Shown here piece by piece: positions 1 through 64,000 of a stretch of 64,000 nucleotides of DNA. Source of the stretch: Anaerolineae bacterium (lineage in GTDB: Bacteria > Chloroflexota > Anaerolineae > UBA1429); the NCBI GenBank assembly GCA_963675785.1, contig OY776562.1, forward strand, positions 2,920,934 through 2,984,933, read 5' to 3'. The notes beneath the pieces are model-generated. The model was not told the DNA's origin, searched no databases, and was given only the letters and a program-made list of their open reading frames with translations. The stretch's first letter is position 1. Every line of letters starts with the position of its first letter. The translations under genes and the position numbers were made by a program.

Positions 1-166
1 CCGTTTTCACAGCTTTTTCTGCGAACCGGGCGGCATCACCGGCACCTGTTGTTTGTACGAGGCTTGTATGCCAACCTAATCGATCCAGATATAGACGGAG
101 ATTATCTAGTTCGGCACCAATCTCATGTTGACCGGCCACAGGGTTTTGGATTAACAGCAGCTCCAT
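1..166 (-). CDS. Partial CDS (N-terminus only), diacylglycerol/lipid kinase (DAGK_cat, YegS/BmrU-like) family; runs off the window start
   Basis: The minus-strand ATG at 166..164 opens MELLLIQNPVAGQHEIGAELDNLRLYLDRLGWHTSLVQTTGAGDAARFAEKAVKT. This is the typical N-terminal pattern of DAGK-type lipid kinases. It is absent from the ORF track because the window edge truncates it. Confidence 0.45.
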   Translation of the reverse strand, partial: MELLLIQNPVAGQHEIGAELDNLRLYLDRLGWHTSLVQTTGAGDAARFAEKAVKT

Positions 167-235
167 AACGTTAAATATACTCCGTTCAAAAAATAGTGTC
201 CAGAGAGGGGCCGAATCACACAGAATGAACTTGTC

Positions 236-264
236 TTGGCGCAGTTCTTACCTCATGCTATAAT
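236..264 (+). promoter_or_regulatory. Putative sigma70-type promoter of secG
   Basis: TTGGCG (236..241), 17-nt spacer, TATAAT (259..264) preceded by TGc (extended -10 like). Confidence 0.35.
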
Positions 265-306
265 CTACGCGTCTTGTGCCCTTGGCGTTGCAAATCGGAG
301 GTTCTC

Positions 307-519
307 TTGGGACCCTATCTGAATGTTGTTCAAATTATTGTCTCTATCGCACTCATCGCACTGGTCATCATGCAGCGCGGTGGCCAGTCTGGCGGCTCCA
401 TGTTTGGTGCCAGCGCTGGCTATCAGACTCGGCGCGGCGTAGAAAAGACGATGTATAACATGACACTCGTCATTTCTGTGCTATTCTTGGTCACGTCTTT
501 GCTTAGCGTGTTGATCTAG
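307..519 (+). CDS. secG: Preprotein translocase subunit SecG
   Basis: Two TM helices flank a Gly-rich loop (IVSIALIALVIMQRGGQSGGSMFGASAGYQTRRG...). The size and pattern match SecG. The likely start is TTG 307, 5 nt after GGAGG (297..301). The ORF track frame opens at 274. Confidence 0.8.
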   Translation: MGPYLNVVQIIVSIALIALVIMQRGGQSGGSMFGASAGYQTRRGVEKTMYNMTLVISVLFLVTSLLSVLI

Positions 520-534
520 GGACGGAGGCTCCGC

Positions 535-2172
535 ATGAAGCGGAAGCGGCTTCAGTTGGGGATAGCTATCGTCGGCGTCATTGCGGTGCTGGCGGTAGTT
601 GTTTACTTGGCTTTTGGTTTTGATGCACAGCCAGTTGCGGATTATGGCGGAACCTATGTTGAAGGTGTCGTCGGTAATCCACGTTATATGAATCCGTTGC
701 TCTGTCAGTCAAATTCGGTGGACTGCGACATTGTCGCACTTGTTTTTACCGGATTGACTACAGTGGGCAATGATGGCGTCATTGAGCCGGATCTGGCAGA
801 GAGCTGGGACATTTCGACTGATAGCACGGTTTATACCTTTTACTTGCGGCAGGATGCCGTCTGGCATGATGGCGCCCCGGTGACGGCTGCAGATGTCATC
901 TATACCGTGAGTATTATGCAAGACTCCGAGTTTCAGGGAGATTCTTTCCTCTCAGAGATGTGGCAGACGGTTGTTGTCGATCAGATCGATGAATACACTG
1001 TCAGGTTTACTCTGCGGGAACCGTTCTCACCTTTCCTTGAGCATACCACCATTGGCCTGTTGCCTTCCCACATTTTGGCTAACGTTTCTGCGTCTGAGCT
1101 TGGCGATTCTGCTTTTAATGCATCGCCAATAGGCACGGGACCTTTCAAGATGAGTCAGGTGAGCGCTACTGAAGTTGAGTTGGTAGCCAATAGTGACTAT
1201 TACAACCCTCGCCCATATTTGGATTCGATCGTGCTCAAGTTCTATTCGGATTATGCTTCGTTGCTAGAAGCGCGCGAGCGTGGCGAGATCGCCGGTATGT
1301 CTCGTGTTCAGCCTGAGCAGCTTGAAGCTGTGGCAAAAGACGATGACCTCACTCTTTATTCAGCGCCCCTTTCTGGCTACACCCTCGTCTATTTAAACCT
1401 GGATCGGCCTGCGTTCCAGGATCCAGCTGTGCGTCAGGCTTTGATGTATGCATTGGACCGCCAGGCCCTTGTGGATGATATTGTCTATGGGCAGGGGATT
1501 GTTATTGATACGCCAATCATGCCACATTCTTGGGCTTTTGATGATAATCTCGACACCTATAACTATAACCAGAACAAAGCAATCAGTCTGTTGGAGCAAT
1601 CGGGTTGGTTTGATGATGATGGAGATGGAATTCGCGAGCGGGGTACGACGCGCTTGCAGTTTATCCTCTCTACCAATGAAGATGATTCTGTGCGTGTGGC
1701 CATCGTTGATGCTATTGCTCGACAGTTGGCCGAAGTTGGCATTGCCGTCGTTCCTGATACGGTCAGTTGGACCACACTGGTTGATGAGATGCTTCGCCCA
1801 CGGGCGTATGATGCTGTTTTGCTGGGCTGGCAGGATTTGCCGCCTGATCCCGATCCCTATCCTTACTGGCATTCGAGTCAGGCTACGCAGACGGGGCTGA
1901 ACTTTGCCAACTATATCAGCTCGACAGCAGACGCTTTGTTGCAGCAAGCCAGGGCAACCACCGATCAGGATGAACGCTACGAGTTGTATCGTAGTTTTCA
2001 GGCTCTCTTTGTCGAAGATGTGCCTTCAGTGGTGCTTTATCAACCGGTGTATACCTATGCTGTCGATTCTGGCGTCTATGGCGTACAGGTTGCACCTATG
2101 ACGACAGGCTCCGATCGTTTTGCCAATGTAGCATCGTGGTACATGGCAACGCAGCGGTTGTTGGACGAATAG
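535..2172 (+). CDS. ABC transporter substrate-binding protein, family 5 (peptide/nickel, OppA/DppA-like), with N-terminal signal anchor
   Basis: 545 aa with an N-terminal TM helix. It shows the SBP_bac_5-like pattern (LVFTGLT...DG...PDLAESW, VWHDG.PVTA.DV..T) and has GGAGG upstream. No permease or ATPase genes are adjacent. Confidence 0.8.
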   Translation: MKRKRLQLGIAIVGVIAVLAVVVYLAFGFDAQPVADYGGTYVEGVVGNPRYMNPLLCQSNSVDCDIVALVFTGLTTVGNDGVIEPDLAESWDISTDSTVYTFYLRQDAVWHDGAPVTAADVIYTVSIMQDSEFQGDSFLSEMWQTVVVDQIDEYTVRFTLREPFSPFLEHTTIGLLPSHILANVSASELGDSAFNASPIGTGPFKMSQVSATEVELVANSDYYNPRPYLDSIVLKFYSDYASLLEARERGEIAGMSRVQPEQLEAVAKDDDLTLYSAPLSGYTLVYLNLDRPAFQDPAVRQALMYALDRQALVDDIVYGQGIVIDTPIMPHSWAFDDNLDTYNYNQNKAISLLEQSGWFDDDGDGIRERGTTRLQFILSTNEDDSVRVAIVDAIARQLAEVGIAVVPDTVSWTTLVDEMLRPRAYDAVLLGWQDLPPDPDPYPYWHSSQATQTGLNFANYISSTADALLQQARATTDQDERYELYRSFQALFVEDVPSVVLYQPVYTYAVDSGVYGVQVAPMTTGSDRFANVASWYMATQRLLDE

Positions 2173-2229
2173 CTCTGTGCGACTTTGTTTTGACAAGCTG
2201 GGGCCCTGGTGGTATCATGCCCTCTGTTA

Positions 2230-2313
2230 GCCGAGGTGGCGGAACCGGCAGACGCGCCACGTTCAGGGCGTGGTGGATATAGATCCATAAGGGTTCAAAT
2301 CCCTTCCTCGGCA
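2230..2313 (+). tRNA. tRNA-Leu (anticodon CAG)
   Basis: 84-nt cloverleaf. Acceptor GCCGAGG/CCTCGGC; anticodon arm CCACG-TTCAGGG-CGTGG; long variable arm; T-arm GGGTTCAAATCCC. It runs closely parallel to E. coli tRNA-Leu(CAG). Confidence 0.9.
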
Positions 2314-2316
2314 CCT

Positions 2317-2350
2317 GACCCCAGTCTAAATTGACTGGGGTCTTTTTGTT
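2317..2350 (+). terminator. Rho-independent terminator after tRNA-Leu
   Basis: GACCCCAGTC-taaatt-GACTGGGGTC stem followed by TTTTTGTT. Confidence 0.8.
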
Positions 2351-2370
2351 GCAATTGATTAGGAGCGGAG

Positions 2371-3774
2371 ATGCGTATAGAGAGAGATTCACTCGGTGAA
2401 GTTCGCGTGCCCAACGAGGCCCTTTGGGGAGCGCAAACACAGCGTGCTCTTGTCAATTTCCCTATCAGCGGTCTTCAGCAGCCCGATGTGTACATTTGGG
2501 CCAGTGCTCTGGTTAAGCGGGCGGCAGCTCTGGTCAACGTCTCTCTCGGTCATCTGGATGCTGCTCAAGGCGCGGCTATAGCCGAGGTTGCAGGCGAGAT
2601 CATGGATGGCAAATGGCGCGACCAGTTTGTGGTAGATCCTTTTCAAGCTGGTGCGGGTACGTCTCACAACATGAACGTGAACGAGGTCATTGCCAATTTG
2701 GCTAATGAACGCCTTGGTGGTCAGCGAGGCCTCTATAAACCTGTAACTCCCAACGATCAGGTCAACATGGCTCAGTCGACCAACGATTATATTCCCACAG
2801 TGATCCGTGTGGCTGCAACCCAGCAAACAACACAACTTTTGCGGGCTGCCGAGGACTTGGCGCTGGAATTGGAGGCTCGCGCGGCGGATTTTGGCGACAT
2901 TCTCAAGTCGGGCCGTACACATTTGCAGGATGCTGTGCCGGTTCGGCTTGGCCAGGAATTTGGTGCTTATGCCCTGGCGGTAAGGCATGATATGGAGAGA
3001 ATTAAAGCCGCTGGCGAGCATGTACGTCGTTTGGGTATTGGAGGCACTGCCACTGGCACCGGTCTGAACTCGGATCCCCGTTACCATGCTGCCATGCTGG
3101 AAGCCATCAGTGGACTGAGCGGATTCCCGTTTGTCAGTAATGGCAATCTCTTTGAATCCATGCAAAATCAGGCCGATCTCGTCGATTTCTCGGCAGCCTT
3201 GCGTACGCTGGCGGTGACTCTGACACGCATCGCCAATGATTTTCGTCTGTTGAGCTCTGGTCCCACTACGGGTCTGGCCGAGATTGTATTACCGGCAGTA
3301 CAGCCCGGCTCTTCTATTATGCCCGGTAAGGTCAACCCTGTTATGGCAGAGATGCTCAACATGATCTGCTACCATGTCATGGGTAACGATCAAACCATGA
3401 TGATGTGTGGTCAGGCGGGACAGCTCGAGCTCAATGTGATGATGCCCATTATGGCCTATAATTTGCTGCAATCACTGCAAATCTTGGCCAATGGCATACA
3501 GGCTTTTACCGTGCGCTGCGTGGCTGGTTTATCGGCCAATAGAGAACGCTGCCAGGCTTATGCGGAAAGGAGCATGGGGTTGGCCACGGCACTCAACCCT
3601 TATATCGGTTATCTGGCGGCGGCTGAAGTGGCTAAAGAGTCCTTTTCTCGGGGAGTTTCGCTACGCCAAGTAGTGTTGGAAAAGGGTTATCTGACTGAGG
3701 ATGAGCTCGATCGCATTTTGGACGCACGAGCGATGACTGAGCCTGGTATTCCTGGCCAAAGAGATACGAACTAG
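2371..3774 (+). CDS. aspA: Aspartate ammonia-lyase (class II fumarase/aspartase superfamily)
   Basis: Contains the GSSIMPGKVNPV signature. The motifs GAGTS, QSTND, AGQLELNVM.P and the C-terminal SLRQVVLEKGYLTEDELD follow AspA rather than FumC (GSGTQ/QSSND). Confidence 0.75.
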   Translation: MRIERDSLGEVRVPNEALWGAQTQRALVNFPISGLQQPDVYIWASALVKRAAALVNVSLGHLDAAQGAAIAEVAGEIMDGKWRDQFVVDPFQAGAGTSHNMNVNEVIANLANERLGGQRGLYKPVTPNDQVNMAQSTNDYIPTVIRVAATQQTTQLLRAAEDLALELEARAADFGDILKSGRTHLQDAVPVRLGQEFGAYALAVRHDMERIKAAGEHVRRLGIGGTATGTGLNSDPRYHAAMLEAISGLSGFPFVSNGNLFESMQNQADLVDFSAALRTLAVTLTRIANDFRLLSSGPTTGLAEIVLPAVQPGSSIMPGKVNPVMAEMLNMICYHVMGNDQTMMMCGQAGQLELNVMMPIMAYNLLQSLQILANGIQAFTVRCVAGLSANRERCQAYAERSMGLATALNPYIGYLAAAEVAKESFSRGVSLRQVVLEKGYLTEDELDRILDARAMTEPGIPGQRDTN

Positions 3775-4834
3775 CCTCTATATGGCCAGCCTATGGCCTG
3801 TAGGATGCGTCTAGTAACACCCGTTAGACCGTACTGAGCTAGGTCATCGGCTGCAACAAAGACTGCTTTATCCCATGATGTATCGGGCGAGGGCGTGCCG
3901 CTGATAGTGCAAGGTAGAACAGCTACATCGACGGTAAAATGAGTGTAGGCATGGCGAATGTGGGCTGCTCTTGGTTCAGCTTGGCTCTGCAGCTTGAGGT
4001 CGGTTTGCAATAGACGTTCTACGCTGCTCTGGTCGGATTCGCCTGCCAGCGGTTCACTGTTGGGTACTTCCCACAGGCCACCCAAAAGGCCTTTTGGAAT
4101 ACGTCTGACCAGCAACAAACGGTCGTCCATGATACAAAAGGCTGCAGCCAGATGGTGATGCGGCGGTTTGACACGTGCAGGCTTGACGGGCCTATCTTCG
4201 ATAGTGCCGTGCTCAAGAGCCAGGCATTGCTCTGCCAGGGGCAAACATCACACAAGGGTGAATGGGGTGTACAAATCGTTGCCCCTAATTCCATCATGGC
4301 CTGGTTGAAATCTCCCGGACGTTCGTTGTTGAGCAATTCTTGAGCCAGACGGGCAATTTTGTTCTTGGTGGCTGCACGGGTGACATCGTCGCTCAAATCG
4401 TAGAGGCGGCTTAGCACGCGGATGACGTTTCCGTCAACAACGGCAATGGGTTCACCAAAGGCAATGCTGGCGATGGCAGCAGAAGTATAGGCGCCAATGC
4501 CGGGGAGCTTGCGTAAAGCGGCTGCTGTATGCGGAATGACGTTTCCCAGTTCATCTTTGATGATCCCGGCGGCATGATGCAAGCTTCGAGCTCGGCTATA
4601 GTAGCCAAGGCCCTGCCAGAGGGCCAGTACCTGATCGAGGTTAGCCTCTGCCAGAGTTGTTATGGTGGGAAAGGTTATCATCCAGCGTTGATAATAGCCG
4701 ATGACCGTAGCCACCTGAGTTTGTTGGAGCATGATCTCAGATACCCAAATGGCATACGGATCACGTGTATGCCTCCAGGGCAGCTCACGCCGATTGCAAT
4801 CGTACCATGTAAGGAGCGCTTTGCTTGTATTCAT
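3771..4834 (-). pseudogene. mutY: A/G-specific adenine DNA glycosylase MutY, split by a 1-nt frameshift
   Basis: ORF 4019..4834 carries the HhH-GPD glycosylase domain up to CTPHSPLCDVCP. ORF 3771..4244, in another frame, continues LAEQCLALEHG plus the NUDIX-like C-terminal domain. Adding one base to the run at 4238..4241 restores the Fe-S loop C-x6-C-x2-C-x5-C. Confidence 0.8.
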
Positions 4835-4917
4835 GGACCTCTGTACAAACGGGGGCCATTGGACGTAGCCCCCGTTGTAGTTAAAATATTGTTACAGGGT
4901 AGAAAAGGAGTGCCTAA

Positions 4918-5070
4918 ATGTATACGACTCTAATGCAGCTCTACTTTGAGGTAGCTGAAACCCCCATAGACTTTATCGGTCTGATTATTTTGCTGATGGC
5001 TTCGTGGGCATTGATTGTCAGTGTCATCATGGATATATCCATCCGAATTTTTGACCGGCCCATCGACTAG
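4918..5070 (+). CDS. Putative small membrane protein (50 aa)
   Basis: ATG 4918 is preceded by AAAGGAG. The ORF encodes MYTTLMQLYFEVAETPIDFIGLIILLMASWALIVSVIMDISIRIFDRPID with one clear TM helix. It falls below the ORF-track length cutoff. Confidence 0.35.
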   Translation: MYTTLMQLYFEVAETPIDFIGLIILLMASWALIVSVIMDISIRIFDRPID

Positions 5071-6119
5071 CGCGATACGTTAATCATGTCGCGTAATACA
5101 GCGGCAGAGGTTGGTACAGGCCCCTTTTCCTCTATCACCGCACTAATGATGCCCATGTAATCCGTGTAATAAACCACGCCCATATCCCACATGCCCGTTC
5201 GCGCCAGAGGATGATCGGCTGGCAGACTTGTTGGCTTGACACTGAGACAATAATCATTCCCCTTGAGTTCGGCAAGGGCAATGAGTTTGATCACTTGACC
5301 ATTGGCCTTGGCCTCTAGCATATCTTGCAGCGTTACCCCACGTATGCCTTCTACGGATAAGTCATCCAACTTGGTCGAGCGTTTGAGTACGCTGTTGGCG
5401 ATGATGACTAGTTTGTTGGCGGCATCCCAACCGTCTACATCCAGTGTGGGATCAGCTTCGGCTATGCCGGCCTGCTGGGCTCCCCGCACAGCTTCTTCAT
5501 AGGATATGCGCTCATCCAACATACGTGTAAGAATATAGTTCGTGGTGCCGTTGAAAATGCCCTCGACGCGTGTAACAGCTGAACCAGCCAGGTCACGCAT
5601 ACCGATGTTGACGGTGGGCAATCCTCCCGCTACAGTACCGCTAAAGGCAAAGTGTACATTCTGGGCATTGGCAGCCTGCAAGAGTTCATCATAAGCCAGA
5701 ACAAGGGGCCCTTTATTGGCTGCAACGATCTGCCAGCCCTTTTCTATGGCTCTGTGGCAGCAACTCAAGCCCGGTTCACCATCTTTTAGATTAGTTGGCG
5801 AAGCATCGATTAAAATGGCGGCATCGATAATCTCGATCAATTCGTTAGCCAGTACGCCGGGTTTGCCGACATTGGGATAGTTGGCTATACCTTGGCGAGC
5901 TAACTTTAGGGCAACACACGTTTCCAGATTGAGTCCTTGCGCGGACCATGCAGCCCCTGATGAATCGGCTGCGCCCACCAGTATGAATTTGAGATCATAT
6001 TCGTTTTCAATAGCGGCAGTTCGGTGTGTTAGAATATCCAACAAATTACGCCCGATATTACCCAGACCGATCAAGCAAAAAGGAATTTCGCGGCTCAAAT
6101 GGTGCCTCCTCTGATGCAC
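5067..6119 (-). CDS. hom: Homoserine dehydrogenase
   Basis: GLGNIG dinucleotide-binding start, then GTTNYIL and DPTLDVDGWDAANKL motifs typical of Hom. Confidence 0.8.
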   Translation of the reverse strand: MHQRRHHLSREIPFCLIGLGNIGRNLLDILTHRTAAIENEYDLKFILVGAADSSGAAWSAQGLNLETCVALKLARQGIANYPNVGKPGVLANELIEIIDAAILIDASPTNLKDGEPGLSCCHRAIEKGWQIVAANKGPLVLAYDELLQAANAQNVHFAFSGTVAGGLPTVNIGMRDLAGSAVTRVEGIFNGTTNYILTRMLDERISYEEAVRGAQQAGIAEADPTLDVDGWDAANKLVIIANSVLKRSTKLDDLSVEGIRGVTLQDMLEAKANGQVIKLIALAELKGNDYCLSVKPTSLPADHPLARTGMWDMGVVYYTDYMGIISAVIEEKGPVPTSAAVLRDMINVSR

Positions 6120-6174
6120 TAACGGCTGCTTTGCGTAAGTCTAGCACAAAGAACCATGTGCACCAATCATCAAA

Positions 6175-7533
6175 ATGGAGACTGCCTTGGATCTCTCTCT
6201 TCTCATTACCCTACTGGTCATCTTTGTCGTTACGCTTGTCGGCTCGGCTCTTTCTCGGCTCAAAAGGGATCGTTGTTTAGCTGATTTCGATGATTATTGG
6301 GTTGTTATCGAACGGCTGTCTGCTCTGCCCGTATACGGACGCATGTCTTTATTTTCTACGGGCCTTGAGCTGCTCTACGAAACACCTTCTCTCGATGACC
6401 AACTGCATATTGAGGGATCCTTTGTCTTTTACAGTGCGGAATTTGCTAGTGTCACCGGTATTTATCGCTATGTGGATGATCTGACAGCGGATAAGCGTGA
6501 TGAGCGGCAGCGTGCGTGGATACGTGCCTTTAACGGTTCCTTTTGGATTCGCTCCAAGCGCAATACCAGCAACTTTGTGGCTACGGCAACGGATTCTCTG
6601 ACCAATGCGTTGAATTTGGTGGTAGGCCAAACTACAGCCAAAGCCCAACAAGAAGAACTTTTGTTAGCTCAGGGTGAGACCGAGATCAAGGGTCTTACCA
6701 AACAAATGCTGGGATACGTGGGCAACAAGTTTGACCCTCTTTTAGAGCGCATGGTGGGCCAATTGGTGGTACTCCAGGTTACAATGGATAACCTCACTAC
6801 CGAGTACGTGGGTATTCTCAAGGATTATTCCACCGACTTTGTCGAGTTGCTTGATTGTTATATTCCTGAAGAAATGAGTGTTATCGTAGAACGCGATGGA
6901 ACTGTGCATCGCTCCTCTCCACAGGCCACACCACGCATCATCGGCGCTGGCAATTCTTGGCTAGGAGGCGTCGATATCTCTTTTGGGCAGGACCACCTTA
7001 CGATTACAAACACAGCGGACCGCCCCTTTATCCTTAACACATTGACCGTGAGCGGAAACGAAAAAGATGTCATGGCCATGATTGATGCGGGTAAATCTGT
7101 TGAACTAGAGATTTCCGGGTACCCGCAGTCTGTAGGGCTCTGCCTGTATGTCATGCTTCGCTATGATATGATCATTCCCCGAAGAATGGCCCTGGTTCGG
7201 CATCGCGCAGCGCGCTTTTCCTCTCAGCACGTTTTTGGATATCCGATTGTTGCATTGTCTCCTGTTCATTCTCCAGAAAGGGAAGAAAGCCTAAGGCAAA
7301 AACTGGCCAACAAGCCGGATGATGCCCAGACAGCGATGGCTTTGGCCATGATGTTGATTGCCCGCAAAGAATCGTACGAGGCTGAGCGGTGGTTGGATAT
7401 GGCCCTAAAGCGGCGAGACCAGCTTGTCGATGATGGCGTGTATGCAGAACTCTTATTGGACTATGTTCATTCCGAGATCAAACGGATCACGCTGTTCACA
7501 GAGAGGACGTGTCAGACTCAACAGAGGGTATGA
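6175..7533 (+). CDS. Hypothetical membrane-anchored protein, C-terminal TPR-like helices
   Basis: 452-aa ORF with an N-terminal TM helix (LLITLLVIFVVTLVGSAL). I recognise no family motif. Confidence 0.55.
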   Translation: METALDLSLLITLLVIFVVTLVGSALSRLKRDRCLADFDDYWVVIERLSALPVYGRMSLFSTGLELLYETPSLDDQLHIEGSFVFYSAEFASVTGIYRYVDDLTADKRDERQRAWIRAFNGSFWIRSKRNTSNFVATATDSLTNALNLVVGQTTAKAQQEELLLAQGETEIKGLTKQMLGYVGNKFDPLLERMVGQLVVLQVTMDNLTTEYVGILKDYSTDFVELLDCYIPEEMSVIVERDGTVHRSSPQATPRIIGAGNSWLGGVDISFGQDHLTITNTADRPFILNTLTVSGNEKDVMAMIDAGKSVELEISGYPQSVGLCLYVMLRYDMIIPRRMALVRHRAARFSSQHVFGYPIVALSPVHSPEREESLRQKLANKPDDAQTAMALAMMLIARKESYEAERWLDMALKRRDQLVDDGVYAELLLDYVHSEIKRITLFTERTCQTQQRV

Positions 7534-9808
7534 CGATTTCGATAGTTCCTTCTAAATCAGTACGTCGTATGTCAATTCCAGCCTCAACCAAGCGTGCCAG
7601 GCATTCCTGTGAGGGATGCCCGTAGCGGTTGTCAAAACCCACACTGATGATCGCCAGTTCGGGTGAAACGACATCAAGAAAAGCTTCGCCTGAGGCGGTG
7701 CCTGCCCCATGGTGTGAAACTTTGAGGATATCTGCATCCAAAGTGTCGCATCCAGCCAACAAAATGCTCTCCGCCGTCATGTCGATATCGGCTGTAAAAA
7801 GTGTCGACACACCCGCGTCGAGCTGGGCAACGATAGAATAACGGTTTTCGTCGAGATCGCCTCTCGCTTCCGTTAGTGATGGATGCAGAATCGACAGATG
7901 GAGACTGTCACCTATTTCGAGTTCTTGCCCTCGGTGTGCCTGCACGATAGGCGTCTCTCTTCCCTCTAGTGCCTCGTGCCAACGTTCTACCAGCGCCGTT
8001 TCGCCCATCACTGGCGATTCAATGGCCAGGCCTATGTCATATCGTTCCGCAAGGGGCACTAGTCCTGTTAGGTGGTCTCCATCGGCGTGGGTGGCGAGGA
8101 CGCAATCAATGTTGCGCTGCCAGTAGGGCAGCGTTTCGCCAATTCGTGCGGCCAACAAAGCCGGGTCGGCGCCACCATCGATGAGGATCGTTCTGCCGCC
8201 TGGAGATACAACCAGTGCTGCGTCGCCCTGGCCCACATCGAAAAAGTAGATATGGGTGCTGCCATCGGGCAATCGTGAGGTGATGGCGACTAGTGCCAAG
8301 GCCGTTAACCCGAGCATGGCTACCCAGTTAGGCAATCGCAGCCCAGAATTTGTGGATTCGTCATGTGGCTGGCGCTGCCGCCGCCAGATGAACAGACCAA
8401 TGAGTGCATAGATACCCAAAATCCACCAGAGACTGGCTTGTGGCAGGGTGATGAGCGACCAACTGGGCGTGGCCAGCGCTTCAACGACTTGATTGGTGTA
8501 GCGTAATAGCGGCCATACCAAAGCCGCACCAAGCTGCCCCAGTGGCAGCCAAAACATGCCTAGAAGCGTCATGCACCCGCCAAGAATGAGAATGGCTGGT
8601 TGTGCCCACAAAACTAGAATATTGGCGGGTAGAGCGATTAGGGAAAGCTCACCAAAGTGATACCAAGCGATGGGCAAGGTCATCAATTGAGCCACCAATG
8701 TGCTGAGCACCAGGTCTCGAAAGGTGCTAAAGGCATTGCCTTGTAAGGCCAAGCGGTTGGCGATAGCGGGTTCGATGAAAATCAGCCCTGCGCTGGCTGC
8801 AAAGGAAAGCTGAAAACTCACATTCCACAGGATTCGTGGCGAGATCAGCATCATAAGCAGAGTAGCAGCAGCCAGGCTAGTGGGCGTGTGGCTTTTGCGG
8901 CCAGAGAGTTGAGCGATGATCGTCAAAGCGCCCATGATGGCCGCGCGCGTGACGGGCGGCGACCAGCCCACGAACAAGGCAAACAGCAAAATCGTTGCCA
9001 ACGAGACCCACAAACCAAGTTGTTTTCCCAATCTGCTGGAGGCCATCATCATAGCTTGGGCGATGAGACTGATATTGAACCCCGAGATGACGATGATGTG
9101 CGACAAGCCCGTGCTGCGATAAGCTTCTTGTAGATAATCGGGCAGGGTGTGGTCCTGTCCCAAGAGGATGCCCACGAGTAAACCGGATTCAGGGTCGGGC
9201 AATAGGCGTTCGACGGTGCTGCGCAATGCTTGTTTTATGCCTAGCAGCCATCGATAAAAGCTCGATTGTTCTTTCATCAAGGTAATATCGCCAGAAATGA
9301 GCGAATAAATCTTGCGATCCGCTAGATAATCCTTGTATGAGAAATCACCTTCTTCCGGTGGTTCTTCGATACTGCCAGAGATGGATAATCTATCGCCGTA
9401 TTCAAAGCGGGGATAGATAGGTGCGCTCAGTAGGGCATAGCCACTGACAGACTGCCATTCACCGTCTATCTCGACACGCTCCACGGATAAAACGAGCTGG
9501 AATCTCGTACTACGGCGATCCGGTTCCTCGCAAACCAACCCTTCGATGATGGCGTTACGAGTACCATTATAGGTAGCGATGTCAGTTTCGTCGGGGCCGA
9601 TGGGTTCGAGGGCATATCTCAGCATGCCAGCAGCCAGGATGGCGCAGCAGAGCGCAGCGCCTCTCTGGGGGTTTTTGAGCACAAATGAAAGCAGCACACA
9701 ACCAGTCAGCACAACCAGGCAAAACCCTGTGCTTAGCCCCAAGGCGGCACATACCAGCGTGCCTACAACCCATAGCAGACAGCCATAAATTAATCTCATA
9801 GACTCCAC
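7496..9808 (-). CDS. comEC: DNA internalization-related competence protein ComEC/Rec2 with C-terminal metallo-beta-lactamase domain
   Basis: 770 aa. It has a polytopic competence-domain core (SGLSHIIVISGFNISL) and a C-terminal MBL motif (ATHADGDH). Confidence 0.85.
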   Translation of the reverse strand: MESMRLIYGCLLWVVGTLVCAALGLSTGFCLVVLTGCVLLSFVLKNPQRGAALCCAILAAGMLRYALEPIGPDETDIATYNGTRNAIIEGLVCEEPDRRSTRFQLVLSVERVEIDGEWQSVSGYALLSAPIYPRFEYGDRLSISGSIEEPPEEGDFSYKDYLADRKIYSLISGDITLMKEQSSFYRWLLGIKQALRSTVERLLPDPESGLLVGILLGQDHTLPDYLQEAYRSTGLSHIIVISGFNISLIAQAMMMASSRLGKQLGLWVSLATILLFALFVGWSPPVTRAAIMGALTIIAQLSGRKSHTPTSLAAATLLMMLISPRILWNVSFQLSFAASAGLIFIEPAIANRLALQGNAFSTFRDLVLSTLVAQLMTLPIAWYHFGELSLIALPANILVLWAQPAILILGGCMTLLGMFWLPLGQLGAALVWPLLRYTNQVVEALATPSWSLITLPQASLWWILGIYALIGLFIWRRQRQPHDESTNSGLRLPNWVAMLGLTALALVAITSRLPDGSTHIYFFDVGQGDAALVVSPGGRTILIDGGADPALLAARIGETLPYWQRNIDCVLATHADGDHLTGLVPLAERYDIGLAIESPVMGETALVERWHEALEGRETPIVQAHRGQELEIGDSLHLSILHPSLTEARGDLDENRYSIVAQLDAGVSTLFTADIDMTAESILLAGCDTLDADILKVSHHGAGTASGEAFLDVVSPELAIISVGFDNRYGHPSQECLARLVEAGIDIRRTDLEGTIEIVIPSVESDTSSL

Positions 9809-9908
9809 CGTCTCTGCTGCCGGGCATTGTACCGTGTTAGGCTATCCCTTGTCGACTTGTTTTGGATACTTGGCTGACAAATGCCCTGGTGCTATCATTT
9901 CTGACGAT

Positions 9909-11207
9909 ATGAATATCTATCTAACTGCCCTTGGGTGTCGCCTCAATCAGGCGGAGACCGAGGATATGGCGCGCAAGCTCGAGACGCTCGGGCAAAATAT
10001 CGTGGATGATGCCCAGATGGCTGATCGCATCGTCGTGAATACTTGCACGGTTACTCATGTAGCCGATCGCAAGTCACGGCAGCTCATCAGGCGACTGCAT
10101 CGCCTCAACCCTGCGGCGGGCATTGCCGTCACTGGCTGCTACGCCGAGACCTCTCGTGAGGTCATTGACAAGTTGGATGGCGTTGACCTGGTGGTCAGTA
10201 ACGGCGATAAAGAACGAATTGTCGAGCTTTTGTTGCAGCACGAACAGGTTCCCTTGCCCGTCGCGATCGTTGCTTCTTCTGGTCCCCTTAAAAACGGCCA
10301 CACCCGGGCCTTTGTCAAGATTCAGGACGGCTGTGACAACGCCTGTAGCTATTGCATCGTCACAATGGCACGTGGTGCCCAAAAGAGCCTGGCGCCAGAG
10401 CGGGTTATTGAGAGAATCTGCCGCCGTATAGATGAAGGCTACCGCGAGGTTGTCCTTACTGGTGTACATATCGGTGCCTATGGGCGTGATAGCCACCCTG
10501 CTGGCGCACTGCCGCCAGAAAAGGGTTGGTCTCTGGCCCGGCTGGTTCAGCGTATTTTGGACGAGACAGATGTAGAGCGCCTCAGGCTCTCTTCGCTGGA
10601 ACCCTGGGATTTCTCGAACGAGCTCCTGACCTTGTGGCATGATGAGCGCCTTTGCAATCATTTGCATCTCCCCTTGCAGAGCGGCTCTGATGCGGTGCTC
10701 AAGGCCATGAACCGTGACTATACCACGGACTATTTCGCTCGCCTGGTTGAATCTTTGCGTGCCGCCATCCCTAATCTCTCACTGACGACGGATGTCATCG
10801 TTGGCTTTCCAGGAGAGACGGATGCCCTTTTTGAAGAATCCACTCGGTTCGTCGAAGCCATGGCCTTTGCCAAGTTGCATATTTTTCGCTATTCGCCAAG
10901 ACCAGGCACCTTGGCCGCTGAACTAGACGGGGCAGTACCTTCGCCTGTCATCGATGAGCGCGCCCGGCAACTTGCCGCTTTGTCTCGCAGGCTGGGATTG
11001 CGCTTTAACAGGCAATTCGTAGGCCAGCAGATGCAAGTGCTCTTTGAGCATTGCGCCGATGACTCGACCTGGGATGGCCTGTCTACCAATTATTGCCGGG
11101 TCAAGGTCAAGAGCGAACAGGCTTTGCGAAACCATTTGGGCCAAGTGCTCGTCGAACGGGCTGATTCAGCCAGCCTAACGGGCCGATTGATTATGGAGGA
11201 AGGCTAG
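9909..11207 (+). CDS. mtaB: Radical-SAM methylthiotransferase, MiaB-like (MtaB type)
   Basis: N-terminal MNIYLTALGCRLNQAETE, radical-SAM CDNACSYC motif and a C-terminal TRAM-like region. The ORF-track frame opens at 9834, but homologues start at the MNIY Met. Confidence 0.75.
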   Translation: MNIYLTALGCRLNQAETEDMARKLETLGQNIVDDAQMADRIVVNTCTVTHVADRKSRQLIRRLHRLNPAAGIAVTGCYAETSREVIDKLDGVDLVVSNGDKERIVELLLQHEQVPLPVAIVASSGPLKNGHTRAFVKIQDGCDNACSYCIVTMARGAQKSLAPERVIERICRRIDEGYREVVLTGVHIGAYGRDSHPAGALPPEKGWSLARLVQRILDETDVERLRLSSLEPWDFSNELLTLWHDERLCNHLHLPLQSGSDAVLKAMNRDYTTDYFARLVESLRAAIPNLSLTTDVIVGFPGETDALFEESTRFVEAMAFAKLHIFRYSPRPGTLAAELDGAVPSPVIDERARQLAALSRRLGLRFNRQFVGQQMQVLFEHCADDSTWDGLSTNYCRVKVKSEQALRNHLGQVLVERADSASLTGRLIMEEG

Positions 11208-11980
11208 TGCCTTGGTTAGATACAGCAGAGAGGGCCGCACGCGCGGCTGGTCAGGCCATCATGGCGCATTACCTTGGTCAACACCAGATCAAGGTCAAGG
11301 GGCTGAGAGATATTGCTACCGAAGCTGATCTGGCGGCTGAGGCTGCTGCATTGGCGGTGATACGGGCCGAATGCCCTCAGGGATTCATCGTTTCGGAAGA
11401 AAGCAACGGCGAATTTGTCGAGCATGCTGGGCAGATCACCTGGTTTGTGGACCCTCTGGATGGCACGACCAATTATGCCCGCGGTTTGCCCAGTTTTTGC
11501 GTCTCTGTGGCTGCCGTTCTCGATGGCCATCCGATTGCCGGTGTAGTCTATGATCCCCTTGATGACCAACTCTTTGGCGCTGAGTACGGGCAGGGGGCCT
11601 ACCTGGACGGCGTTCAGTTGCACGTGAGCGAACGCACGAACTTGGCCGAGAGCGTGGTGCTGGTTGATTGGCCCCGCGATCAGACGCTTCGCCAGCAATC
11701 CGGGCGTTTTTTGGCAAGGGTTGCGCCCCAAGTCGATACGGTGCGCAGCTTTGGGGCAGCGGCCAAAGCCTTTTGTTACGTGGCTGCGGGCTGGGCAGAT
11801 GTGTACCTGCAATTTACCTTGAGCCCTTGGGATGTGGCTGCGGGCATTCTCATTCTGGAAGAGGCTGGTGGGATGGTGACGGATTTGCGCGGCCTGCCCT
11901 ACGAGTTAAGCCAAAAGAGCTGGCTGGCCAGTAATGGGCTTTTGCACCAGCATATGGTGGCTATGAACCCTTATGCCTGA
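11207..11980 (+). CDS. Inositol monophosphatase family protein (SuhB-like)
   Basis: WFVDPLDGTTNY and WD.AAG motifs. The GTG start overlaps the mtaB stop. Confidence 0.85.
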   Translation: MPWLDTAERAARAAGQAIMAHYLGQHQIKVKGLRDIATEADLAAEAAALAVIRAECPQGFIVSEESNGEFVEHAGQITWFVDPLDGTTNYARGLPSFCVSVAAVLDGHPIAGVVYDPLDDQLFGAEYGQGAYLDGVQLHVSERTNLAESVVLVDWPRDQTLRQQSGRFLARVAPQVDTVRSFGAAAKAFCYVAAGWADVYLQFTLSPWDVAAGILILEEAGGMVTDLRGLPYELSQKSWLASNGLLHQHMVAMNPYA

Positions 11981-11986
11981 TTGAAT

Positions 11987-12017
11987 AAAAAAGAGGGGGC
12001 TCAAGCCCCCTCTTTTC
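11987..12017. terminator. Bidirectional rho-independent terminator between convergent genes
   Basis: AGAGGGGGC-tcaa-GCCCCCTCT stem flanked by an A-run on one side and a T-run on the other. Confidence 0.8.
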
Positions 12018-12020
12018 CCG

Positions 12021-13163
12021 TTACAGCGCAGCCTCTAGAATGGCCAACACATCGTCGTGGCCTAAAGGCCGTGGATTGTGTTTGAGAGAGCTAGAGGGCA
12101 ATGATTCGGCGATGATCTCTTTAAAAGCAGAGCGTTCTACGCCAAACTCGGCGAGATGCAGCGGGATGCCCACGTTTTCGATGATGCTTTTCACCTTGTC
12201 GACGGCCTCACGAGCGGCCTGAGCCTCATCCATTGGCGCCTCATTTGAAAGCATTCGGGTAACGGCTGCATACTTGGTTTGGGCATAGTCGATGTTGTAG
12301 GCCATAGTATATGGCAGCAACAACCCGCAGACCGTACCGTGGGGAATATGGTATCGTGCGCCAAGTGGATGGGCCATGCCGTGTACACCGCCCAATCGGG
12401 CACTGCCCATGGCCATGCCGGCCATCAGGCTGCCGTAAGCCATATCTTCACGGGCGGCTAGGTTGCTCCCATCCTGATAGGCGGCTTCCAATGAATTGCC
12501 GATGAGCTGGACAGCACGCCTGGCCAAGGCGTCGGTGATGGGCGAAGCGCCGATTGAGGTATAAGCCTCGATGGCTTGGCATAGGGCGTCACTGCCCGAG
12601 CTGGCTGTCACCTTGGGCGGCAACGACAGGGTCAATTCTGGATCGACGATGGCCGTCCGTGCATACCAACGGTCATCGCGAATACTTTGCTTGATGCCGG
12701 TGGCTGCATCGGTCAAAACGGCATTCTTGGTTACTTCAGCTCCTGTGCCAGAGGTAGTAGGGATGGCGATAAACGGCAGTCCGTTCGCCGTGATGGCTTT
12801 GCCTTGAAAGTAATCCCTCACCGATCCTTCCAGTCCCGCCAGGCCAGCGATGGCTTTGGCCGTATCCATGGGGCTGCCCCCACCCATGCCAATAACCATC
12901 TCGATGTGGTTTGCTGCGGCGAGTTCGAGCCCTCGTTCTACCATCTCTAGCTCGGGCTCGGCGGCAATACCCTCGTAAAGGGTAACTTGAACGCCGGCCT
13001 GGATTAGAATCTCTGTAGCGCGTTCGACATAACCGGCGCTTTTGGCGGATTTTCCGCCGCAGACTAGTAGGGCGCTCTGTCCCAAGGCCGCTGCCTCTTT
13101 GCCCAATTCGTTCAAGGCGCCACATGCGGCAATAATGTGCGTCGGCAGATAATAGGTATTCAA
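12021..13163 (-). CDS. Iron-containing (group III) alcohol dehydrogenase
   Basis: 380 aa with Fe-ADH motifs (GGGSPMDTAKA, the GVHGMAHPLG histidine cluster). Confidence 0.85.
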   Translation of the reverse strand: MNTYYLPTHIIAACGALNELGKEAAALGQSALLVCGGKSAKSAGYVERATEILIQAGVQVTLYEGIAAEPELEMVERGLELAAANHIEMVIGMGGGSPMDTAKAIAGLAGLEGSVRDYFQGKAITANGLPFIAIPTTSGTGAEVTKNAVLTDAATGIKQSIRDDRWYARTAIVDPELTLSLPPKVTASSGSDALCQAIEAYTSIGASPITDALARRAVQLIGNSLEAAYQDGSNLAAREDMAYGSLMAGMAMGSARLGGVHGMAHPLGARYHIPHGTVCGLLLPYTMAYNIDYAQTKYAAVTRMLSNEAPMDEAQAAREAVDKVKSIIENVGIPLHLAEFGVERSAFKEIIAESLPSSSLKHNPRPLGHDDVLAILEAAL

Positions 13164-13164
13164 T

Positions 13165-14373
13165 CTAGGCTCCTCTGGCTTTTTCGGGCTCTTCGATGTA
13201 ATCGATATCGATGGAGAACGGTTGCTGTCCCAGGAACTGTCCCATCAATCTGGCTTCTTCGGCAATCAGAGCCAGTTGGGTGGGCGTCATTACCTCAAAG
13301 GTGCGAATTACGACACGGTCATAACGATCTCGTTGCCACCAGATGCCCACCGCTCTCCCCTCATAGAGAACGACTCCCGTCGAATCGCCGGTCCAATCGT
13401 ACACGCGATCCAGATTGTCTCGGTCGATAAAGCGCGCGTTATCTCGATAGGCCATCATATAACTATCTCGTGGGGAAAGTAGATTGGTGATTTGCCTGGG
13501 TCGAGGCGGGTTGAGCAGCATGCCGATATCTTCAGTCAGAACATAGTATTCGCCAGGATAGTCTCGCAGTTCTAGTCGCGATACCTTTGTGCCAAGGCGA
13601 TACAGTGCTGAGACGATCTCGCCACGTCGTACGGCACCGATCCAATGGACGATATCGCCAACTGTAGCCGGGCCAAAGGCCCTGAGGTAGCGTAAAATTA
13701 TCGTGGCAATGGCTTCCTCAGATGAAATGGCATCCAAACTCACTGCTGGGAGCCAAGAGGACAAGGCCGCAAAGCGATAATGGTCACTGCGCCAGCTTCC
13801 CTGGATATCTGCTCGGACCAGAATGCCGCGGGCACACATGGCCGGTACCAGACGATCTCCTAACCTACTGGTGCCCAGCTCTTTCTTGCCGGGGGCATCG
13901 GGAATGCGCTTACCAAGTTCGGGAATGCGATCCATTAGTTCTTCGATGGTGCAAGCGCCGCGAGCACTCAACACGTCGAGCACGTGAGAGGCGAGCGTAG
14001 CAATGTGCGGCTCTTGGTCATCATTCGCACTGCCGAAGTTCTCTAGGTATTCATAGAGGTCGGTAGGAACAAGAGCTTCTCGCACATGGTGATAGGCGGC
14101 GTAATCCTCAGAGGGAATGATAAAGAGATCACTTTGCATTGCTGGGATGCGGACGAGTGTGCGGTCGGTGTGCAAAGCCTGGTCGAGCAAGATGGGCTTT
14201 TGGTTCCGCGCACGAGCCCATAACGAGAGGTGAGCTGTTACACCAGGGATGGCGCGTACAGGCCCGGCTTGTTTGCACAATTGAACAGCGCTACCGTAAT
14301 GATCTGTATGCAACAGTCCCTGTCTATAGAGGCTGAAAAAGGTTAGATTTTCTAGATTTACACGTAATGGCAT
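13165..14373 (-). CDS. Winged-helix DNA-binding domain protein, YcaQ/DUF1006-like (putative DNA glycosylase family)
   Basis: 402 aa. The N-terminal pattern L..RQGL......AV..L.GVQA-like and the overall size resemble the YcaQ family. This assignment is from memory only. Confidence 0.5.
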   Translation of the reverse strand: MPLRVNLENLTFFSLYRQGLLHTDHYGSAVQLCKQAGPVRAIPGVTAHLSLWARARNQKPILLDQALHTDRTLVRIPAMQSDLFIIPSEDYAAYHHVREALVPTDLYEYLENFGSANDDQEPHIATLASHVLDVLSARGACTIEELMDRIPELGKRIPDAPGKKELGTSRLGDRLVPAMCARGILVRADIQGSWRSDHYRFAALSSWLPAVSLDAISSEEAIATIILRYLRAFGPATVGDIVHWIGAVRRGEIVSALYRLGTKVSRLELRDYPGEYYVLTEDIGMLLNPPRPRQITNLLSPRDSYMMAYRDNARFIDRDNLDRVYDWTGDSTGVVLYEGRAVGIWWQRDRYDRVVIRTFEVMTPTQLALIAEEARLMGQFLGQQPFSIDIDYIEEPEKARGA

Positions 14374-14453
14374 GCGACTTTTCTGCTAAAACAGCATACC
14401 CTGATCTGCCATTCTGATTATAGCACATGCGCCAAGTTCCCTCCGCAGAGCAT

Positions 14454-14954
14454 TTATCGGAGAGAGAAATGCATCAAGCCAGTCTCATCTGAAGTATAGA
14501 GGCCGTATACAATTTCATCCTTTGAATTGGCGATGCGTGGTAGCAGTTCGGCTAGATTCTCTACTAGATCGTCGGTCGGCAAGTTCGTCAGGAGGTGCCA
14601 TTCCAGAGAGCCCTCATCGCTGGGAGTGATTTCTCCTGTAGCCTGGTTACCGACAAAGACATTGAGGACAACACCTGGGGCTTGGCCTTGTCCCTGAATA
14701 TGGATCAGAGCGGCCAAACGTGCATCTACGAGTTCAAGACCGGTTTCCTCGTGAAATTCGCGCAAGGCTGATTCACGAATATCCTCGCCGGCTTCGACAT
14801 GACCGCCGATGCCGTTCAGATGATTGGCCCACAGACGCTTGGTGGAGGCACCGCGTAAGAGCAATACATGATCTCGCTGGATCAAAAAGACAAGTGTGCA
14901 GGGGACGATGGTATAACGATGCGTGTCGATGGTGCCTTGTTCACTAAACTGCAT
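14454..14954 (-). CDS. NUDIX hydrolase
   Basis: Nudix box GIGGHVEAGEDIRESALREFHEETGL. Confidence 0.8.
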   Translation of the reverse strand: MQFSEQGTIDTHRYTIVPCTLVFLIQRDHVLLLRGASTKRLWANHLNGIGGHVEAGEDIRESALREFHEETGLELVDARLAALIHIQGQGQAPGVVLNVFVGNQATGEITPSDEGSLEWHLLTNLPTDDLVENLAELLPRIANSKDEIVYGLYTSDETGLMHFSLR

Positions 14955-15549
14955 GAATGCTCTTTTCCTTACCAGCGAAAGGTGCCTGTGAAAGAATCGT
15001 GTAAACAGGCCCCGAGGAAATGAGTACGCTACGATAGAGCGTCAACGAGTTGGCAACCCACCCCATCTGAGTGATACGTGTCTCTTGTAATGACGCACCA
15101 AGAGCTGCCAGAGTTTCATTGCGAGCGTCGCGCTTTGCCCTGCCAAGTGTCAAGTGGGGCTGAAAGGGGCGGCTCTCGGCAGCCAAGCCCAAGGCGATGG
15201 ATGCTCGTTCTATTTTTTCCGCCAGAAGCGACAATTGATTGTCGCTATCTCGCAGGCCGGCCCAGATAATACGCGGCTGGCGCGTATTGGGAAAGCAGCC
15301 CAGTTGGGCGAGCGATAATTCGAATGGGGTAATTTCTGCGCAACAGGTTGAGAGCACTTTGGCTAGATTGTCGATTCGGCTCTGCTCAACCTCTCCATAG
15401 AATTTGATGGTCAAGTGTATCTGCTCGGGGGCAGTCCAGCGGGTAGCTTTGCCTCCAGGGGCAGCAGCCAGTTTTTTCTGCATTGCAAAAAGGGCCTCGC
15501 GAATGTCTTGGGGCAGTTCGAGGGCTGCAAAAGTGCGCCAGGTCGTCAT
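14944..15549 (-). CDS. thpR: RNA 2',3'-cyclic phosphodiesterase (2H family, ThpR/LigT)
   Basis: Two H-x-T-x motifs (HLTIKF and HLTLGR) at the expected spacing. Confidence 0.8.
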   Translation of the reverse strand: MTTWRTFAALELPQDIREALFAMQKKLAAAPGGKATRWTAPEQIHLTIKFYGEVEQSRIDNLAKVLSTCCAEITPFELSLAQLGCFPNTRQPRIIWAGLRDSDNQLSLLAEKIERASIALGLAAESRPFQPHLTLGRAKRDARNETLAALGASLQETRITQMGWVANSLTLYRSVLISSGPVYTILSQAPFAGKEKSIHAV

Positions 15550-15550
15550 A

Positions 15551-16402
15551 TCAAGTTTCTTCTTCCAAGGGGATGTTCAATAATCGGGCGGCGTTTAGGC
15601 ACATAAAGGCATTCAGATCGGTTTCATCCAATCCAAGCCGCTGAACATGCTGAACAAAGCGCTCTTGGCCGATAAGCGGGTAATCTGTGCCAAAGAGCAA
15701 CCGTTCCCTGGCCAGTTCTAGGCCGATGCGAAAAGCGCGATCGTCATAGAGATAAAGCAAAGCAGCCGAATCATAATAGACATTCTGCAGAGCCGCCTGC
15801 ACTTCGGGCATCGTTTCATAATAAACAAGCCCCCCGCCCCAGTGAGCAAAGACCAAGCGAGCTTGGGGGTGGCGTTCGGCTAGCAACAGGGCAGCTTTGG
15901 GCCCAGGCCCAGATTTGCCAGCATAGTTGTGCCCGAAAAGTTCGTTGATATGAATCATGACAGGTTTGTTCAAGGCCTGCGCTGTGGCGATCAACAAATC
16001 CGTGGCTGGGTCATTCAAGCCAAAGCCTTGCCCGTGGGGCATAAGTTCACCAAAGCCCTGGGCTCCTCGCTCGGCCAGATGCCGCATCTCATCAACTAAA
16101 TTCTCATCCTTGGGCGAGACCAAGACAAAGGGCAACAGCTGGTCAGCACTCTCTGCGGCGTTTTCAAGTACATAGTCGTTGCAAACCTGGCGCAGGCTCA
16201 GATTGACAAAGGGGAACCCAAAGGTGATAGAGTGGGCGATGCCTGCCTGGGCCATAGAGGCCAGCAATTGCTCGGCATCCACCATCTTTGCCTTGGGCGA
16301 GCTGTACAGTTCGCCAAACCAGGGTTCGTCCTGGGCAATTTCCACTCGCTGAGAGATGATCTCGGGAGGAAAGATGTGCGTGTGCATGTCAATGATCTTC
16401 AT
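15551..16402 (-). CDS. Amidohydrolase-family metal-dependent hydrolase (TIM barrel)
   Basis: MKIIDMHTHIFPPE start and a C-terminal FGTDYP motif. Confidence 0.75.
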   Translation of the reverse strand: MKIIDMHTHIFPPEIISQRVEIAQDEPWFGELYSSPKAKMVDAEQLLASMAQAGIAHSITFGFPFVNLSLRQVCNDYVLENAAESADQLLPFVLVSPKDENLVDEMRHLAERGAQGFGELMPHGQGFGLNDPATDLLIATAQALNKPVMIHINELFGHNYAGKSGPGPKAALLLAERHPQARLVFAHWGGGLVYYETMPEVQAALQNVYYDSAALLYLYDDRAFRIGLELARERLLFGTDYPLIGQERFVQHVQRLGLDETDLNAFMCLNAARLLNIPLEEET

Positions 16403-16507
16403 ACTCCTATTCTGGCTGTCGCGTTCAGCGTGTCAAGATGTCGCGTGCAACGGTATCATTTGACACTCTTAATGCTTGATGTATACTGTGAAGCGTCGTT
16501 GGACTGG

Positions 16508-16580
16508 GGGGCTGTAGCTCAGCTGGGAGAGCGCATCAATCGCACTGATGAGGCCAGGGGTTCGAATCCCCTCAGCTCCA
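16508..16580 (+). tRNA. tRNA-Ala (anticodon CGC)
   Basis: Acceptor GGGGCTG/CAGCTCC with the G3:U70 alanine identity pair. Anticodon loop ATCGCAC. T-arm GGGGTTCGAATCCCC. Confidence 0.9.
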
Positions 16581-16606
16581 CTCGGTGGCCTGTAACAATA
16601 TAATAT

Positions 16607-16679
<73 letters not shown>

Positions 16680-16721
16680 CTCAACACCCCTTAACCCTGC
16701 CAGCACAGGGTAATAATTGGA

Positions 16722-16757
16722 CCCCTTCGTTGTGATGGCGAAGGGGAATTTTTGTTT
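16722..16757 (+). terminator. Rho-independent terminator after the tRNA-Ala pair
   Basis: CCCCTTCG-ttgtgatgg-CGAAGGGG stem followed by AATTTTTGTTTG. Confidence 0.75.
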
Positions 16758-16837
16758 GTATGTCCTAGTTTTCAATAGCAGCAGCGCTAGCTGCTCTAGG
16801 GATAGCGGCTATATCGAGTGCCTTAGGAGGTTGCACG

Positions 16838-19645
16838 ATGCAGGATAGGGAAAAGGCCCCGGAATATCGGGCCCAAGAGATCGAAGCCAAGTGGCAAAGG
16901 CGATGGGATGAATCCGGCCTATACAAGATGGTCGAGGATCCCAGTCGTCCCAAGCACTATGCGCTAACGATGCTACCCTATACCTCAGGTGATCTTCATA
17001 TTGGCCACTGGTACGCTATGTCGCCTTCGGATTCCAAGGCGCGCTATATGCGGATGAAGGGTTACAACGTCTTTTTCCCCATGGGCTTTGATGCCTTTGG
17101 CTTGCCCGCGGAAAATGCGGCCATCAAGCATGGCATCCATCCTCGTGAGTGGACCTTTAAGAACATCGAACACATGCGCCACCAACTTTGTAGTATGGGC
17201 GCTAGTTTCGCCTGGGATAACGAGGCTGTAACCTGCCTGCCTGGATTCTATAAATGGACGGAGTGGTTCTTTTTAAAGATGTACGAAATGGGCCTGGCTT
17301 ACCGCAAAAAGTCGCCTGTGGACTTTTGCCCAACCTGCAATACAACCCTGGCTCGTGAGCAGGTTTGGGGTGATGATCGCCATTGTGAGCGCTGCGGTAC
17401 GCCGGTGATCAAAAAAGACCTAGAGCAGTGGTTCTTCCGTATTACCGATTATGCAGACCAATTGCTCGAAGGGTTGGATCGCATTGATTGGCCAGAGCGC
17501 ATTAAGACGATGCAGCGCAACTGGATCGGTCGCAGTGAGGGCGCCCAGGTTACCTTTAAATCCGAGCAAGGCGACGATATCGTCGTCTTTACCACCCGTC
17601 CTGATACCTTGTGGGGGGCTACTTTTATGGTGCTGGCCCCCGAGCATCCTCTTGTCGATAAACTTGCCGCAGATGAGTGCATGGCTGATATCGAGGGATA
17701 CCGCAATCAGGCGGCGCGTCAGAGTGAGATTGAGCGCTTGGCGACTGATAAAGAAAAGACGGGGCTGTTTATTGGCGCTTATGCCGTAAACCCCGTCAAT
17801 GGCAAGCGTATCCCTATCTGGATCGCGGACTATGTCATGCTCACCTATGGAACGGGCGCCATTATGGCCGTGCCAGCTCATGACGAACGCGATTTTGCCT
17901 TTGCGGTTAAATTCGGTCTGCCCATTGTGCCCGTCATCGGCCGACTGGATCATATCTCCAAGAGCATGGTGCCTCAACCGGCCGCTGATGATGGGCTGGA
18001 AGCAGCGTTTACTGAGGCGGGTATACGCTTTGAGCTTGTAGATGGGGCTTACTGCATCACTTTGAAATCTCCAGAGCAGGTTTCGGCCTATGTGGCCACT
18101 GTTCAAGCGCATCTCAAATCGGGCGCCTGGGTGGATGTGGTTGGTGCTCAGTGGCTGACCGTATTTGCCGATGAAATTATCGTTTTTGATTCGGTGGAAA
18201 CGCAGTCGCGCATTCTGGCGCGGATCAAGGCTTTGTGCGATTGCCCCGAGGTCCAAGAGGCACGTACCTATATGGAGTTCCTGGATAGCGTCGAATGGTA
18301 TCAGGACGTGCTCTTCCATGCCGAATATGGCGAGATGATTCACTCGGCTGAATTCAGCGGCACGCCGGGCGATGTAGCCAAGGGCCAAGTCATTTCCTGG
18401 CTTTCGGAGAAGGGTATTGGCTGCGCCGAAGTGAATTACCGTCTGCGTGACTGGCTGATAAGCCGTCAGCGCTATTGGGGTGCGCCCATCCCCATGGTTT
18501 ATTGCGACGAGTGTGGCATTGTGCCGGTACCTTTTGAGGATTTGCCGGTATTGTTGCCTGATGATGCCGAGTTTATGCCCACGGGCGAATCGCCGCTCAA
18601 GTACCACAAGGCCTTTTATGAGACAACTTGCCCCAAGTGCGGCGGTCCGGCCAAGCGTGAGACGGATACCATGGATACGTTCATGTGTTCGTCGTGGTAT
18701 CAGTATGCCTACGTTAGCCCCTACTATGAGGGCGAGACGCCGATTGACCCGGCAAAGGGTGCTTACTGGCTCCCAGTAGATCAGTATACAGGTGGTGTGG
18801 AACATGCCACCATGCATCTAATGTATACACGCTTCTTTACCAAAGTGATGCACGATATGGGACTGGTGGATTTTGATGAACCCATGCTCAGGCTCTTTAC
18901 CCAGGGCATTATTCTGGGTGAAGACAATGAAAAGATGTCCAAGTCACGCGGCAACGTGGTCAACCCGGATGACTATGTGTCGACCGTTGGTGCTGACGCG
19001 GTGCGCGCGTTCATTATGTTCATTGGTCCCTGGGAGCTTGGCGGTAGTTGGGTATCGACAGGTATTGACGGCATTACGCGCTTTATGAATAGGGTGTGGA
19101 GTGTTGTTCTTGAACCGCGTGACGAACCCCAAAAGCCAGCTACAGCCAAAGAAATTGCTGATCTGCGCCGTTTGACGCACAAGACCATACACCGTGTAAC
19201 GGATGATATCGAGGTTTTCAAGTTCAACACCATGTTGGCTGCCTTGATGGAATTCAACAACTATTTGCTCAAAGCCAAGGATACGGACGTATATGGCACA
19301 GAGGCCTGGGCAGAGGCAGTTGAAAGCATGGTGTTGATGTGTGCACCTATCATGCCGCATATTACCGAAGAGCTCTGGGAACTGATGGGCAAACCCTATA
19401 GTGTGCATCAGCAAAGTTGGCCAGCGTGGAGCGAAGAACTGGCTGCTGACGACGTAGTAACCATCGTCATTCAGGTGAATGGCAAAGTCCGTGCGCGTCT
19501 TCAAGTTCCGGCAGACATTACAGATGAGGACGCCAACACCTTGGCGTTGGCCCAGGAAAACGTTCAACGTTACATTGAAGGCAAAAAGATCGTCAAGCAG
19601 GTCTATGTGCCGGGTCGGCTGGTGAATATTGTAGTGCGCGGCTAA
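16838..19645 (+). CDS. leuS: Leucyl-tRNA synthetase (long form, 935 aa)
   Basis: HIGH variant (DLHIGHWY), KMSKSRGN, CP1 editing domain (AHDERDFAFA) and Zn-finger cysteines. Confidence 0.95.
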   Translation: MQDREKAPEYRAQEIEAKWQRRWDESGLYKMVEDPSRPKHYALTMLPYTSGDLHIGHWYAMSPSDSKARYMRMKGYNVFFPMGFDAFGLPAENAAIKHGIHPREWTFKNIEHMRHQLCSMGASFAWDNEAVTCLPGFYKWTEWFFLKMYEMGLAYRKKSPVDFCPTCNTTLAREQVWGDDRHCERCGTPVIKKDLEQWFFRITDYADQLLEGLDRIDWPERIKTMQRNWIGRSEGAQVTFKSEQGDDIVVFTTRPDTLWGATFMVLAPEHPLVDKLAADECMADIEGYRNQAARQSEIERLATDKEKTGLFIGAYAVNPVNGKRIPIWIADYVMLTYGTGAIMAVPAHDERDFAFAVKFGLPIVPVIGRLDHISKSMVPQPAADDGLEAAFTEAGIRFELVDGAYCITLKSPEQVSAYVATVQAHLKSGAWVDVVGAQWLTVFADEIIVFDSVETQSRILARIKALCDCPEVQEARTYMEFLDSVEWYQDVLFHAEYGEMIHSAEFSGTPGDVAKGQVISWLSEKGIGCAEVNYRLRDWLISRQRYWGAPIPMVYCDECGIVPVPFEDLPVLLPDDAEFMPTGESPLKYHKAFYETTCPKCGGPAKRETDTMDTFMCSSWYQYAYVSPYYEGETPIDPAKGAYWLPVDQYTGGVEHATMHLMYTRFFTKVMHDMGLVDFDEPMLRLFTQGIILGEDNEKMSKSRGNVVNPDDYVSTVGADAVRAFIMFIGPWELGGSWVSTGIDGITRFMNRVWSVVLEPRDEPQKPATAKEIADLRRLTHKTIHRVTDDIEVFKFNTMLAALMEFNNYLLKAKDTDVYGTEAWAEAVESMVLMCAPIMPHITEELWELMGKPYSVHQQSWPAWSEELAADDVVTIVIQVNGKVRARLQVPADITDEDANTLALAQENVQRYIEGKKIVKQVYVPGRLVNIVVRG

Positions 19646-19663
19646 GGCATTAAGCGCTTGTCC

Positions 19664-19692
19664 TTGACACTGCTCTGACTGTTTTCTAGAAT
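19664..19692 (+). promoter_or_regulatory. Sigma70-type promoter for the lipoprotein gene
   Basis: TTGACA (19664..19669), 17-nt spacer, TAGAAT (19687..19692). Confidence 0.55.
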
Positions 19693-19732
19693 CGCGGTGC
19701 TTGCTTGCCGGTGCGCTTGAAGGAGTTGCCAC

Positions 19733-20386
19733 ATGATGAAAAGCAGATTTACGACTCTTGTAGCAGCGCTGGGGTTAGTGTTTGTAATGGTTGGCTGTCG
19801 GTCTGAAGAATTGCCCGACGGTTCGTTGCACTATGACTTACCCTCGACGATCTCGGTTGATGTGGGCGGTTATGTACCCGGGACCAACATTCAGTATCTG
19901 GGAATGAGTGACCGCGGTGCTCATGTGATGCTTGGCGATCAGATAGCCTACAAAAAAGTGGGCGATTCGTTGGACTGGTCAGGTACGCCAGTTGATGGCA
20001 CAGATGTGGACTTGACGTTGCGTGTCTTGTACGTTGGTGATACCAGCCTAAAGCTCGTTGGCGAATCCGAGCTGACGATTACCGATGCCAATCCCACAGT
20101 CGCTCAGATCAGCAAAGAATCAGACATCAAATACGGAGGGCTGGTAACCTATACAGTTCTTCGTGGAGAGGCTATTCCTGGCTCAACCGTCATTTATGAG
20201 GGTTTCGATACGGATGGCGTGATCCTTTCCGGCGTTGAGGGCTACCCGTACCGCAAGACAGGGGATTCTATCGCCTGGGAGGGCACGCTACGCTCTGATG
20301 TTGAGATTGAACTCACTGTTCGAGTGGTTTACTATAACGAAGAGAAGCTATACGTATCTGGAACAGTGAATCTCTGGCTCGAATAA
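19733..20386 (+). CDS. Hypothetical lipoprotein built from two tandem homologous domains
   Basis: Signal peptide with a lipobox-like VMVGC. The two halves align (YKKVGDSLDWSGT...LTLRVLYVG against YRKTGDSIAWEGT...LTVRVVYYN). Confidence 0.65.
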   Translation: MMKSRFTTLVAALGLVFVMVGCRSEELPDGSLHYDLPSTISVDVGGYVPGTNIQYLGMSDRGAHVMLGDQIAYKKVGDSLDWSGTPVDGTDVDLTLRVLYVGDTSLKLVGESELTITDANPTVAQISKESDIKYGGLVTYTVLRGEAIPGSTVIYEGFDTDGVILSGVEGYPYRKTGDSIAWEGTLRSDVEIELTVRVVYYNEEKLYVSGTVNLWLE

Positions 20387-20405
20387 TGCAGAGTCAGATG
20401 GAGCT

Positions 20406-20434
20406 TTGCGCTGACTTTGGCAAGTTGGTATAAT
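20406..20434 (+). promoter_or_regulatory. Sigma70-type promoter of rpsA
   Basis: TTGCGC, 17-nt spacer, TGgTATAAT (extended -10). Confidence 0.5.
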
Positions 20435-20475
20435 GTGATAAACTAGGAAAATTCCAAAAAGGAGACGATGTCTGC

Positions 20476-21693
20476 ATGGACGATCAGGACTATACCGCGC
20501 TGAATACTGAAGGAGGTGAAGGGGCTGAACAGTCTGTCAATCCGATGGCTGCGCTTTTGGAGCAGGGCTATGGTTGCACCTTCCCAGAGCGTGGAAAGAT
20601 TGTAGAAGGCACGATTGTATCAGTTAACCCTAATGAGGTTCTCATTGACATCAACTACAAGAGCGAAGGAATTGTTAGCTCGCGCGATTTGAGCAAGCTG
20701 ACTTCCGAGTACCGTGATTCGCTCAAGGTAGGCAAAAAGGTCAAGGCTTATGTGGTTCGACCTGAAGATGCCAAAGGGAACACCATTCTTTCACTTCAGC
20801 GTGCGTTGTTGGAGAACGACTGGGACGAAGCCACGAGTCTATACGAGGCGGAAGAGGTGTTCTCCAAGCCGGTCGTGAGCTATAATAAGGGTGGCGTGAT
20901 CGTTAACGTCGGTCATGTAAGGGGATTCGTCCCCGCTTCCCAAATTGTGAGTGCTCGTGGACTTCACGGCGGAGATCAGGGCCAGCGCGATGACATGCTT
21001 GCTGGCGTCGTGGGTACCGAGCTCAAGCTCAAGATTATTGAGATCGACCGTCGCCGCAATCGCCTGATCCTTTCGGAGCGGGCTGCGGTACGCGAGTGGC
21101 GCCGTGAACAGAAGGATCGCTTGCTTGATGAGCTTCAAGAGGGCGAAGTTCGTAGAGGTGTTGTCAGCAGCTTGTGTGATTTTGGTGCCTTTGTGGATCT
21201 TGGCGGAGCTGACGGCCTTGTTCACCTTTCGGAGCTTGCCTGGCGTCGCGTTGGGCATCCTCGAGAGATCCTCAAGGTGGGGCAAGAAGTTGATTCCTAT
21301 GTCCTTTCTGTGGATCGCGATCGCCGGCGTATAGCTCTTAGCCTCAAGCGTCTTCAGAAGGAACCCTGGAGCCAGGTTGAGGATGCTTATACTGTCGGGC
21401 AGGTTGTTAAATGCACGATAACCAAGATTACAGACTTTGGTGCTTTTGCTCGGCTGGATGACAACATCGAAGGCTTGATTCACATTTCCGAGCTTTCTGA
21501 GGAGCGTATTGAGCATCCCGGTGAGGTTGTTCAGGAAGGCCAGGAATTGGAGTTGAGAATCATCCGTATTGATACTGACCGCCAGAGAATCGGTCTCAGC
21601 CTGCGCCGCGTTAGCGAAGAGCTGTATGATGCCGATTTCGACTGGGAAGAGGATGATCAACTTGATGGTGCACTAGATTCAATAGATGCCTAG
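20476..21693 (+). CDS. rpsA: 30S ribosomal protein S1 (four S1 domains)
   Basis: Repeated S1 OB-fold motifs (G.V..v...GafV.l..g.eGlvH.SE) with AAGGAG upstream. Confidence 0.9.
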   Translation: MDDQDYTALNTEGGEGAEQSVNPMAALLEQGYGCTFPERGKIVEGTIVSVNPNEVLIDINYKSEGIVSSRDLSKLTSEYRDSLKVGKKVKAYVVRPEDAKGNTILSLQRALLENDWDEATSLYEAEEVFSKPVVSYNKGGVIVNVGHVRGFVPASQIVSARGLHGGDQGQRDDMLAGVVGTELKLKIIEIDRRRNRLILSERAAVREWRREQKDRLLDELQEGEVRRGVVSSLCDFGAFVDLGGADGLVHLSELAWRRVGHPREILKVGQEVDSYVLSVDRDRRRIALSLKRLQKEPWSQVEDAYTVGQVVKCTITKITDFGAFARLDDNIEGLIHISELSEERIEHPGEVVQEGQELELRIIRIDTDRQRIGLSLRRVSEELYDADFDWEEDDQLDGALDSIDA

Positions 21694-21844
21694 CATTTTT
21701 CAAGGCATGGACTGAATGCAATTGGCTGGTAACCAAATCACTGGCCCAAAGCAGCTAGTAGCCCTGCCAGTGCTAGATACAGGTCGCGTCGTTTTGGCGG
21801 TTTCCTAGTTTGCCGTCTTCGACAAGACCAAACAAGTACGGACC

Positions 21845-21885
21845 GGGGGCCAGTGTGGGCAGACACACTGTGCCCCCGTTTCTTT
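21845..21885 (+). terminator. Rho-independent terminator after rpsA, immediately upstream of clpC
   Basis: GGGGGCCAGTGTG-ggcaga-CACACTG(T)GCCCCC, 13 bp with one bulge, followed by GTTTCTTT. Confidence 0.65.
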
Positions 21886-21905
21886 AGGGCAAAGGCAGGT
21901 TGAAA

Positions 21906-24326
21906 ATGGTTCAGAATCTAGAACGCTTCACCCAGCTTGCCCGCAATGTGCTGGTGATGGCACGCGAAGAGGCGCAGCGCCTCGGCCATCACTATATTGG
22001 AACAGAACATCTCTTGATTGGCCTGCTTCGTGAGCAGGATGGGATGGCGTTCCGTGTCCTTCATGATTCCGGCCTTGATGCGGATACAGTGCGCGTTGTG
22101 GTGCGAGATTTGGTTGGTGCTGGCGAGTCTTCTGCCTCTGCCATGCAATTGGGCGACCAGACACGCGTTGTCATCGAGGCCGCAGTGCTCGAGGCCAAGC
22201 GCCTTGGGCACCGCAATGTTGGGACAGAGCACCTGTTGCTGGGGCTGATTCGAGAGTCTGACAGTATGGGCGTTGCCGTGTTGCGGCACTTGAACGTCCG
22301 TTCTGATGTTGTGCGCCAAAAAACCTTGATGATGATTCGCGAGCGCATGACACCTGTCGCAAATGCGCCGCAAGAAAAGACACGCGGTCAGCATTCTGTA
22401 CTGGATGAAGTGGGCATTGATCTCACCGAGCTCGCTCGCCAGGGTGCCCTCGATCCCGTCATTGGACGAACCAAAGAGATCGAGCGGGTGGTTCAAATCC
22501 TCGCCCGTCGCAACAAGAATAACCCCGCTTTAATTGGTGAACCCGGTGTTGGCAAAACAGCTATCGTCGAGGGATTGGCCCAACGTATTGTTCAGGGGCG
22601 TGTGCCTGCGGATCTCGAATTCAAACGTGTTGTGCGCTTGGATGTAGGAACGTTGGTGGCAGGCACCATGTATCGCGGCCAGTTTGAGGAACGTCTCAAG
22701 CACGTTATTGATGAGCTCAAATCCTCGGATACTATTGTATTCATCGACGAACTGCACATGATTGTGGGGGCTGGTGCTGCTGGCAACCAGGTCGATGCCG
22801 CCAATATCCTCAAGCCTGCCTTGTCTAGAGGCGAAATTCAGTGTATTGGCGCTACCACGTTGGATGAATACCGCAAGCATATTGAAAGCGATGCTGCGCT
22901 TGAGCGACGTTTTCAGCCTGTCTATGTCGAAGAGCCCTCGGTAGAAGATACCGTTGCCATTCTCAAGGGGGTGCGCAGTCGTTATGAAGCCCATCATGGC
23001 CTCAAGATCAGCGATGAGGCAATAGAAGCGGCTGCCCGGCTTGCTGCACGGTATGTGTCGGGGCGCTTTTTGCCTGATAAGGCGATCGACCTTGTCGATG
23101 AAGCGGCATCCCGAGTACGCGTTTTCAAACATTTTGAAGGAGAGCGCTCCGAAAGCGAAGATGATTTGCTTTCGCTGGAAACCATCTACCGCCAGGATTC
23201 ACTACTCGCCTCGTTTGATCAGGGTGAGGATATTAAATTCGAATTCAGCGAGCAGGTTGTGCGTGCTGAAGATATTGCCGAGATTGTCGCCATGTGGACT
23301 GGTGTTCCTGTGGCATCCATGGCCGAATCCGAATCCGAACGCTTGTTACATATGGAAGATGAACTCCACAAGCGGATTGTTGGGCAGGATAGAGCGATCA
23401 AGATTCTGGCGCGCGCGGTCCGCCGGGCTCGGGCAGGATTGCGTGATCCGCGTCGCCCCATTGCTTCGCTTATTTTCCTTGGCCCCACTGGCGTAGGCAA
23501 GACCGAGCTCTGTAAGGCCTTGGCAGGATTTATGTTTGGCAGCGACGATGCTTTGTTGCAGCTCGATATGTCCGAGTTTATGGAAAGGCATACACTCTCT
23601 CGGCTCGTAGGTGCGCCTCCTGGGTATGTGGGTTATGATTCTGCTGGCCAGCTTACTGAGGCTGTCCGCCGTCGACCCTATACGGTAGTTTGTTTTGACG
23701 AAATCGAAAAGGCCCACCCCGAAGCTTTTAATATGCTTTTGCAGATTATGGAAGAGGGACATCTTTCTGATGCTCGGGGTCGTAAGGTGGATTTTCGTAA
23801 CACCATCATCATCATGACTTCAAACATCGGCAGTGACGTTATTACCCGGGATGTCTCACTTGGATTCGACACCGCACCAGAGGAACTTGCCGAGCGTCAG
23901 CGCTATAGCGATATGAAGGGTAAGCTCCTTACTGAACTAAAGCACTTGGTGCGTCCCGAGTTCTTGAATCGTGTGGACGATGTTGTCGTCTTTCATCAAC
24001 TCAGTCGCGATGAAATATCGCAGATTATCGAGATTCAGCTTGCCGAGCTGAATCAGCGACTTGAACCCATGAATATTCAAGTTTCTTGCAGCGAGGCGGG
24101 CCGTGAGGCGTTACTTACCGAGGGGTACGATCCACAGTATGGTGCTCGGCCTATGCGCAGAGCGGTTCAACGCTTGATCGAAGACCCACTTGCCGAACAA
24201 GTTTTGGATGGTGTATTGCGCGCAGGGGATCACGTGCTGGTTGATAGCAAGGATGGCGAAATTATTCTGCAGCCAAATTATCCTATTACTGAATCCAGTC
24301 TTTTGCTATCTGGCGACCGGCAGTAG
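21906..24326 (+). CDS. clpC: ATP-dependent Clp protease ATP-binding subunit ClpC
   Basis: Two Clp_N repeats and two AAA+ modules (GEPGVGKT and GPTGVGKT Walker A). There is no long ClpB-type middle domain. About 806 aa from ATG 21906. Confidence 0.9.
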
Positions 24327-24331
24327 CGCGC

Positions 24332-25687
24332 ATGGCCAAGCCAAAGACCCGATTTGTGTGTCGGGAATGTGGGGCAGAGCAGCCCGGTTGGATGGGGCGC
24401 TGCCCCACTTGTGGTGAATGGAACACGCTAGAAGAGGTTATTCCTTCGCCTGGCGTGCGCATCGAACGTTCTTTGGCCGGAGGTCAGGTATCCCGATTGG
24501 CCGAGATATCTCCCAGCGGGCGTGAACGTATTCAAGTGCCTATCGGCGAGTTTGCCCGTGTACTCGGAGGTGGGCTTGTGCCGGGCGCTGTGACGTTGTT
24601 AAGTGGCGATCCAGGCATTGGCAAATCCACGTTATTGTTACAACTTGCTGCCACCATGTCTGCACAGGGTCATAAAACACTATATGTTTCTGCTGAGGAA
24701 TCTGCCCATCAGATCAAGTTACGGGCCGACAGGTTGAGCCTAAAAGCAGACGATCTTTATATCTCTTCAGAAATATGCATGGATACCATCTTGACCCAGA
24801 TAGGCGACTTGAAGCCGACCATTGTGGTTGTGGATTCGATTCAAACAGTCTATCTCGAAGACGTATCGAGTTCTGCTGGCAGCGTGACCCAAGTTCGGGA
24901 GTGTGCAGCCGCTCTAGTCCGAGCCGCAAAAACAATGGATATGGCGGTGTTTCTGGTGGGCCATGTGACCAAAGCTGGTAGTATTGCCGGTCCACGGCTC
25001 CTGGAGCATATTGTGGATACAGTGTTGTATATGGAGGGAGAACGGTTTCACGCCTACCGTTTACTGCGCAGCGTCAAGAATCGCTTCGGTTCCACAGATG
25101 AAGTTGGCGTTTTTGAAATGCGCGAAGAGGGTATGGTAGAAGTGCCCAATCCCTCGCAGGTTTTTCTCGAGGAAAGGCTCGGACGGGCGACGGGCTCGGC
25201 GATTGCTGTAACTATGGAAGGAACCCGCCCCCTTTTGGTAGAAGTTCAAGCGTTGGCTAGTACGTCGAATCTCCCCCACCCTCGACGTACTGCGAACGGT
25301 TTTGATATTAATCGTGTGCTTCTATTGGCGGCTGTATTGGCCAAGCGAGTGGGTCTTGGACTGAACGATCAAGACATCTTTGTAAACATTGTCGGCGGAT
25401 TGCGAGTGGGTGAACCCGCAGTGGATCTCCCAGCAGCTGTGGCCATGGCGTCTAGCCATTACAATCGCCCCGTTCGCGAGGGATTGGCCATGTTTGGCGA
25501 GGTTGGCTTGTCGGGTGAATTGCGCAGTGTTGGCCAGAGCGAACGTCGTATTAACGAGGCACGAAAACTAGGTTTCGACCATATTCTCATGCCGCCTATC
25601 CGGAACAGTTCTACAAAGACTGATGGTGTCGCTATTCTGGGAGTGCGAACTCTGGCAGAGGCTGTTGATTTGGCTTTGCAAAAATAG
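24332..25687 (+). CDS. radA: DNA repair protein RadA/Sms
   Basis: N-terminal Zn ribbon CRECGAEQPGWMGRCPTCGEWNT, Walker A GDPGIGKST, KNRFG motif and a Lon-like C-terminal domain. Confidence 0.95.
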   Translation: MAKPKTRFVCRECGAEQPGWMGRCPTCGEWNTLEEVIPSPGVRIERSLAGGQVSRLAEISPSGRERIQVPIGEFARVLGGGLVPGAVTLLSGDPGIGKSTLLLQLAATMSAQGHKTLYVSAEESAHQIKLRADRLSLKADDLYISSEICMDTILTQIGDLKPTIVVVDSIQTVYLEDVSSSAGSVTQVRECAAALVRAAKTMDMAVFLVGHVTKAGSIAGPRLLEHIVDTVLYMEGERFHAYRLLRSVKNRFGSTDEVGVFEMREEGMVEVPNPSQVFLEERLGRATGSAIAVTMEGTRPLLVEVQALASTSNLPHPRRTANGFDINRVLLLAAVLAKRVGLGLNDQDIFVNIVGGLRVGEPAVDLPAAVAMASSHYNRPVREGLAMFGEVGLSGELRSVGQSERRINEARKLGFDHILMPPIRNSSTKTDGVAILGVRTLAEAVDLALQK

Positions 25688-25750
25688 TTTTATCTTTTGT
25701 TCTCTTGGTGCATTCATATCATTTATCCAACAGTCATCTGGAGGATCAGG

Positions 25751-26806
25751 TTGTCCCTTTCAATCATCATTCGAATTGTTGTTGTTATCATCAGTGGGGC
25801 GATCGCCTGGGAGATCGGGGTTCTGACGCCGCATGTGGCCGCCTTTATCGGAATGGGCATCGAGTTCTACGAGGCTATTCTGGCTCTTGTTGGCGCGGTC
25901 CTGGGATTTGTACTTGCTCCCCATCTCACTACCAAGCCGTTCAGAGCCGTCTATGACCGACTTGCAAGTACGCCGGTGCGGGTGTTAATCCAATCCACCA
26001 TCGGCATGGTCATCGGCTTTTTGATGGGTGCTTTATTGGCCGGCCCACTTGGGAGATTACCAGGCATTATCGGGCAGATTCTTCCCGGCATGGCTGCCTT
26101 GCTCTTGGGCTTTATCGGCGCGCGTATCGGCAGCCAGCGAGGCGATGAGGTTTTGGCTGTACTAGGGCTAAAGATGATCGAGTCCACCGAAAAGCGGCAT
26201 GTGGTACTGTTGGATACAAGTGTCATTATTGATGGGCGAATTGCCGATATCGCCCGAAGCGGGTTCATCCGTGAGATCATGATTGTGCCCCGGTTTGTGC
26301 TCAATGAACTCCAGTATGTGGCCGATTCGGCTGATGTACTTCGCCGTAACCGTGGTCGACGAGGGTTGGATGTGCTCAACCGCCTTGAAAAAGCCCCGGC
26401 TGTGTCGCTAGAGATCAGTGAAGAGATTATTGACGAGGTGGACGAAGTGGATTCCAAGCTGGTAACCCTGGCTCGACGCCTCGATTGTCCGATACTGACG
26501 AACGACTATAATCTTAACCGCATTGCCGAGCTTCAACATGTTCAGGTGCTCAATATTAATGAACTGGCCAACGCCGTCAAGGTTATTGTCCTGCCAGGCG
26601 AATCTCTTGAAGTTACCGTGATTCAAGAAGGCAAGGAAGTTGGACAAGGCGTAGGATACCTGGATGATGGGACGATGATTGTTGTTGAGGATGGCAGGCG
26701 GCTCATTGGCCGCACTGTATCTATCAGCGTGACGCGCGTTCTGCAGACGGTCGCCGGAAGAATGATCTTTGGTCAGCCGGGTGCCGATTCAGCGACGCAG
26801 GATTAG
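25751..26806 (+). CDS. PIN/TRAM domain membrane protein (YacL-like)
   Basis: N-terminal TM helices, a PIN domain (VVLLDTSVIIDGRI) and a C-terminal TRAM domain. The likely TTG start at 25751 lies 6 nt after GGAGG. The ORF-track frame opens at 25697. Confidence 0.75.
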   Translation: MSLSIIIRIVVVIISGAIAWEIGVLTPHVAAFIGMGIEFYEAILALVGAVLGFVLAPHLTTKPFRAVYDRLASTPVRVLIQSTIGMVIGFLMGALLAGPLGRLPGIIGQILPGMAALLLGFIGARIGSQRGDEVLAVLGLKMIESTEKRHVVLLDTSVIIDGRIADIARSGFIREIMIVPRFVLNELQYVADSADVLRRNRGRRGLDVLNRLEKAPAVSLEISEEIIDEVDEVDSKLVTLARRLDCPILTNDYNLNRIAELQHVQVLNINELANAVKVIVLPGESLEVTVIQEGKEVGQGVGYLDDGTMIVVEDGRRLIGRTVSISVTRVLQTVAGRMIFGQPGADSATQD

Positions 26807-26952
26807 TGGAATGACTCAGTTTGAGATCAGCGCCGTGCAGAATTGCGGCAAAAGTACAACGCTACAGTGCGTTTGTATCAAGGGGTACAGCCTATAAGCT
26901 GTGCCCCGTATCGGCTTGCCGCCATTCGAGTCTAGTTCTTGGGAGTCATAAC

Positions 26953-28398
26953 ATGACGCTGTATGTTTACAATACGCTGATACGAGAAAAACAAGAGTTT
27001 GTGCCCCTACACCCCGGGCGTGTGCATATGTACGTCTGCGGCCCTACGGTCTATAACGACAGCCACCTTGGCCACGGCAAGACATATATTAATTTTGATA
27101 CTGTTGTGCGCTATCTGCGTTATCTTGGTTATCAGGTTGTGTATGTTCAAAACATCACGGATGTAGGTCACCTCCTTGATTCGGGCGAAGACCGCATGCT
27201 CAAGGGAGCCCTCCGTGAGCATAAGCATCCCATGGCTATTGCCGAAACCTATACGCAGCGCTATTTCAGTGATATGGATCGGCTTAATGTACTCAGGCCG
27301 GATATTTCGCCGCGCGCCACTGGGCATGTCCCCGAAATGATTGAGATGATCGAAACCTTGATCGAAAAGGGCTATGCCTACGAAATGAATGGTTCGGTCT
27401 ACTTTAGCGTGCGTAGCGATCCGGACTATGGCAAACTTTCAGGGCGCCACGTTGATAATATGATGAGCGGCACTCGGGTTGAGACTCGCGATGAAAAACG
27501 GGATCCAGAGGACTTTGCGCTTTGGAAAAAGGCCGAGCCCGAGCACATCATGCGATGGAAAAGCCCCTGGGGCGAGGGGTTCCCTGGTTGGCACATCGAA
27601 TGCTCGGCTATGTCTTCCAAGTACTTGGGATTACCCTTTGATATTCACGGCGGCGGTGTGGAGAACAAGTTCCCCCATCACGAATGCGAGATTGCTCAAG
27701 CTGAATGCGCCACTGGCAAGGATTTTGCCCGCTACTGGCTGCATAACGGCATGCTCATGATTCGCGGCGAAGAGATGCACAAATCCTTGGGAAACTATGT
27801 CACTCTGGAGAAAGCATTTGAACGCTGGGATCCCATGGTCATCCGCTTTTTTGTGCTGCAAAGTCACTATCGCGGGCCTATTGATTTGACCGAAGACGCC
27901 ATAGAGGCCGCTGGCAAAGGACTAGATCGTTTGCTCAAGTCAGTTGGCGCGGTGCGCAAAGCCATGGCGGATGCGCCCGAGGGTGCTGCAAGTGACGCTG
28001 TTCTGGAGATGCTGATAGCCACCAGGGCCGAGTTTGAGCGCAGCATGGACGATGATTTCAACACTGCTGGGGCAACAGCAGCCCTCTTTGAGCTGAGCCG
28101 TCAGGTCAATGTGCTTTTTGCAGAGAGCGACATTGTTACACAGAGTTCTCTCCAAGAGATCGACAATCTTTTTACCCTTTTACTCGAGAATGTACTGGGT
28201 ATTCGTTTGGATAACCTCAAGGATAACAGCCTGGGCGAAAGTCTGGCATCCGGATTGATGGACTTGCTTATTGAGACGCGTGCGGCGCTGCGCCAGGAAC
28301 GCCAGTGGGCTATGTCCGATAAGATTCGCGATGGTTTGGATTCGCTCGGCGTGGAGTTGGGAGATGGCCCAGAGGGGACGACCTGGTCGATCCGCTAG
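26953..28398 (+). CDS. cysS: Cysteinyl-tRNA synthetase
   Basis: MTLYVYNTL start, HLGHG (HIGH) and KMHKSLGN (KMSKS). The 44 codons upstream in the ORF-track frame look non-native. Confidence 0.9.
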   Translation: MTLYVYNTLIREKQEFVPLHPGRVHMYVCGPTVYNDSHLGHGKTYINFDTVVRYLRYLGYQVVYVQNITDVGHLLDSGEDRMLKGALREHKHPMAIAETYTQRYFSDMDRLNVLRPDISPRATGHVPEMIEMIETLIEKGYAYEMNGSVYFSVRSDPDYGKLSGRHVDNMMSGTRVETRDEKRDPEDFALWKKAEPEHIMRWKSPWGEGFPGWHIECSAMSSKYLGLPFDIHGGGVENKFPHHECEIAQAECATGKDFARYWLHNGMLMIRGEEMHKSLGNYVTLEKAFERWDPMVIRFFVLQSHYRGPIDLTEDAIEAAGKGLDRLLKSVGAVRKAMADAPEGAASDAVLEMLIATRAEFERSMDDDFNTAGATAALFELSRQVNVLFAESDIVTQSSLQEIDNLFTLLLENVLGIRLDNLKDNSLGESLASGLMDLLIETRAALRQERQWAMSDKIRDGLDSLGVELGDGPEGTTWSIR

Positions 28399-29161
28399 TC
28401 GTGGCCAGCAACCAGTTGAATATCTTGCTGGACGAAACTCAGTGCGTGAAGCACTGTTCGCCAGGAGAAGAGCCATCCAGCGGGTGATTGTCGCTCATGG
28501 AACCGAAGCCAGTGGAACTCTGGGCGATATCCTTGCGTTAGCTGAGGAAGGCGATATAACGGTCGAGTATGATGACCGAAATCGCCTGGACCAGCTTTCG
28601 GAAGGTGTCTATCATCAGGGTGTTGTGGCAGAAACCAGCTCTTATCCATACGTTGAACTGGATGATTGCCTGGCCCGTGCCAGCGAACTGAACGAGATGC
28701 CCTTTTTGCTGGCCCTGGACTCTGTTCAGGACCCACAAAACGTCGGTTCTCTGTTGCGCACGGCAGAAGCTGTGGGGGTTCACGGGGTTATCATTCCAGG
28801 GCGCCGTAGCGCTAGCATTACGCCAGCTGTCAGTCGAGCTTCGGTCGGCGCGGTAGAGCATTTGCTCATTGCAAATGTTACGAATCTGACGCGGACGCTC
28901 AACGCGCTCAAGGCTCAGAACCTCTGGGTTGTTGGTATCGAGGGGCTTGCTGAGGCTCAAGAGTACGATACGGTAGATTTGGCCATGCCTCTAGTGCTTG
29001 TATTAGGTAGCGAGGGGCAGGGCATGGGCCGCCTGGTTTCTGAGACATGTGATATCCTGGTGCGTTTGCCCATGCGTGGTCAGGTGACTTCGCTCAACGT
29101 ATCAGTGGCCGGTTCGATCGTACTTTATCGTGCGCTTGAAATGCGCCAGGCTCATAAATAG
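28364..29161 (+). CDS. rlmB: 23S rRNA (guanosine-2'-O-)-methyltransferase, SpoU/TrmH family (RlmB-like)
   Basis: GRNSVREAL N-terminal substrate-binding domain and SpoU motifs (DPQNVGSLLRTA, LVLGSEGQGM, SLNVSVA). The start is uncertain. ATG 28364 overlaps the end of cysS. Confidence 0.8.
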   Translation: MAQRGRPGRSASRGQQPVEYLAGRNSVREALFARRRAIQRVIVAHGTEASGTLGDILALAEEGDITVEYDDRNRLDQLSEGVYHQGVVAETSSYPYVELDDCLARASELNEMPFLLALDSVQDPQNVGSLLRTAEAVGVHGVIIPGRRSASITPAVSRASVGAVEHLLIANVTNLTRTLNALKAQNLWVVGIEGLAEAQEYDTVDLAMPLVLVLGSEGQGMGRLVSETCDILVRLPMRGQVTSLNVSVAGSIVLYRALEMRQAHK

Positions 29162-29220
29162 GCAATTCAATGAGCTCGACACAGCGATGCGTATAAAAGC
29201 AGAGTAAGAGGAAAAACGGG

Positions 29221-30135
29221 ATGAAAGTACTTGTGACAGGTGGTGCAGGCTTTATTGGTTCACATGTGGTGGATGCATGTTTAGGCGCTGGCCATGATGT
29301 GGTCATCATTGATGATCTCTCCACAGGTAAGCAAAGCAACGTCAATGCGAATGCGCGGCTATATGTGGCCGATATTCGCGATGCGGCGGCCGTCGATAAT
29401 GTTCTAGCGGCTGAAAGGCCGGATGCTATCTGTCATCTTGCTGCAAAAGCGAATGTGCGTGAGTCGATGGAAAAGCCTGTGCTGTATGCTGAGGTGAATA
29501 TCATCGGCTCTTTGAACCTGCTAGAGGCAGCTCGCAAGTATGGCGTGAAAAAGATCGTCTACGCTTCGACGGGCGGCGCCGTTTACGGTGAGCCCGAATA
29601 TTTCCCGGTAGATGAAAAACACCCGGTGAATCCCCTGGATTGTTATGGCGCCAGCAAACACCAAGTAGAGCACTATTTATTCATTTACAAAAAGAGCTAC
29701 GGACTGGATTACACCGTTCTGCGCTTTCCCAATGTCTATGGCCCACGACAAGACCCCTATGGCGAGGCCGGCGTGGTTGCTATTTGGACGGCTCAGATGA
29801 TGGCGGGTCAACAGCCTGTCATTAACGGCACAGGCGAGCAGGTACGCGACTTTGTGTACGTTGGCGATATTGCCCGGGCCAATGTGTTGGCACTCAAAGC
29901 AGGTTCTGGCGAGATTATCAACCTGGGAGCAGGCATTGGCACCTCTATCAACGAGGTCTTTTACGCGCTCCAAGAAGCTACCGGGGCAGCATGCGAAGAA
30001 AAACATGCCCCGGCCAAACTAGGCGAAGTGTTCAAGATATATTTGGATGCATCCAAAGCCAAGGAACTGCTTGATTGGGAGCCACAAGTGCTGCTGAAAG
30101 ATGGCATTCAACGTACGGTAGAGTATTTCAGATAG
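29221..30135 (+). CDS. NAD-dependent epimerase/dehydratase (UDP-glucose 4-epimerase-like SDR)
   Basis: MKVLVTGGAGFIGSH Rossmann motif and the YGASK catalytic Y-x3-K. Confidence 0.8.
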   Translation: MKVLVTGGAGFIGSHVVDACLGAGHDVVIIDDLSTGKQSNVNANARLYVADIRDAAAVDNVLAAERPDAICHLAAKANVRESMEKPVLYAEVNIIGSLNLLEAARKYGVKKIVYASTGGAVYGEPEYFPVDEKHPVNPLDCYGASKHQVEHYLFIYKKSYGLDYTVLRFPNVYGPRQDPYGEAGVVAIWTAQMMAGQQPVINGTGEQVRDFVYVGDIARANVLALKAGSGEIINLGAGIGTSINEVFYALQEATGAACEEKHAPAKLGEVFKIYLDASKAKELLDWEPQVLLKDGIQRTVEYFR

Positions 30136-30148
30136 ACTTTATCCAAGA

Positions 30149-30176
30149 GCGGCCCGAACACTCGGGCCGCTTTTAA
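30149..30176 (+). terminator. Rho-independent terminator
   Basis: GCGGCCCGA-acac-TCGGGCCGC stem followed by TTTT. Confidence 0.75.
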
Positions 30177-30297
30177 TTCTTACAAACATGAAAGCTTGTA
30201 AAGCCTGGACATTCGTAAGCCAGTTCGTTAGAATGCGACCATGTTATACTTTTATTCGTACAGCAACTAACGGCATTCATCCGTCAGGGAGTATTTT

Positions 30298-31476
30298 ATG
30301 AAGGATATCTTTGAAAAGTGTTGGGAATACACTCGCGCTGACGAAGCAAAGGCGAGTGGTGATTATCCCTATTTTATTCCTCTCGAAGACACTGAAGGCA
30401 CCGAAGTGGTCGTCCAGGGCAAACACATGATCATGATAGGTTCCAACAACTATCTTGGTCTGACCACACACCCGCGTGTACGCGAGGCGGCCATGGAGGC
30501 TCTCAAACGTTACGGCCCGGGCTGCACGGGATCTCGCTTTCTCAACGGTAACTTGGCCTTGCATAATCAGCTAGAAGAAGAACTGGCTGCCTTTATTGGC
30601 AAAGAGGCGGGTTTGGTATTCAGCACAGGAATGCAAACCAACATGGGCACGATTTCTGCTCTTGTAGGGCGTGGCGACGTGGTGGTGACCGATCGTGAGG
30701 ATCATGCCAGCATCATCGATGGCTGTCGCCTTGGTTATGGCGAGATGAAGCGCTATCGGCATAACGATATAGAGCACCTGGATGCTGTGCTATCTGGTAT
30801 TGGAGATAAACCAACACTGGTGGTAGTAGATGGCATCTTTAGCATGGGCGGGGATATAGCACCGTTGCCCGCCATTGTTGAGGTTTGCAAAAAGCATGGT
30901 GCACGCTTGATGGTAGATGATGCACACTCGCTAGGTGTGTTGGCCGGTGGGCGTGGCACTGCTGCTCACTTTGGTCTGACTGATGAGGTCGATATCACCA
31001 TGGGCACCTTTAGCAAGTCTTTTGCATCCATCGGTGGCGTTATTGCTGCTGATAAAAAAGTGATTGATTATATCAAGCATAATGGCCGTGCACTCATCTT
31101 TAGCGCCAGCATCCCGGCGGCAAGTGCAGCGACCGTTCTGGCTGCTTTGCATGTACTGCAAGAAGAACCTGAGCGTGCCGAACGGGTGATGCAGATTGGC
31201 GAAAAGATGCGCCAGGGCTATCGTTCCATGGGCTTTAATGTGGGAGCTAGCGAGACGCCTATCGTGCCTATTTTCATTGGCGATGATAAAAAGACCTTTG
31301 CTATGTGGCATGCTCTGTTTGATGCGGGCGTATACGTGAATCCTGTGGTTCCGCCGGCGGTTCCGCCCGAGATGTCGTTGCTGCGTACCAGCTATATGGC
31401 TACTCATACCGATGAACAGCTCGATCGTGTGCTCGACATATTTGGCGACTGTGGTAGAAAAGTGGGTTTGATCTAA
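30298..31476 (+). CDS. PLP-dependent alpha-oxoamine synthase, serine palmitoyltransferase-like
   Basis: GSRFLNGN, VFSTGMQTNMG, HASIIDGC, the GTFSKSF (PLP Lys) motif and VYVNPVVPPAVP. The pattern is closer to bacterial SPT than to Kbl or BioF. Confidence 0.7.
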   Translation: MKDIFEKCWEYTRADEAKASGDYPYFIPLEDTEGTEVVVQGKHMIMIGSNNYLGLTTHPRVREAAMEALKRYGPGCTGSRFLNGNLALHNQLEEELAAFIGKEAGLVFSTGMQTNMGTISALVGRGDVVVTDREDHASIIDGCRLGYGEMKRYRHNDIEHLDAVLSGIGDKPTLVVVDGIFSMGGDIAPLPAIVEVCKKHGARLMVDDAHSLGVLAGGRGTAAHFGLTDEVDITMGTFSKSFASIGGVIAADKKVIDYIKHNGRALIFSASIPAASAATVLAALHVLQEEPERAERVMQIGEKMRQGYRSMGFNVGASETPIVPIFIGDDKKTFAMWHALFDAGVYVNPVVPPAVPPEMSLLRTSYMATHTDEQLDRVLDIFGDCGRKVGLI

Positions 31477-31487
31477 TCCCTGTAGCT

Positions 31488-31538
31488 AAACGGGGAGCGC
31501 TCAGCATTTGATGCTGTAGCACTCCCCGTTTTCTTGTT
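31488..31538. terminator. Bidirectional terminator hairpin between convergent genes
   Basis: AAACGGGGAGCGC...GCACTCCCCGTTT long stem (with an inner CAGCAT/ATGCTG stem) followed by TCTTGTTT. Confidence 0.7.
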
Positions 31539-31544
31539 TATGGA

Positions 31545-32207
31545 CTATTGATTGACCAAAAGACCCTGAATGCCGCTATCAAGTGCAATCATCAGCGACT
31601 CTATGGTCCAGGCCGGTTTTAGCCAGAGTTGTGTAGGTAGCTCTTCGTTTGCATATAGCTGCACACCGGGAAAGGCCAGCATTTGAGAAAGCTCGAGCTG
31701 TTTTGCCGCTAATACCCTCCGAACAAGGCCTGTGGGGATAGCCAACAATCCTAGGATATCCCTTGGCAGGGGCGTTTGGTTGAGATGAGCTAGGTATGTG
31801 GCGATGATTAATGTCTCAGCTAAAATGTTTTCCTGGCGATGCAGATTCTTACTAATGGTCAGCAAAGCGGGAGTGGGCTCTGTGCTTGTTTCAAAAGAGC
31901 TGACGGTGACGACTTTATGTTCGTATACCGCGCAGGTATGTTCGGCGTTGATGATCTCGACGGAACACCCCACTTCTTCGAGGGCCTCACGTCGGAGAGT
32001 TTGCAAAAGAGTTTCTCCCGGCTCGATCGAGCCGCCAATAGCCCCCAGAGGTGCTATCAAGTCGCCATCGATAACCTGCCAGTGCTTGCGTTTGCCTATC
32101 TCTATGTAAAAGTAATCATTGCTATGCAGCAACGCCGAAGCGCCTGTATACGCCCAAGAAGCTTTACCACAGAGCTTTGAGATAACTTGGTCTAATGTGT
32201 TGGTCAT
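31545..32207 (-). CDS. NUDIX-family hydrolase
   Basis: Nudix box GGSIEPGETLLQTLRREALEEVGC. Confidence 0.65.
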   Translation of the reverse strand: MTNTLDQVISKLCGKASWAYTGASALLHSNDYFYIEIGKRKHWQVIDGDLIAPLGAIGGSIEPGETLLQTLRREALEEVGCSVEIINAEHTCAVYEHKVVTVSSFETSTEPTPALLTISKNLHRQENILAETLIIATYLAHLNQTPLPRDILGLLAIPTGLVRRVLAAKQLELSQMLAFPGVQLYANEELPTQLWLKPAWTIESLMIALDSGIQGLLVNQ

Positions 32208-32222
32208 GTTTGATCTGCAGTT

Positions 32223-33254
32223 TTAGTGTATGAACATGGCGTCGCCAAAGCTGAAGAAGCGATAGCGTTGTTCAACGGCGTCATGGTAGGCTTTTTGTAT
32301 GTTCTCCTGTCCGGCCAGGGCTGATACGAGCATTAACAGCGAGGACTTGGGCAGGTGAAAGTTCGTGATGAGCGCGTCCACGATTTGGAACTTGAATCCG
32401 GGATAGATGAATAACTCGGTAGCGCCGTCCCAAGACTCGACCAAACCACTGTGCCCCTGTGCGGCTGATTCCAACACACGCACTGAGGTAGTGCCTACTG
32501 CAATGATCCGGCGGCCCTCCTTTTTGGCGGTGTTGATCCTTGTAGCGGACTCTTCATTGAGCTGGCAGTATTCGGAATGAATTTGGTGATCCTCGACCCG
32601 ATCCTCGCTCACGGGGCGAAAAGTGTCCAAGCCAATGTGCAGAATCACCGAGACCCACTCGACGCCCTTGGCTTGAGCAGCCTCGCAAAGGGCAGGCGTA
32701 AAGTGCAGGCCTGCCGTGGGCGCTGCCACCGAACCTTTGACGCGCGAATAGACAGTTTGGTAGCGTTCGCTATTTTCGAGTGTGGTGTGAATGTAGGGCG
32801 GTAGCGGCATGATGCCGATATTGTCCAAATAATCGTCAATGGGTACGCCGAAATCGACAAGTCGCCCGCCTGACGGGGTGATGGCTGTGACCTCGCCCTC
32901 AATGTGAATAGCAGGGTCAGCAGTGTGAATAGCGATATGTTGGCCTACATCAACCTTGCGCCCCTTGACCAGCGATTCCCACACCGTATTGCTACGTCTG
33001 GCCAGCAGCAATAATTCGACTTTGCCGCCGGTGGGCACCTTGCTGGCGTGCAATCGGGCAGGGATAACCCGCGACTCGTTGGCTACGAGCACGTCGCCGG
33101 GGTGCAGGTAATCGAGAATATCGTGAAAGACGCGATGCTCAATCTTTCCGGTGTGTCGGTCCAAGATAAGCAAGCGTGAGCTATCTCGGGGATCTGCCGG
33201 CGTTTGGGCAATGAGTTCTTGCGGTAGGTCATAGTTGAAATCAGTTGTCAGCAC
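32223..33254 (-). CDS. queA: S-adenosylmethionine:tRNA ribosyltransferase-isomerase
   Basis: The start MLTTDFNYDLPQELIAQTP..PRDSSRLL and the full-length pattern match QueA. Confidence 0.95.
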   Translation of the reverse strand: MLTTDFNYDLPQELIAQTPADPRDSSRLLILDRHTGKIEHRVFHDILDYLHPGDVLVANESRVIPARLHASKVPTGGKVELLLLARRSNTVWESLVKGRKVDVGQHIAIHTADPAIHIEGEVTAITPSGGRLVDFGVPIDDYLDNIGIMPLPPYIHTTLENSERYQTVYSRVKGSVAAPTAGLHFTPALCEAAQAKGVEWVSVILHIGLDTFRPVSEDRVEDHQIHSEYCQLNEESATRINTAKKEGRRIIAVGTTSVRVLESAAQGHSGLVESWDGATELFIYPGFKFQIVDALITNFHLPKSSLLMLVSALAGQENIQKAYHDAVEQRYRFFSFGDAMFIH

Positions 33255-33256
33255 GA

Positions 33257-34021
33257 TTAAATGCTATCTCCTCTAGAGCGTCTCGGATTGGTCCAGGCAG
33301 TGCTATCGAGCGCTTCCCATTCGCTATAAATGCAACCGCAGTATCGCTGCATGTAAAGGTTACTTTGGTGGGCCAGGCGGTGATGCTCGGCAAACCCGCG
33401 GCGGAAATTCTCCCAGTACCAGGTTACCCCGTACTTTTTCGCTAGTTCCTCTCCCATTTGACGGAGGGCTTTTTGATTCTGATAGGGGCTGATAAGCAGT
33501 GTGGTGCTAAAAGCATCCATGCCTAGCTCAGCAGCTCGTGCTGCAGTGCGCTCCAAGCGCATGTGGTAGCAAATCATACAGCGCTTGCCAAATTCTTCCT
33601 TGTTAGCCACTTGACGCAGAAACTCGGGCATCTCATAGCCGGGTTCCCATATCACAGGCAGTTCAATCTCGGTAGCATACTGGGCTAGCGTGCCGCGTCG
33701 TCTTTCGTGCTCAGAAAAGGGATGGACATTGGGATTATACCAATATCCGCTTACATCCCAGCCCTGTTCGCGCAGACGGGCCACAGTGTAGGTGCTACAA
33801 GGTCCACAGCAGATATGCAGCAGGATGGATTGGCCTTCGAACCTCTGTGGTCCTGGCAGGGTCTCAGGGGTTGGAATGTCGATGATTTGGGCGAGTTGAA
33901 TGGTGAGGGGGGATTCAGCGATACGAGTGGCTTTGCCCTGGACAACAAGTTTCTCGGCGCGTTCTTCAGTGGTATTGGATATTTGATTCCCTCTGGCGTC
34001 GAGAACGATGGCGCCTTTCAT
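33257..34021 (-). CDS. queH: Epoxyqueuosine reductase QueH (DUF208) with an N-terminal extension
   Basis: [10 protein letters not shown] motif and conserved Cys pattern ([17 protein letters not shown]). ATG 34021..34019 overlaps the ruvB TGA as ATGA. The ORF-track frame opens at 34057. Confidence 0.8.
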
Positions 34022-35049
34022 AATAACCTCTGCTGTTCCTCGTTTGAGCGGGTACAAGCTATGCCAAGATGTTCATAAGCGCGACGGGTAGCCATACGGC
34101 CTCGCGGTGTGCGTTCGATAAAACCGAGCTGTAACAAAAACGGCTCGTACACGTCATTGATGGTATCAGCATCTTCGCTGAGAGCGGCGGCAACAGTGTC
34201 TAATCCCACTGGGCCACCATCGAACTTTTCGATAATCGTCAGTAAGACGCGGCGATCTGATGAATCCAGGCCGAATTCGTCAACCTCGAGCATCTCCAAA
34301 GCTGCGTCGGCTACACTTGCGGTGATGACGCCATCGGCGCGAACTTGGGCATAGTCACGGACGCGCTTGAGCAGACGGTTGGCCACGCGCGGTGTTCCTC
34401 GCGAGCGCTGGGCGATAACCAAGGTACCGAGTTCATCGATCTCTACACCCAGAATATGTGCCGAGCGGCGGACGATGGCTATCATGGCGGGCTGATCGTA
34501 GAAATCTAGGCGCTGTACGACGCCGAAACGATCTCGTAGTGGTGAAGTGAGCAGTGCAATGCGCGTGGTAGCACCGATCAGGCTAAAACGCGGCAAGTTG
34601 AGCCGAAGCGTACGGGCTGTTGGTCCTTTGCCGATGAGCACATCCAGCTTGTAATCTTCCATCGCGGGGTATAGTACTTCTTCGACTGCCCGGCTAAGGC
34701 GGTGAATTTCGTCCACAAAGAGGATATCGCCCTCGCGGAGGTTGCTGACGATGGCGGCAAGGTCTCCTGGTCGAACGATGATCGGCCCCGAGGTGATTTT
34801 GATGCGCACACCCATCTCTGTGGCAATAACATTGGCCAACGTAGTTTTCCCCAGCCCCGGCGGCCCGTAGAGGAGGATGTGATCCAGCGCCTCACCACGA
34901 GAACGGGCTGCCTCCAGGCATACACGCAGATTCTCGACAACGGCTTCCTGGCCAATATATTCGTCGAGTGTGTGGGGCCTGAGACTTTTCTCAATGGTCT
35001 CTTCTTCGGGGTGAACGGCTGGAGAAATGACACGATCCTGGTCTTGCAC
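34018..35049 (-). CDS. ruvB: Holliday junction branch migration ATPase RuvB
   Basis: LRP..L.EYIGQ, Walker [16 protein letters not shown]. Confidence 0.95.
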
Positions 35050-35077
35050 GTAACCTCTCCGATTGGGTGAGGGAACT

Positions 35078-35107
35078 CAACAAACGGGGATGCCACCAGG
35101 CATCCCC
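35078..35107 (-). terminator. Rho-independent terminator after the corrinoid-protein gene
   Basis: On the minus strand, GGGGATGCC-tggt-GGCATCCCC followed by GTTTGTTG. Confidence 0.6.
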
Positions 35108-35134
35108 GAATGAACGCATAGTCTTTTGGCCTGG

Positions 35135-35770
35135 CTAAACGCCGAGGAGCGTTTTGCAGAGCTGCGCGGCCCCGGCGGCGTCACGAGAGTACCCATCGGC
35201 GCCGATCTCATCAGCATACTTTTGTGTAACAGGAGCACCACCGATGATTACCTTGATCTTGTCGCGGTAACCGGACTCTTCGAGCACCTCAATGGTCGCT
35301 TTCATAGATGGCATCGTGGTTGTGAGTAGCGCTGAGAGGCCGATGATTTGAGCGTTGTTGTCGATAGCTGCCTGAACAAAGTCTTGCGGCGAGACGTCAA
35401 CACCCTTGTCAATGACTTCGAAACCGGCACCTTCGACCATAATGGCCACAAGGTTCTTGCCGATATCATGAAGGTCACCTTTGACGGTACCGAGCACAAC
35501 CTTGCCTAGGGGCTCATAATCGCTAGCAACCAATTCCGGCTTGATGATAGCCAAGCCGGCCTTCATGGCGCGAGCGGCGATGAGCATCTCCGGTACATAA
35601 TATTCATTGATTTCGAAAAGGCGGCCTACTTCGGTCATGGCGGGAATCATGGCATCAAAGAGCAACTCTTTTGCACCGATGTTCTCGGCTAGAGCTGCTT
35701 CTGTCGCCTCTTCGACGGCTTCCATATCACCGTCCAGGATCCCTTCGTAGATATCTTCTTTGTAACCCAT
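35135..35770 (-). CDS. Cobalamin-binding corrinoid protein (B12-binding cap plus Rossmann domain, MtaC/MtbC-like)
   Basis: DxHxxG motif (GDLHDIGKN), SALLTTT and GGAPV motifs. 211 aa. Confidence 0.8.
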   Translation of the reverse strand: MGYKEDIYEGILDGDMEAVEEATEAALAENIGAKELLFDAMIPAMTEVGRLFEINEYYVPEMLIAARAMKAGLAIIKPELVASDYEPLGKVVLGTVKGDLHDIGKNLVAIMVEGAGFEVIDKGVDVSPQDFVQAAIDNNAQIIGLSALLTTTMPSMKATIEVLEESGYRDKIKVIIGGAPVTQKYADEIGADGYSRDAAGAAQLCKTLLGV

Positions 35771-35831
35771 TACAGATCCTCCTGCGCGGGCGGTATGCGG
35801 CTGTTACCACCGCCGACATAACATCGTGCGT

Positions 35832-35860
35832 ATTCTAGCATTGGTGGTGGACAGGAGCAA
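35832..35860 (-). promoter_or_regulatory. Sigma70-type promoter of the corrinoid-protein gene
   Basis: On the minus strand, TTGCTC (35860..35855), 17-nt spacer, TAGAAT (35837..35832). Confidence 0.45.
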
Positions 35861-35873
35861 GCCGCGAAAACAA

Positions 35874-36704
35874 TCAATTCAACATCTTTAAACAGAGTGC
35901 CGTGATTAGGGCTCCGACGATGGTACTGATGAGATCGATAGTCTCGTCAGTGATCCAACCGATGCCCCGGACATACTCGGCCGGATGTCCTTCCGAGTCG
36001 GTTTCTTGCTGACTAAAACGCTTGCAAATATTGCAATAATACATTGCCTGTGCGGTTTGCGCTAGGATGCTATCTACTAGCATACCGACGAATCCGCCGA
36101 TGGTGGCTGCCAGAGGAAGCCATAGGCGATCCTGTGGCCAGTATTGCTGAGAGGCCAACATCGGCAAAGAGCTGGTCAAGAGTCCAACCAGACCGATAAG
36201 CCATCCACCACCCAAAGAAGCTACAAGACCCAGTGTAGAGATGGCCCCGGGTGTGCCAGGGGGAACGGGAATTTTGCTGGTCAAAAGCCGTGGTTTGTCT
36301 TTTGAGAGCAGGCCGATTTCCGTTGCCCAGACATCAGCGGTGGCGACGGAAAGAGAGCCAATAAAAATCGGAAAGAGGCTAAATTCGGGCAAAAAAAGTT
36401 GGGCTGCTGCCATGGCTGTAGGCCAGCCAAGGCGCGAAGCTACTGCAACGCCGCTGAGATTCTTTCGGGAGGACTGTGCCTTTTGCTCAGAGCTAATCCC
36501 CATCAAACTCCAGTAAACCTGAGCGCCGATGAATACGATCAGTGGCACGGCCCATGCCCAACCCTTGCTGGCTGTAACAATGACGATAATGATTGCAGAG
36601 ACAAGCATTCCAGACCGTGAATAAACTTGAAAGCGATGTCCCATGTAAAGGATGCCAAAAGAGACAAGAGCGAGTAGGGATAATACCCAGATTGGTGTAC
36701 TCAT
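35874..36704 (-). CDS. DUF92/TMEM19-like integral membrane protein
   Basis: Polytopic, with a Gly-rich helix pattern (PGAISTLGLVASLGGGWLIGLVG). The ATG overlaps the upstream TGA as ATGA. Confidence 0.5.
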   Translation of the reverse strand: MSTPIWVLSLLALVSFGILYMGHRFQVYSRSGMLVSAIIIVIVTASKGWAWAVPLIVFIGAQVYWSLMGISSEQKAQSSRKNLSGVAVASRLGWPTAMAAAQLFLPEFSLFPIFIGSLSVATADVWATEIGLLSKDKPRLLTSKIPVPPGTPGAISTLGLVASLGGGWLIGLVGLLTSSLPMLASQQYWPQDRLWLPLAATIGGFVGMLVDSILAQTAQAMYYCNICKRFSQQETDSEGHPAEYVRGIGWITDETIDLISTIVGALITALCLKMLN

Positions 36705-37621
36705 GCTTGCCCCATTATGCGCAGCAACGCAATCAAAAGGGGTACTTGCACTATGACCGACGTTGTTGCGGCGATGTGGGATCCAAAACGCCGAGTAGAG
36801 TGGATGAACAAGCCAATGACTGTGTTTACGAGGACAAGTAAGGTTCCGATTCTCGGCAGCAGAAAAAGGCTTTCTCGGGAGATGATGGTGCCGTTAATGT
36901 TGCTAAACGTAGAGAGCAAAGTTACTCTGGCGGGGATATTGGCAAAGTTGAGAGATAATAAGGCAGTTAGAACAAGATTGATGAGGATAGATGCAATGAC
37001 AAGTGAGCGGAAGGTGCCGTCGCTCCAGATTTCACGTGCTGCGATACCCGTACGTTGGTGTATCTCGATGGTGTGTTCTGATACACCAATCTCTCGCTTG
37101 AATTGAAGGTCTGCAACAAAGTGTTGAGGATTTGCAGGAGATATCCCATAGACGCCTCGTTCGGTAACCAAGATTACTTGATGCTCAAGTGGCTCTGTGC
37201 CGCATACGGTTAGTTCGCCCAGACTCTCCAATTCGATTGATCCTAAAAGATAACCTGGCCAACCAATGCCGCGAAAACCTTCTTTCTGTCGCACATTATC
37301 GCCTGTTATCACTGCTTTGATGGTATCCAAGGGAATAACGTGACGAGTTGATCCCGTATCGATGGTAAGAGCATTTTGTGAAAGTGTATAAGAGAGCTGC
37401 CAGAGGCCGCCATACCAATAGGTCCAGAGGCCGAGCAAAATAAAGGCGGCCAGAGCTAACAGCGATGTGGCAAAGGCACTAAGCCCTGGCTCTTGCTGAA
37501 GGCTGCTTAGAGTTAAAAAGAGGGCTGTGCCGAGGATGATGATCAGCATGATCATGCCAATGACAACACCCACTATTTTATTAGGCCGCCAAACCATAGG
37601 GTCTCCAACTGTAATATTCAA
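36701..37621 (-). CDS. Hypothetical membrane protein with a central bacterial PH-like (YdbS/YdbT-type) domain
   Basis: Two N-terminal TM helices, a soluble roughly 110-aa insert and C-terminal TM helices. The family assignment is tentative. Confidence 0.45.
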   Translation of the reverse strand: MNITVGDPMVWRPNKIVGVVIGMIMLIIILGTALFLTLSSLQQEPGLSAFATSLLALAAFILLGLWTYWYGGLWQLSYTLSQNALTIDTGSTRHVIPLDTIKAVITGDNVRQKEGFRGIGWPGYLLGSIELESLGELTVCGTEPLEHQVILVTERGVYGISPANPQHFVADLQFKREIGVSEHTIEIHQRTGIAAREIWSDGTFRSLVIASILINLVLTALLSLNFANIPARVTLLSTFSNINGTIISRESLFLLPRIGTLLVLVNTVIGLFIHSTRRFGSHIAATTSVIVQVPLLIALLRIMGQA

Positions 37622-37857
37622 TATGCAGGACGATTATAGCGATGCAGGATTAGAGGTGTCAAAAGAGTGTGTTCGACCCAATTGACCGCCTCTCAAGCCG
37701 TGTCTACAATCATAATTGGTCATCCAGTATGGAGGTAATCGGCAGATGAAGATAGTGCAAAAGCTCGCCCCGGTAATGGGGCATGGTGAACCGATGCCTA
37801 CAATGACGGGGATGAATGGTATTCTGATGATTCACCATAATGACATAGGTTGGGCGT

Positions 37858-39003
37858 ATGGCGACTGAGCCTTTGCGTGTGGGATTATTGGGTTCCTTTT
37901 GGAATATGGGGAATACGGGCAGCGGCCAATACACGCGTCGCCTTTATGAGCAATTGGCACAGCACAACGAGATCAGTGTGACACCTTTTATAGGATCAGA
38001 AATTGAACCAGATGAACACCCCGATGAAGCAACCCTCCTCAAGGCGCCGTTGCGTTTTGGTGAAAACGTTGCCAAGCTTTGGCAAGAGCAGGTGTCCTTC
38101 GCGCGCAGTGGTAGGCGGATGGGAATGGACTTGTTGCATGTGCCCTATTGGGCGCCGCCTTATTATCACCATTTGCCGGTGGTAGTGACAGTGCACGACA
38201 TTATCCCTTTACTTTTGCCCGAATATCGCGGATCGCGCCGTGTACAAGCCTACATGCGGCTGGCTAGCGCGGCTTGCCGGCGCGCTGAGGTAGTGTTGAC
38301 TGACTCAAAAGCTTCAGCAAGGGACATTGTGACACATCTCCGTGTGCCTGAGGAGCGCGTGTGCAGGATTTATTTGGCAGCGGATGAGATGTACCAACCT
38401 GCGGGTGAAGGAGATTTGGCAGAGTTGCGAGAACGTCTGGGGCTGCCCGACCGTTATTTGCTTTACCTGGGTGGCTTTGACTGCCGCAAAAATGTGCTGC
38501 TGCTGTTGCAAGCTTTTGAAGAGCTGTCGCGCGGTGATCCAGATATCGTTCTGGTGGTGGCAGGCAAGTTACCTGATGAGGATACAGCCTTCCATCCTGA
38601 TCCCCGCCGATATGTGATGGACTGCTGTATGGAACGTATTCAGTTCCTGGGCTGGGTGGATGAGCAAGACAAGCCAGCCCTGTATTCTGGTGCATTGGGT
38701 TTTTGCTTCCCCTCTAGCTACGAGGGCTTTGGGCTGCCCGTGCTGGAGGCCCTTTCGTGCGGTACGCCGGTCATTGTGGGAGACAACAGTTCTTTGCCTG
38801 AAGTAGCTGGCCCGGGTGGGCTGGTCGTGCCCCTGGAGGCTTTGGCGCTGGCCGAGGCTATGCAGCAGCTCGTTGAGAATGATTCTCTTCGCCAGCAATT
38901 GGCTTCTGCTGGGATGGCACATGCTGCGGGTTTTTCCTGGAAGACGACGGCCGACGAGACGATTCAAGCCTATCGTACAGCGCTTGAAGATGGGAGAAAT
39001 TAG
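37858..39003 (+). CDS. Glycosyltransferase family 4 (GT-B fold)
   Basis: N-terminal TGSGQY pattern and the C-terminal EGFGLPVLEA motif. Confidence 0.8.
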   Translation: MATEPLRVGLLGSFWNMGNTGSGQYTRRLYEQLAQHNEISVTPFIGSEIEPDEHPDEATLLKAPLRFGENVAKLWQEQVSFARSGRRMGMDLLHVPYWAPPYYHHLPVVVTVHDIIPLLLPEYRGSRRVQAYMRLASAACRRAEVVLTDSKASARDIVTHLRVPEERVCRIYLAADEMYQPAGEGDLAELRERLGLPDRYLLYLGGFDCRKNVLLLLQAFEELSRGDPDIVLVVAGKLPDEDTAFHPDPRRYVMDCCMERIQFLGWVDEQDKPALYSGALGFCFPSSYEGFGLPVLEALSCGTPVIVGDNSSLPEVAGPGGLVVPLEALALAEAMQQLVENDSLRQQLASAGMAHAAGFSWKTTADETIQAYRTALEDGRN

Positions 39004-39006
39004 CCC

Positions 39007-41925
39007 ATGATGCAGCCGGCCAAGCGATCATCTATTTTGCAACATCCCTTTTTGCCAAGCCTGCTAGTTGGCCTGGGCTTGGGGCGACTGGTGTGTGAAC
39101 TATTTTTGACGCCAGCCCCTTTGTTGGTGGCTGTGACGGCTGTTGTTGTATCCGGTCTGGTTTGGTACTTGATCGCGCGCAGCCTCAAGACGGTTTGGCC
39201 TCTTGTTTTGCTACTTGTCTATATTTTCTGGCCTGCCTACGCGCCACAAGTGGGTGTAGCGGTAGTTGGAGGGACGGCGCTCGCCTTGTGGCTGACGATT
39301 AGTCAAGATGAAATCTCTGATTGGCTGTTAGGAATTTTGGTATTTTGTGGTTCTATGCTTCTTTATCTATTAACCCTTTCACCGGGGCTGCTGCCTGCCG
39401 ATAGCGGCGAATTTCAATTGGTAACCAACGTTCTGGGCATCGCTCACCCGCCCGGATACGCCCTCTATACTATGTTAGGCAAGCTCTTTTCGCTCTTGCC
39501 CCTGGCCGATCACACCATCGAGATGAATTTGCTAAGCGCTGTATTTTCTAGTGCGGCGCTGGCAGTGATAGCTCTGGCTGTCTATCGTGTCACCAAGTCG
39601 GCTTTTGCTGGTGTTGTCTCTGCAGGCGTGTTGGGCTTGGGCGCTACCTTTTGGGTACAAAGTACCACGACCAATATTCGTTCGCTAAGCGCCTTGTTTA
39701 CTGTGCTTTTGGTAGCGTTATTATTGGGGTGGCAGCGAAACAAAAGAGATGCATACTTGGCCTGGTTGGGCCTTGTTTTTGGTTTGGCTGTGGGCCATCA
39801 TGCTTCGCTGGCTTTTCTGGCGCTGCCTATCACCGCCTTTTTGTTTTGTGCTGATACCTCGCTTATCAAACAACCGCGCCGTTGGCTTGGGCCTTTGGGC
39901 CTCTTTGCGGCATCATTTGTGGTGTTGCTCTATCTGCCCATACGTAGCGCCATGTCCCCCGCCTTTGATACATCCCATATCGATTCCGTCTCTGCCTTCT
40001 TTTCACACGTATTTGCCACAGGCTTTGGCGGAGACATGTTCTATTACCGCACTCTGCCAGAGATTATCGAGCGCCTGGGAATCTGGTGGCAGATCATGGG
40101 CTTGGAACTGGGCACAGTGCTCAGCCTAATAGCCCTTGGCGGGCTGGGGTTGCTCATTTGGCGAGATTGGCGTAAGGCCGTGTTGCTGGGCGGCATGGCG
40201 TTGATCAACAGTCTGGTAGCCATCACTTACAAAGCCCCGCAAACCGTCGAATACATGCTGCCCACCTATGTCGCAGCGGCCTTTATCATTGGTTTGGGCT
40301 ATGCTCCCTGTCATGTTGCAGACTCTCCTTCGTTTGCAGGCAGAAAATGGTGGCGTGCAGTATCCAGTGTGGCTTTGGCTGGTCTAGCTATGGCCGTTAT
40401 GGCGCTAGGAGCTAGTAATTGGCCTGATCTGGACGCACTGCACAAGGACGATTCCACGCGCGAGTACGCCGAGAGTATTTTGAACGAGGCGCCGGAAGAT
40501 GCTCTGATTTTGGCCGGCTGGCATCAGGTGACGCCGCTATGGTATTTGCAGATTGCCGAGGGCCAACGGCCTGACGTGACCATCGACTATGTCTACCCCG
40601 AAGGAGATCAGGACAACGAGACGGTATGGCTGAAGCGCATTAATGCAGGCTTGGAGCAGGGGCCTGTGGTGGTGACCAACTGGTTCTACGCTTACGAGCA
40701 AAGTGGACTGATCTTTACTCCTCTGACAGAGGGCTGGCTAGTTTCGGAAGGCGCTACTGCGATTGTGCCAGATGCGACTGTCTCTCTGGATGTCTCTTAT
40801 GCAGAAGGTCTGTCACTCCTGGGCTACGAACTATCTTCCAACAGCGCCCAGCCCGGCGAGACGATCACCCTTTCGCTCTATTGGCAGGTGAATGAGGCGG
40901 TGGAACGTGATTACACGCTGTTTGCCCAACTCATTGGCCCACAGGGTGTCATTGGCCAGGGCGACCATGCGCAGCAGACTACATCCTATACGGTTGGCGG
41001 TGTGCGCGTGGATTCCTTTGATATGCCCCTATTACTGCAAACGATCCCGGGAGAATACAACCTGGTTTGTGGCTTTTACTATGCCGATGGCGAGGGTTGG
41101 ACGCGCCTCTTGGCTGATGGCGCAGATACCGTCTCATTGGGCTCTGTACAGGTGCAGGCGGCCTCACAAACCCCAGAAACCGTCAATCCCCTGGCGATTC
41201 AGTATGCTGAAGGCACACTGCTCAAGGGCTATGACGTAGATAACAGCATAGCTGGTCAGACGCGGCTCTACCTGCATTGGATGCAACCAGAGGAGTTAAT
41301 GACTGAAACCGCGTTAGTCAGCATTCTCAATGGACAAGAGCTTATTGCACAAGCAACCTTGCCAGCGTTAACTGCTGGCCAGACGCAAACTCTCGCTTTG
41401 GATTTGCCCTCTGGCTTACGTAGTGTCAGCTTGGTGTTGGAGACCGATGGTGAGAGACTGTCTTATACTGGCCTCTGGGGAATAATGCAGCGCGATTTGC
41501 TCACCCTTTCGCTGGGAGACGGTACCTCGCGCTATGTGCCTTTGGGCGGCGAGATAGTCTATTTGGGTATGGCGAGCGAACTAGATACTGACCAAGTTGT
41601 GCTGACATCCACTCTGCTTTCGCTGCGTCCGCTGATGAACGATTATTCGGTCTCTGTGGGATTGCGTTCTGCCGATGGAAGTGAGCTCAAGGACGACGGC
41701 ACGCCCGGTTTGGGGTCTATTCCTACACTCAAGTGGCTCGGCGGCTGGCAGGTCGACGATCCGCACACCATTGAACTTGCTCAGGGCGAGGCTGTCGAGG
41801 GCTGGCAGCGTACGCTGACTGTCTATGATGCCTTTACCCTGGAATCGTTGGCCGTCCTCGATGATCGGTTGGTCAATGCTGGCCAGGGTTTGACCTTGGT
41901 AGATGGCACACTAGCCAGTGAATAG
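39007..41925 (+). CDS. DUF2723/TMEM260-like GT-C membrane glycosyltransferase with a large C-terminal extracytoplasmic region
   Basis: The ADSGEFQLVTNVLGIAHPPGYALYTMLGKLF motif is typical of DUF2723. There are about 11 TM helices followed by about 400 aa of beta-rich repeats. Confidence 0.7.
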   Translation: MMQPAKRSSILQHPFLPSLLVGLGLGRLVCELFLTPAPLLVAVTAVVVSGLVWYLIARSLKTVWPLVLLLVYIFWPAYAPQVGVAVVGGTALALWLTISQDEISDWLLGILVFCGSMLLYLLTLSPGLLPADSGEFQLVTNVLGIAHPPGYALYTMLGKLFSLLPLADHTIEMNLLSAVFSSAALAVIALAVYRVTKSAFAGVVSAGVLGLGATFWVQSTTTNIRSLSALFTVLLVALLLGWQRNKRDAYLAWLGLVFGLAVGHHASLAFLALPITAFLFCADTSLIKQPRRWLGPLGLFAASFVVLLYLPIRSAMSPAFDTSHIDSVSAFFSHVFATGFGGDMFYYRTLPEIIERLGIWWQIMGLELGTVLSLIALGGLGLLIWRDWRKAVLLGGMALINSLVAITYKAPQTVEYMLPTYVAAAFIIGLGYAPCHVADSPSFAGRKWWRAVSSVALAGLAMAVMALGASNWPDLDALHKDDSTREYAESILNEAPEDALILAGWHQVTPLWYLQIAEGQRPDVTIDYVYPEGDQDNETVWLKRINAGLEQGPVVVTNWFYAYEQSGLIFTPLTEGWLVSEGATAIVPDATVSLDVSYAEGLSLLGYELSSNSAQPGETITLSLYWQVNEAVERDYTLFAQLIGPQGVIGQGDHAQQTTSYTVGGVRVDSFDMPLLLQTIPGEYNLVCGFYYADGEGWTRLLADGADTVSLGSVQVQAASQTPETVNPLAIQYAEGTLLKGYDVDNSIAGQTRLYLHWMQPEELMTETALVSILNGQELIAQATLPALTAGQTQTLALDLPSGLRSVSLVLETDGERLSYTGLWGIMQRDLLTLSLGDGTSRYVPLGGEIVYLGMASELDTDQVVLTSTLLSLRPLMNDYSVSVGLRSADGSELKDDGTPGLGSIPTLKWLGGWQVDDPHTIELAQGEAVEGWQRTLTVYDAFTLESLAVLDDRLVNAGQGLTLVDGTLASE

Positions 41926-41933
41926 GCCTAGGC

Positions 41934-44573
41934 TTATTCCAGTTCGATCTCGACAGTGGTAACACCGGCGCCCTGGAGTGTCAACCGGTTGTAGAGCACA
42001 ACCTCGACGGTGTAGGTGCCTGGTGTAAGCTCGCCATCGACGGATAGCGGCACACGATCGGCAAAGGTATCCAATGGCAGCCAGAGCGAGGTGGGATAAC
42101 AGCCCAGCAAAGGCGGCAGATCGCGAGAGGCAAGGATGGTGCCGTCGGTCTGCTTGAGCCGTACAGAAAGCATATAGTTGAGTGTGGCCTGGCGTTCACT
42201 GCGCCAGGTCATTTCTATAGTCACCGTCGAAGCATCGTGGCGTTCCGCGGTCACACCAAGCAGCGAGATCTCGATGGGCTTGCTCTCGGGACCGTACTGG
42301 CCGATGGCCTCGGCTTCGGATAAGGATCCGCCCATGGTTACCTGTATCGGCGTGAGCACTGGCGTGCTCATTTCGACACCGTCGGCAGTGGTAACAGCCA
42401 CAGCTTGGCCATCTTGTAGCACACGTAGACGAATCACATAGGTGCCGGGGGCCAGTTCGTCGGGGAGTGTCAGTATTAGCATGTCATCAACAAGCGCGCC
42501 ACTGACCTGTGCCCAGATCGGCGCAGGCTCATAGAGGTGGGCCGTCGTTGAGACCAGCGATAATTCGACGGTATAAGCGGCATCCTCCGAGGATTCCCAG
42601 TCGAGCAGGACTTGCAGAGCTTCGCCGGGCTGCAGAGTAGTAGTGTTATAGCTGTAATCTACCAATCTGGCCTCGCCAAAGAAGACACCCTCGGGTTCGG
42701 CGTGCAGATAAGGCGCCCGTGAAAAATCGGCGATGCGTGCTCCTTCCAGAGCCTCTGTTTGGGGTATGAATGGTGTAAGGGCGGCCCAAACCACAATGAT
42801 CGCCCCTGCGCCCAGCCCAACCAACAGCTTGTTACGCTGTTTGCGGTTCTTGATGCAGGGAATAGTCAACAAAGCGGCAAGCACGATCAACGCCACCAGT
42901 GAAGCCCATTCAGCTACATTACGCACCGTGCTATTGGCGAAATAGAGGGTCACCTCATGGCTGCCCGGATCCAGCCGCAGCCCACACAGCCCCAACCCGG
43001 CCAACGGCTCGATACCCTGCGTCTGGCCATCCACAACGGCCTCCCAACCAGAGAAGAAGGTGGTGTTAAAAGCCAGCAGCACCTTTTCTTCGATGGTGAT
43101 ACGCCAGGTTTGTGTGGTCGAATCCCTTTCCACCAGTTCGGCGCTGCTCATGACGCCTTCGAGCACCAACGGAGAGATCGTCTCGTCACCCAAAGCTACG
43201 GCGGAGGTCTGCGGGCGCGGCACAAAATCCGCTGGCAGATATTCGTTGCGGATGGTAGTACCCGTATTGCCTGAATAGGCCTCGTAGAACTGGAGCTGTT
43301 CGGCAGTGACATCGGTTTCGGTAATGGGTAAATAATCAAGATCGAGGCCCCCCATACCGGCAAAGGATACAAGTGCTGCGATGGCTATGCCCCAAGCCCA
43401 TTGCCACTTGTCACGTAAAAGTTCGAACAGGTTGGGGACGAGCAAGGCGATGCCCAATGCTTGAACCGACAGCAATCGCCAGGGGAACTGGGTGTAGGAT
43501 AAGAGGGGCAGATTCTCCCATACGATCAAGGATGAGCTGGTCATCAACCAGGTATAGCCCAGTGTGGTTATGAGAATGAGGATATTGAGCCCGTCCGCTT
43601 TGTGTTGCTTGATCATTCCCCCGATGGTTGCAATGATGCCCAGAATGCCCAGTACGGCTTCAACGCCGCCCATGGCAAAGGGATCTTGATTTGCCGTGAT
43701 GGTATAGTCGTGGATCAGGCTGGGCTGCACAAAGGTGTTGGTCAGGTGTCCGCGAAAGTCAAAGTATCCTGTGGTTTGATCGGTGAGTTGAACCAGCGGC
43801 TGCTCCCATAGGGCGGGTACCCAAAACCAGGCACTGAGGGCCAGCCCGAGCAGAAGTGCGCCAGCACCCAACGATAACGTTCGCCAGTTTTTCTCGCTAC
43901 GCAGGGCTTGTACCAGAATCCACATGGCTACCAGCGGTGCAAAAAGCATCGCCGAGATGTTGTGCGAGAGCATGAGCGCGGCAAAAGAGGCCGCCAAGCC
44001 GCAAAAAGTCCAAAAACTCGGCTTTTTCTCCAGGCGCAATGCGGCATAGAGAATGATCGGAAATAGTGCCATAGCATAGAATTCGGAAAGCGAGTCGCCA
44101 CGGACATAGATGTTGATGAGATGAAAGGGAGCGAAAGTATAGATAGCCGAAGCTGCCACGGCTGCGGGGCGTTTGTGGCCGAGTTCGAGTATCAAAGCGT
44201 AGGTGGCTACTGCGGCTATGAGAAAGCCGAGGATTTGTGTGGCCTGGATGCCGCCGATGACGCCCAGGCCCATCAGGTTAAGCGTTGAAGCAATATAGTA
44301 GGGCAGTGCGGCGTAATAATTGTAAAAAGGATAGCCCAAGCCCTGGGCGGCGCCCGCCATCCAGCGCACGGGGAACTCACCATCGGCTAGCGATTGACTC
44401 ATCTCGTAGACGCGCTGCAACAAAAAGGGCGAATCGCCGCCAGCACGGGTATTGATCATGCCTTGTCCGCTGACAATGGGCAGCGCGGCAAGCAGCCCGA
44501 ACAAAAGAACCAGCAAGAGACTCCAATTGAGCCTCTTGCTGGTTGTCTTTTCCGAGCTTTGGGCCCGAATCAT
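41934..44573 (-). CDS. GT-C-like polytopic membrane protein (COG5617/PTPS-related domain family) with a C-terminal extracytoplasmic region
   Basis: N-terminal RAGGDSPFLLQRVYEMSQSLADGEFPVRW...GLGYPFYNYYAALPYY pattern, many TM helices, and C-terminal repeats. Confidence 0.6.
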   Translation of the reverse strand: MIRAQSSEKTTSKRLNWSLLLVLLFGLLAALPIVSGQGMINTRAGGDSPFLLQRVYEMSQSLADGEFPVRWMAGAAQGLGYPFYNYYAALPYYIASTLNLMGLGVIGGIQATQILGFLIAAVATYALILELGHKRPAAVAASAIYTFAPFHLINIYVRGDSLSEFYAMALFPIILYAALRLEKKPSFWTFCGLAASFAALMLSHNISAMLFAPLVAMWILVQALRSEKNWRTLSLGAGALLLGLALSAWFWVPALWEQPLVQLTDQTTGYFDFRGHLTNTFVQPSLIHDYTITANQDPFAMGGVEAVLGILGIIATIGGMIKQHKADGLNILILITTLGYTWLMTSSSLIVWENLPLLSYTQFPWRLLSVQALGIALLVPNLFELLRDKWQWAWGIAIAALVSFAGMGGLDLDYLPITETDVTAEQLQFYEAYSGNTGTTIRNEYLPADFVPRPQTSAVALGDETISPLVLEGVMSSAELVERDSTTQTWRITIEEKVLLAFNTTFFSGWEAVVDGQTQGIEPLAGLGLCGLRLDPGSHEVTLYFANSTVRNVAEWASLVALIVLAALLTIPCIKNRKQRNKLLVGLGAGAIIVVWAALTPFIPQTEALEGARIADFSRAPYLHAEPEGVFFGEARLVDYSYNTTTLQPGEALQVLLDWESSEDAAYTVELSLVSTTAHLYEPAPIWAQVSGALVDDMLILTLPDELAPGTYVIRLRVLQDGQAVAVTTADGVEMSTPVLTPIQVTMGGSLSEAEAIGQYGPESKPIEISLLGVTAERHDASTVTIEMTWRSERQATLNYMLSVRLKQTDGTILASRDLPPLLGCYPTSLWLPLDTFADRVPLSVDGELTPGTYTVEVVLYNRLTLQGAGVTTVEIELE

Positions 44574-44577
44574 GTTC

Positions 44578-45825
44578 TTACTCTACTGGTTTCTTGAAGA
44601 ATATGCGCGATAGCACAAACAGGGCAATAGCGACTATGACAACGATAATCCCAGTCCAGCCACCGATCCCCCCGCCACTATCGCTTGAAGAGGTTTCTGT
44701 AGCCGTGGGCTCTGGTGTAGCTTCGGCGTCAGCTTCGGTAGGTTTGGCTGTCGGTTCTACGGTTGGGATCGCCTTGACGGCGAAACTCACCTCTGCCGTT
44801 TCACCCGAAATCACAGAGACAATTGCCTCGTTAGGTGTAACTGAGGTGTATCCATCAGGGTTAATTTTGCTCACGGTATAAGTGCCAACGCTCAATCCTT
44901 CTGTAAGATTGATCTCAGCAGCATCATAGCTATCGACCACGACATCATCTGAATCAGTAATTTCAACGGCGGCGCCGCTGATGGTGGCTTCATCGTCATC
45001 CATGATGCCGTTTTCGTTCAAATCGTCAAAGACAGTCACCGAAATCGAGCCGGGCACGGGAGTAGCAGTTGGTTCCGCCGTGGCAGTTGCTGTGGGTAGC
45101 GGTGTCTCGGTCGGGATGGTGGTAGCCGTAGGAATGGCGGTCGGCGCTGGTGTGTTGGTAGGCATGGGCGTCGGCGCTGTATAGGTCACGCAGATGTCGT
45201 CCCAGTAGCTATAGTTATATTTGATCTTCCACTCAGCACGGCCGCGCAGGAACACGGTGATAGTCGAGTTTTGTGCTTGAGCCGAAAGTGTCAGGTTGAC
45301 CCAGCTATCGAGGGTTATGTTCTCGGCTGACCACACGACGCTGGAAGCTGACCAATCGGTGCCGCCAGTGGGGTCAATACCCACGGAGAGATAGTACTGG
45401 CCGCCGGTCGAGACATTGCTGTCATCGCCGGTTGAACTCCAGGCTAGGGCCCAAGCAGAGAGCGTAACCTGGCTACCAGAAGACACTTGAACCTGCTGAT
45501 AGATACCGGCATTATGCGTCGAATAGGTCATGCCAAAGGCCTGAGAAGTAGCTCCTTCACGAATACGGGAGCTGTTTTTCTCCTGGCCGAAGGTAGGCCT
45601 GACATTCAAACCGTCCTCTGAGAAGGGGCCATTTTGGTAAAAATAACCCCAACCATCGGCGACATAAATCTGGCCGTCGGCACGGTCGGAGAAACTGCCT
45701 TCAAAACCGCCGTTGCTGAGCACATTGCCTGCGCAGTCGGCTGAGACAGAGGGGACGATGAGGCTCAAGCTGAGCATCATCACCAGCATATAAATAGCGA
45801 ATCGGTTTAGGCGGTATGAATGCAT
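44578..45825 (-). CDS. Secreted, membrane-anchored protein: CBM-like jelly-roll, Pro/Thr linker, Cna-B/SdrD-like domain, Pro/Thr/Glu linker, C-terminal TM anchor
   Basis: Signal peptide. GGFEG...WGYF CBM_4_9-like start. TAPTPMPTNTPAPTAIPTATTIPTETPLPTATATAEPTATP linker. VFDDLNENGIMDDDE motif. C-terminal GGWTGIIVVIVAIALFVLSRIFFKK. Confidence 0.7.
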   Translation of the reverse strand: MHSYRLNRFAIYMLVMMLSLSLIVPSVSADCAGNVLSNGGFEGSFSDRADGQIYVADGWGYFYQNGPFSEDGLNVRPTFGQEKNSSRIREGATSQAFGMTYSTHNAGIYQQVQVSSGSQVTLSAWALAWSSTGDDSNVSTGGQYYLSVGIDPTGGTDWSASSVVWSAENITLDSWVNLTLSAQAQNSTITVFLRGRAEWKIKYNYSYWDDICVTYTAPTPMPTNTPAPTAIPTATTIPTETPLPTATATAEPTATPVPGSISVTVFDDLNENGIMDDDEATISGAAVEITDSDDVVVDSYDAAEINLTEGLSVGTYTVSKINPDGYTSVTPNEAIVSVISGETAEVSFAVKAIPTVEPTAKPTEADAEATPEPTATETSSSDSGGGIGGWTGIIVVIVAIALFVLSRIFFKKPVE

Positions 45826-45838
45826 GGTATCTCCTGTG

Positions 45839-47800
45839 CTATGGGTTTAACCCCTGTAATGGTATATCAACCGCTGTTGCTTCTGTGTCATCATAAGCCA
45901 CAGCCAGACGTTCGAGCGTATCCCAGTGATAGAGCCCTACTCGGAGAATCAAATTGTCGAGTGTTTGGTCCGGATCGAGTGTAAGCCTATGGACATCCTC
46001 AACGACGTCACCAGAACGCCAAAGTTCCGTCCCATAATACCCCAATGCTAGCGGGCCGTCATCTTGAACAAGAATACTATCCGATTCAAGGACGTGGACA
46101 AAGACGTTCAAACTTGAACCCAGCGATTGTGTGCAGTGCCAATACAGCCTGACGATCAGTTGGTCATCGATGGTTTCACAGCTATAGCCTACGAGTTCAA
46201 TGCCGTCTTCAAATGTAGCCTGTAGGTTATCAGGCGTTTCGATGGCAGAGGTACTGATAGACACGTTGAGCAAGCGCGATTCCGTCTCCAAATCGCCCTG
46301 CTCATAACCACCCTCGGACACGGTGATCAGGCGATTTTCGGGCAAATAAGTCATCAGCTCTTGCCACGACTCATAAGGCCAAAACACCATCATAGCATCT
46401 TTGGCATTGGTCAGTTCTTGTGGATTGTTTGTGATGAATCCGGCTTTTTGGGCGGCATCGGTCAGATAGGTGATGGATTGCCAGCTATCATAAAAACGCG
46501 GTGCGATGTAAACCAGCCGTTCTGACTCAGGTTTGTCGTTGGAGACGCTATACCCTTCTCCTTGCCAGCCTATACCCAGGTACTGGTTGACCCCGACGGC
46601 TAGCTCGGTGGCAGCGCTTTCGAACTGGTAATAAACGGTCTCGCTTTGCAGGTGGGGTAAATATGCGGTGAGGCTCAGCGTGGCCGATACGGCGATGATG
46701 CCCACTGCCGTGCCTCGCATCAGCCGCATTTCGTCGAGGCGCCTGACCAAGGTGTCCAATCCGTAGGCGGGCAATAGGTAGAGCACCGGCAGCACACCGC
46801 TGGCCCGCAAAAAGTGGGGGGCATCCTCGGCGATGACGGTAGGAACTAGCATGATGGCAAACCAGATGAGAACGATAGCGCCTTGGGGGTTACGGCGAAA
46901 GCGCCGCAGGAGAACGATAATCCCCAGAGCAAAGCAGATGGCGATGAGTGGATCGAACACGGGACGCAACGGTACGTTGTGCCGAGGGATGAAATCTCCC
47001 TGCCAGAAAAAGGCCAGTGCCGTTTTGAGCAGGTTTTGCCCCAACATAGCTAGGGGCTGGCCGTTGCCTATAGCGGGATTGAGAATCGAGACCTGGCCGG
47101 CTCGGCCAAAGGTCTCTTGCCAGTGTGTGACGAAATATATGCCTAGTGGGGCAAAGATGATGATGGCGCTCAGGCAGGCAATGAGCAGACCACGCCAAGT
47201 TTCTTGGCGGTGCCAGATCAAGAGATAGAGCAGGATAAGGCACAAGGCGACGATACCCACGCGTGCGGACAGATAAGTGTAGAGCGAAAGACCCAACAAT
47301 ACGCCGCCGCCAAGAGCCGCCCAAAGGGATCTTTTCTTTTGAGAGTGTACCAGTAGCGCCAGAGCACTGGTAATGATGGGCAGATAGGCAATGGCGCGAA
47401 AACCCACCCGGCTGAGATTGATGGCCCACACACTGCTTGTTGCTAGTAGGGCGGCATAGGTGGCCACCCTACGATTGGCTAGTTCACGTCCCAGCCAATA
47501 AACACAAGGTATGAAAAGCGTACCCAGCAGCGCCGATACGAGGCGAATGGCAGCAGGGGTAGCCCCCAAAAGGCGAATGCTCAGTGCTATGAGATAAATA
47601 TAGAGTGGCTCGCGGCCATTGTTTGCCTCAAAATAGAGGGGATGATCGCCATCCAACACAGAGAGTGCATCGATGCCGTTGACGGCTTCGTCGTGGTATA
47701 GACCAGTAGGTAGGGTATCGAGCTGGTAAAAGCGAATCAACGCGGCTGCAAGGATGATGGCCAGCAGCACAAACCATTCATTTTGCAGTAGGCGTTTCAT
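45839..47800 (-). CDS. Glycosyltransferase family 39 (ArnT/PMT-like GT-C) with a C-terminal extracytoplasmic domain
   Basis: FYQLDTLPTGLYHDEAVNG..A (PMT_2-like first loop with the DE motif) and about 11 TM helices. The likely start is MKRLLQNEW at 47800. The ORF-track frame opens at 47863. Confidence 0.8.
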   Translation of the reverse strand: MKRLLQNEWFVLLAIILAAALIRFYQLDTLPTGLYHDEAVNGIDALSVLDGDHPLYFEANNGREPLYIYLIALSIRLLGATPAAIRLVSALLGTLFIPCVYWLGRELANRRVATYAALLATSSVWAINLSRVGFRAIAYLPIITSALALLVHSQKKRSLWAALGGGVLLGLSLYTYLSARVGIVALCLILLYLLIWHRQETWRGLLIACLSAIIIFAPLGIYFVTHWQETFGRAGQVSILNPAIGNGQPLAMLGQNLLKTALAFFWQGDFIPRHNVPLRPVFDPLIAICFALGIIVLLRRFRRNPQGAIVLIWFAIMLVPTVIAEDAPHFLRASGVLPVLYLLPAYGLDTLVRRLDEMRLMRGTAVGIIAVSATLSLTAYLPHLQSETVYYQFESAATELAVGVNQYLGIGWQGEGYSVSNDKPESERLVYIAPRFYDSWQSITYLTDAAQKAGFITNNPQELTNAKDAMMVFWPYESWQELMTYLPENRLITVSEGGYEQGDLETESRLLNVSISTSAIETPDNLQATFEDGIELVGYSCETIDDQLIVRLYWHCTQSLGSSLNVFVHVLESDSILVQDDGPLALGYYGTELWRSGDVVEDVHRLTLDPDQTLDNLILRVGLYHWDTLERLAVAYDDTEATAVDIPLQGLNP

Positions 47801-47903
47801 ATGCGGAATAGGCTCCTGTGTGGACGTTCGCTCCGAGTATAGCAGAGCTGGCCTGAGCGTCAACGGGGCACCGATATGCTCGATGCCCCGTTATTTGTGT
47901 TAC

Positions 47904-49178
47904 CTAAAGCTCGGGAATAGTAGTTTGGCCCCCCATGTAAGGGCGCAGCACCTCGGGGATGACGATGCTGCCATCGGCTTGCTGATAGTTCTCGATGATA
48001 GCGATCATGATGCGGGGCAGGGCTAGTCCTGAACCATTTAGGGTGTGCACGAATTCGGGTTTGCCGCCCTCTGCCGGGCGGTAGCGGATACCCGCTCGCC
48101 GTGCTTGAAAGTCTTTGAAATTGCTGCAGCTCGATACTTCAAGCCATTCCTTGCAACCTGCCGCCCAAACCTCGACATCGTATTTGACGGCGGCGGTAAA
48201 GCTGAGGTCGCCTGTGCACATTTGTACCACGCGGTGAGGCAGGCCCAAGCGTCGGCAAACATCTTCGGCGTTGTCCAGCAGGGACATCAGTTCGTCCATC
48301 GAAGTCTCTGGCTTGACGAACTTGACCATCTCGACCTTGTCGAACTGATGACCGCGCTTGATGCCACGTGTATCTTTGCCAGCCGACATCTTTTCGCGGC
48401 GGAAGCAGGCCGTATAGGCGGTGTGATAGATGGGCAAATCGGTTTCGTCCATGATCTCGTCGCGGTACATATTGGTGACGGGAATCTCGGCCGTGCCGAT
48501 CATCCACAAATCGTCTTCGTCGTCGTGATACTGGTTATCGGCGAATTTGGGCAGCTGGCCAGTGCCATAAAGACATTCGCGGCGCACCATATAAGGCGGA
48601 TATACTTCGATATAGCCGTGCTCGCGGGTATGCAGGTCCAACATAAAGGCGATGATAGCACGCTGCAGACGGGCGCCGTCCTTCTTTAGGATGTAGAAGC
48701 GGGTTCCCGAGATTTTCACGCCGCGCTCAAAGTCGATGATACCCAATTCCTCGCCCAGCTCCCAGTGGGGTCGCGGCTCGAAATCGAACTGGGGTAGATT
48801 CTCAGCCTGCCTGAGGATGAGGTTTTCGCTTTCATCGAGCCCTACTGGCACCGATTCATCGGGCATGTTGGGCACCTGCATCATCAGAGTGTCCAGCTTT
48901 TCCTGGGTGGGCCCCAGTTCGACCTCGATGATCTTGATCTCATCGCCGACTTGACGCATTTTAGCGATGAGGGACTGTTTTTCATGCGGGTCCTTGATGT
49001 GCGGAATTTCTTTCGAGACCGTATTGCGCTCTGCCCGCAGTGTCTCTACCCGAGAGAGCATCTCGCGGCGCTTTTCGTCGAGTTCGAGAATCTCATCAAT
49101 GGGCGCCGTGGTGTTTAGCGCCTTCATTGCTTCCCGAACCTGATCTGTATTGCTGCGGATATAGGACAGATCGAGCAT
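47904..49178 (-). CDS. serS: Seryl-tRNA synthetase
   Basis: MLDLSYIRSNTDQVREAMK coiled-coil arm and class II motifs (FRRE, GSGLALPR). ATG 49178 is preceded by GGGAGGGAAG. The ORF-track frame extends to 49259 into the leader. Confidence 0.95.
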   Translation of the reverse strand: MLDLSYIRSNTDQVREAMKALNTTAPIDEILELDEKRREMLSRVETLRAERNTVSKEIPHIKDPHEKQSLIAKMRQVGDEIKIIEVELGPTQEKLDTLMMQVPNMPDESVPVGLDESENLILRQAENLPQFDFEPRPHWELGEELGIIDFERGVKISGTRFYILKKDGARLQRAIIAFMLDLHTREHGYIEVYPPYMVRRECLYGTGQLPKFADNQYHDDEDDLWMIGTAEIPVTNMYRDEIMDETDLPIYHTAYTACFRREKMSAGKDTRGIKRGHQFDKVEMVKFVKPETSMDELMSLLDNAEDVCRRLGLPHRVVQMCTGDLSFTAAVKYDVEVWAAGCKEWLEVSSCSNFKDFQARRAGIRYRPAEGGKPEFVHTLNGSGLALPRIMIAIIENYQQADGSIVIPEVLRPYMGGQTTIPEL

Positions 49179-49200
49179 TTCTCTTCCCTCCCATAACAAC

Positions 49201-49458
49201 GAAAACAAAAAGCGCCCTCCATCCCATAGGACGAAGCGCGCTTGCCTTCGTGGTGCCACCCTGGTTTGCCAACGCCTTGCGGCCGTCAGCCTTAGGCCCC
49301 TTGATGGGGCGATGCTCTATATCGGGAGCGCCCGGCCTGCTTAGCATCATGGTTTGCAGGCGGCTCTGGAGCGGAATTCGCCGATTGCTGTACCCTCTTT
49401 CCACCATCGAGGGCTCTCTGTGGCAGCCAGATCGATTACTGCTCTCCTTCAATGCCTT
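49201..49458 (-). promoter_or_regulatory. T-box riboswitch leader (Ser specifier UCC) with intrinsic terminator, upstream of serS
   Basis: On the minus strand: GGAGAGCAGUA (GA/AGUA elements), CAGAGAG bulge, GAUGGUGGAAA distal loop, GAAU-UCC-G specifier (UCC at 49375..49373), T-box AACCAGGGUGGCACCACG (49266..49249), and terminator GCGCGCUUCGUCC-uaug-GGAUGGAGGGCGC followed by UUUUUGUUUU. Confidence 0.85.
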
Positions 49459-49466
49459 ATGCCAGT

Positions 49467-49495
49467 ATCATAGCTTTAGGCTCGGCTTTGGTCAA
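49467..49495 (-). promoter_or_regulatory. Sigma70-type promoter of the serS T-box leader
   Basis: On the minus strand, TTGACC (49495..49490), 17-nt spacer, TATGAT (49472..49467). Confidence 0.55.
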
Positions 49496-49860
49496 ACGAC
49501 TGCTTTTTCGCGTGATGCCAAGGCAGCTGCGATGAAAAACAGACCTGGCGCGGCAACCAAAAGGAACCAGGGGCCTTTTGCTATAGTGCCACTGCTGATG
49601 AGCTCGACAATATAAAAGATGATCAGCGAACCAAGGGCAATGATGCCACCGCGCATTTCCTGCCAGAATCCCAGTAGAACCCCGGCCAGTACGCCGACGG
49701 GGAAAAAGGCGAAAGCCAAGAGTTCTTCGGATTGGAATTGGTAGGGATCGGTTTCAAGGAAAATATTGCCGATGAACATAACTAGGATAAAGGCGATGCT
49801 GAGGATACCCCAAATGCGGGCAATCCAGCGCAAGACGGTTGCAAGCGAGTTCTTCTTCAT
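49492..49860 (-). CDS. Hypothetical small integral membrane protein (4 TM)
   Basis: 122-aa ORF consisting almost entirely of four hydrophobic helices. Confidence 0.5.
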   Translation of the reverse strand: MKKNSLATVLRWIARIWGILSIAFILVMFIGNIFLETDPYQFQSEELLAFAFFPVGVLAGVLLGFWQEMRGGIIALGSLIIFYIVELISSGTIAKGPWFLLVAAPGLFFIAAALASREKAVV

Positions 49861-49955
49861 GGATCCTCCTTTTGCTCTTTATGTTACAACCCCCTGGCAA
49901 GTCTAAGGATTCACCAGAGGGTTATTTCGTTTATAGCAGCTCAACCGCAAATATG

Positions 49956-50906
49956 CTAGTCTTGCAGGATTGTGATAGAGCCAGTTCCAGTACGCAGAAT
50001 GAGCTTTCCTACAGGTTCATCGCCTACCGCACCAGAAAGAGAGTCATTGGGCCCCATACTTGTGTCGGTCTCGCCATCGACATTGAATTCACAGTCAATA
50101 TCGCCAATGCCGGTTTCTGCATCAATCTCAAAGCTCAGTGAGCGGTCCAATTCGACCTCAATGTCACCGACACCCGTCTCCACACTCGCATCATTGGTCA
50201 TGGTCCAGCTGTTTACGACCACGTCGCCAACGCCGGAATAAGCCTGCAGTTCACCCTTCAAGCTGTCGATCTTGATGTCGCCGACACTGGTGTTGACGAT
50301 GATCTTGCCTTCAATGTCCGAGATACTTGTTGAGCCCACATCTGTGGTGATTTTGATATCTGAATTTGCTGGCACTGTGATTTCAAGGTTGATGCTTCCC
50401 GAATTGCTCGCAAGCCATTCTGAGGGAACTTGGCCTGTAATGTACAGCGTGTCGTTATCTTCTTCGACAGAGACCTCGATTTGTTCAAGCCACTCATTGG
50501 CATTGGTGCCTGTGGCCTTGATAGTGGCGCTTACATAGACTTCATCGTTATTCCCGACGCGTATAGTGGTGTCTCCCACTTCATTGGTGATGACGATATT
50601 GGCCGAACCATCGACATCGAAACTCTGTTCCAGAGTGTCAATAGCCGTGTAATTACCACTTGTGCTTTCGGTTCTCAGTGTCTCAAAAGTGCCGCTTCCA
50701 ATCACACTTCTGGAGATACTTGTGATAATCAGGGTTCCTACGCAGCACACGATGAGGCATAGTGCGACAACGGCAAGAATGATCACAACGGTTTGATTGG
50801 TCTTTCTTTTAGCCTCATCAGGTGATGCCGCATCACCAAGGCTGGCCGGCTTTTCAATTTGATCGGGTTCGAGCACTTTTCGCTCGTTTTCTGGATTGTC
50901 AGACAT
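49956..50906 (-). CDS. DUF4097-type beta-strand-repeat protein with an N-terminal TM anchor
   Basis: Repeated G(V/I)GD(I/V).(V/I) strands (SVGDIKIDS, GVGDVVVNS, GVGDIEVEL, GIGDIDCEF). The likely start is MSDNPEN at 50906. The ORF-track frame extends to 51020. Confidence 0.7.
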   Translation of the reverse strand: MSDNPENERKVLEPDQIEKPASLGDAASPDEAKRKTNQTVVIILAVVALCLIVCCVGTLIITSISRSVIGSGTFETLRTESTSGNYTAIDTLEQSFDVDGSANIVITNEVGDTTIRVGNNDEVYVSATIKATGTNANEWLEQIEVSVEEDNDTLYITGQVPSEWLASNSGSINLEITVPANSDIKITTDVGSTSISDIEGKIIVNTSVGDIKIDSLKGELQAYSGVGDVVVNSWTMTNDASVETGVGDIEVELDRSLSFEIDAETGIGDIDCEFNVDGETDTSMGPNDSLSGAVGDEPVGKLILRTGTGSITILQD

Positions 50907-50908
50907 TT

Positions 50909-50917
50909 CCCCCCCCC
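50909..50917. repeat. C9/G9 homopolymer tract
   Basis: Nine consecutive C on the plus strand (G9 on the coding strand), ending 2 nt upstream of the ATG at 50906. Confidence 0.95.
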
Positions 50918-51024
50918 TTTGTCTTTTGGCAAACAAAAAGCGCAAACCTAAACCGCTTTCTGCTAACAATACGCACTTTTCAGCACATGGTTTCATAACC
51001 GAAAGGCAGACAAATTCCATACTG

Positions 51025-51053
51025 TTGGAGTCAATCTATAGTGTGGATATACT
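51025..51053 (+). promoter_or_regulatory. Putative sigma70-type promoter of the TPR gene
   Basis: TTGGAG, 17-nt spacer, TATACT. Confidence 0.4.
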
Positions 51054-51077
51054 GTAAGAACTAGTAGGGAGTAAGAA

Positions 51078-52139
51078 ATGGATGATACACTCGACAGAGC
51101 TACTCGAGCTCTTGCAGCACTACAACTAGACGAAGCAGCTAGCCTTTATCAGTCGTTGATTGATCAGGACGATGAAAATTACGAGGCCTGGATAGGCTTT
51201 GCCAAAACACTCACCAAACAACGCAAAACGGATGAGGCATTTGCCGCTGCGAACAAGTGCATAGCGCTCGATCCCGAACGATGGGATGGATATGCCTCGC
51301 TGGGCACGCTCTCTTTTCTGATAGACGAAAACGACCAGGCTATCGAAGAGCTGAAAAGGGCTGTCAGCCTGAATGCCTCAGAGCCAGAACCTCTCTTGAC
51401 CCTCTCGCAAGTATATGCTGAGAAGGAAGAGTTTGAGCTAGCTGAAGATTCTCTTCGCGAAGGGCAGTCGCTCGTTGACCAGATGGAAGAGGGCACAGAA
51501 AAGCGAGCCATGCAGGCCTTTGCCCTACACGTCAAGACCTATCTTTTGCTCTCTAGGGGCGAAAACGATGCCGCTTTTGAGACGGCTCAAGAGATCATTG
51601 CCTACAAGGATGCTAATCCTCACGCTGCTTGTCTGGCTTATTCGACATTGGGCATTCTCTCTTGGCGCGATAAAGATATGGACGCTGCCCAAGAGTATCT
51701 CGAACAGGCTCACGAGCTAAATCCCTACTTTAGCCGTTCGGCTGCAACTCTGGGACAATTGTACTATATGCGACAACAGTACGATAGGGCCGTAGAGGTT
51801 CTTGGAGATGCCGTGGCGCTCAACCCGCGGACAGATGGGGCAATTCACTATGCTTACGGCTCGGCGCTCGCCAAGGCCCGACGCCGGCAGGAAGCCCACG
51901 TGCAGTTCAAGGTGGCTATAGAGCAAGGCCTTAAAGGCTTGCCCAAATGGGTGGCTCGCTGGCAGCTCATCTGGTTGGGCACGGTAGGCAGAACGGTCAT
52001 CATCATGTTGGGGCTTGCCTTGGTTGCCGCATGGCTTATCTGGGGTCAGCCAGACATGTCTACACTGACTCTGTTTGGGGCTTTTGCCGTATTCTTGTTG
52101 CTCAGGCGTCTTTTTGGCAAAAAACGAACCAAACAATAG
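51078..52139 (+). CDS. TPR-repeat protein with two C-terminal TM helices
   Basis: Multiple 34-residue TPR-like repeats (A...Y...l..dp....a...lg) and a hydrophobic C-terminus. Confidence 0.7.
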   Translation: MDDTLDRATRALAALQLDEAASLYQSLIDQDDENYEAWIGFAKTLTKQRKTDEAFAAANKCIALDPERWDGYASLGTLSFLIDENDQAIEELKRAVSLNASEPEPLLTLSQVYAEKEEFELAEDSLREGQSLVDQMEEGTEKRAMQAFALHVKTYLLLSRGENDAAFETAQEIIAYKDANPHAACLAYSTLGILSWRDKDMDAAQEYLEQAHELNPYFSRSAATLGQLYYMRQQYDRAVEVLGDAVALNPRTDGAIHYAYGSALAKARRRQEAHVQFKVAIEQGLKGLPKWVARWQLIWLGTVGRTVIIMLGLALVAAWLIWGQPDMSTLTLFGAFAVFLLLRRLFGKKRTKQ

Positions 52140-52168
52140 TTGTCACTGTTCGGCCATCATGCTATACT
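52140..52168 (+). promoter_or_regulatory. Sigma70-type promoter of the alaX-ileS T-box leader
   Basis: TTGTCA (52140..52145), 17-nt spacer, TATACT (52163..52168). Confidence 0.55.
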
Positions 52169-52175
52169 GCTCGCG

Positions 52176-52452
52176 TAAAGGCTTTGACGGAGACCGAAAG
52201 CAGCCAGAGCGTTCAGAGAGTTCACCATCTCGCTGCAAGGTGAACACGCGAAATCTGCTGGATATCACTCTTGAGCCTGCATCCCAAAGGCTTTTGGCCC
52301 AGTAGGCTTGCACGGTTTCATCCACCGTTATCCGGATGCACGCATCGGATCAGTTCCTGTGGGTGTAAAGTGGGCCATTTTGGGCCAACAAGGGTGGTAC
52401 CGCGGAAGCATCTTCGGCTTTCGTCCCTCGAGGACGAAGGCCGTTTCTTTTT
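52176..52452 (+). promoter_or_regulatory. T-box riboswitch leader with intrinsic terminator, upstream of the alaX-like/ileS pair
   Basis: CAGAGAG bulge, UUCACC/GGUGAA stem, specifier region CGCGAAAUCUGCUGG (52248..52262), canonical T-box AACAAGGGUGGUACCGCGG (52388..52406), and terminator CGGCUUUCGUCC-cucga-GGACGAAGGCCG followed by UUUCUUUUU. Confidence 0.85.
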
Positions 52453-52466
52453 AGGAGAATCTGTAC

Positions 52467-53201
52467 ATGACAGAACGCCTTTACCAACTCGATAGCTACC
52501 TGAAAGCATTTGATGCCGTGGTAATGGCTGTCGACAAAGAGCAGGCTGCCATCGAACTCGACCGTACGGCCTTTTATCCCGGTGGAGGCGGCCAACCTTA
52601 TGACAGAGGTACGCTTAGCTGGGATGGAGGAAGCAATTCAGTTGTCAAGATGAGCGGCCACGGCCAGGTGTTGCATTTTTTGGAAGGCGCCCTGCCGTCG
52701 ATTGGTACGCTGGTTCATGGCGAGATTGATTGGCCGTTGCGTTTTGACCACATGCGCACGCATACGGCCATGCATATCCTTTGTGGTGTGGTTTGGCGAG
52801 ATTATGGCGCCCAGGTGACGGGTGGCAACATGACGCCACGCCAGGGGCGGATGGATTTCGAGTTCGAGAACCTCAGCAAAGAGCTGGTAGCTGAGATCGA
52901 GGAAAAGGTTAACATCGAGGTTCAAGCAGATCGTCCGATTCGCGTGGCTATACATTCTCGAAAAGAGGCTTTTGCCATCCCCGACCTAATACGCACCAAG
53001 ATCAATCTTTTGCCAGAAGGCATTGAGCAGATACGAACGGTGGAAATTGTGGGACTGGATTTGCAGGCTGATGGCGGAACGCATGTTTCTAATACAGCGC
53101 AGGTGGGCCCTATCACCATTGTAGGATACAAGAGCAAGGGACGTATCAACAAGCGTATCGAAGTCGCCCTTGATGAGGTTCAGTTGGAGGGACAAAAGTA
53201 G
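52467..53201 (+). CDS. AlaX-M-like tRNA editing protein (Thr/Ala-tRNA synthetase second additional domain, COG2872-like)
   Basis: LDRTAFYPGGGGQPYDRG, HTAMHIL (HxxxH) and DGGTHV motifs. 244 aa. Confidence 0.75.
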   Translation: MTERLYQLDSYLKAFDAVVMAVDKEQAAIELDRTAFYPGGGGQPYDRGTLSWDGGSNSVVKMSGHGQVLHFLEGALPSIGTLVHGEIDWPLRFDHMRTHTAMHILCGVVWRDYGAQVTGGNMTPRQGRMDFEFENLSKELVAEIEEKVNIEVQADRPIRVAIHSRKEAFAIPDLIRTKINLLPEGIEQIRTVEIVGLDLQADGGTHVSNTAQVGPITIVGYKSKGRINKRIEVALDEVQLEGQK

Positions 53202-53203
53202 CG

Positions 53204-56200
53204 ATGGCCTTTAAAGAGGTACCTTCTCAGGTAGATTTTGTCGCCCAGGAACATAGAGTCCTGGATATGTGGGCGCACGAGTGCTCTCATGAGCATCTTT
53301 GCGAGTTGCGCCATGGCAGCGAGCCCTGGTCTTTTATCGATGGTCCCATTACTGCCAATAATCCCATGGGGGTGCACCACGGTTGGGGACGTACGTATAA
53401 GGACCTCTATCAACGTTATTGGGCCATGCGCGGTCGTGATGAGCGCTACCAGAACGGTTTTGATTGCCAAGGCCTTTGGGTCGAGGTCGAGGTGGAAAAA
53501 GAGCTGGGTTTTAAATCCAAAAAGGATATTTTGGATTACGGCCTGGCTAACTTTGTGCGCAAATGCAAGCAGCGCGTGCTGCGCTATGCCGCTGTACAGA
53601 CCGAACAGTCTGTGCGGCTGGGCTATTGGATGGATTGGAACGACCCCGACACCTTGCGCCTGCTGGCCGACAAGCTGGACGAAGACCCCCAAGAAGTGAT
53701 CACCGTCGAGGGGCCCAATGGCCCGGTAACTGATACGGTAGAGCGCATCGTCGGGCGCTTGGGTATGCCCGAACTGGGCGGCAGCTATTTCACGTTCTCT
53801 ACTGAGAACAACTATATGATCTGGACCTTTTTGAAAAAATGTTGGGAAAAGGGCTGGCTCTATCGCGGTGCCGACGTGATGCCCTGGTGCCCTCGCTGTG
53901 CCACCGGCATTAGCCAGCACGAGATCGTCACCGATGGCTATGCCGAACTCACCCATCCCAGCATCACACTCCGTTTTCCGCTGCGTGAGAGGCCTGGTGA
54001 ATCGCTGCTGGTGTGGACGACCACGCCTTGGACGCTCTCTTCCAACATCGCTGCGGCTGTGGGCCCTAATTTGATCTATATCAAGGTCAAGAACGGCGAC
54101 GATATCCTCTACCTCTCCAAAGCCTGCACACACATGCTGCGTGGCGAATACGAGATACTGGCCGAGCTCAAGGGCTCGGAGATGGTTGGATGGACATACG
54201 ATGGTCCCTTTGACGAGCTGCCTGCGGCCAACCAGCCCGGTGGTCTGACCGAGGTTGCCGAGTTAGCCCATACCACCGAGTTGACGGCTGTCCAGGCTCA
54301 CCGCGTCATTCCCTGGGATGAGGTGGGTGAGGACGAGGGCACCGGCATTGTACACAGTGCGCCGGGCTGTGGCGCCGAGGACTTTCAACTTGGTAAGGAG
54401 AACAATCTGCCGCTCATCGCCCCGCTGAACGAAGAGGGCTATTTCGTCGAGGGGTTTGATTGGTTGACGGGCATGAACGTGCACGAGGTGCGCGACGCCA
54501 TCTTTGAGAACCTTGAGGAAAAGGGTGTTCTCTATCGTGTCAAGGATTACACCCACCGTTACCCGGTGTGTTGGCGCTGCAAGACCGAACTAGTCTTTCG
54601 GTTGGTGGACGAGTGGTTCATCAGCATGGATGAACTGCGCAACGACATGATCGAGGTGACCAAGCAGATTCGCTGGATTCCCTCCTTTGGCCTGGACCGC
54701 GAGCTGGACTGGCTGCGGAACATGCACGATTGGATGATCAGCAAAAAGCGATTTTGGGGGCTGGCATTGCCCTTTTGGGAATGTCCTGAATGTGATCATT
54801 ATGAGGTTGTTGGCAGCGGCGAAGAGCTGCAAGAACGTGCCGTCGAGGGTTGGGAGATTTTTGAGGGGCACACGCCTCACCGACCATACGTCGACGAGGT
54901 CAAGCTCCGCTGCCCCAAGTGCGGTGCAGTGATGAATCGCGTCATTGATGTGGGTAACCCCTGGCTGGATGCTGGCATCGTTAGTTTTAGCACTTTGAGC
55001 TATCGCGCTGACAAAGAATACTGGGACAAGTGGTTCCCCGCTAACTGGATCAGCGAATCCTTCCCGGGACAATTCCGCAACTGGTTCTACAGCCTGCTGG
55101 CCATGTCCACCGTGTTGGAAAACAAGCCACCATTCCTGGAGAATTTTTCCTATGCCACGCTGTTGGCCGAGGATGGCAAGCCCATGCACAAGAGCTCGGG
55201 TAACTCGATCGAGTTTAACGAAGCTGCCGACCAGATGGGCGTGGACGTGATGCGTTGGCTCTATTGCCGACAAAAGCCAGAGAATAACCTGATTTTTGGC
55301 TATAACCGGGCTAATGAAGTGCGTCGGCAGTTCCTCATCCCGCTTTGGAACGTCTACAATTTCTTTGTGACTTATGCGCGACTCGATGGTTGGGAGCCAG
55401 AGCAAGCCGGGTTCGACCCCGATATGCCTGAAGGTCCGACGCCATGTAGCGATAATCTGCTGGATCGCTGGATTCTGGCTCGTATCAACGCCGTAGCAGA
55501 GGCTGTACGGGTGGCTTTGGAGAACTCGGACGCCTATACGGCCACATTGGCCGTAGATGGGTTCATCGATGACCTGACCAACTGGTACGTTCGCCGCAGT
55601 CGCCGCCGTTTCTGGAAGAGTGAGCATGATGCCGACAAGACCACAGCTTATGCCACGCTGTATCATGTGTTGGTCAAGCTGATCAAGGTATTGGCACCAT
55701 TTACGCCTTTTGTTACCGAGATCATGTACCAGAATCTGGTGCGAGAACTGCAACCAGAAGCGCACCCCAGTGTGCACCATTGCCTGTGGCCGCTGACGGA
55801 CAAATCGGCATTGGATCCCGAGCTCATCGCTCAAATGGATCTGGCTCGACAGGTGGCTAGCCTGGGGCTGGGAGCGCGCAGCCTTGTCAACATCAAAGTA
55901 CGCCAGCCATTGGCCAGGGCACTGGTCTATGCTGGTGACAGACAAGTTGCCCTGTTGCCCGAGCTGATGGATATCATCATGGACGAACTCAACGTCAAGA
56001 TGGTTGAGTTTGTCCATGATGAGGGAACTTTGGTCAACTATCGCGTGGTAGCTGACGGCAAGGTTTTGGGGCCTCGCTTTGGTAAGAGCTTCCCACTGGT
56101 TCGCGCTGTTTTGGGGGCGATGCCAGCGGCTGAGGTGGCAGCAAAGGTCAAGACTGGTCGGTCGGTGCTGGTAACTATTGCTGGTGAAGAGGTCGAACTT

Positions 56201-56569
56201 TTACCCGAAGAGATCATCATCGATACCGAATCAGTAGAAGGCCTTTCGGTGCAATCGGACAAAGGCATCACTGTGGCCATTGATAGCGTCATTACACCCG
56301 AACTGGAGGCCGAGGGATTGGTGCGCGACTTGGTGCGCTATGTGCAGACACTGCGCAAAGAGGCGGATTACGATCTCTCTCAGCGAATTACCGTGGGACT
56401 GTTTGGCTTGGATGAGGCAGCACAGGCTGCCGTGGTCTCCTTCAAAGCCTATTTGCAAGGTGAAACGCTCTGCAACCAGGTCCTTTTTGAGGATGACGGT
56501 GCCGAATGGAACGCGCGAGGCGAATCCAAGCTGGCTGGCGCTACTATTGAGGTTGCTGTTCGGGCTTAG
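53204..56569 (+). CDS. ileS: Isoleucyl-tRNA synthetase (long form, 1121 aa)
   Basis: PMGVHHGWGR (HIGH variant), CP1 editing domain, KMHKSSGN (KMSKS) and Zn-ribbon cysteines. It starts 2 nt after the upstream stop. Confidence 0.95.
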   Translation: MAFKEVPSQVDFVAQEHRVLDMWAHECSHEHLCELRHGSEPWSFIDGPITANNPMGVHHGWGRTYKDLYQRYWAMRGRDERYQNGFDCQGLWVEVEVEKELGFKSKKDILDYGLANFVRKCKQRVLRYAAVQTEQSVRLGYWMDWNDPDTLRLLADKLDEDPQEVITVEGPNGPVTDTVERIVGRLGMPELGGSYFTFSTENNYMIWTFLKKCWEKGWLYRGADVMPWCPRCATGISQHEIVTDGYAELTHPSITLRFPLRERPGESLLVWTTTPWTLSSNIAAAVGPNLIYIKVKNGDDILYLSKACTHMLRGEYEILAELKGSEMVGWTYDGPFDELPAANQPGGLTEVAELAHTTELTAVQAHRVIPWDEVGEDEGTGIVHSAPGCGAEDFQLGKENNLPLIAPLNEEGYFVEGFDWLTGMNVHEVRDAIFENLEEKGVLYRVKDYTHRYPVCWRCKTELVFRLVDEWFISMDELRNDMIEVTKQIRWIPSFGLDRELDWLRNMHDWMISKKRFWGLALPFWECPECDHYEVVGSGEELQERAVEGWEIFEGHTPHRPYVDEVKLRCPKCGAVMNRVIDVGNPWLDAGIVSFSTLSYRADKEYWDKWFPANWISESFPGQFRNWFYSLLAMSTVLENKPPFLENFSYATLLAEDGKPMHKSSGNSIEFNEAADQMGVDVMRWLYCRQKPENNLIFGYNRANEVRRQFLIPLWNVYNFFVTYARLDGWEPEQAGFDPDMPEGPTPCSDNLLDRWILARINAVAEAVRVALENSDAYTATLAVDGFIDDLTNWYVRRSRRRFWKSEHDADKTTAYATLYHVLVKLIKVLAPFTPFVTEIMYQNLVRELQPEAHPSVHHCLWPLTDKSALDPELIAQMDLARQVASLGLGARSLVNIKVRQPLARALVYAGDRQVALLPELMDIIMDELNVKMVEFVHDEGTLVNYRVVADGKVLGPRFGKSFPLVRAVLGAMPAAEVAAKVKTGRSVLVTIAGEEVELLPEEIIIDTESVEGLSVQSDKGITVAIDSVITPELEAEGLVRDLVRYVQTLRKEADYDLSQRITVGLFGLDEAAQAAVVSFKAYLQGETLCNQVLFEDDGAEWNARGESKLAGATIEVAVRA

Positions 56570-56579
56570 GAAAAATAAG

Positions 56580-56610
56580 GGCCGCCGAGTATTCGGCGGC
56601 TCTTTGTTAT
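56580..56610. terminator. Bidirectional rho-independent terminator
   Basis: GCCGCCGA-gtat-TCGGCGGC stem followed by TCTTTGTTATT. Confidence 0.75.
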
Positions 56611-56616
56611 TAAAAG

Positions 56617-57711
56617 TCAGAGTGTTTTGAGCTGAGCAACGCCGTATTGAGCGCTCAGTTTGTTCATAATGTTCATTACATCTTCACTGAGTGGTATGCC
56701 TTTTTGACGGTTCTCAGCTGCCCTGCGTTGCTCAGGCTCGCCAGGAATGAGGATTTCCTCGACATCTGGCTCTAGGGGTGTGGCTTTGATGCGGCGAATG
56801 ACCTCATCGATGCGTTCTCTAAAGGCATCGATAGGCATAAAGCGGCTCACGTCCAGGGCTCCGACAAAATGCCCCAGACTCTGCGGCTTGGCCAGGTTAG
56901 AGAACAAACCACCAATGTCACTGGTCATCATGGCGCCGGTCAACACAGAGCTAAAAACCTCGGCAATGAGACCCAGTCCATAGCCCTTGTAACCACCGAG
57001 GGGCAACAGATAGCCATTGCTTCCAGCTTGTGCGTCCGTCGTCGGTTGGCCGTCTTTGGTTACAGCCCAGCCCAAAGGGATATCGTGTCCTTCCAGAGCG
57101 GCCAATTGCACTTTGCCGCGAGCTACTACACTGGTGGCCATATCTAGCATGATGCCGCTCGTTTCTCCGCCGGGCACCCCAATGCAAAGCGGGTTGGTGC
57201 CCAATGCGGGCGCAATGCCACCGGTTGGCAGCACCATAGGCACGGCCGCTGTGGTGGCAAAGCCGATCATCCCCTTGGCTACAGCCCGCTGCGCAAAGAA
57301 AAAGGCGGCGCCAAAATGGGCGCTGTTGCGTACGCCCACCATGCCGCAACCGTTTTGGCCAGCCATATCGATGGCCATGTCCATGGCCGTTATACCCACA
57401 AAAGCACCGGGCGAATCGTCGGCATCAATGAGCGCTGTGGTGTTCGATTGGGCCAGTACCACGGGATGAGGGTCACCGTTCATGCCCCCATGTTCAATGC
57501 GTTGGCAATAGTTCTGCAAGAGACGAGAAACACCGTGACTGCCCAAGCCGTGTAATTCACCCTGGACTAGGCTTTCAGTGACCGATACGGCTACATCACG
57601 CCGCATCCCGGCCTTGGTCAGAACTGCCAGTGTAAAACGATCCAGTTCGTCTGCCGCAATGCGTACATAGTCGGTCATATCTTGTCTCCGTTCTCGTTGC
57701 CAATATTCCAT
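56617..57711 (-). CDS. Ldh_2 family oxidoreductase (malate/L-lactate/sulfolactate dehydrogenase type 2)
   Basis: 364 aa with the pattern G..SHG..r...Y...i and NSxHFG (RNSAHFGAA). Confidence 0.75.
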   Translation of the reverse strand: MEYWQRERRQDMTDYVRIAADELDRFTLAVLTKAGMRRDVAVSVTESLVQGELHGLGSHGVSRLLQNYCQRIEHGGMNGDPHPVVLAQSNTTALIDADDSPGAFVGITAMDMAIDMAGQNGCGMVGVRNSAHFGAAFFFAQRAVAKGMIGFATTAAVPMVLPTGGIAPALGTNPLCIGVPGGETSGIMLDMATSVVARGKVQLAALEGHDIPLGWAVTKDGQPTTDAQAGSNGYLLPLGGYKGYGLGLIAEVFSSVLTGAMMTSDIGGLFSNLAKPQSLGHFVGALDVSRFMPIDAFRERIDEVIRRIKATPLEPDVEEILIPGEPEQRRAAENRQKGIPLSEDVMNIMNKLSAQYGVAQLKTL

Positions 57712-57815
57712 GTGGGTATCATACCGAGTTGCCTCTCTCTGTCCACTTGTTTTTCGCGCTCTTACTTTGCGGCGGTATCGCTAACCCCGTACAATGACAA
57801 TACTTTATTGAAAGG

Positions 57816-60035
57816 ATGATCCCTTTGGATCTCTTTGCTCATGCTCGAAATGAACAGAATGAACATGAGGCCCCCTTGGCCGCACGGATGCGCCCTCGCA
57901 ACCTGGATGAGTTCATTGGCCAGGAGCACGTGGTGGGCCCTGGCCGCTTGCTGCGCCGCGCCATCCAGGCCGACCAGCTCTCGTCGCTGATCTTTTACGG
58001 GCCGCCAGGTACGGGAAAAACCACGTTGGCTATGGTAATTGCCAACACGACCAGTTCTCGCTTTGTAACGCTGAATGCTGTATTGGCTGGCGTGCAGGAT
58101 ATTCGCAAAGTGACAGCCGAGGCACGTGAAGACCGCGATCTCTATGGACGTCGCACCATCCTTTTTGTGGACGAGGTACACCGCTGGAACAAGGCCCAGC
58201 AGGACGCACTGCTGCCCTGGGTAGAGAACGGCACCATTGTCATGATTGGTGCGACGACGGAGAATCCCTGGTTTTCGGTGAATAAAGCGCTGTTGAGTCG
58301 CAGCCGTGTCTTTCAACTCGTGCCCCTCAGTGAGGGCGATTTACTCAAGATCGCCGAACAAGCTATTGCTGATGCCGAGCGCGGCTATGGCAAGTTGAAT
58401 GTCATCATCCAGCCGGATGCTATGGACCATCTGGTGAATGTGGCTAACGGTGATGCGCGCTCGCTACTCAATGCTTTGGAATTGGCTGTCGAGACCACCG
58501 ACCCTGATAACCAGGGGCGAACCATCATTAGTCTTGCTGTGGCTGAAGAATCTATTCAACGCCGCGCTGTGCTTTACGATCGTGAAGGCGATTATCACTT
58601 TGATACCATTAGTGCTTTTATCAAATCGATTCGCGGCTCTGATCCAGATGCGGCCCTCTATTGGCTTTCTAAAATGGTTTATGCTGGCGAAGACCCGCGT
58701 TTCATCTTTCGGCGGCTGCTCATTTCTGCCAGCGAGGATATCGGTTTGGCCGATCCACAGGCTTTGCGTGTGGTAGAGAGCGCTGCTGCCACCTTTGATC
58801 GTGTCGGATTGCCAGAGGGCCAGTTTCACTTGGCGGAGGCTACGCTCTACCTGGCCACTGCGCCCAAGTCCAATTCGACAATGGGCTATTTCGATGCTTT
58901 GGAGGTGGTTCGCACCGAACGTAGTTCGGATGTGCCAGCACATCTCAAGGATGCTAGTCGCGACAAAGAGGGTTTTGGCCACGGTGAGGGGTATTTGTAT
59001 CCCCATGCTTATCGTGATCACTGGGTAGCTCAGCAATATCTACCCTCCTCGCTGCAAGGGCGTCTGTTCTACGAGCCCGGCGATCAGGGCTATGAAAAGA
59101 GTATTCAGGTACAGGTTCAGCAACGCCGCGAGGCCCAATTGGCAGCAGTGGTGGATACCTCCGATGCCGCTGATGTGCTCACCTTTTCGCCGGTGAATGC
59201 GAACGAGAGCCACTGGCTGACGCGAGCCATCGGTTCTGTCGGTCAGGAATTGGCCAATCTTCGCGAGATCGTCTTTGGTCAGGAGCGCTGGGAACGCCAT
59301 TGGTTGGTTTTGGATCTCAACGCCGGTTCTGGTTTGCTTACCTGGGAAGCACTGCGCCGGGTGCCCGAAGGTGGTGTATGGGTTTTGGTGGACAATGAAT
59401 CGACGGCACAGGCACTCATCGAACAATCCCAACATCTTACCCAGTTGTCCCGACCGCAGGTGTGGGGGGGAGCAATCCCCGATGTGACTGAACATGCGGA
59501 TGTGCGTTTCGACCGCATCATAGGGCGAAATGCGCTAGGCTCACTTCAGGACAAGGCGAGCGCTTTGAAGGCGATTGCAGATATATTAGCTGCTGAAGGT
59601 GCGCTAAGCCTGGTAGAGGCCATTCCCTCGCGGGCACAACGTCTATCCGATCTGTTGAACACTTCCGCCTGGCCCCAGGGCCTTGCTGGCGCCTTTCGCG
59701 AACTGGAAGAAGAACTCTATAACGATCCCACCAGTCCTTTGACCAATTGGAAGGCAGATGATCTGGCCGCATTTGCTACGGAAGCGGGATTGCGCCTGGT
59801 TCAAGTGACCACTGTACCTCTTGAACGTCAGGTGCTCATCAATGCCAAAACAATTGAGGGCTGGTTTGGCGAGGGAAGCAAAAAGGGAGCTCCGTCTTTG
59901 GGACAGCGCCTTAGGAGCACCTTGAGCGACGATCAGGTGGGTACTATTGAATTGGCTTGCCGAACTCAGCTTGTTGGTGATCCTGTGCCCTGGCATGCCG
60001 AATATGTCCATCTCCAGGCTGCGCGGGGCCGCTAG
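57816..60035 (+). CDS. rarA: Replication-associated recombination protein A (RarA/MgsA AAA+ ATPase) fused to a C-terminal class I SAM-methyltransferase-like domain
   Basis: The N-terminal ~425 aa have [32 protein letters not shown] and the MgsA_C pattern. The C-terminal ~300 aa have [12 protein letters not shown] (motif I-like) and [10 protein letters not shown]. Confidence 0.8.
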
Positions 60036-60038
60036 GAA

Positions 60039-60770
60039 TTATTCTGCTGTTCGCAGACCACCCCGCAAATAAATATGGCTAACAATGGCGTCGGTGCAGC
60101 CGGCCACATCGTTTAAGATGCTTTCAGGTCTAAAAATGAGAATATCCCACTCCTGAGGTTGCTCATTGGATGGATCTACGAGTTCGCAGAGAACACCCAC
60201 GCCGCCACTCGCGCAAGGAATCGCGAGATCAACCTGAATGGCGTGATTCTCCATGGAAATGGTATAGGGGGAGGCGCAGGGTACTTCGCGAATTTCCAAA
60301 GCTTTCTTGAGTCTGTCCACAGCGGTTTCGCGATCCCACAACTGGCCGATTTCGGTGCTGCTGTAGAGTAGAGATAGGCGTGTGGGGATAAAAGTGATGC
60401 GCCGCAGGTTTTCACTGATGATAGGGTGGGGCAGTTCTTCAAGCTTAGCCAGGTCAAAGCGATAGTATAGTTCGCCGGCGCGCGGGTGTGCGGCTTCTTC
60501 GGGCAATAATTCGCGGCGAGGCATCACGTGCACTTGCTGCACGTGGGCCATGTATCTGACAGAGTACTGCCAATCCTCAAAAATGTGAGGGTGATAAAAA
60601 GCTAAATAGGCCACATGAATTCTGCTTGGTGCACGTTTGACGGGGATGCGGTACCAATGTTCGGTTGTAATGTGCCCCCAATCTGTCACAGTAGGGACAA
60701 TAACCACCAAGGCGGCGGGGTCACTTTCGGCATATTCAATGCTTTCGATATCGGCTGGCTCATCCCACAT
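60039..60770 (-). CDS. Hypothetical protein, possible C-terminal DUF559/Vsr-like (PD-(D/E)xK) domain
   Basis: 243-aa ORF. The C-terminal IQVDLAIPCASGGVGVLCE...EWDILIFRPESILND resembles the YrVDF..P...laIE.DG...GW.VlRf pattern only loosely. Confidence 0.45.
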   Translation of the reverse strand: MWDEPADIESIEYAESDPAALVVIVPTVTDWGHITTEHWYRIPVKRAPSRIHVAYLAFYHPHIFEDWQYSVRYMAHVQQVHVMPRRELLPEEAAHPRAGELYYRFDLAKLEELPHPIISENLRRITFIPTRLSLLYSSTEIGQLWDRETAVDRLKKALEIREVPCASPYTISMENHAIQVDLAIPCASGGVGVLCELVDPSNEQPQEWDILIFRPESILNDVAGCTDAIVSHIYLRGGLRTAE

Positions 60771-60854
60771 GGCGCATCCTCATGTTGTTTTCGCCTAGTA
60801 TGCCAGAATAGCAAAACGGGTGCCAGTGTACTGGCACCCGTTTCTCTAATAGGA

Positions 60855-61937
60855 TCAGCCGCCGAAGATGCCGCCCAATGTAGACCAGAGGTGATCCCAC
60901 TGTGGTGTCGAAGCATCCGTGGGGAAGAGCAAATATCTGGGGATGAGATAGACTAGATACAGCCCCATGAGATAAAAGGCGTGTGCCTTTTTAAGCTTGC
61001 CCTTGGTGAACCAGAGAATCAGCCACAAAATGATGCCTGTGATGGTTTCCCAAGGAAGATCCCAGAGCACAAGAGGCTCGGGAACATAGTAAGTCGAGAT
61101 CAAAGCACCGCCACCGATGGCTACCAAAGGGTTGGTGATGTTGCTGCCAACCAATGTGCCCAGTGAGATACCATGGGCCTTTTTGCCAACGCCAGAAAGC
61201 GCTGTGGTGAGTTCGGGAAGTGCCGAAGCCAGACCCAACGTGACAACGCCGATAAGCGAACCACTAATGCCTGTCTGTACGACAACAGTCTCAGTTGCGT
61301 GAAGCACAACTTGGGCTGCACCAACCGTTATAGCCATGGCCAATAGCGAGATGAAAGAATACTCCCAGGCCTCTTTTTTGTTTGCAGGCGCCTCAGTATC
61401 GTCATCATCGGTCTCAGGTTGACCATCAAAGTGCTTGCGCTCATCCCAATAAAGGTACCAGGTGTAAAGGATGAACGTGCCAAACAAAATGAGACCATCA
61501 ATGCGGGAAAAATTTCTGTCCCAGCCAAGGATGATACACATAACCGTCGTGCCAATCATGGGGATCATGCTCTTCCAGAGGAAGTAACGCCGGAAGTACA
61601 ACGTGCCTGCCAAAAAGACAACAAGCCCCAGAATGACGGTCTGCTGTACCACATCTGAGCCAATGTTTGCGCCCAGGACAACGGAGGATAGAACTTCTCT
61701 GCGTGAGGGATCACCCAGAATGCCCACGGATGCTGTCAGGTGAGAAGTGATTTCTGGGATACTTGTGGCCAGTGATACAACGGTCATGCCCATAAATGTC
61801 GTTGATAAATTGAAATACTTTGCCAGACCAATGAGCTTGCCGACGGCCTTGTCAGCTGCAAGAACGAGCACAACAAGTGCACCCACGCCGATTAGTGATA
61901 CTACCCAGAGACTTTGTGACTGAAAAAACGCTGCCAT
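60855..61937 (-). CDS. Ca2+:cation (Na+/Ca2+) antiporter, CaCA family (YrbG-like)
   Basis: Two alpha-repeat regions (GMTVVSLATSIPE and GLASALPELTTA) and about 10 TM helices. The likely start is MAAFFQSQ at 61937. The ORF-track frame extends to 62060. Confidence 0.8.
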   Translation of the reverse strand: MAAFFQSQSLWVVSLIGVGALVVLVLAADKAVGKLIGLAKYFNLSTTFMGMTVVSLATSIPEITSHLTASVGILGDPSRREVLSSVVLGANIGSDVVQQTVILGLVVFLAGTLYFRRYFLWKSMIPMIGTTVMCIILGWDRNFSRIDGLILFGTFILYTWYLYWDERKHFDGQPETDDDDTEAPANKKEAWEYSFISLLAMAITVGAAQVVLHATETVVVQTGISGSLIGVVTLGLASALPELTTALSGVGKKAHGISLGTLVGSNITNPLVAIGGGALISTYYVPEPLVLWDLPWETITGIILWLILWFTKGKLKKAHAFYLMGLYLVYLIPRYLLFPTDASTPQWDHLWSTLGGIFGG

Positions 61938-62623
61938 TCCCCGACCATCCAAGCTAGTGAGTGGGCTCCGCGATACGTTTTTAGGTCTGTGTATGCGATA
62001 TGAGCAAACTCTGCCAATAATACGACATGGTATTCTACCAACCCCTAAAATAGCTGTCAAGCAGTGCTAAAATGCATGTTTGTGCAATGTGCCCTCTTGT
62101 TCTTAGGGTTTCAATTTCAGGGGATTTAGAGAGATTGTGCTACTTTTAACCGTGCCATTCGATTTAGTTCTAGGGTGAAAGGCCCCAGTGTTTTAGGAGC
62201 AAAGTCAGAGCTAGTGTTGAAACTTGAACTAGATTTAACGACTATTCTTTTACTATAATCACAAATAGAGTCTTTGGATGCAACTATTTGGTCAGGAGAC
62301 GTGGTTCGCGCCGTGGACTTTGGCATCGAGGCAGGTTAGGAGCAAGATAGTTTCTTTATAGTTAATTGAAATAACCACATCATTATTGACTGCAGTTCCT
62401 GATGGGGCGTGAGCATGCGCCGAGAGTCGTTTGTTTGGTGCTATGTGCACAAAGTTTTGAGCTACGGTGCCTGCTGCGAGGAAAGGCTCTTCTAGCAGAA
62501 CTGTAAAAGTGCGGCATCATTTGAGAACTGGCTAAGCAGCATCAAGAGATTTTTCAGAATAGCAGCTTCTAATCTGGATTGGTACGATAGCCGTGGAGAT
62601 GAATGCGTCACAAGGGCATGACC

Positions 62624-62662
62624 ACAAAATAAGAGGACATCCTACAGGGATGTCCTCTTATT
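62624..62662. terminator. Rho-independent terminator hairpin abutting the stop of the 62663 gene
   Basis: AAGAGGACATCC-tacag-GGATGTCCTCTT, a 12-bp perfect stem with T-rich flanks on both strands. Confidence 0.75.
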
Positions 62663-62992
62663 TTATGATTCTAGCGCTTTGCGTACAGCCTGAATAATTT
62701 GGAATCCATCAGCTGTGCCCACTGCTGCCAGTTGATTGTTTACAAAGGCGAGGGGATAAAATACGTATCCTCGCTCATGCTCTGTTTGCTTGATAAGCTG
62801 AGCATATTCTTGCGGAAGCTCACCATTGTCTATGTCAAAGTAGGTCAAGCTGACCTGGTCGCCGAACATACGCTCGAGTTGAAGCCGTGTGATCTCGCTA
62901 GTCTCCGCCGAAGACCTGCGCGGGCCTCAACCACCGCCGCAGAACTCGGCACCGGTCTGGCCGAGAATGAGCACCTTAACTTTTTCCGCCAT
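62663..62992 (-). CDS. Small thioredoxin-fold protein (YuzD/DUF1462-like) with in-frame TGA at codon 22: candidate selenoprotein (or a pseudogene)
   Basis: ATG 62992, 5 nt after GAGAGGG, opens MAEKVKVLILGQTGAEFCGGG. TGA (62929..62927) follows, and the same frame continues GPRRSSAETSEITRLQLERMFGDQ... into the ORF-track ORF 62663..62869. Confidence 0.5.
62896..62920 (-). promoter_or_regulatory. Hairpin 7 nt downstream of the in-frame UGA (possible bacterial SECIS)
   Basis: CGC-A-GGUCU / UCGGCGG loop / AGACU-A-GCG. An alternative fold is CCGCG/C(G)GCGG with apical loop CAGGUCUU. Confidence 0.3.
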
Positions 62993-63070
62993 GTATACCC
63001 TCTCATACCTTTATACCCAGGGTGGGTACGCAAAATATACCATTGATGGTCTCGTCAGTCAATCGGCCGG

Positions 63071-63099
63071 TTGACACCTGTACCCCTCAACCATATAAT
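63071..63099 (+). promoter_or_regulatory. Consensus sigma70 promoter upstream of the HAD hydrolase gene
   Basis: TTGACA (63071..63076), exactly 17 nt, TATAAT (63094..63099). Confidence 0.6.
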
Positions 63100-63189
63100 C
63101 CACACGAATTGTCTTCTGTGTGCAACCCCTGGCTATGAAACTGCGTCTTATCATTGTCTCAAATCCTGATTTAGGAGTTTGACTGAGCG

Positions 63190-63804
63190 ATGCCTATCAA
63201 GGCCTTTGTCTTTGACTGCGGAGGCGTGCTTTTTCGCGATGGTGACCTGACGCCCTATGACGTCTGGGCAGAGCGTGCTGGAATTACACCAGAGGCGTTA
63301 CGTCAGCTTTTATGGGCCAGTGATTTTTGGCGTCAGGCCGAGTGTGGCCAGATTACAGATGCACGTTACTGGGAATTGATTCTGCAAGAGCTGGGCCTCG
63401 ACGATGAGACTTCACCCCAGGATCTTAAGCAGGATCTTTGGACAACGTGGGAGCTTGATTCTGCCCTGATAGAAACGATTGACGAGCTCCGAAAGCACTA
63501 TTCCGTTTCAATGCTTAGCAATGCAACTGATGATCTGGAGTGCATTCTCGATACGTTTGGGGTTTCGGATCGTTTTGAGCATATCATCAATTCTGCACGG
63601 GTAGGCACTGCCAAACCCGATAAAGCGATTTTTGCCCACACGCTCGAACGAATTGGCTTTGAACCAGATCAAGTTGTATTTATTGACGACCGCGCTGAGA
63701 ATATCACTGCAGCTTCGGGTGTGGGGATGCATGTCATCTGGTATGTTGGTCTAAATGAACTGCGTCGCCGCCTCTCCTTGTTCGATCATAACCTCTCTTT
63801 TTAA
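63190..63804 (+). CDS. HAD-superfamily hydrolase (subfamily IA)
   Basis: Motif I FVFDCGGVL, motif II LSNAT and motif IV FIDDRAENI. Confidence 0.8.
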   Translation: MPIKAFVFDCGGVLFRDGDLTPYDVWAERAGITPEALRQLLWASDFWRQAECGQITDARYWELILQELGLDDETSPQDLKQDLWTTWELDSALIETIDELRKHYSVSMLSNATDDLECILDTFGVSDRFEHIINSARVGTAKPDKAIFAHTLERIGFEPDQVVFIDDRAENITAASGVGMHVIWYVGLNELRRRLSLFDHNLSF

Positions 63805-63892
63805 TTCTTCTTCGTCTGTCGCACGTCCTGCTCCTGGAACGTCTGTAACGACCGTTACGTCGTACATAGGTTGATACTCTGTGAGGTAGACC

Positions 63893-64000
63893 AATGCGCT
63901 TTACGCGTATTCTTTTTGTATTTCTCTGTATTCTGATATGTATAGCTCTTCTTGGGACTATTGGCATTCTAGGGGTATACGCTTATTTTGCGCGAACTTT
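63893..64000 (+). CDS. Partial CDS (N-terminus): probable class A penicillin-binding protein/transglycosylase; runs off the window end
   Basis: ATG 63893 after GAGG encodes MRFTRILFVFLCILICIALLGTIGILGVYAYFART. This is a TM anchor followed by the YAYFAR pattern common at PBP1A N-termini. Confidence 0.4.

What the first reader, a model, noticed from the sequence alone, without database searches (positions are those of the whole stretch)
62663..62992. Candidate selenoprotein: thioredoxin-fold mini-protein with a C-x3-U motif and a hairpin after the UGA
- **Seen, frame:** the 68-aa ORF at 62663..62869 is only the C-terminal two thirds of a longer frame. Read upstream, the same frame gives ATG (62992..62990, with GAGAGGG 5 nt upstream), then AEKVKVLILGQTGAEFCGGG, then TGA (62929..62927), then GPRRSSAETSEITRLQLER-MFGDQ....
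- **Seen, position:** the single in-frame TGA sits 4 codons after a Cys. That is the end of a beta-strand-like KVKVLILG segment, where thioredoxin-fold proteins carry their CxxC.
- **Size and motif:** the full frame is 109 codons. This is about the size I recall for YuzD/DUF1462-type proteins, and their FYPL core motif is present (YVFYPLAFV).
- **Seen, hairpin:** a GC-rich hairpin begins 7 nt after the UGA (62920..62896).
- **No global recoding:** TGA is a true stop elsewhere in the window (ruvB, and the gene ending at 36701).
- **Inference:** the codon is read as Sec. The alternative is a nonsense-mutated pseudogene.
Basis: partly seen in the sequence, partly recalled or inferred. Interest (0 to 1): 0.7.

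Follow-up and report, generated by a model that had tools for sequence, protein, structure and literature searches.

The report
Uncatalogued selenoprotein family in Anaerolineae
A small thioredoxin-like gene in this Anaerolineae genome carries an in-frame UGA that is almost certainly read as selenocysteine, and it represents a family that public databases annotate only as truncated proteins lacking their active site.

Summary
Window 62992..62663 (-) is one 109-codon frame with a single TGA at codon 22.

- **Conservation of the TGA:** every relative found keeps it at the same column. This covers 34 distinct sequences: 27 Chloroflexota/Anaerolineae genomes plus metagenome contigs, down to about 35% identity. 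An exhaustive codon-blind protein search gave the same result.
- **Translation on both sides:** against a 75%-identical relative, all 7 differences in the 31 flanking codons are synonymous.
- **Hairpin:** 17 nt downstream lies a 7-bp hairpin with a G-[G/U]-N loop. It is invariant at synonymous sites where neighbouring conserved codons vary freely. It meets the published bacterial SECIS criteria.
- **Protein:** it is a DUF1462/YuzD-like thioredoxin fold. Sec aligns with the second Cys of the CxxC of PDB 1xg8.
- **Code:** TGA is a normal stop elsewhere in the window.
- **Cys forms:** none of the family was found.
- **Novelty:** the family is absent from a 2026 catalogue of 119 prokaryotic selenoprotein families and from NCBIfam. 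Public records call only 58-88 aa fragments.
- **Not shown:** selA/selB/selD/tRNA-Sec in this genome (only about 73 kb was accessible), and selenium in the protein.

The parts
62663..62992 (-). Whole gene: 109 sense codons, comprising ATG, 20 further codons, UGA (Sec22), 87 codons and then TAA. It encodes a DUF1462/YuzD-like thioredoxin-fold protein.
   Evidence: Translation. Pfam PF07315 scores 28.7 bits against a cut-off of 25 only when the part upstream of the TGA is included. The family profile matches PDB 1xg8 at E = 1.7e-6. Gene callers report only the 68-aa tail.
62927..62929 (-). In-frame TGA, codon 22, the proposed selenocysteine codon.
   Evidence: It is invariant in 34 distinct relatives. 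It aligns with Cys22 of the CxxC motif in 1xg8. TGA is an ordinary stop for 9 of 37 long ORFs in the window.
62939..62941 (-). Cys18 codon (TGC), the partner of Sec22 in the C-x3-U motif.
   Evidence: A Cys lies 2-5 residues upstream of U in every member. Its codon varies as TGT 8 and TGC 8 at the main column, which shows selection at the protein level.
62930..62992 (-). N-terminal coding part (codons 1-21): the beta-1 strand KVKVLILG plus the loop leading to the redox motif.
   Evidence: Against L001, 4 of 4 differences in the 12 comparable codons are third-position and synonymous. Across the family the amino acids are conserved while the codons vary. The AlphaFold model of relative P0003 has beta-1 at residues 7-13.
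62900..62916 (-). SECIS-like upper hairpin GGUCUUC-GGC-GGAGACU: a 7-bp stem and a 3-nt loop that starts 17 nt after the UGA.
   Evidence: All 7 pairs are kept in 30 of 30 aligned sequences, and the hairpin is the same in 4 deeper relatives. Third-position entropy is 0 bits at codons +4 to +8 and 0.35 at +9, against 0.9-1.9 bits at the adjacent invariant Gly and Pro codons. The loop is always G-[G/U]-N. The element meets the criteria stated in PMC13188914.
62896..62920 (-). Hairpin including the 3-bp lower stem (CGC / GCG).
   Evidence: It folds at -9.8 kcal/mol with z = -2.2. Across the family the lower stem is only partly kept: pairs 16-40 and 17-39 form in 20 of 30 sequences, with several pair types. 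The covariation score is 0.119 against 0.056 in shuffles.
62998..63004 (-). Shine-Dalgarno-like GAGAGGG, 5 nt upstream of the ATG.
   Evidence: Read directly from the sequence. In nearly all family members (all but L013) a GGAG-type motif precedes a start codon 18-27 codons upstream of the UGA.
63034..63062 (-). Promoter-like site: TTGACT, 17 nt, TATATT, with TG before the -10 element.
   Evidence: Consensus scan, 10 of 12 matches. This is a consensus match only and is not evidence of function.
62622..62668 (-). Intrinsic-terminator-like hairpin overlapping the TAA stop, followed by UUAUUUU.
   Evidence: Folds at -30.8 kcal/mol, z = -9.7, with 0 of 200 shuffles as stable. Relative L001 has a hairpin of different sequence at the same place (-25 kcal/mol, z = -7.1). 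The terminator scan itself did not list it.

Best explanation
The locus is a monocistronic gene for a 109-residue cytoplasmic thioredoxin-fold protein of the DUF1462/YuzD type. Its codon 22, UGA, is decoded as selenocysteine.

**Shown**
- The frame is continuous apart from one TGA.
- Both sides of the TGA are under purifying selection in this frame.
- The TGA is invariant across the whole family.
- A 17-nt hairpin, 10 nt downstream of the UGA, is frozen at synonymous sites.
- The Sec column corresponds to the second Cys of the CxxC redox motif of the solved family member.

**Inferred**
- During translation, SelB-GTP-Sec-tRNA(Sec) binds the apical part of the hairpin (loop G-G-C, 17 nt after the UGA) and delivers Sec to the A site, as in E. 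coli fdhF.
- The product carries a Cys18...Sec22 pair in the loop between beta-1 and alpha-1. This pair cycles between a selenol/thiol state and a selenenylsulfide, and acts as a small thiol-disulfide-type oxidoreductase. Its substrate is unknown.
- The hairpin is invariant because the same 17 nt must encode R-S-S-x-E-T (the N-cap of helix alpha-1) and also form the SelB-binding stem. Neither synonymous nor compensatory changes are then tolerated.
For: 1. **Frame and motif** are confirmed.
2. **Comparison with the 75%-identical relative L001/L002.** The TGA is kept. In the 31 flanking codons, 7 of 7 differences are third-position and synonymous, giving 100% amino-acid identity. The C-terminal 69 codons have 18 nonsynonymous codons and 74% nucleotide identity.
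3. **Exhaustive codon-blind phmmer search of 1.84 billion representatives** with the 87 residues after the TGA. It finds 9 family representatives. Seven have TGA at the column by direct DNA inspection. The other two are near-identical to the proteins of genome loci L020 and L026, which have TGA. P0003's 'W' is a TGA read under another genetic code.
4. **Genome scan.** 27 true members were found, all from Chloroflexota/Anaerolineae MAGs. Each has a start codon 18-27 codons upstream of the UGA, nearly all with a GGAG-like motif.
5. **RNA.** Third-position entropy is 0 at codons +4 to +8, although the search pattern allowed any Arg, Ser, Ser, Glu or Thr codon. The flanking invariant Gly and Pro codons show 0.9-1.9 bits. 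The 7-bp stem is kept in 30 of 30 sequences. The loop is GGC, GGA, GUU or GUC and begins 17 nt after the UGA. The window element folds at -9.8 kcal/mol. The criteria are taken from the legend of Fig. 2 of PMC13188914.
6. **Protein.** 27 of 28 members match Pfam DUF1462. The family profile matches 1xg8 at E = 1.7e-6, with the Sec column on Cys22 of C19-A-S-C22. The AlphaFold model has pLDDT 81 and a beta-alpha-beta-alpha-beta-beta-alpha topology. Its top Foldseek hit is 1xg8, followed by thioredoxins.
7. **No global recoding.** TGA ends 9 of 37 long ORFs in the window and 12 of the 27 genome-derived family genes themselves.
8. **Lineage.** The window's RuvB has only Anaerolineae, Anaerolineales or Chloroflexi among its named nearest relatives. 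selB and Sec-type FDH are reported in Anaerolineales (PMC4959059).
9. **Same-contig hint.** On family-bearing contig L030, an OsmC-like gene has TGA where three orthologues have Cys, with a tighter downstream hairpin.
Against: - **Sec machinery unverified.** selA, selB, selD and tRNA-Sec were not shown in this genome. None lies in the window, in the extra 8.9 kb of L003, or in any fetched locus. That covers only about 2% of the genome.
- **No covariation in the upper stem.** It never varies, so its structure is supported by frozen synonymous sites rather than by compensatory changes. The lower stem is only partly conserved.
- **Weak energies.** The hairpin alone folds at -5.7 kcal/mol in the window, above the -7.5 criterion, which is met only with the lower stem. 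A 66-nt fold was not significant against shuffles (z = -1.0).
- **No curated RNA match.** No Rfam SECIS model matches.
- **No close Cys homologue**. This is atypical for selenoproteins. The Cys/Sec pairing rests on a remote alignment to 1xg8 (about 19% identity).
- **Low model confidence at the active site.** The redox loop has pLDDT below 50 in the model.
- **No experimental data.**
Confidence: 0.87

Rival explanations
1. The gene is a pseudogene: a DUF1462 gene inactivated by a nonsense mutation (TGC/TGT/TGG to TGA) and now decaying.
For: Gene callers treat the TGA as a stop and report only the 68-aa tail. No Sec machinery was seen in the accessible DNA.
Against: - The TGA is invariant in 34 distinct sequences from at least 27 species that differ by up to about 65% in protein sequence.
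- Both sides of the TGA evolve by synonymous change only in the nearest comparison.
- Amino acids upstream are conserved with varying codons across the family.
- Start codons, mostly preceded by a GGAG-like motif, are kept at a fixed distance upstream.
- Three independent assemblies agree on the sequence.
Confidence: 0.01
2. Two separate products are made. The real protein starts after the TGA, at the Met at 62869 or at another start. The upstream 21 codons form a leader peptide, and the hairpin is a regulatory element such as an attenuator or a translational-coupling signal.
For: Public annotation uses starts just after the TGA. Hairpins next to short upstream ORFs are common regulators.
Against: - The Met at 62869 is present in only 7 of 30 sequences, and the called starts differ from one relative to the next.
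- The 19 codons between the TGA and that Met are the most conserved part of the protein and stay in frame.
- The Pfam DUF1462 and 1xg8 alignments run across the TGA, and the beta-1 strand and redox motif lie upstream of it.
- A truncated product would lack beta-1 of the thioredoxin fold and both redox residues.
Confidence: 0.03
3. The UGA is read through without selenocysteine, for example by near-cognate insertion of Trp, Cys or Arg, or by a suppressor tRNA. The hairpin would act as a read-through stimulator rather than a SelB-binding SECIS.
For: Sec machinery is unverified in this genome. The upper stem shows no covariation, and no Rfam SECIS model matches. No close Cys homologue exists to show that a thiol or selenol is required at this column.
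Against: - The column corresponds to a redox Cys of a CxxC in the solved homologue. A partner Cys is kept 2-5 residues upstream in every member.
- The hairpin meets the stated bSECIS criteria for loop size, stem length, G-[G/U] loop start and 17-nt spacing.
- The lineage is known to contain Sec users.
- If Cys or Trp sufficed, TGY or TGG forms would be expected somewhere among the relatives. None was found.
Confidence: 0.07
4. The TGA is a sequencing or assembly error, or reflects a genome-wide reassignment of TGA (genetic code 4 or 25).
For: One pipeline translated a relative with TGA read as Trp (P0003).
Against: - The TGA is identical in three non-identical assemblies of the window strain group and in short-read and long-read assemblies from many samples.
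- TGA terminates 9 of 37 long ORFs in the window.
- TGA terminates 12 of the 27 genome-derived family genes at the expected C-terminus.
Confidence: 0.01

Closest known systems
DUF1462 / YuzD-like proteins (Pfam PF07315; S. aureus SA0798, PDB 1xg8; B. subtilis YuzD, named 'putative disulfide oxidoreductase')
   Same: - Same size, about 110 residues.
- Same thioredoxin-like fold: top Foldseek hit, TM 0.61.
- Significant profile match, E = 1.7e-6.
- 27 of 28 members match the Pfam model.
- The F/Y-Y-P-L motif is shared.
- The redox motif sits between beta-1 and alpha-1.
   Different: - The second Cys of the CxxC is replaced by a UGA codon (Sec).
- The Cys-to-Sec spacing varies from x2 to x5 instead of a fixed CxxC.
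- The loop after beta-1 is longer.
- The family occurs in Chloroflexota rather than in Bacillota.
- Identity to 1xg8 is only about 19%.
- The 68-aa annotated fragment of the window gene fails the Pfam cut-off on its own.
CxxU thioredoxin-fold selenoproteins (SelW-like / Rdx family, PF10262; other Trx-like bacterial selenoproteins listed in Table 1 of PMC13188914)
   Same: A small thioredoxin-fold protein with Sec in the C-terminal position of a Cys...Sec redox pair at the start of helix alpha-1. The presumed chemistry is a selenenylsulfide.
   Different: There is no sequence match to PF10262 or to any other family in Pfam or NCBIfam apart from DUF1462. The spacing is mostly x3 or x4 rather than x2. 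The flanking motif G-G-U-G-P-x-R-S-S-x-E-T is its own.
E. coli fdhF-type bacterial SECIS / SelB recoding
   Same: A hairpin lies inside the coding region just downstream of the UGA. The stem starts 10 nt after the UGA. My recollection of the E. coli minimal element is a 17-nt hairpin placed 11 nt after the UGA; this is from memory and was not checked here. The small apical loop begins with G followed by G or U, as in the consensus model quoted in PMC13188914.
   Different: The sequence is unrelated to the fdhF element. No bulged U is evident. The loop has only 3 nt if the U-G and C-G closing pairs form. The element is invariant across a whole bacterial class, whereas bacterial SECIS elements are described as poorly conserved (PMC13188914, PMC13326102).
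Sec-containing thioredoxin and glutaredoxin (UxxC forms, PF00085 / PF00462)
   Same: Thioredoxin fold, with a redox dyad in which one residue is Sec.
   Different: In those proteins Sec takes the N-terminal position (UxxC, Table 1 of PMC13188914). Here it takes the C-terminal position. They belong to different Pfam families.

Membership tests
Bacterial selenoprotein gene (Sec-UGA plus bSECIS; criteria as stated in PMC13188914) | An in-frame UGA conserved among orthologues, with coding conservation on both sides | tested here: met
   TGA is found in 34 of 34 distinct relatives. 7 of 7 flanking differences against L001 are synonymous. Upstream amino acids are conserved while their codons vary.
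Bacterial selenoprotein gene (Sec-UGA plus bSECIS; criteria as stated in PMC13188914) | Apical loop of 3-9 nt and upper stem of 4-16 bp | tested here: met
   The loop is 3 nt and the stem 7 bp in all 30 aligned sequences and in 4 deeper relatives.
Bacterial selenoprotein gene (Sec-UGA plus bSECIS; criteria as stated in PMC13188914) | G in one of the first two loop positions, usually followed by G or U | tested here: met
   Loop triplets are GGC (16), GGA (8), GUU (5) and GUC (1).
Bacterial selenoprotein gene (Sec-UGA plus bSECIS; criteria as stated in PMC13188914) | 16-37 nt between the UGA and the apical loop | tested here: met
   17 nt in every member.
Bacterial selenoprotein gene (Sec-UGA plus bSECIS; criteria as stated in PMC13188914) | MFE of -7.5 kcal/mol or lower | tested here: inconclusive
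   The window element with its lower stem folds at -9.8 kcal/mol. The 48-nt segments fold at -9.6 to -20.6. The 17-nt hairpin alone gives only -5.7 (window) to -7.4. bSECISearch itself could not be run.
Bacterial selenoprotein gene (Sec-UGA plus bSECIS; criteria as stated in PMC13188914) | Cys-containing homologues at the Sec column | tested here: inconclusive
   A remote Cys homologue exists: Cys22 of 1xg8 aligns with the Sec column. No close Cys form was found in 1.84 billion representatives, in the 90%-identity clusters, or by a TGY motif scan of JGI metagenomes, where all 15 hits were chance matches.
Bacterial selenoprotein gene (Sec-UGA plus bSECIS; criteria as stated in PMC13188914) | selA, selB, selD and tRNA-Sec present in the same genome | not testable with these tools
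   Only the window plus 8.9 kb of the 3.2-Mb contig could be read. No tRNA-Sec was found. tblastn with E. coli SelA, SelB and SelD found no hit in 377 kb of held DNA. Lineage-level support only.
Bacterial selenoprotein gene (Sec-UGA plus bSECIS; criteria as stated in PMC13188914) | Selenium demonstrated in the polypeptide | not testable with these tools
   This needs 75Se labelling or mass spectrometry.
Pfam DUF1462 (PF07315), YuzD-like | Score at or above the curated gathering cut-off | tested here: met
   28.7 bits against a cut-off of 25 for the full 109 residues with U written as C. The 68-aa ORF alone scores 20.1 bits. 27 of 28 family members match at E of 0.01 or lower, with a best E-value of 6.1e-10.
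Pfam DUF1462 (PF07315), YuzD-like | Thioredoxin-like fold resembling the solved member 1xg8 | tested here: met
   The AlphaFold model of relative P0003 has pLDDT 81.3 and pTM 0.75. Its best Foldseek PDB hit is 1xg8, with E = 3.2e-4 and TM 0.61. The model is of a 42%-identical relative, not of the window protein itself.
Pfam DUF1462 (PF07315), YuzD-like | CxxC redox motif after beta-1 (as in 1xg8: C19-A-S-C22) | tested here: not met
   The second Cys is replaced by TGA. The spacing is x3 in the window and x2 to x5 across the family. The motif is C-x(2-5)-U. The family is best described as a Sec-containing, divergent branch of DUF1462 rather than a typical member.
Any of the 119 catalogued prokaryotic selenoprotein families or subfamilies, or an NCBIfam selenoprotein model | Match to the family's domain model, or a listing in the catalogue | tested here: not met
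   NCBIfam release 20 gives no match, only a chance Pal hit at E = 0.12. PF07315, DUF1462 and YuzD are absent from Table 1 and from the text of PMC13188914. They are also absent from the deep-Sep paper and its supplements. The BSepDB website itself could not be queried.

The most novel reading that the evidence does not exclude
This may be an obligate-Sec family: a thioredoxin-fold oxidoreductase lineage in which no Cys form exists anywhere in current sequence space. Its SECIS and the N-cap of helix alpha-1 would be a single dual-coding segment, frozen across an entire bacterial class. If so, the invariant 17-mer GGUCUUCG-NN-GGAGACC would define the recognition element of Anaerolineae SelB. 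It could be used to enumerate the selenoproteome of this abundant, mostly uncultured class. The family would also be a natural test case for a function that Cys cannot replace.
Probability: 0.3. Interest if true: 0.65.

Novelty: new member of a known kind. Interest (0 to 1): 0.58.

Why it matters
- **Annotation.** It would add a selenoprotein family (Sec-containing DUF1462/YuzD-like) to the roughly 119 known in prokaryotes, in Anaerolineae, a class abundant in anaerobic digesters, sediments and soils. Public databases currently hold these genes only as 58-88 aa fragments named 'DUF1462 family protein', 'disulfide oxidoreductase YuzD' or 'hypothetical protein'. Those fragments lack beta-1 and both redox residues, so any functional or structural inference drawn from the records is wrong.
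- **Why screens may have missed it.** SECIS-independent pipelines rely on Cys/Sec pairs among close homologues (PMC12013277). This family has no close Cys form.
- **The RNA element.** Bacterial SECIS elements are described as poorly conserved. This one is invariant across a class, which gives a clean handle on SelB recognition in the lineage.
- **Function of DUF1462.** The Sec position supports a redox-catalytic role for the second Cys of the CxxC in a domain of unknown function.

Tried and rejected
I used the 87 residues after the TGA for the search, and relative P0003 for the model.
2. **The search for related loci on the family alignment failed**, with no stretch conserved enough. I replaced it with a hand-built degenerate DNA pattern. 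7 of its 34 genome hits were chance matches (L015, L018, L023, L027, L033, L034, L038).
3. **The 66-nt fold around the UGA was not significant** (z = -1.0). The signal lies in the comparative data, not in the energy of a single sequence.
4. **Rfam gave nothing**, at gathering threshold or in a sensitive scan of 62840-62960, apart from a chance IRES hit.
5. **Search for Sec machinery.** ARAGORN on the window and 29 loci and tblastn with E. coli SelA, SelB and SelD against 377 kb of held DNA found nothing. The only hit was an EF-like match in a chance Thermococcus locus.
6. **Other selenoprotein genes in the window.** A scan for TGA-split frames gave 81 raw candidates. The one other region that looked coding, 51717-52955 (-), is the antisense strand of two real genes.
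7. **Further copies of the hairpin** in 342 kb of Chloroflexota DNA, allowing up to 3 mismatches: only its own reverse complement and noise.
8. **phmmer of a CxxU-type member against the PDB** found nothing useful.
9. **The literature search for 'YuzD'** was swamped by unrelated strings. 'YuzD' combined with 'thioredoxin' gave 0 papers.
10. **I ran no further search on E. coli Sel proteins.** The tool lists only the best 120 of 8000 candidates, so an Anaerolineae orthologue could not have surfaced.
11. **Conserved gene neighbourhood as a clue to function.** Synteny is only loose: a LonC-like protease convergent downstream in 12 loci, and a CoA-binding protein directly upstream in 8. None of these is adjacent in the window.
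Full report
**Observation.** Window 62992..62663 on the minus strand is one continuous reading frame of 109 sense codons. It is interrupted by a single TGA at codon 22 (62929..62927) and reads MAEKVKVLILGQTGAEFCGGG*GPRRSSAETSEITRLQLERMFGDQ...KALES. Mechanical ORF calling gives only the 68-residue tail from the Met at 62869. Cys18 lies four codons before the TGA. GAGAGGG lies 5 nt before the ATG. Every sequence statement in the finding is correct.

**The frame is translated across the TGA.** A word-indexed search of 5.8 billion proteins found only the 68-aa fragment itself and one 75%-identical relative, also called as 68 aa. The relative's two contigs, from two different samples, begin inside the N-terminal part and keep the in-frame TGA. 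Codon by codon against the window:
- The 12 comparable codons before the TGA have 4 differences.
- The 19 codons between the TGA and the Met have 3 differences.
- All 7 differences are third-position and synonymous.
- The 69 codons after the Met have 54 nucleotide differences and 18 amino-acid changes.

So the segment that gene callers discard is the most strongly constrained part of the protein, and it is constrained in this frame. The gene with its TGA is identical in three closely related but non-identical assemblies, which show 36 and 57 mismatches to the window over 11.3 kb. This excludes a sequencing error.

**The TGA is invariant in the family.** I ran an exhaustive HMMER search of 1.84 billion representatives with the 87 residues after the TGA. 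That query is blind to the codon in question. It found nine family representatives.
- One, P0003, is 109 aa and reads CRGGWGPRRSS. Its DNA has TGA at the 'W', so a pipeline had used another genetic code.
- The others are called from starts just after the column.
- Direct DNA inspection shows TGA at the column for seven representatives.
- The remaining two are near-identical to proteins of genome loci that have TGA.

A degenerate DNA pattern encoding G-G-TGA-G-P-x-R-S-S-x-E-T, scanned over 185,579 species genomes, gave 34 loci. Of these, 27 are true members, all from Chloroflexota MAGs (Anaerolineae, Anaerolineales, Anaerolineaceae, 'Chloroflexia'). The other 7 are chance hits in unrelated taxa. 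Each member has a start codon 18-27 codons upstream of the UGA, nearly all preceded by a GGAG-like motif.

The same pattern with TGY in place of TGA, scanned over the JGI metagenome collection, gave 15 hits. All were chance matches with no family context. That collection holds at least six TGA-form contigs. All members of the 90%-identity clusters are 58-88 aa. No Cys form of this family was found.

**The RNA element.** In 30 distinct aligned sequences, third-codon-position entropy is 0 bits at codons +4 to +8 (AGG/CGG, TCT, TCG, NNG, GAG) and 0.35 bits at +9. At the adjacent invariant Gly, Gly, Gly and Pro codons it is 0.9-1.9 bits, and elsewhere about 1.0-1.9 bits. The search pattern allowed any Arg, Ser, Ser, Glu or Thr codon, so this invariance is not an artefact of how the sequences were found. 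Four deeper relatives that the pattern missed carry the same 17-mer.

The frozen bases form GGUCUUC-G[G/U]N-GGAGAC(C/U). This is a 7-bp stem kept in 30 of 30 sequences, with a 3-nt loop that starts 17 nt after the UGA. The bacterial SECIS model quoted in PMC13188914 requires:
- a 3-9 nt loop and a 4-16 bp upper stem;
- a G in the first two loop positions, usually followed by G or U;
- a spacing of 16-37 nt between the UGA and the loop;
- an MFE of -7.5 kcal/mol or lower.

The first three are met in every member. The energy criterion is met by the window element with its lower stem (-9.8 kcal/mol) but not by the bare 17-mer (-5.7 kcal/mol).

Because the upper stem never varies there is no covariation for it. 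The lower stem shows only partial conservation, with some compensatory changes. My reading (inference) is that the 17 nt are dual-coding. They must encode R-S-S-x-E-T, the N-cap of helix alpha-1, and also form the stem, so neither synonymous nor compensatory changes are allowed. No Rfam model matches.

**The protein.**
- With U written as C, the full frame passes the Pfam DUF1462 cut-off (28.7 against 25 bits), and the alignment crosses the TGA. The 68-aa ORF alone fails.
- 27 of 28 full-length members match DUF1462.
- The family profile matches the one solved DUF1462 structure, S. aureus SA0798 (PDB 1xg8), at E = 1.7e-6. The Sec column falls on Cys22.
- 1xg8 reads VVVYGADVI-C19-A-S-C22-VNAPTSKD. 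Sec therefore replaces the second Cys of a CxxC, and the conserved upstream Cys corresponds to the first.
- The spacing varies: CxxU in two members, Cx3U in the window and in most members, and Cx4U or Cx5U in others.
- An AlphaFold model of relative P0003 (pLDDT 81, pTM 0.75) has a beta-alpha-beta-alpha-beta-beta-alpha topology, with the redox loop between beta-1 and alpha-1. That loop is of low confidence.
- The model's best PDB match is 1xg8, followed by thioredoxins and ArsD.

**Genetic code and lineage.** TGA terminates 9 of 37 long ORFs in the window and 12 of the 27 genome-derived family genes, so there is no global reassignment. The named nearest relatives of the window's RuvB (72-77% identity) are all Anaerolineae, Anaerolineales or Chloroflexi MAGs. 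Anaerolineales single-cell genomes carry Sec-type formate dehydrogenases and selB, and Anaerolinea thermophila carries selB (PMC4959059).

I could not test for selA, selB, selD or tRNA-Sec in this genome. Only the window and 8.9 further kb of the 3.2-Mb contig were accessible, and they contain none.

One same-contig hint comes from family-bearing contig L030. There an OsmC-like gene has TGA where three orthologues have TGT or TGC. Its downstream hairpin is tighter (-8.9 kcal/mol) than in the Cys forms (-3.2 to -5.9).

**Gene anatomy.** On the minus strand, in order:
- a promoter-like site (63062..63034, a consensus match only);
- the Shine-Dalgarno-like motif;
- the 109-codon frame;
- a strong terminator-like hairpin overlapping the stop (-30.8 kcal/mol, z = -9.7).

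A hairpin of different sequence sits at the same place in the 75% relative. The neighbours in the window are a divergent HAD hydrolase gene and a downstream Na/Ca-exchanger gene. Synteny across the family is loose: a LonC-like protease convergent downstream in 12 loci, a CoA-binding protein directly upstream in 8, and a PDO-like Grx/Trx protein or OsmC nearby in a few.

**Comparison with what is known.** The mechanism proposed is the standard bacterial one: SelB binding an in-ORF SECIS. The fold family is DUF1462/YuzD. As a selenoprotein family it appears to be uncatalogued.
- PF07315, DUF1462 and YuzD are absent from the 119-entry Table 1 and from the text of the 2026 review PMC13188914.
- They are absent from the deep-Sep paper and its supplements.
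- 'DUF1462' occurs in only one unrelated paper in the library searched.
- NCBIfam has no model that matches the protein.
- Public records name only truncated fragments.

I could not query BSepDB itself.

**Verdict.** It is a new member of a known kind. Two features are unusual: no close Cys homologue exists, and the SECIS is invariant across a whole class. The main gap is the unverified Sec machinery in this genome, together with the lack of any experimental evidence.

Noticed in passing
L030:2764-3186 (+) (CAYLZO010000042.1, uncultured Anaerolineaceae MAG): An OsmC-like gene about 2.3 kb downstream of that contig's DUF1462-type gene has an in-frame TGA where orthologues in L035 and L029 (TGT) and L019 (TGC) have Cys: NTKF*SAAIML against NEKFCSAAIML. 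The hairpin after the codon folds at -8.9 kcal/mol in the TGA form and at -3.2 to -5.9 in the Cys forms. It is a possible second selenoprotein gene on a family-bearing contig. It is a single occurrence, so an error or a pseudogene is not excluded.
   Followed up: partly
P0003-P0041; L005:97-426: Public collections hold this family only as 58-88 aa fragments named 'DUF1462 family protein' (MGI6376699.1), 'disulfide oxidoreductase YuzD' (IMG) or 'hypothetical protein'. The one full-length call (P0003, 109 aa) exists only because a pipeline translated the TGA as Trp.
   Followed up: yes
family alignment A3; L014, L025, L013: The distance between the conserved Cys and Sec differs between subfamilies. 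It is C-G-G-U (x2) in L014 and L025, C-R-G-G-U (x3) in most members, C-x-P/S-G-G-U (x4) in a large subgroup, and C-R-P-W-G-G-U (x5) in L013. This is unusual for a thioredoxin-fold redox dyad, which normally has a fixed spacing.
   Followed up: partly
window 57816-60035 (+): This 739-aa ORF (called as 736 aa in the public record) combines a complete MgsA/RarA-type AAA+ ATPase (RuvB_N, AAA, AAA_assoc_2, MgsA_C) with a C-terminal extension of about 300 residues. The extension contains a VLDLNAGSG stretch that resembles SAM-methyltransferase motif I. It looks like an unusual fusion.
   Followed up: no
window 63071-63099 (+) and 63062-63034 (-): Two promoter-like sites lie back to back in the 197-nt gap between the selenoprotein gene and the divergent HAD-hydrolase gene (63190-63804). 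The site on the + strand is a perfect 12/12 match: TTGACA, 17 nt, TATAAT.
   Followed up: no
L006, L008, L022, L047 and others (12 of 26 genome loci); L010, L012 and others (8 loci): Two neighbours of the family gene recur. A LonC-like protease of about 820 aa (LonC_helical, AAA_32, LonB_AAA-LID) lies convergent immediately downstream. A small CoA_binding_2 protein lies immediately upstream on the same strand. Neither is next to the gene in the window.
   Followed up: partly
window 16508-16581 and 16607-16680 (+): Two tRNA-Ala genes (anticodons CGC and GGC) lie in tandem, 25 nt apart. A tRNA-Leu (CAG) lies at 2230-2315. There is no tRNA-Sec in the window.
   Followed up: no
window 51717-52955 (-): This frame has three in-frame TGAs and coding-like codon usage, and a scan for TGA-split genes flagged it. 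It is the antisense strand of two real + strand genes (51078-52139, Ldh_2 family, and 52467-53201). It is an example of how such scans give false positives.
   Followed up: yes
P0009 (591 aa): This long protein matched residues 37-65 of the query in 7 separate stretches (E = 7.4e-6). It is presumably a repeat protein unrelated to the family. I did not inspect it.
   Followed up: no
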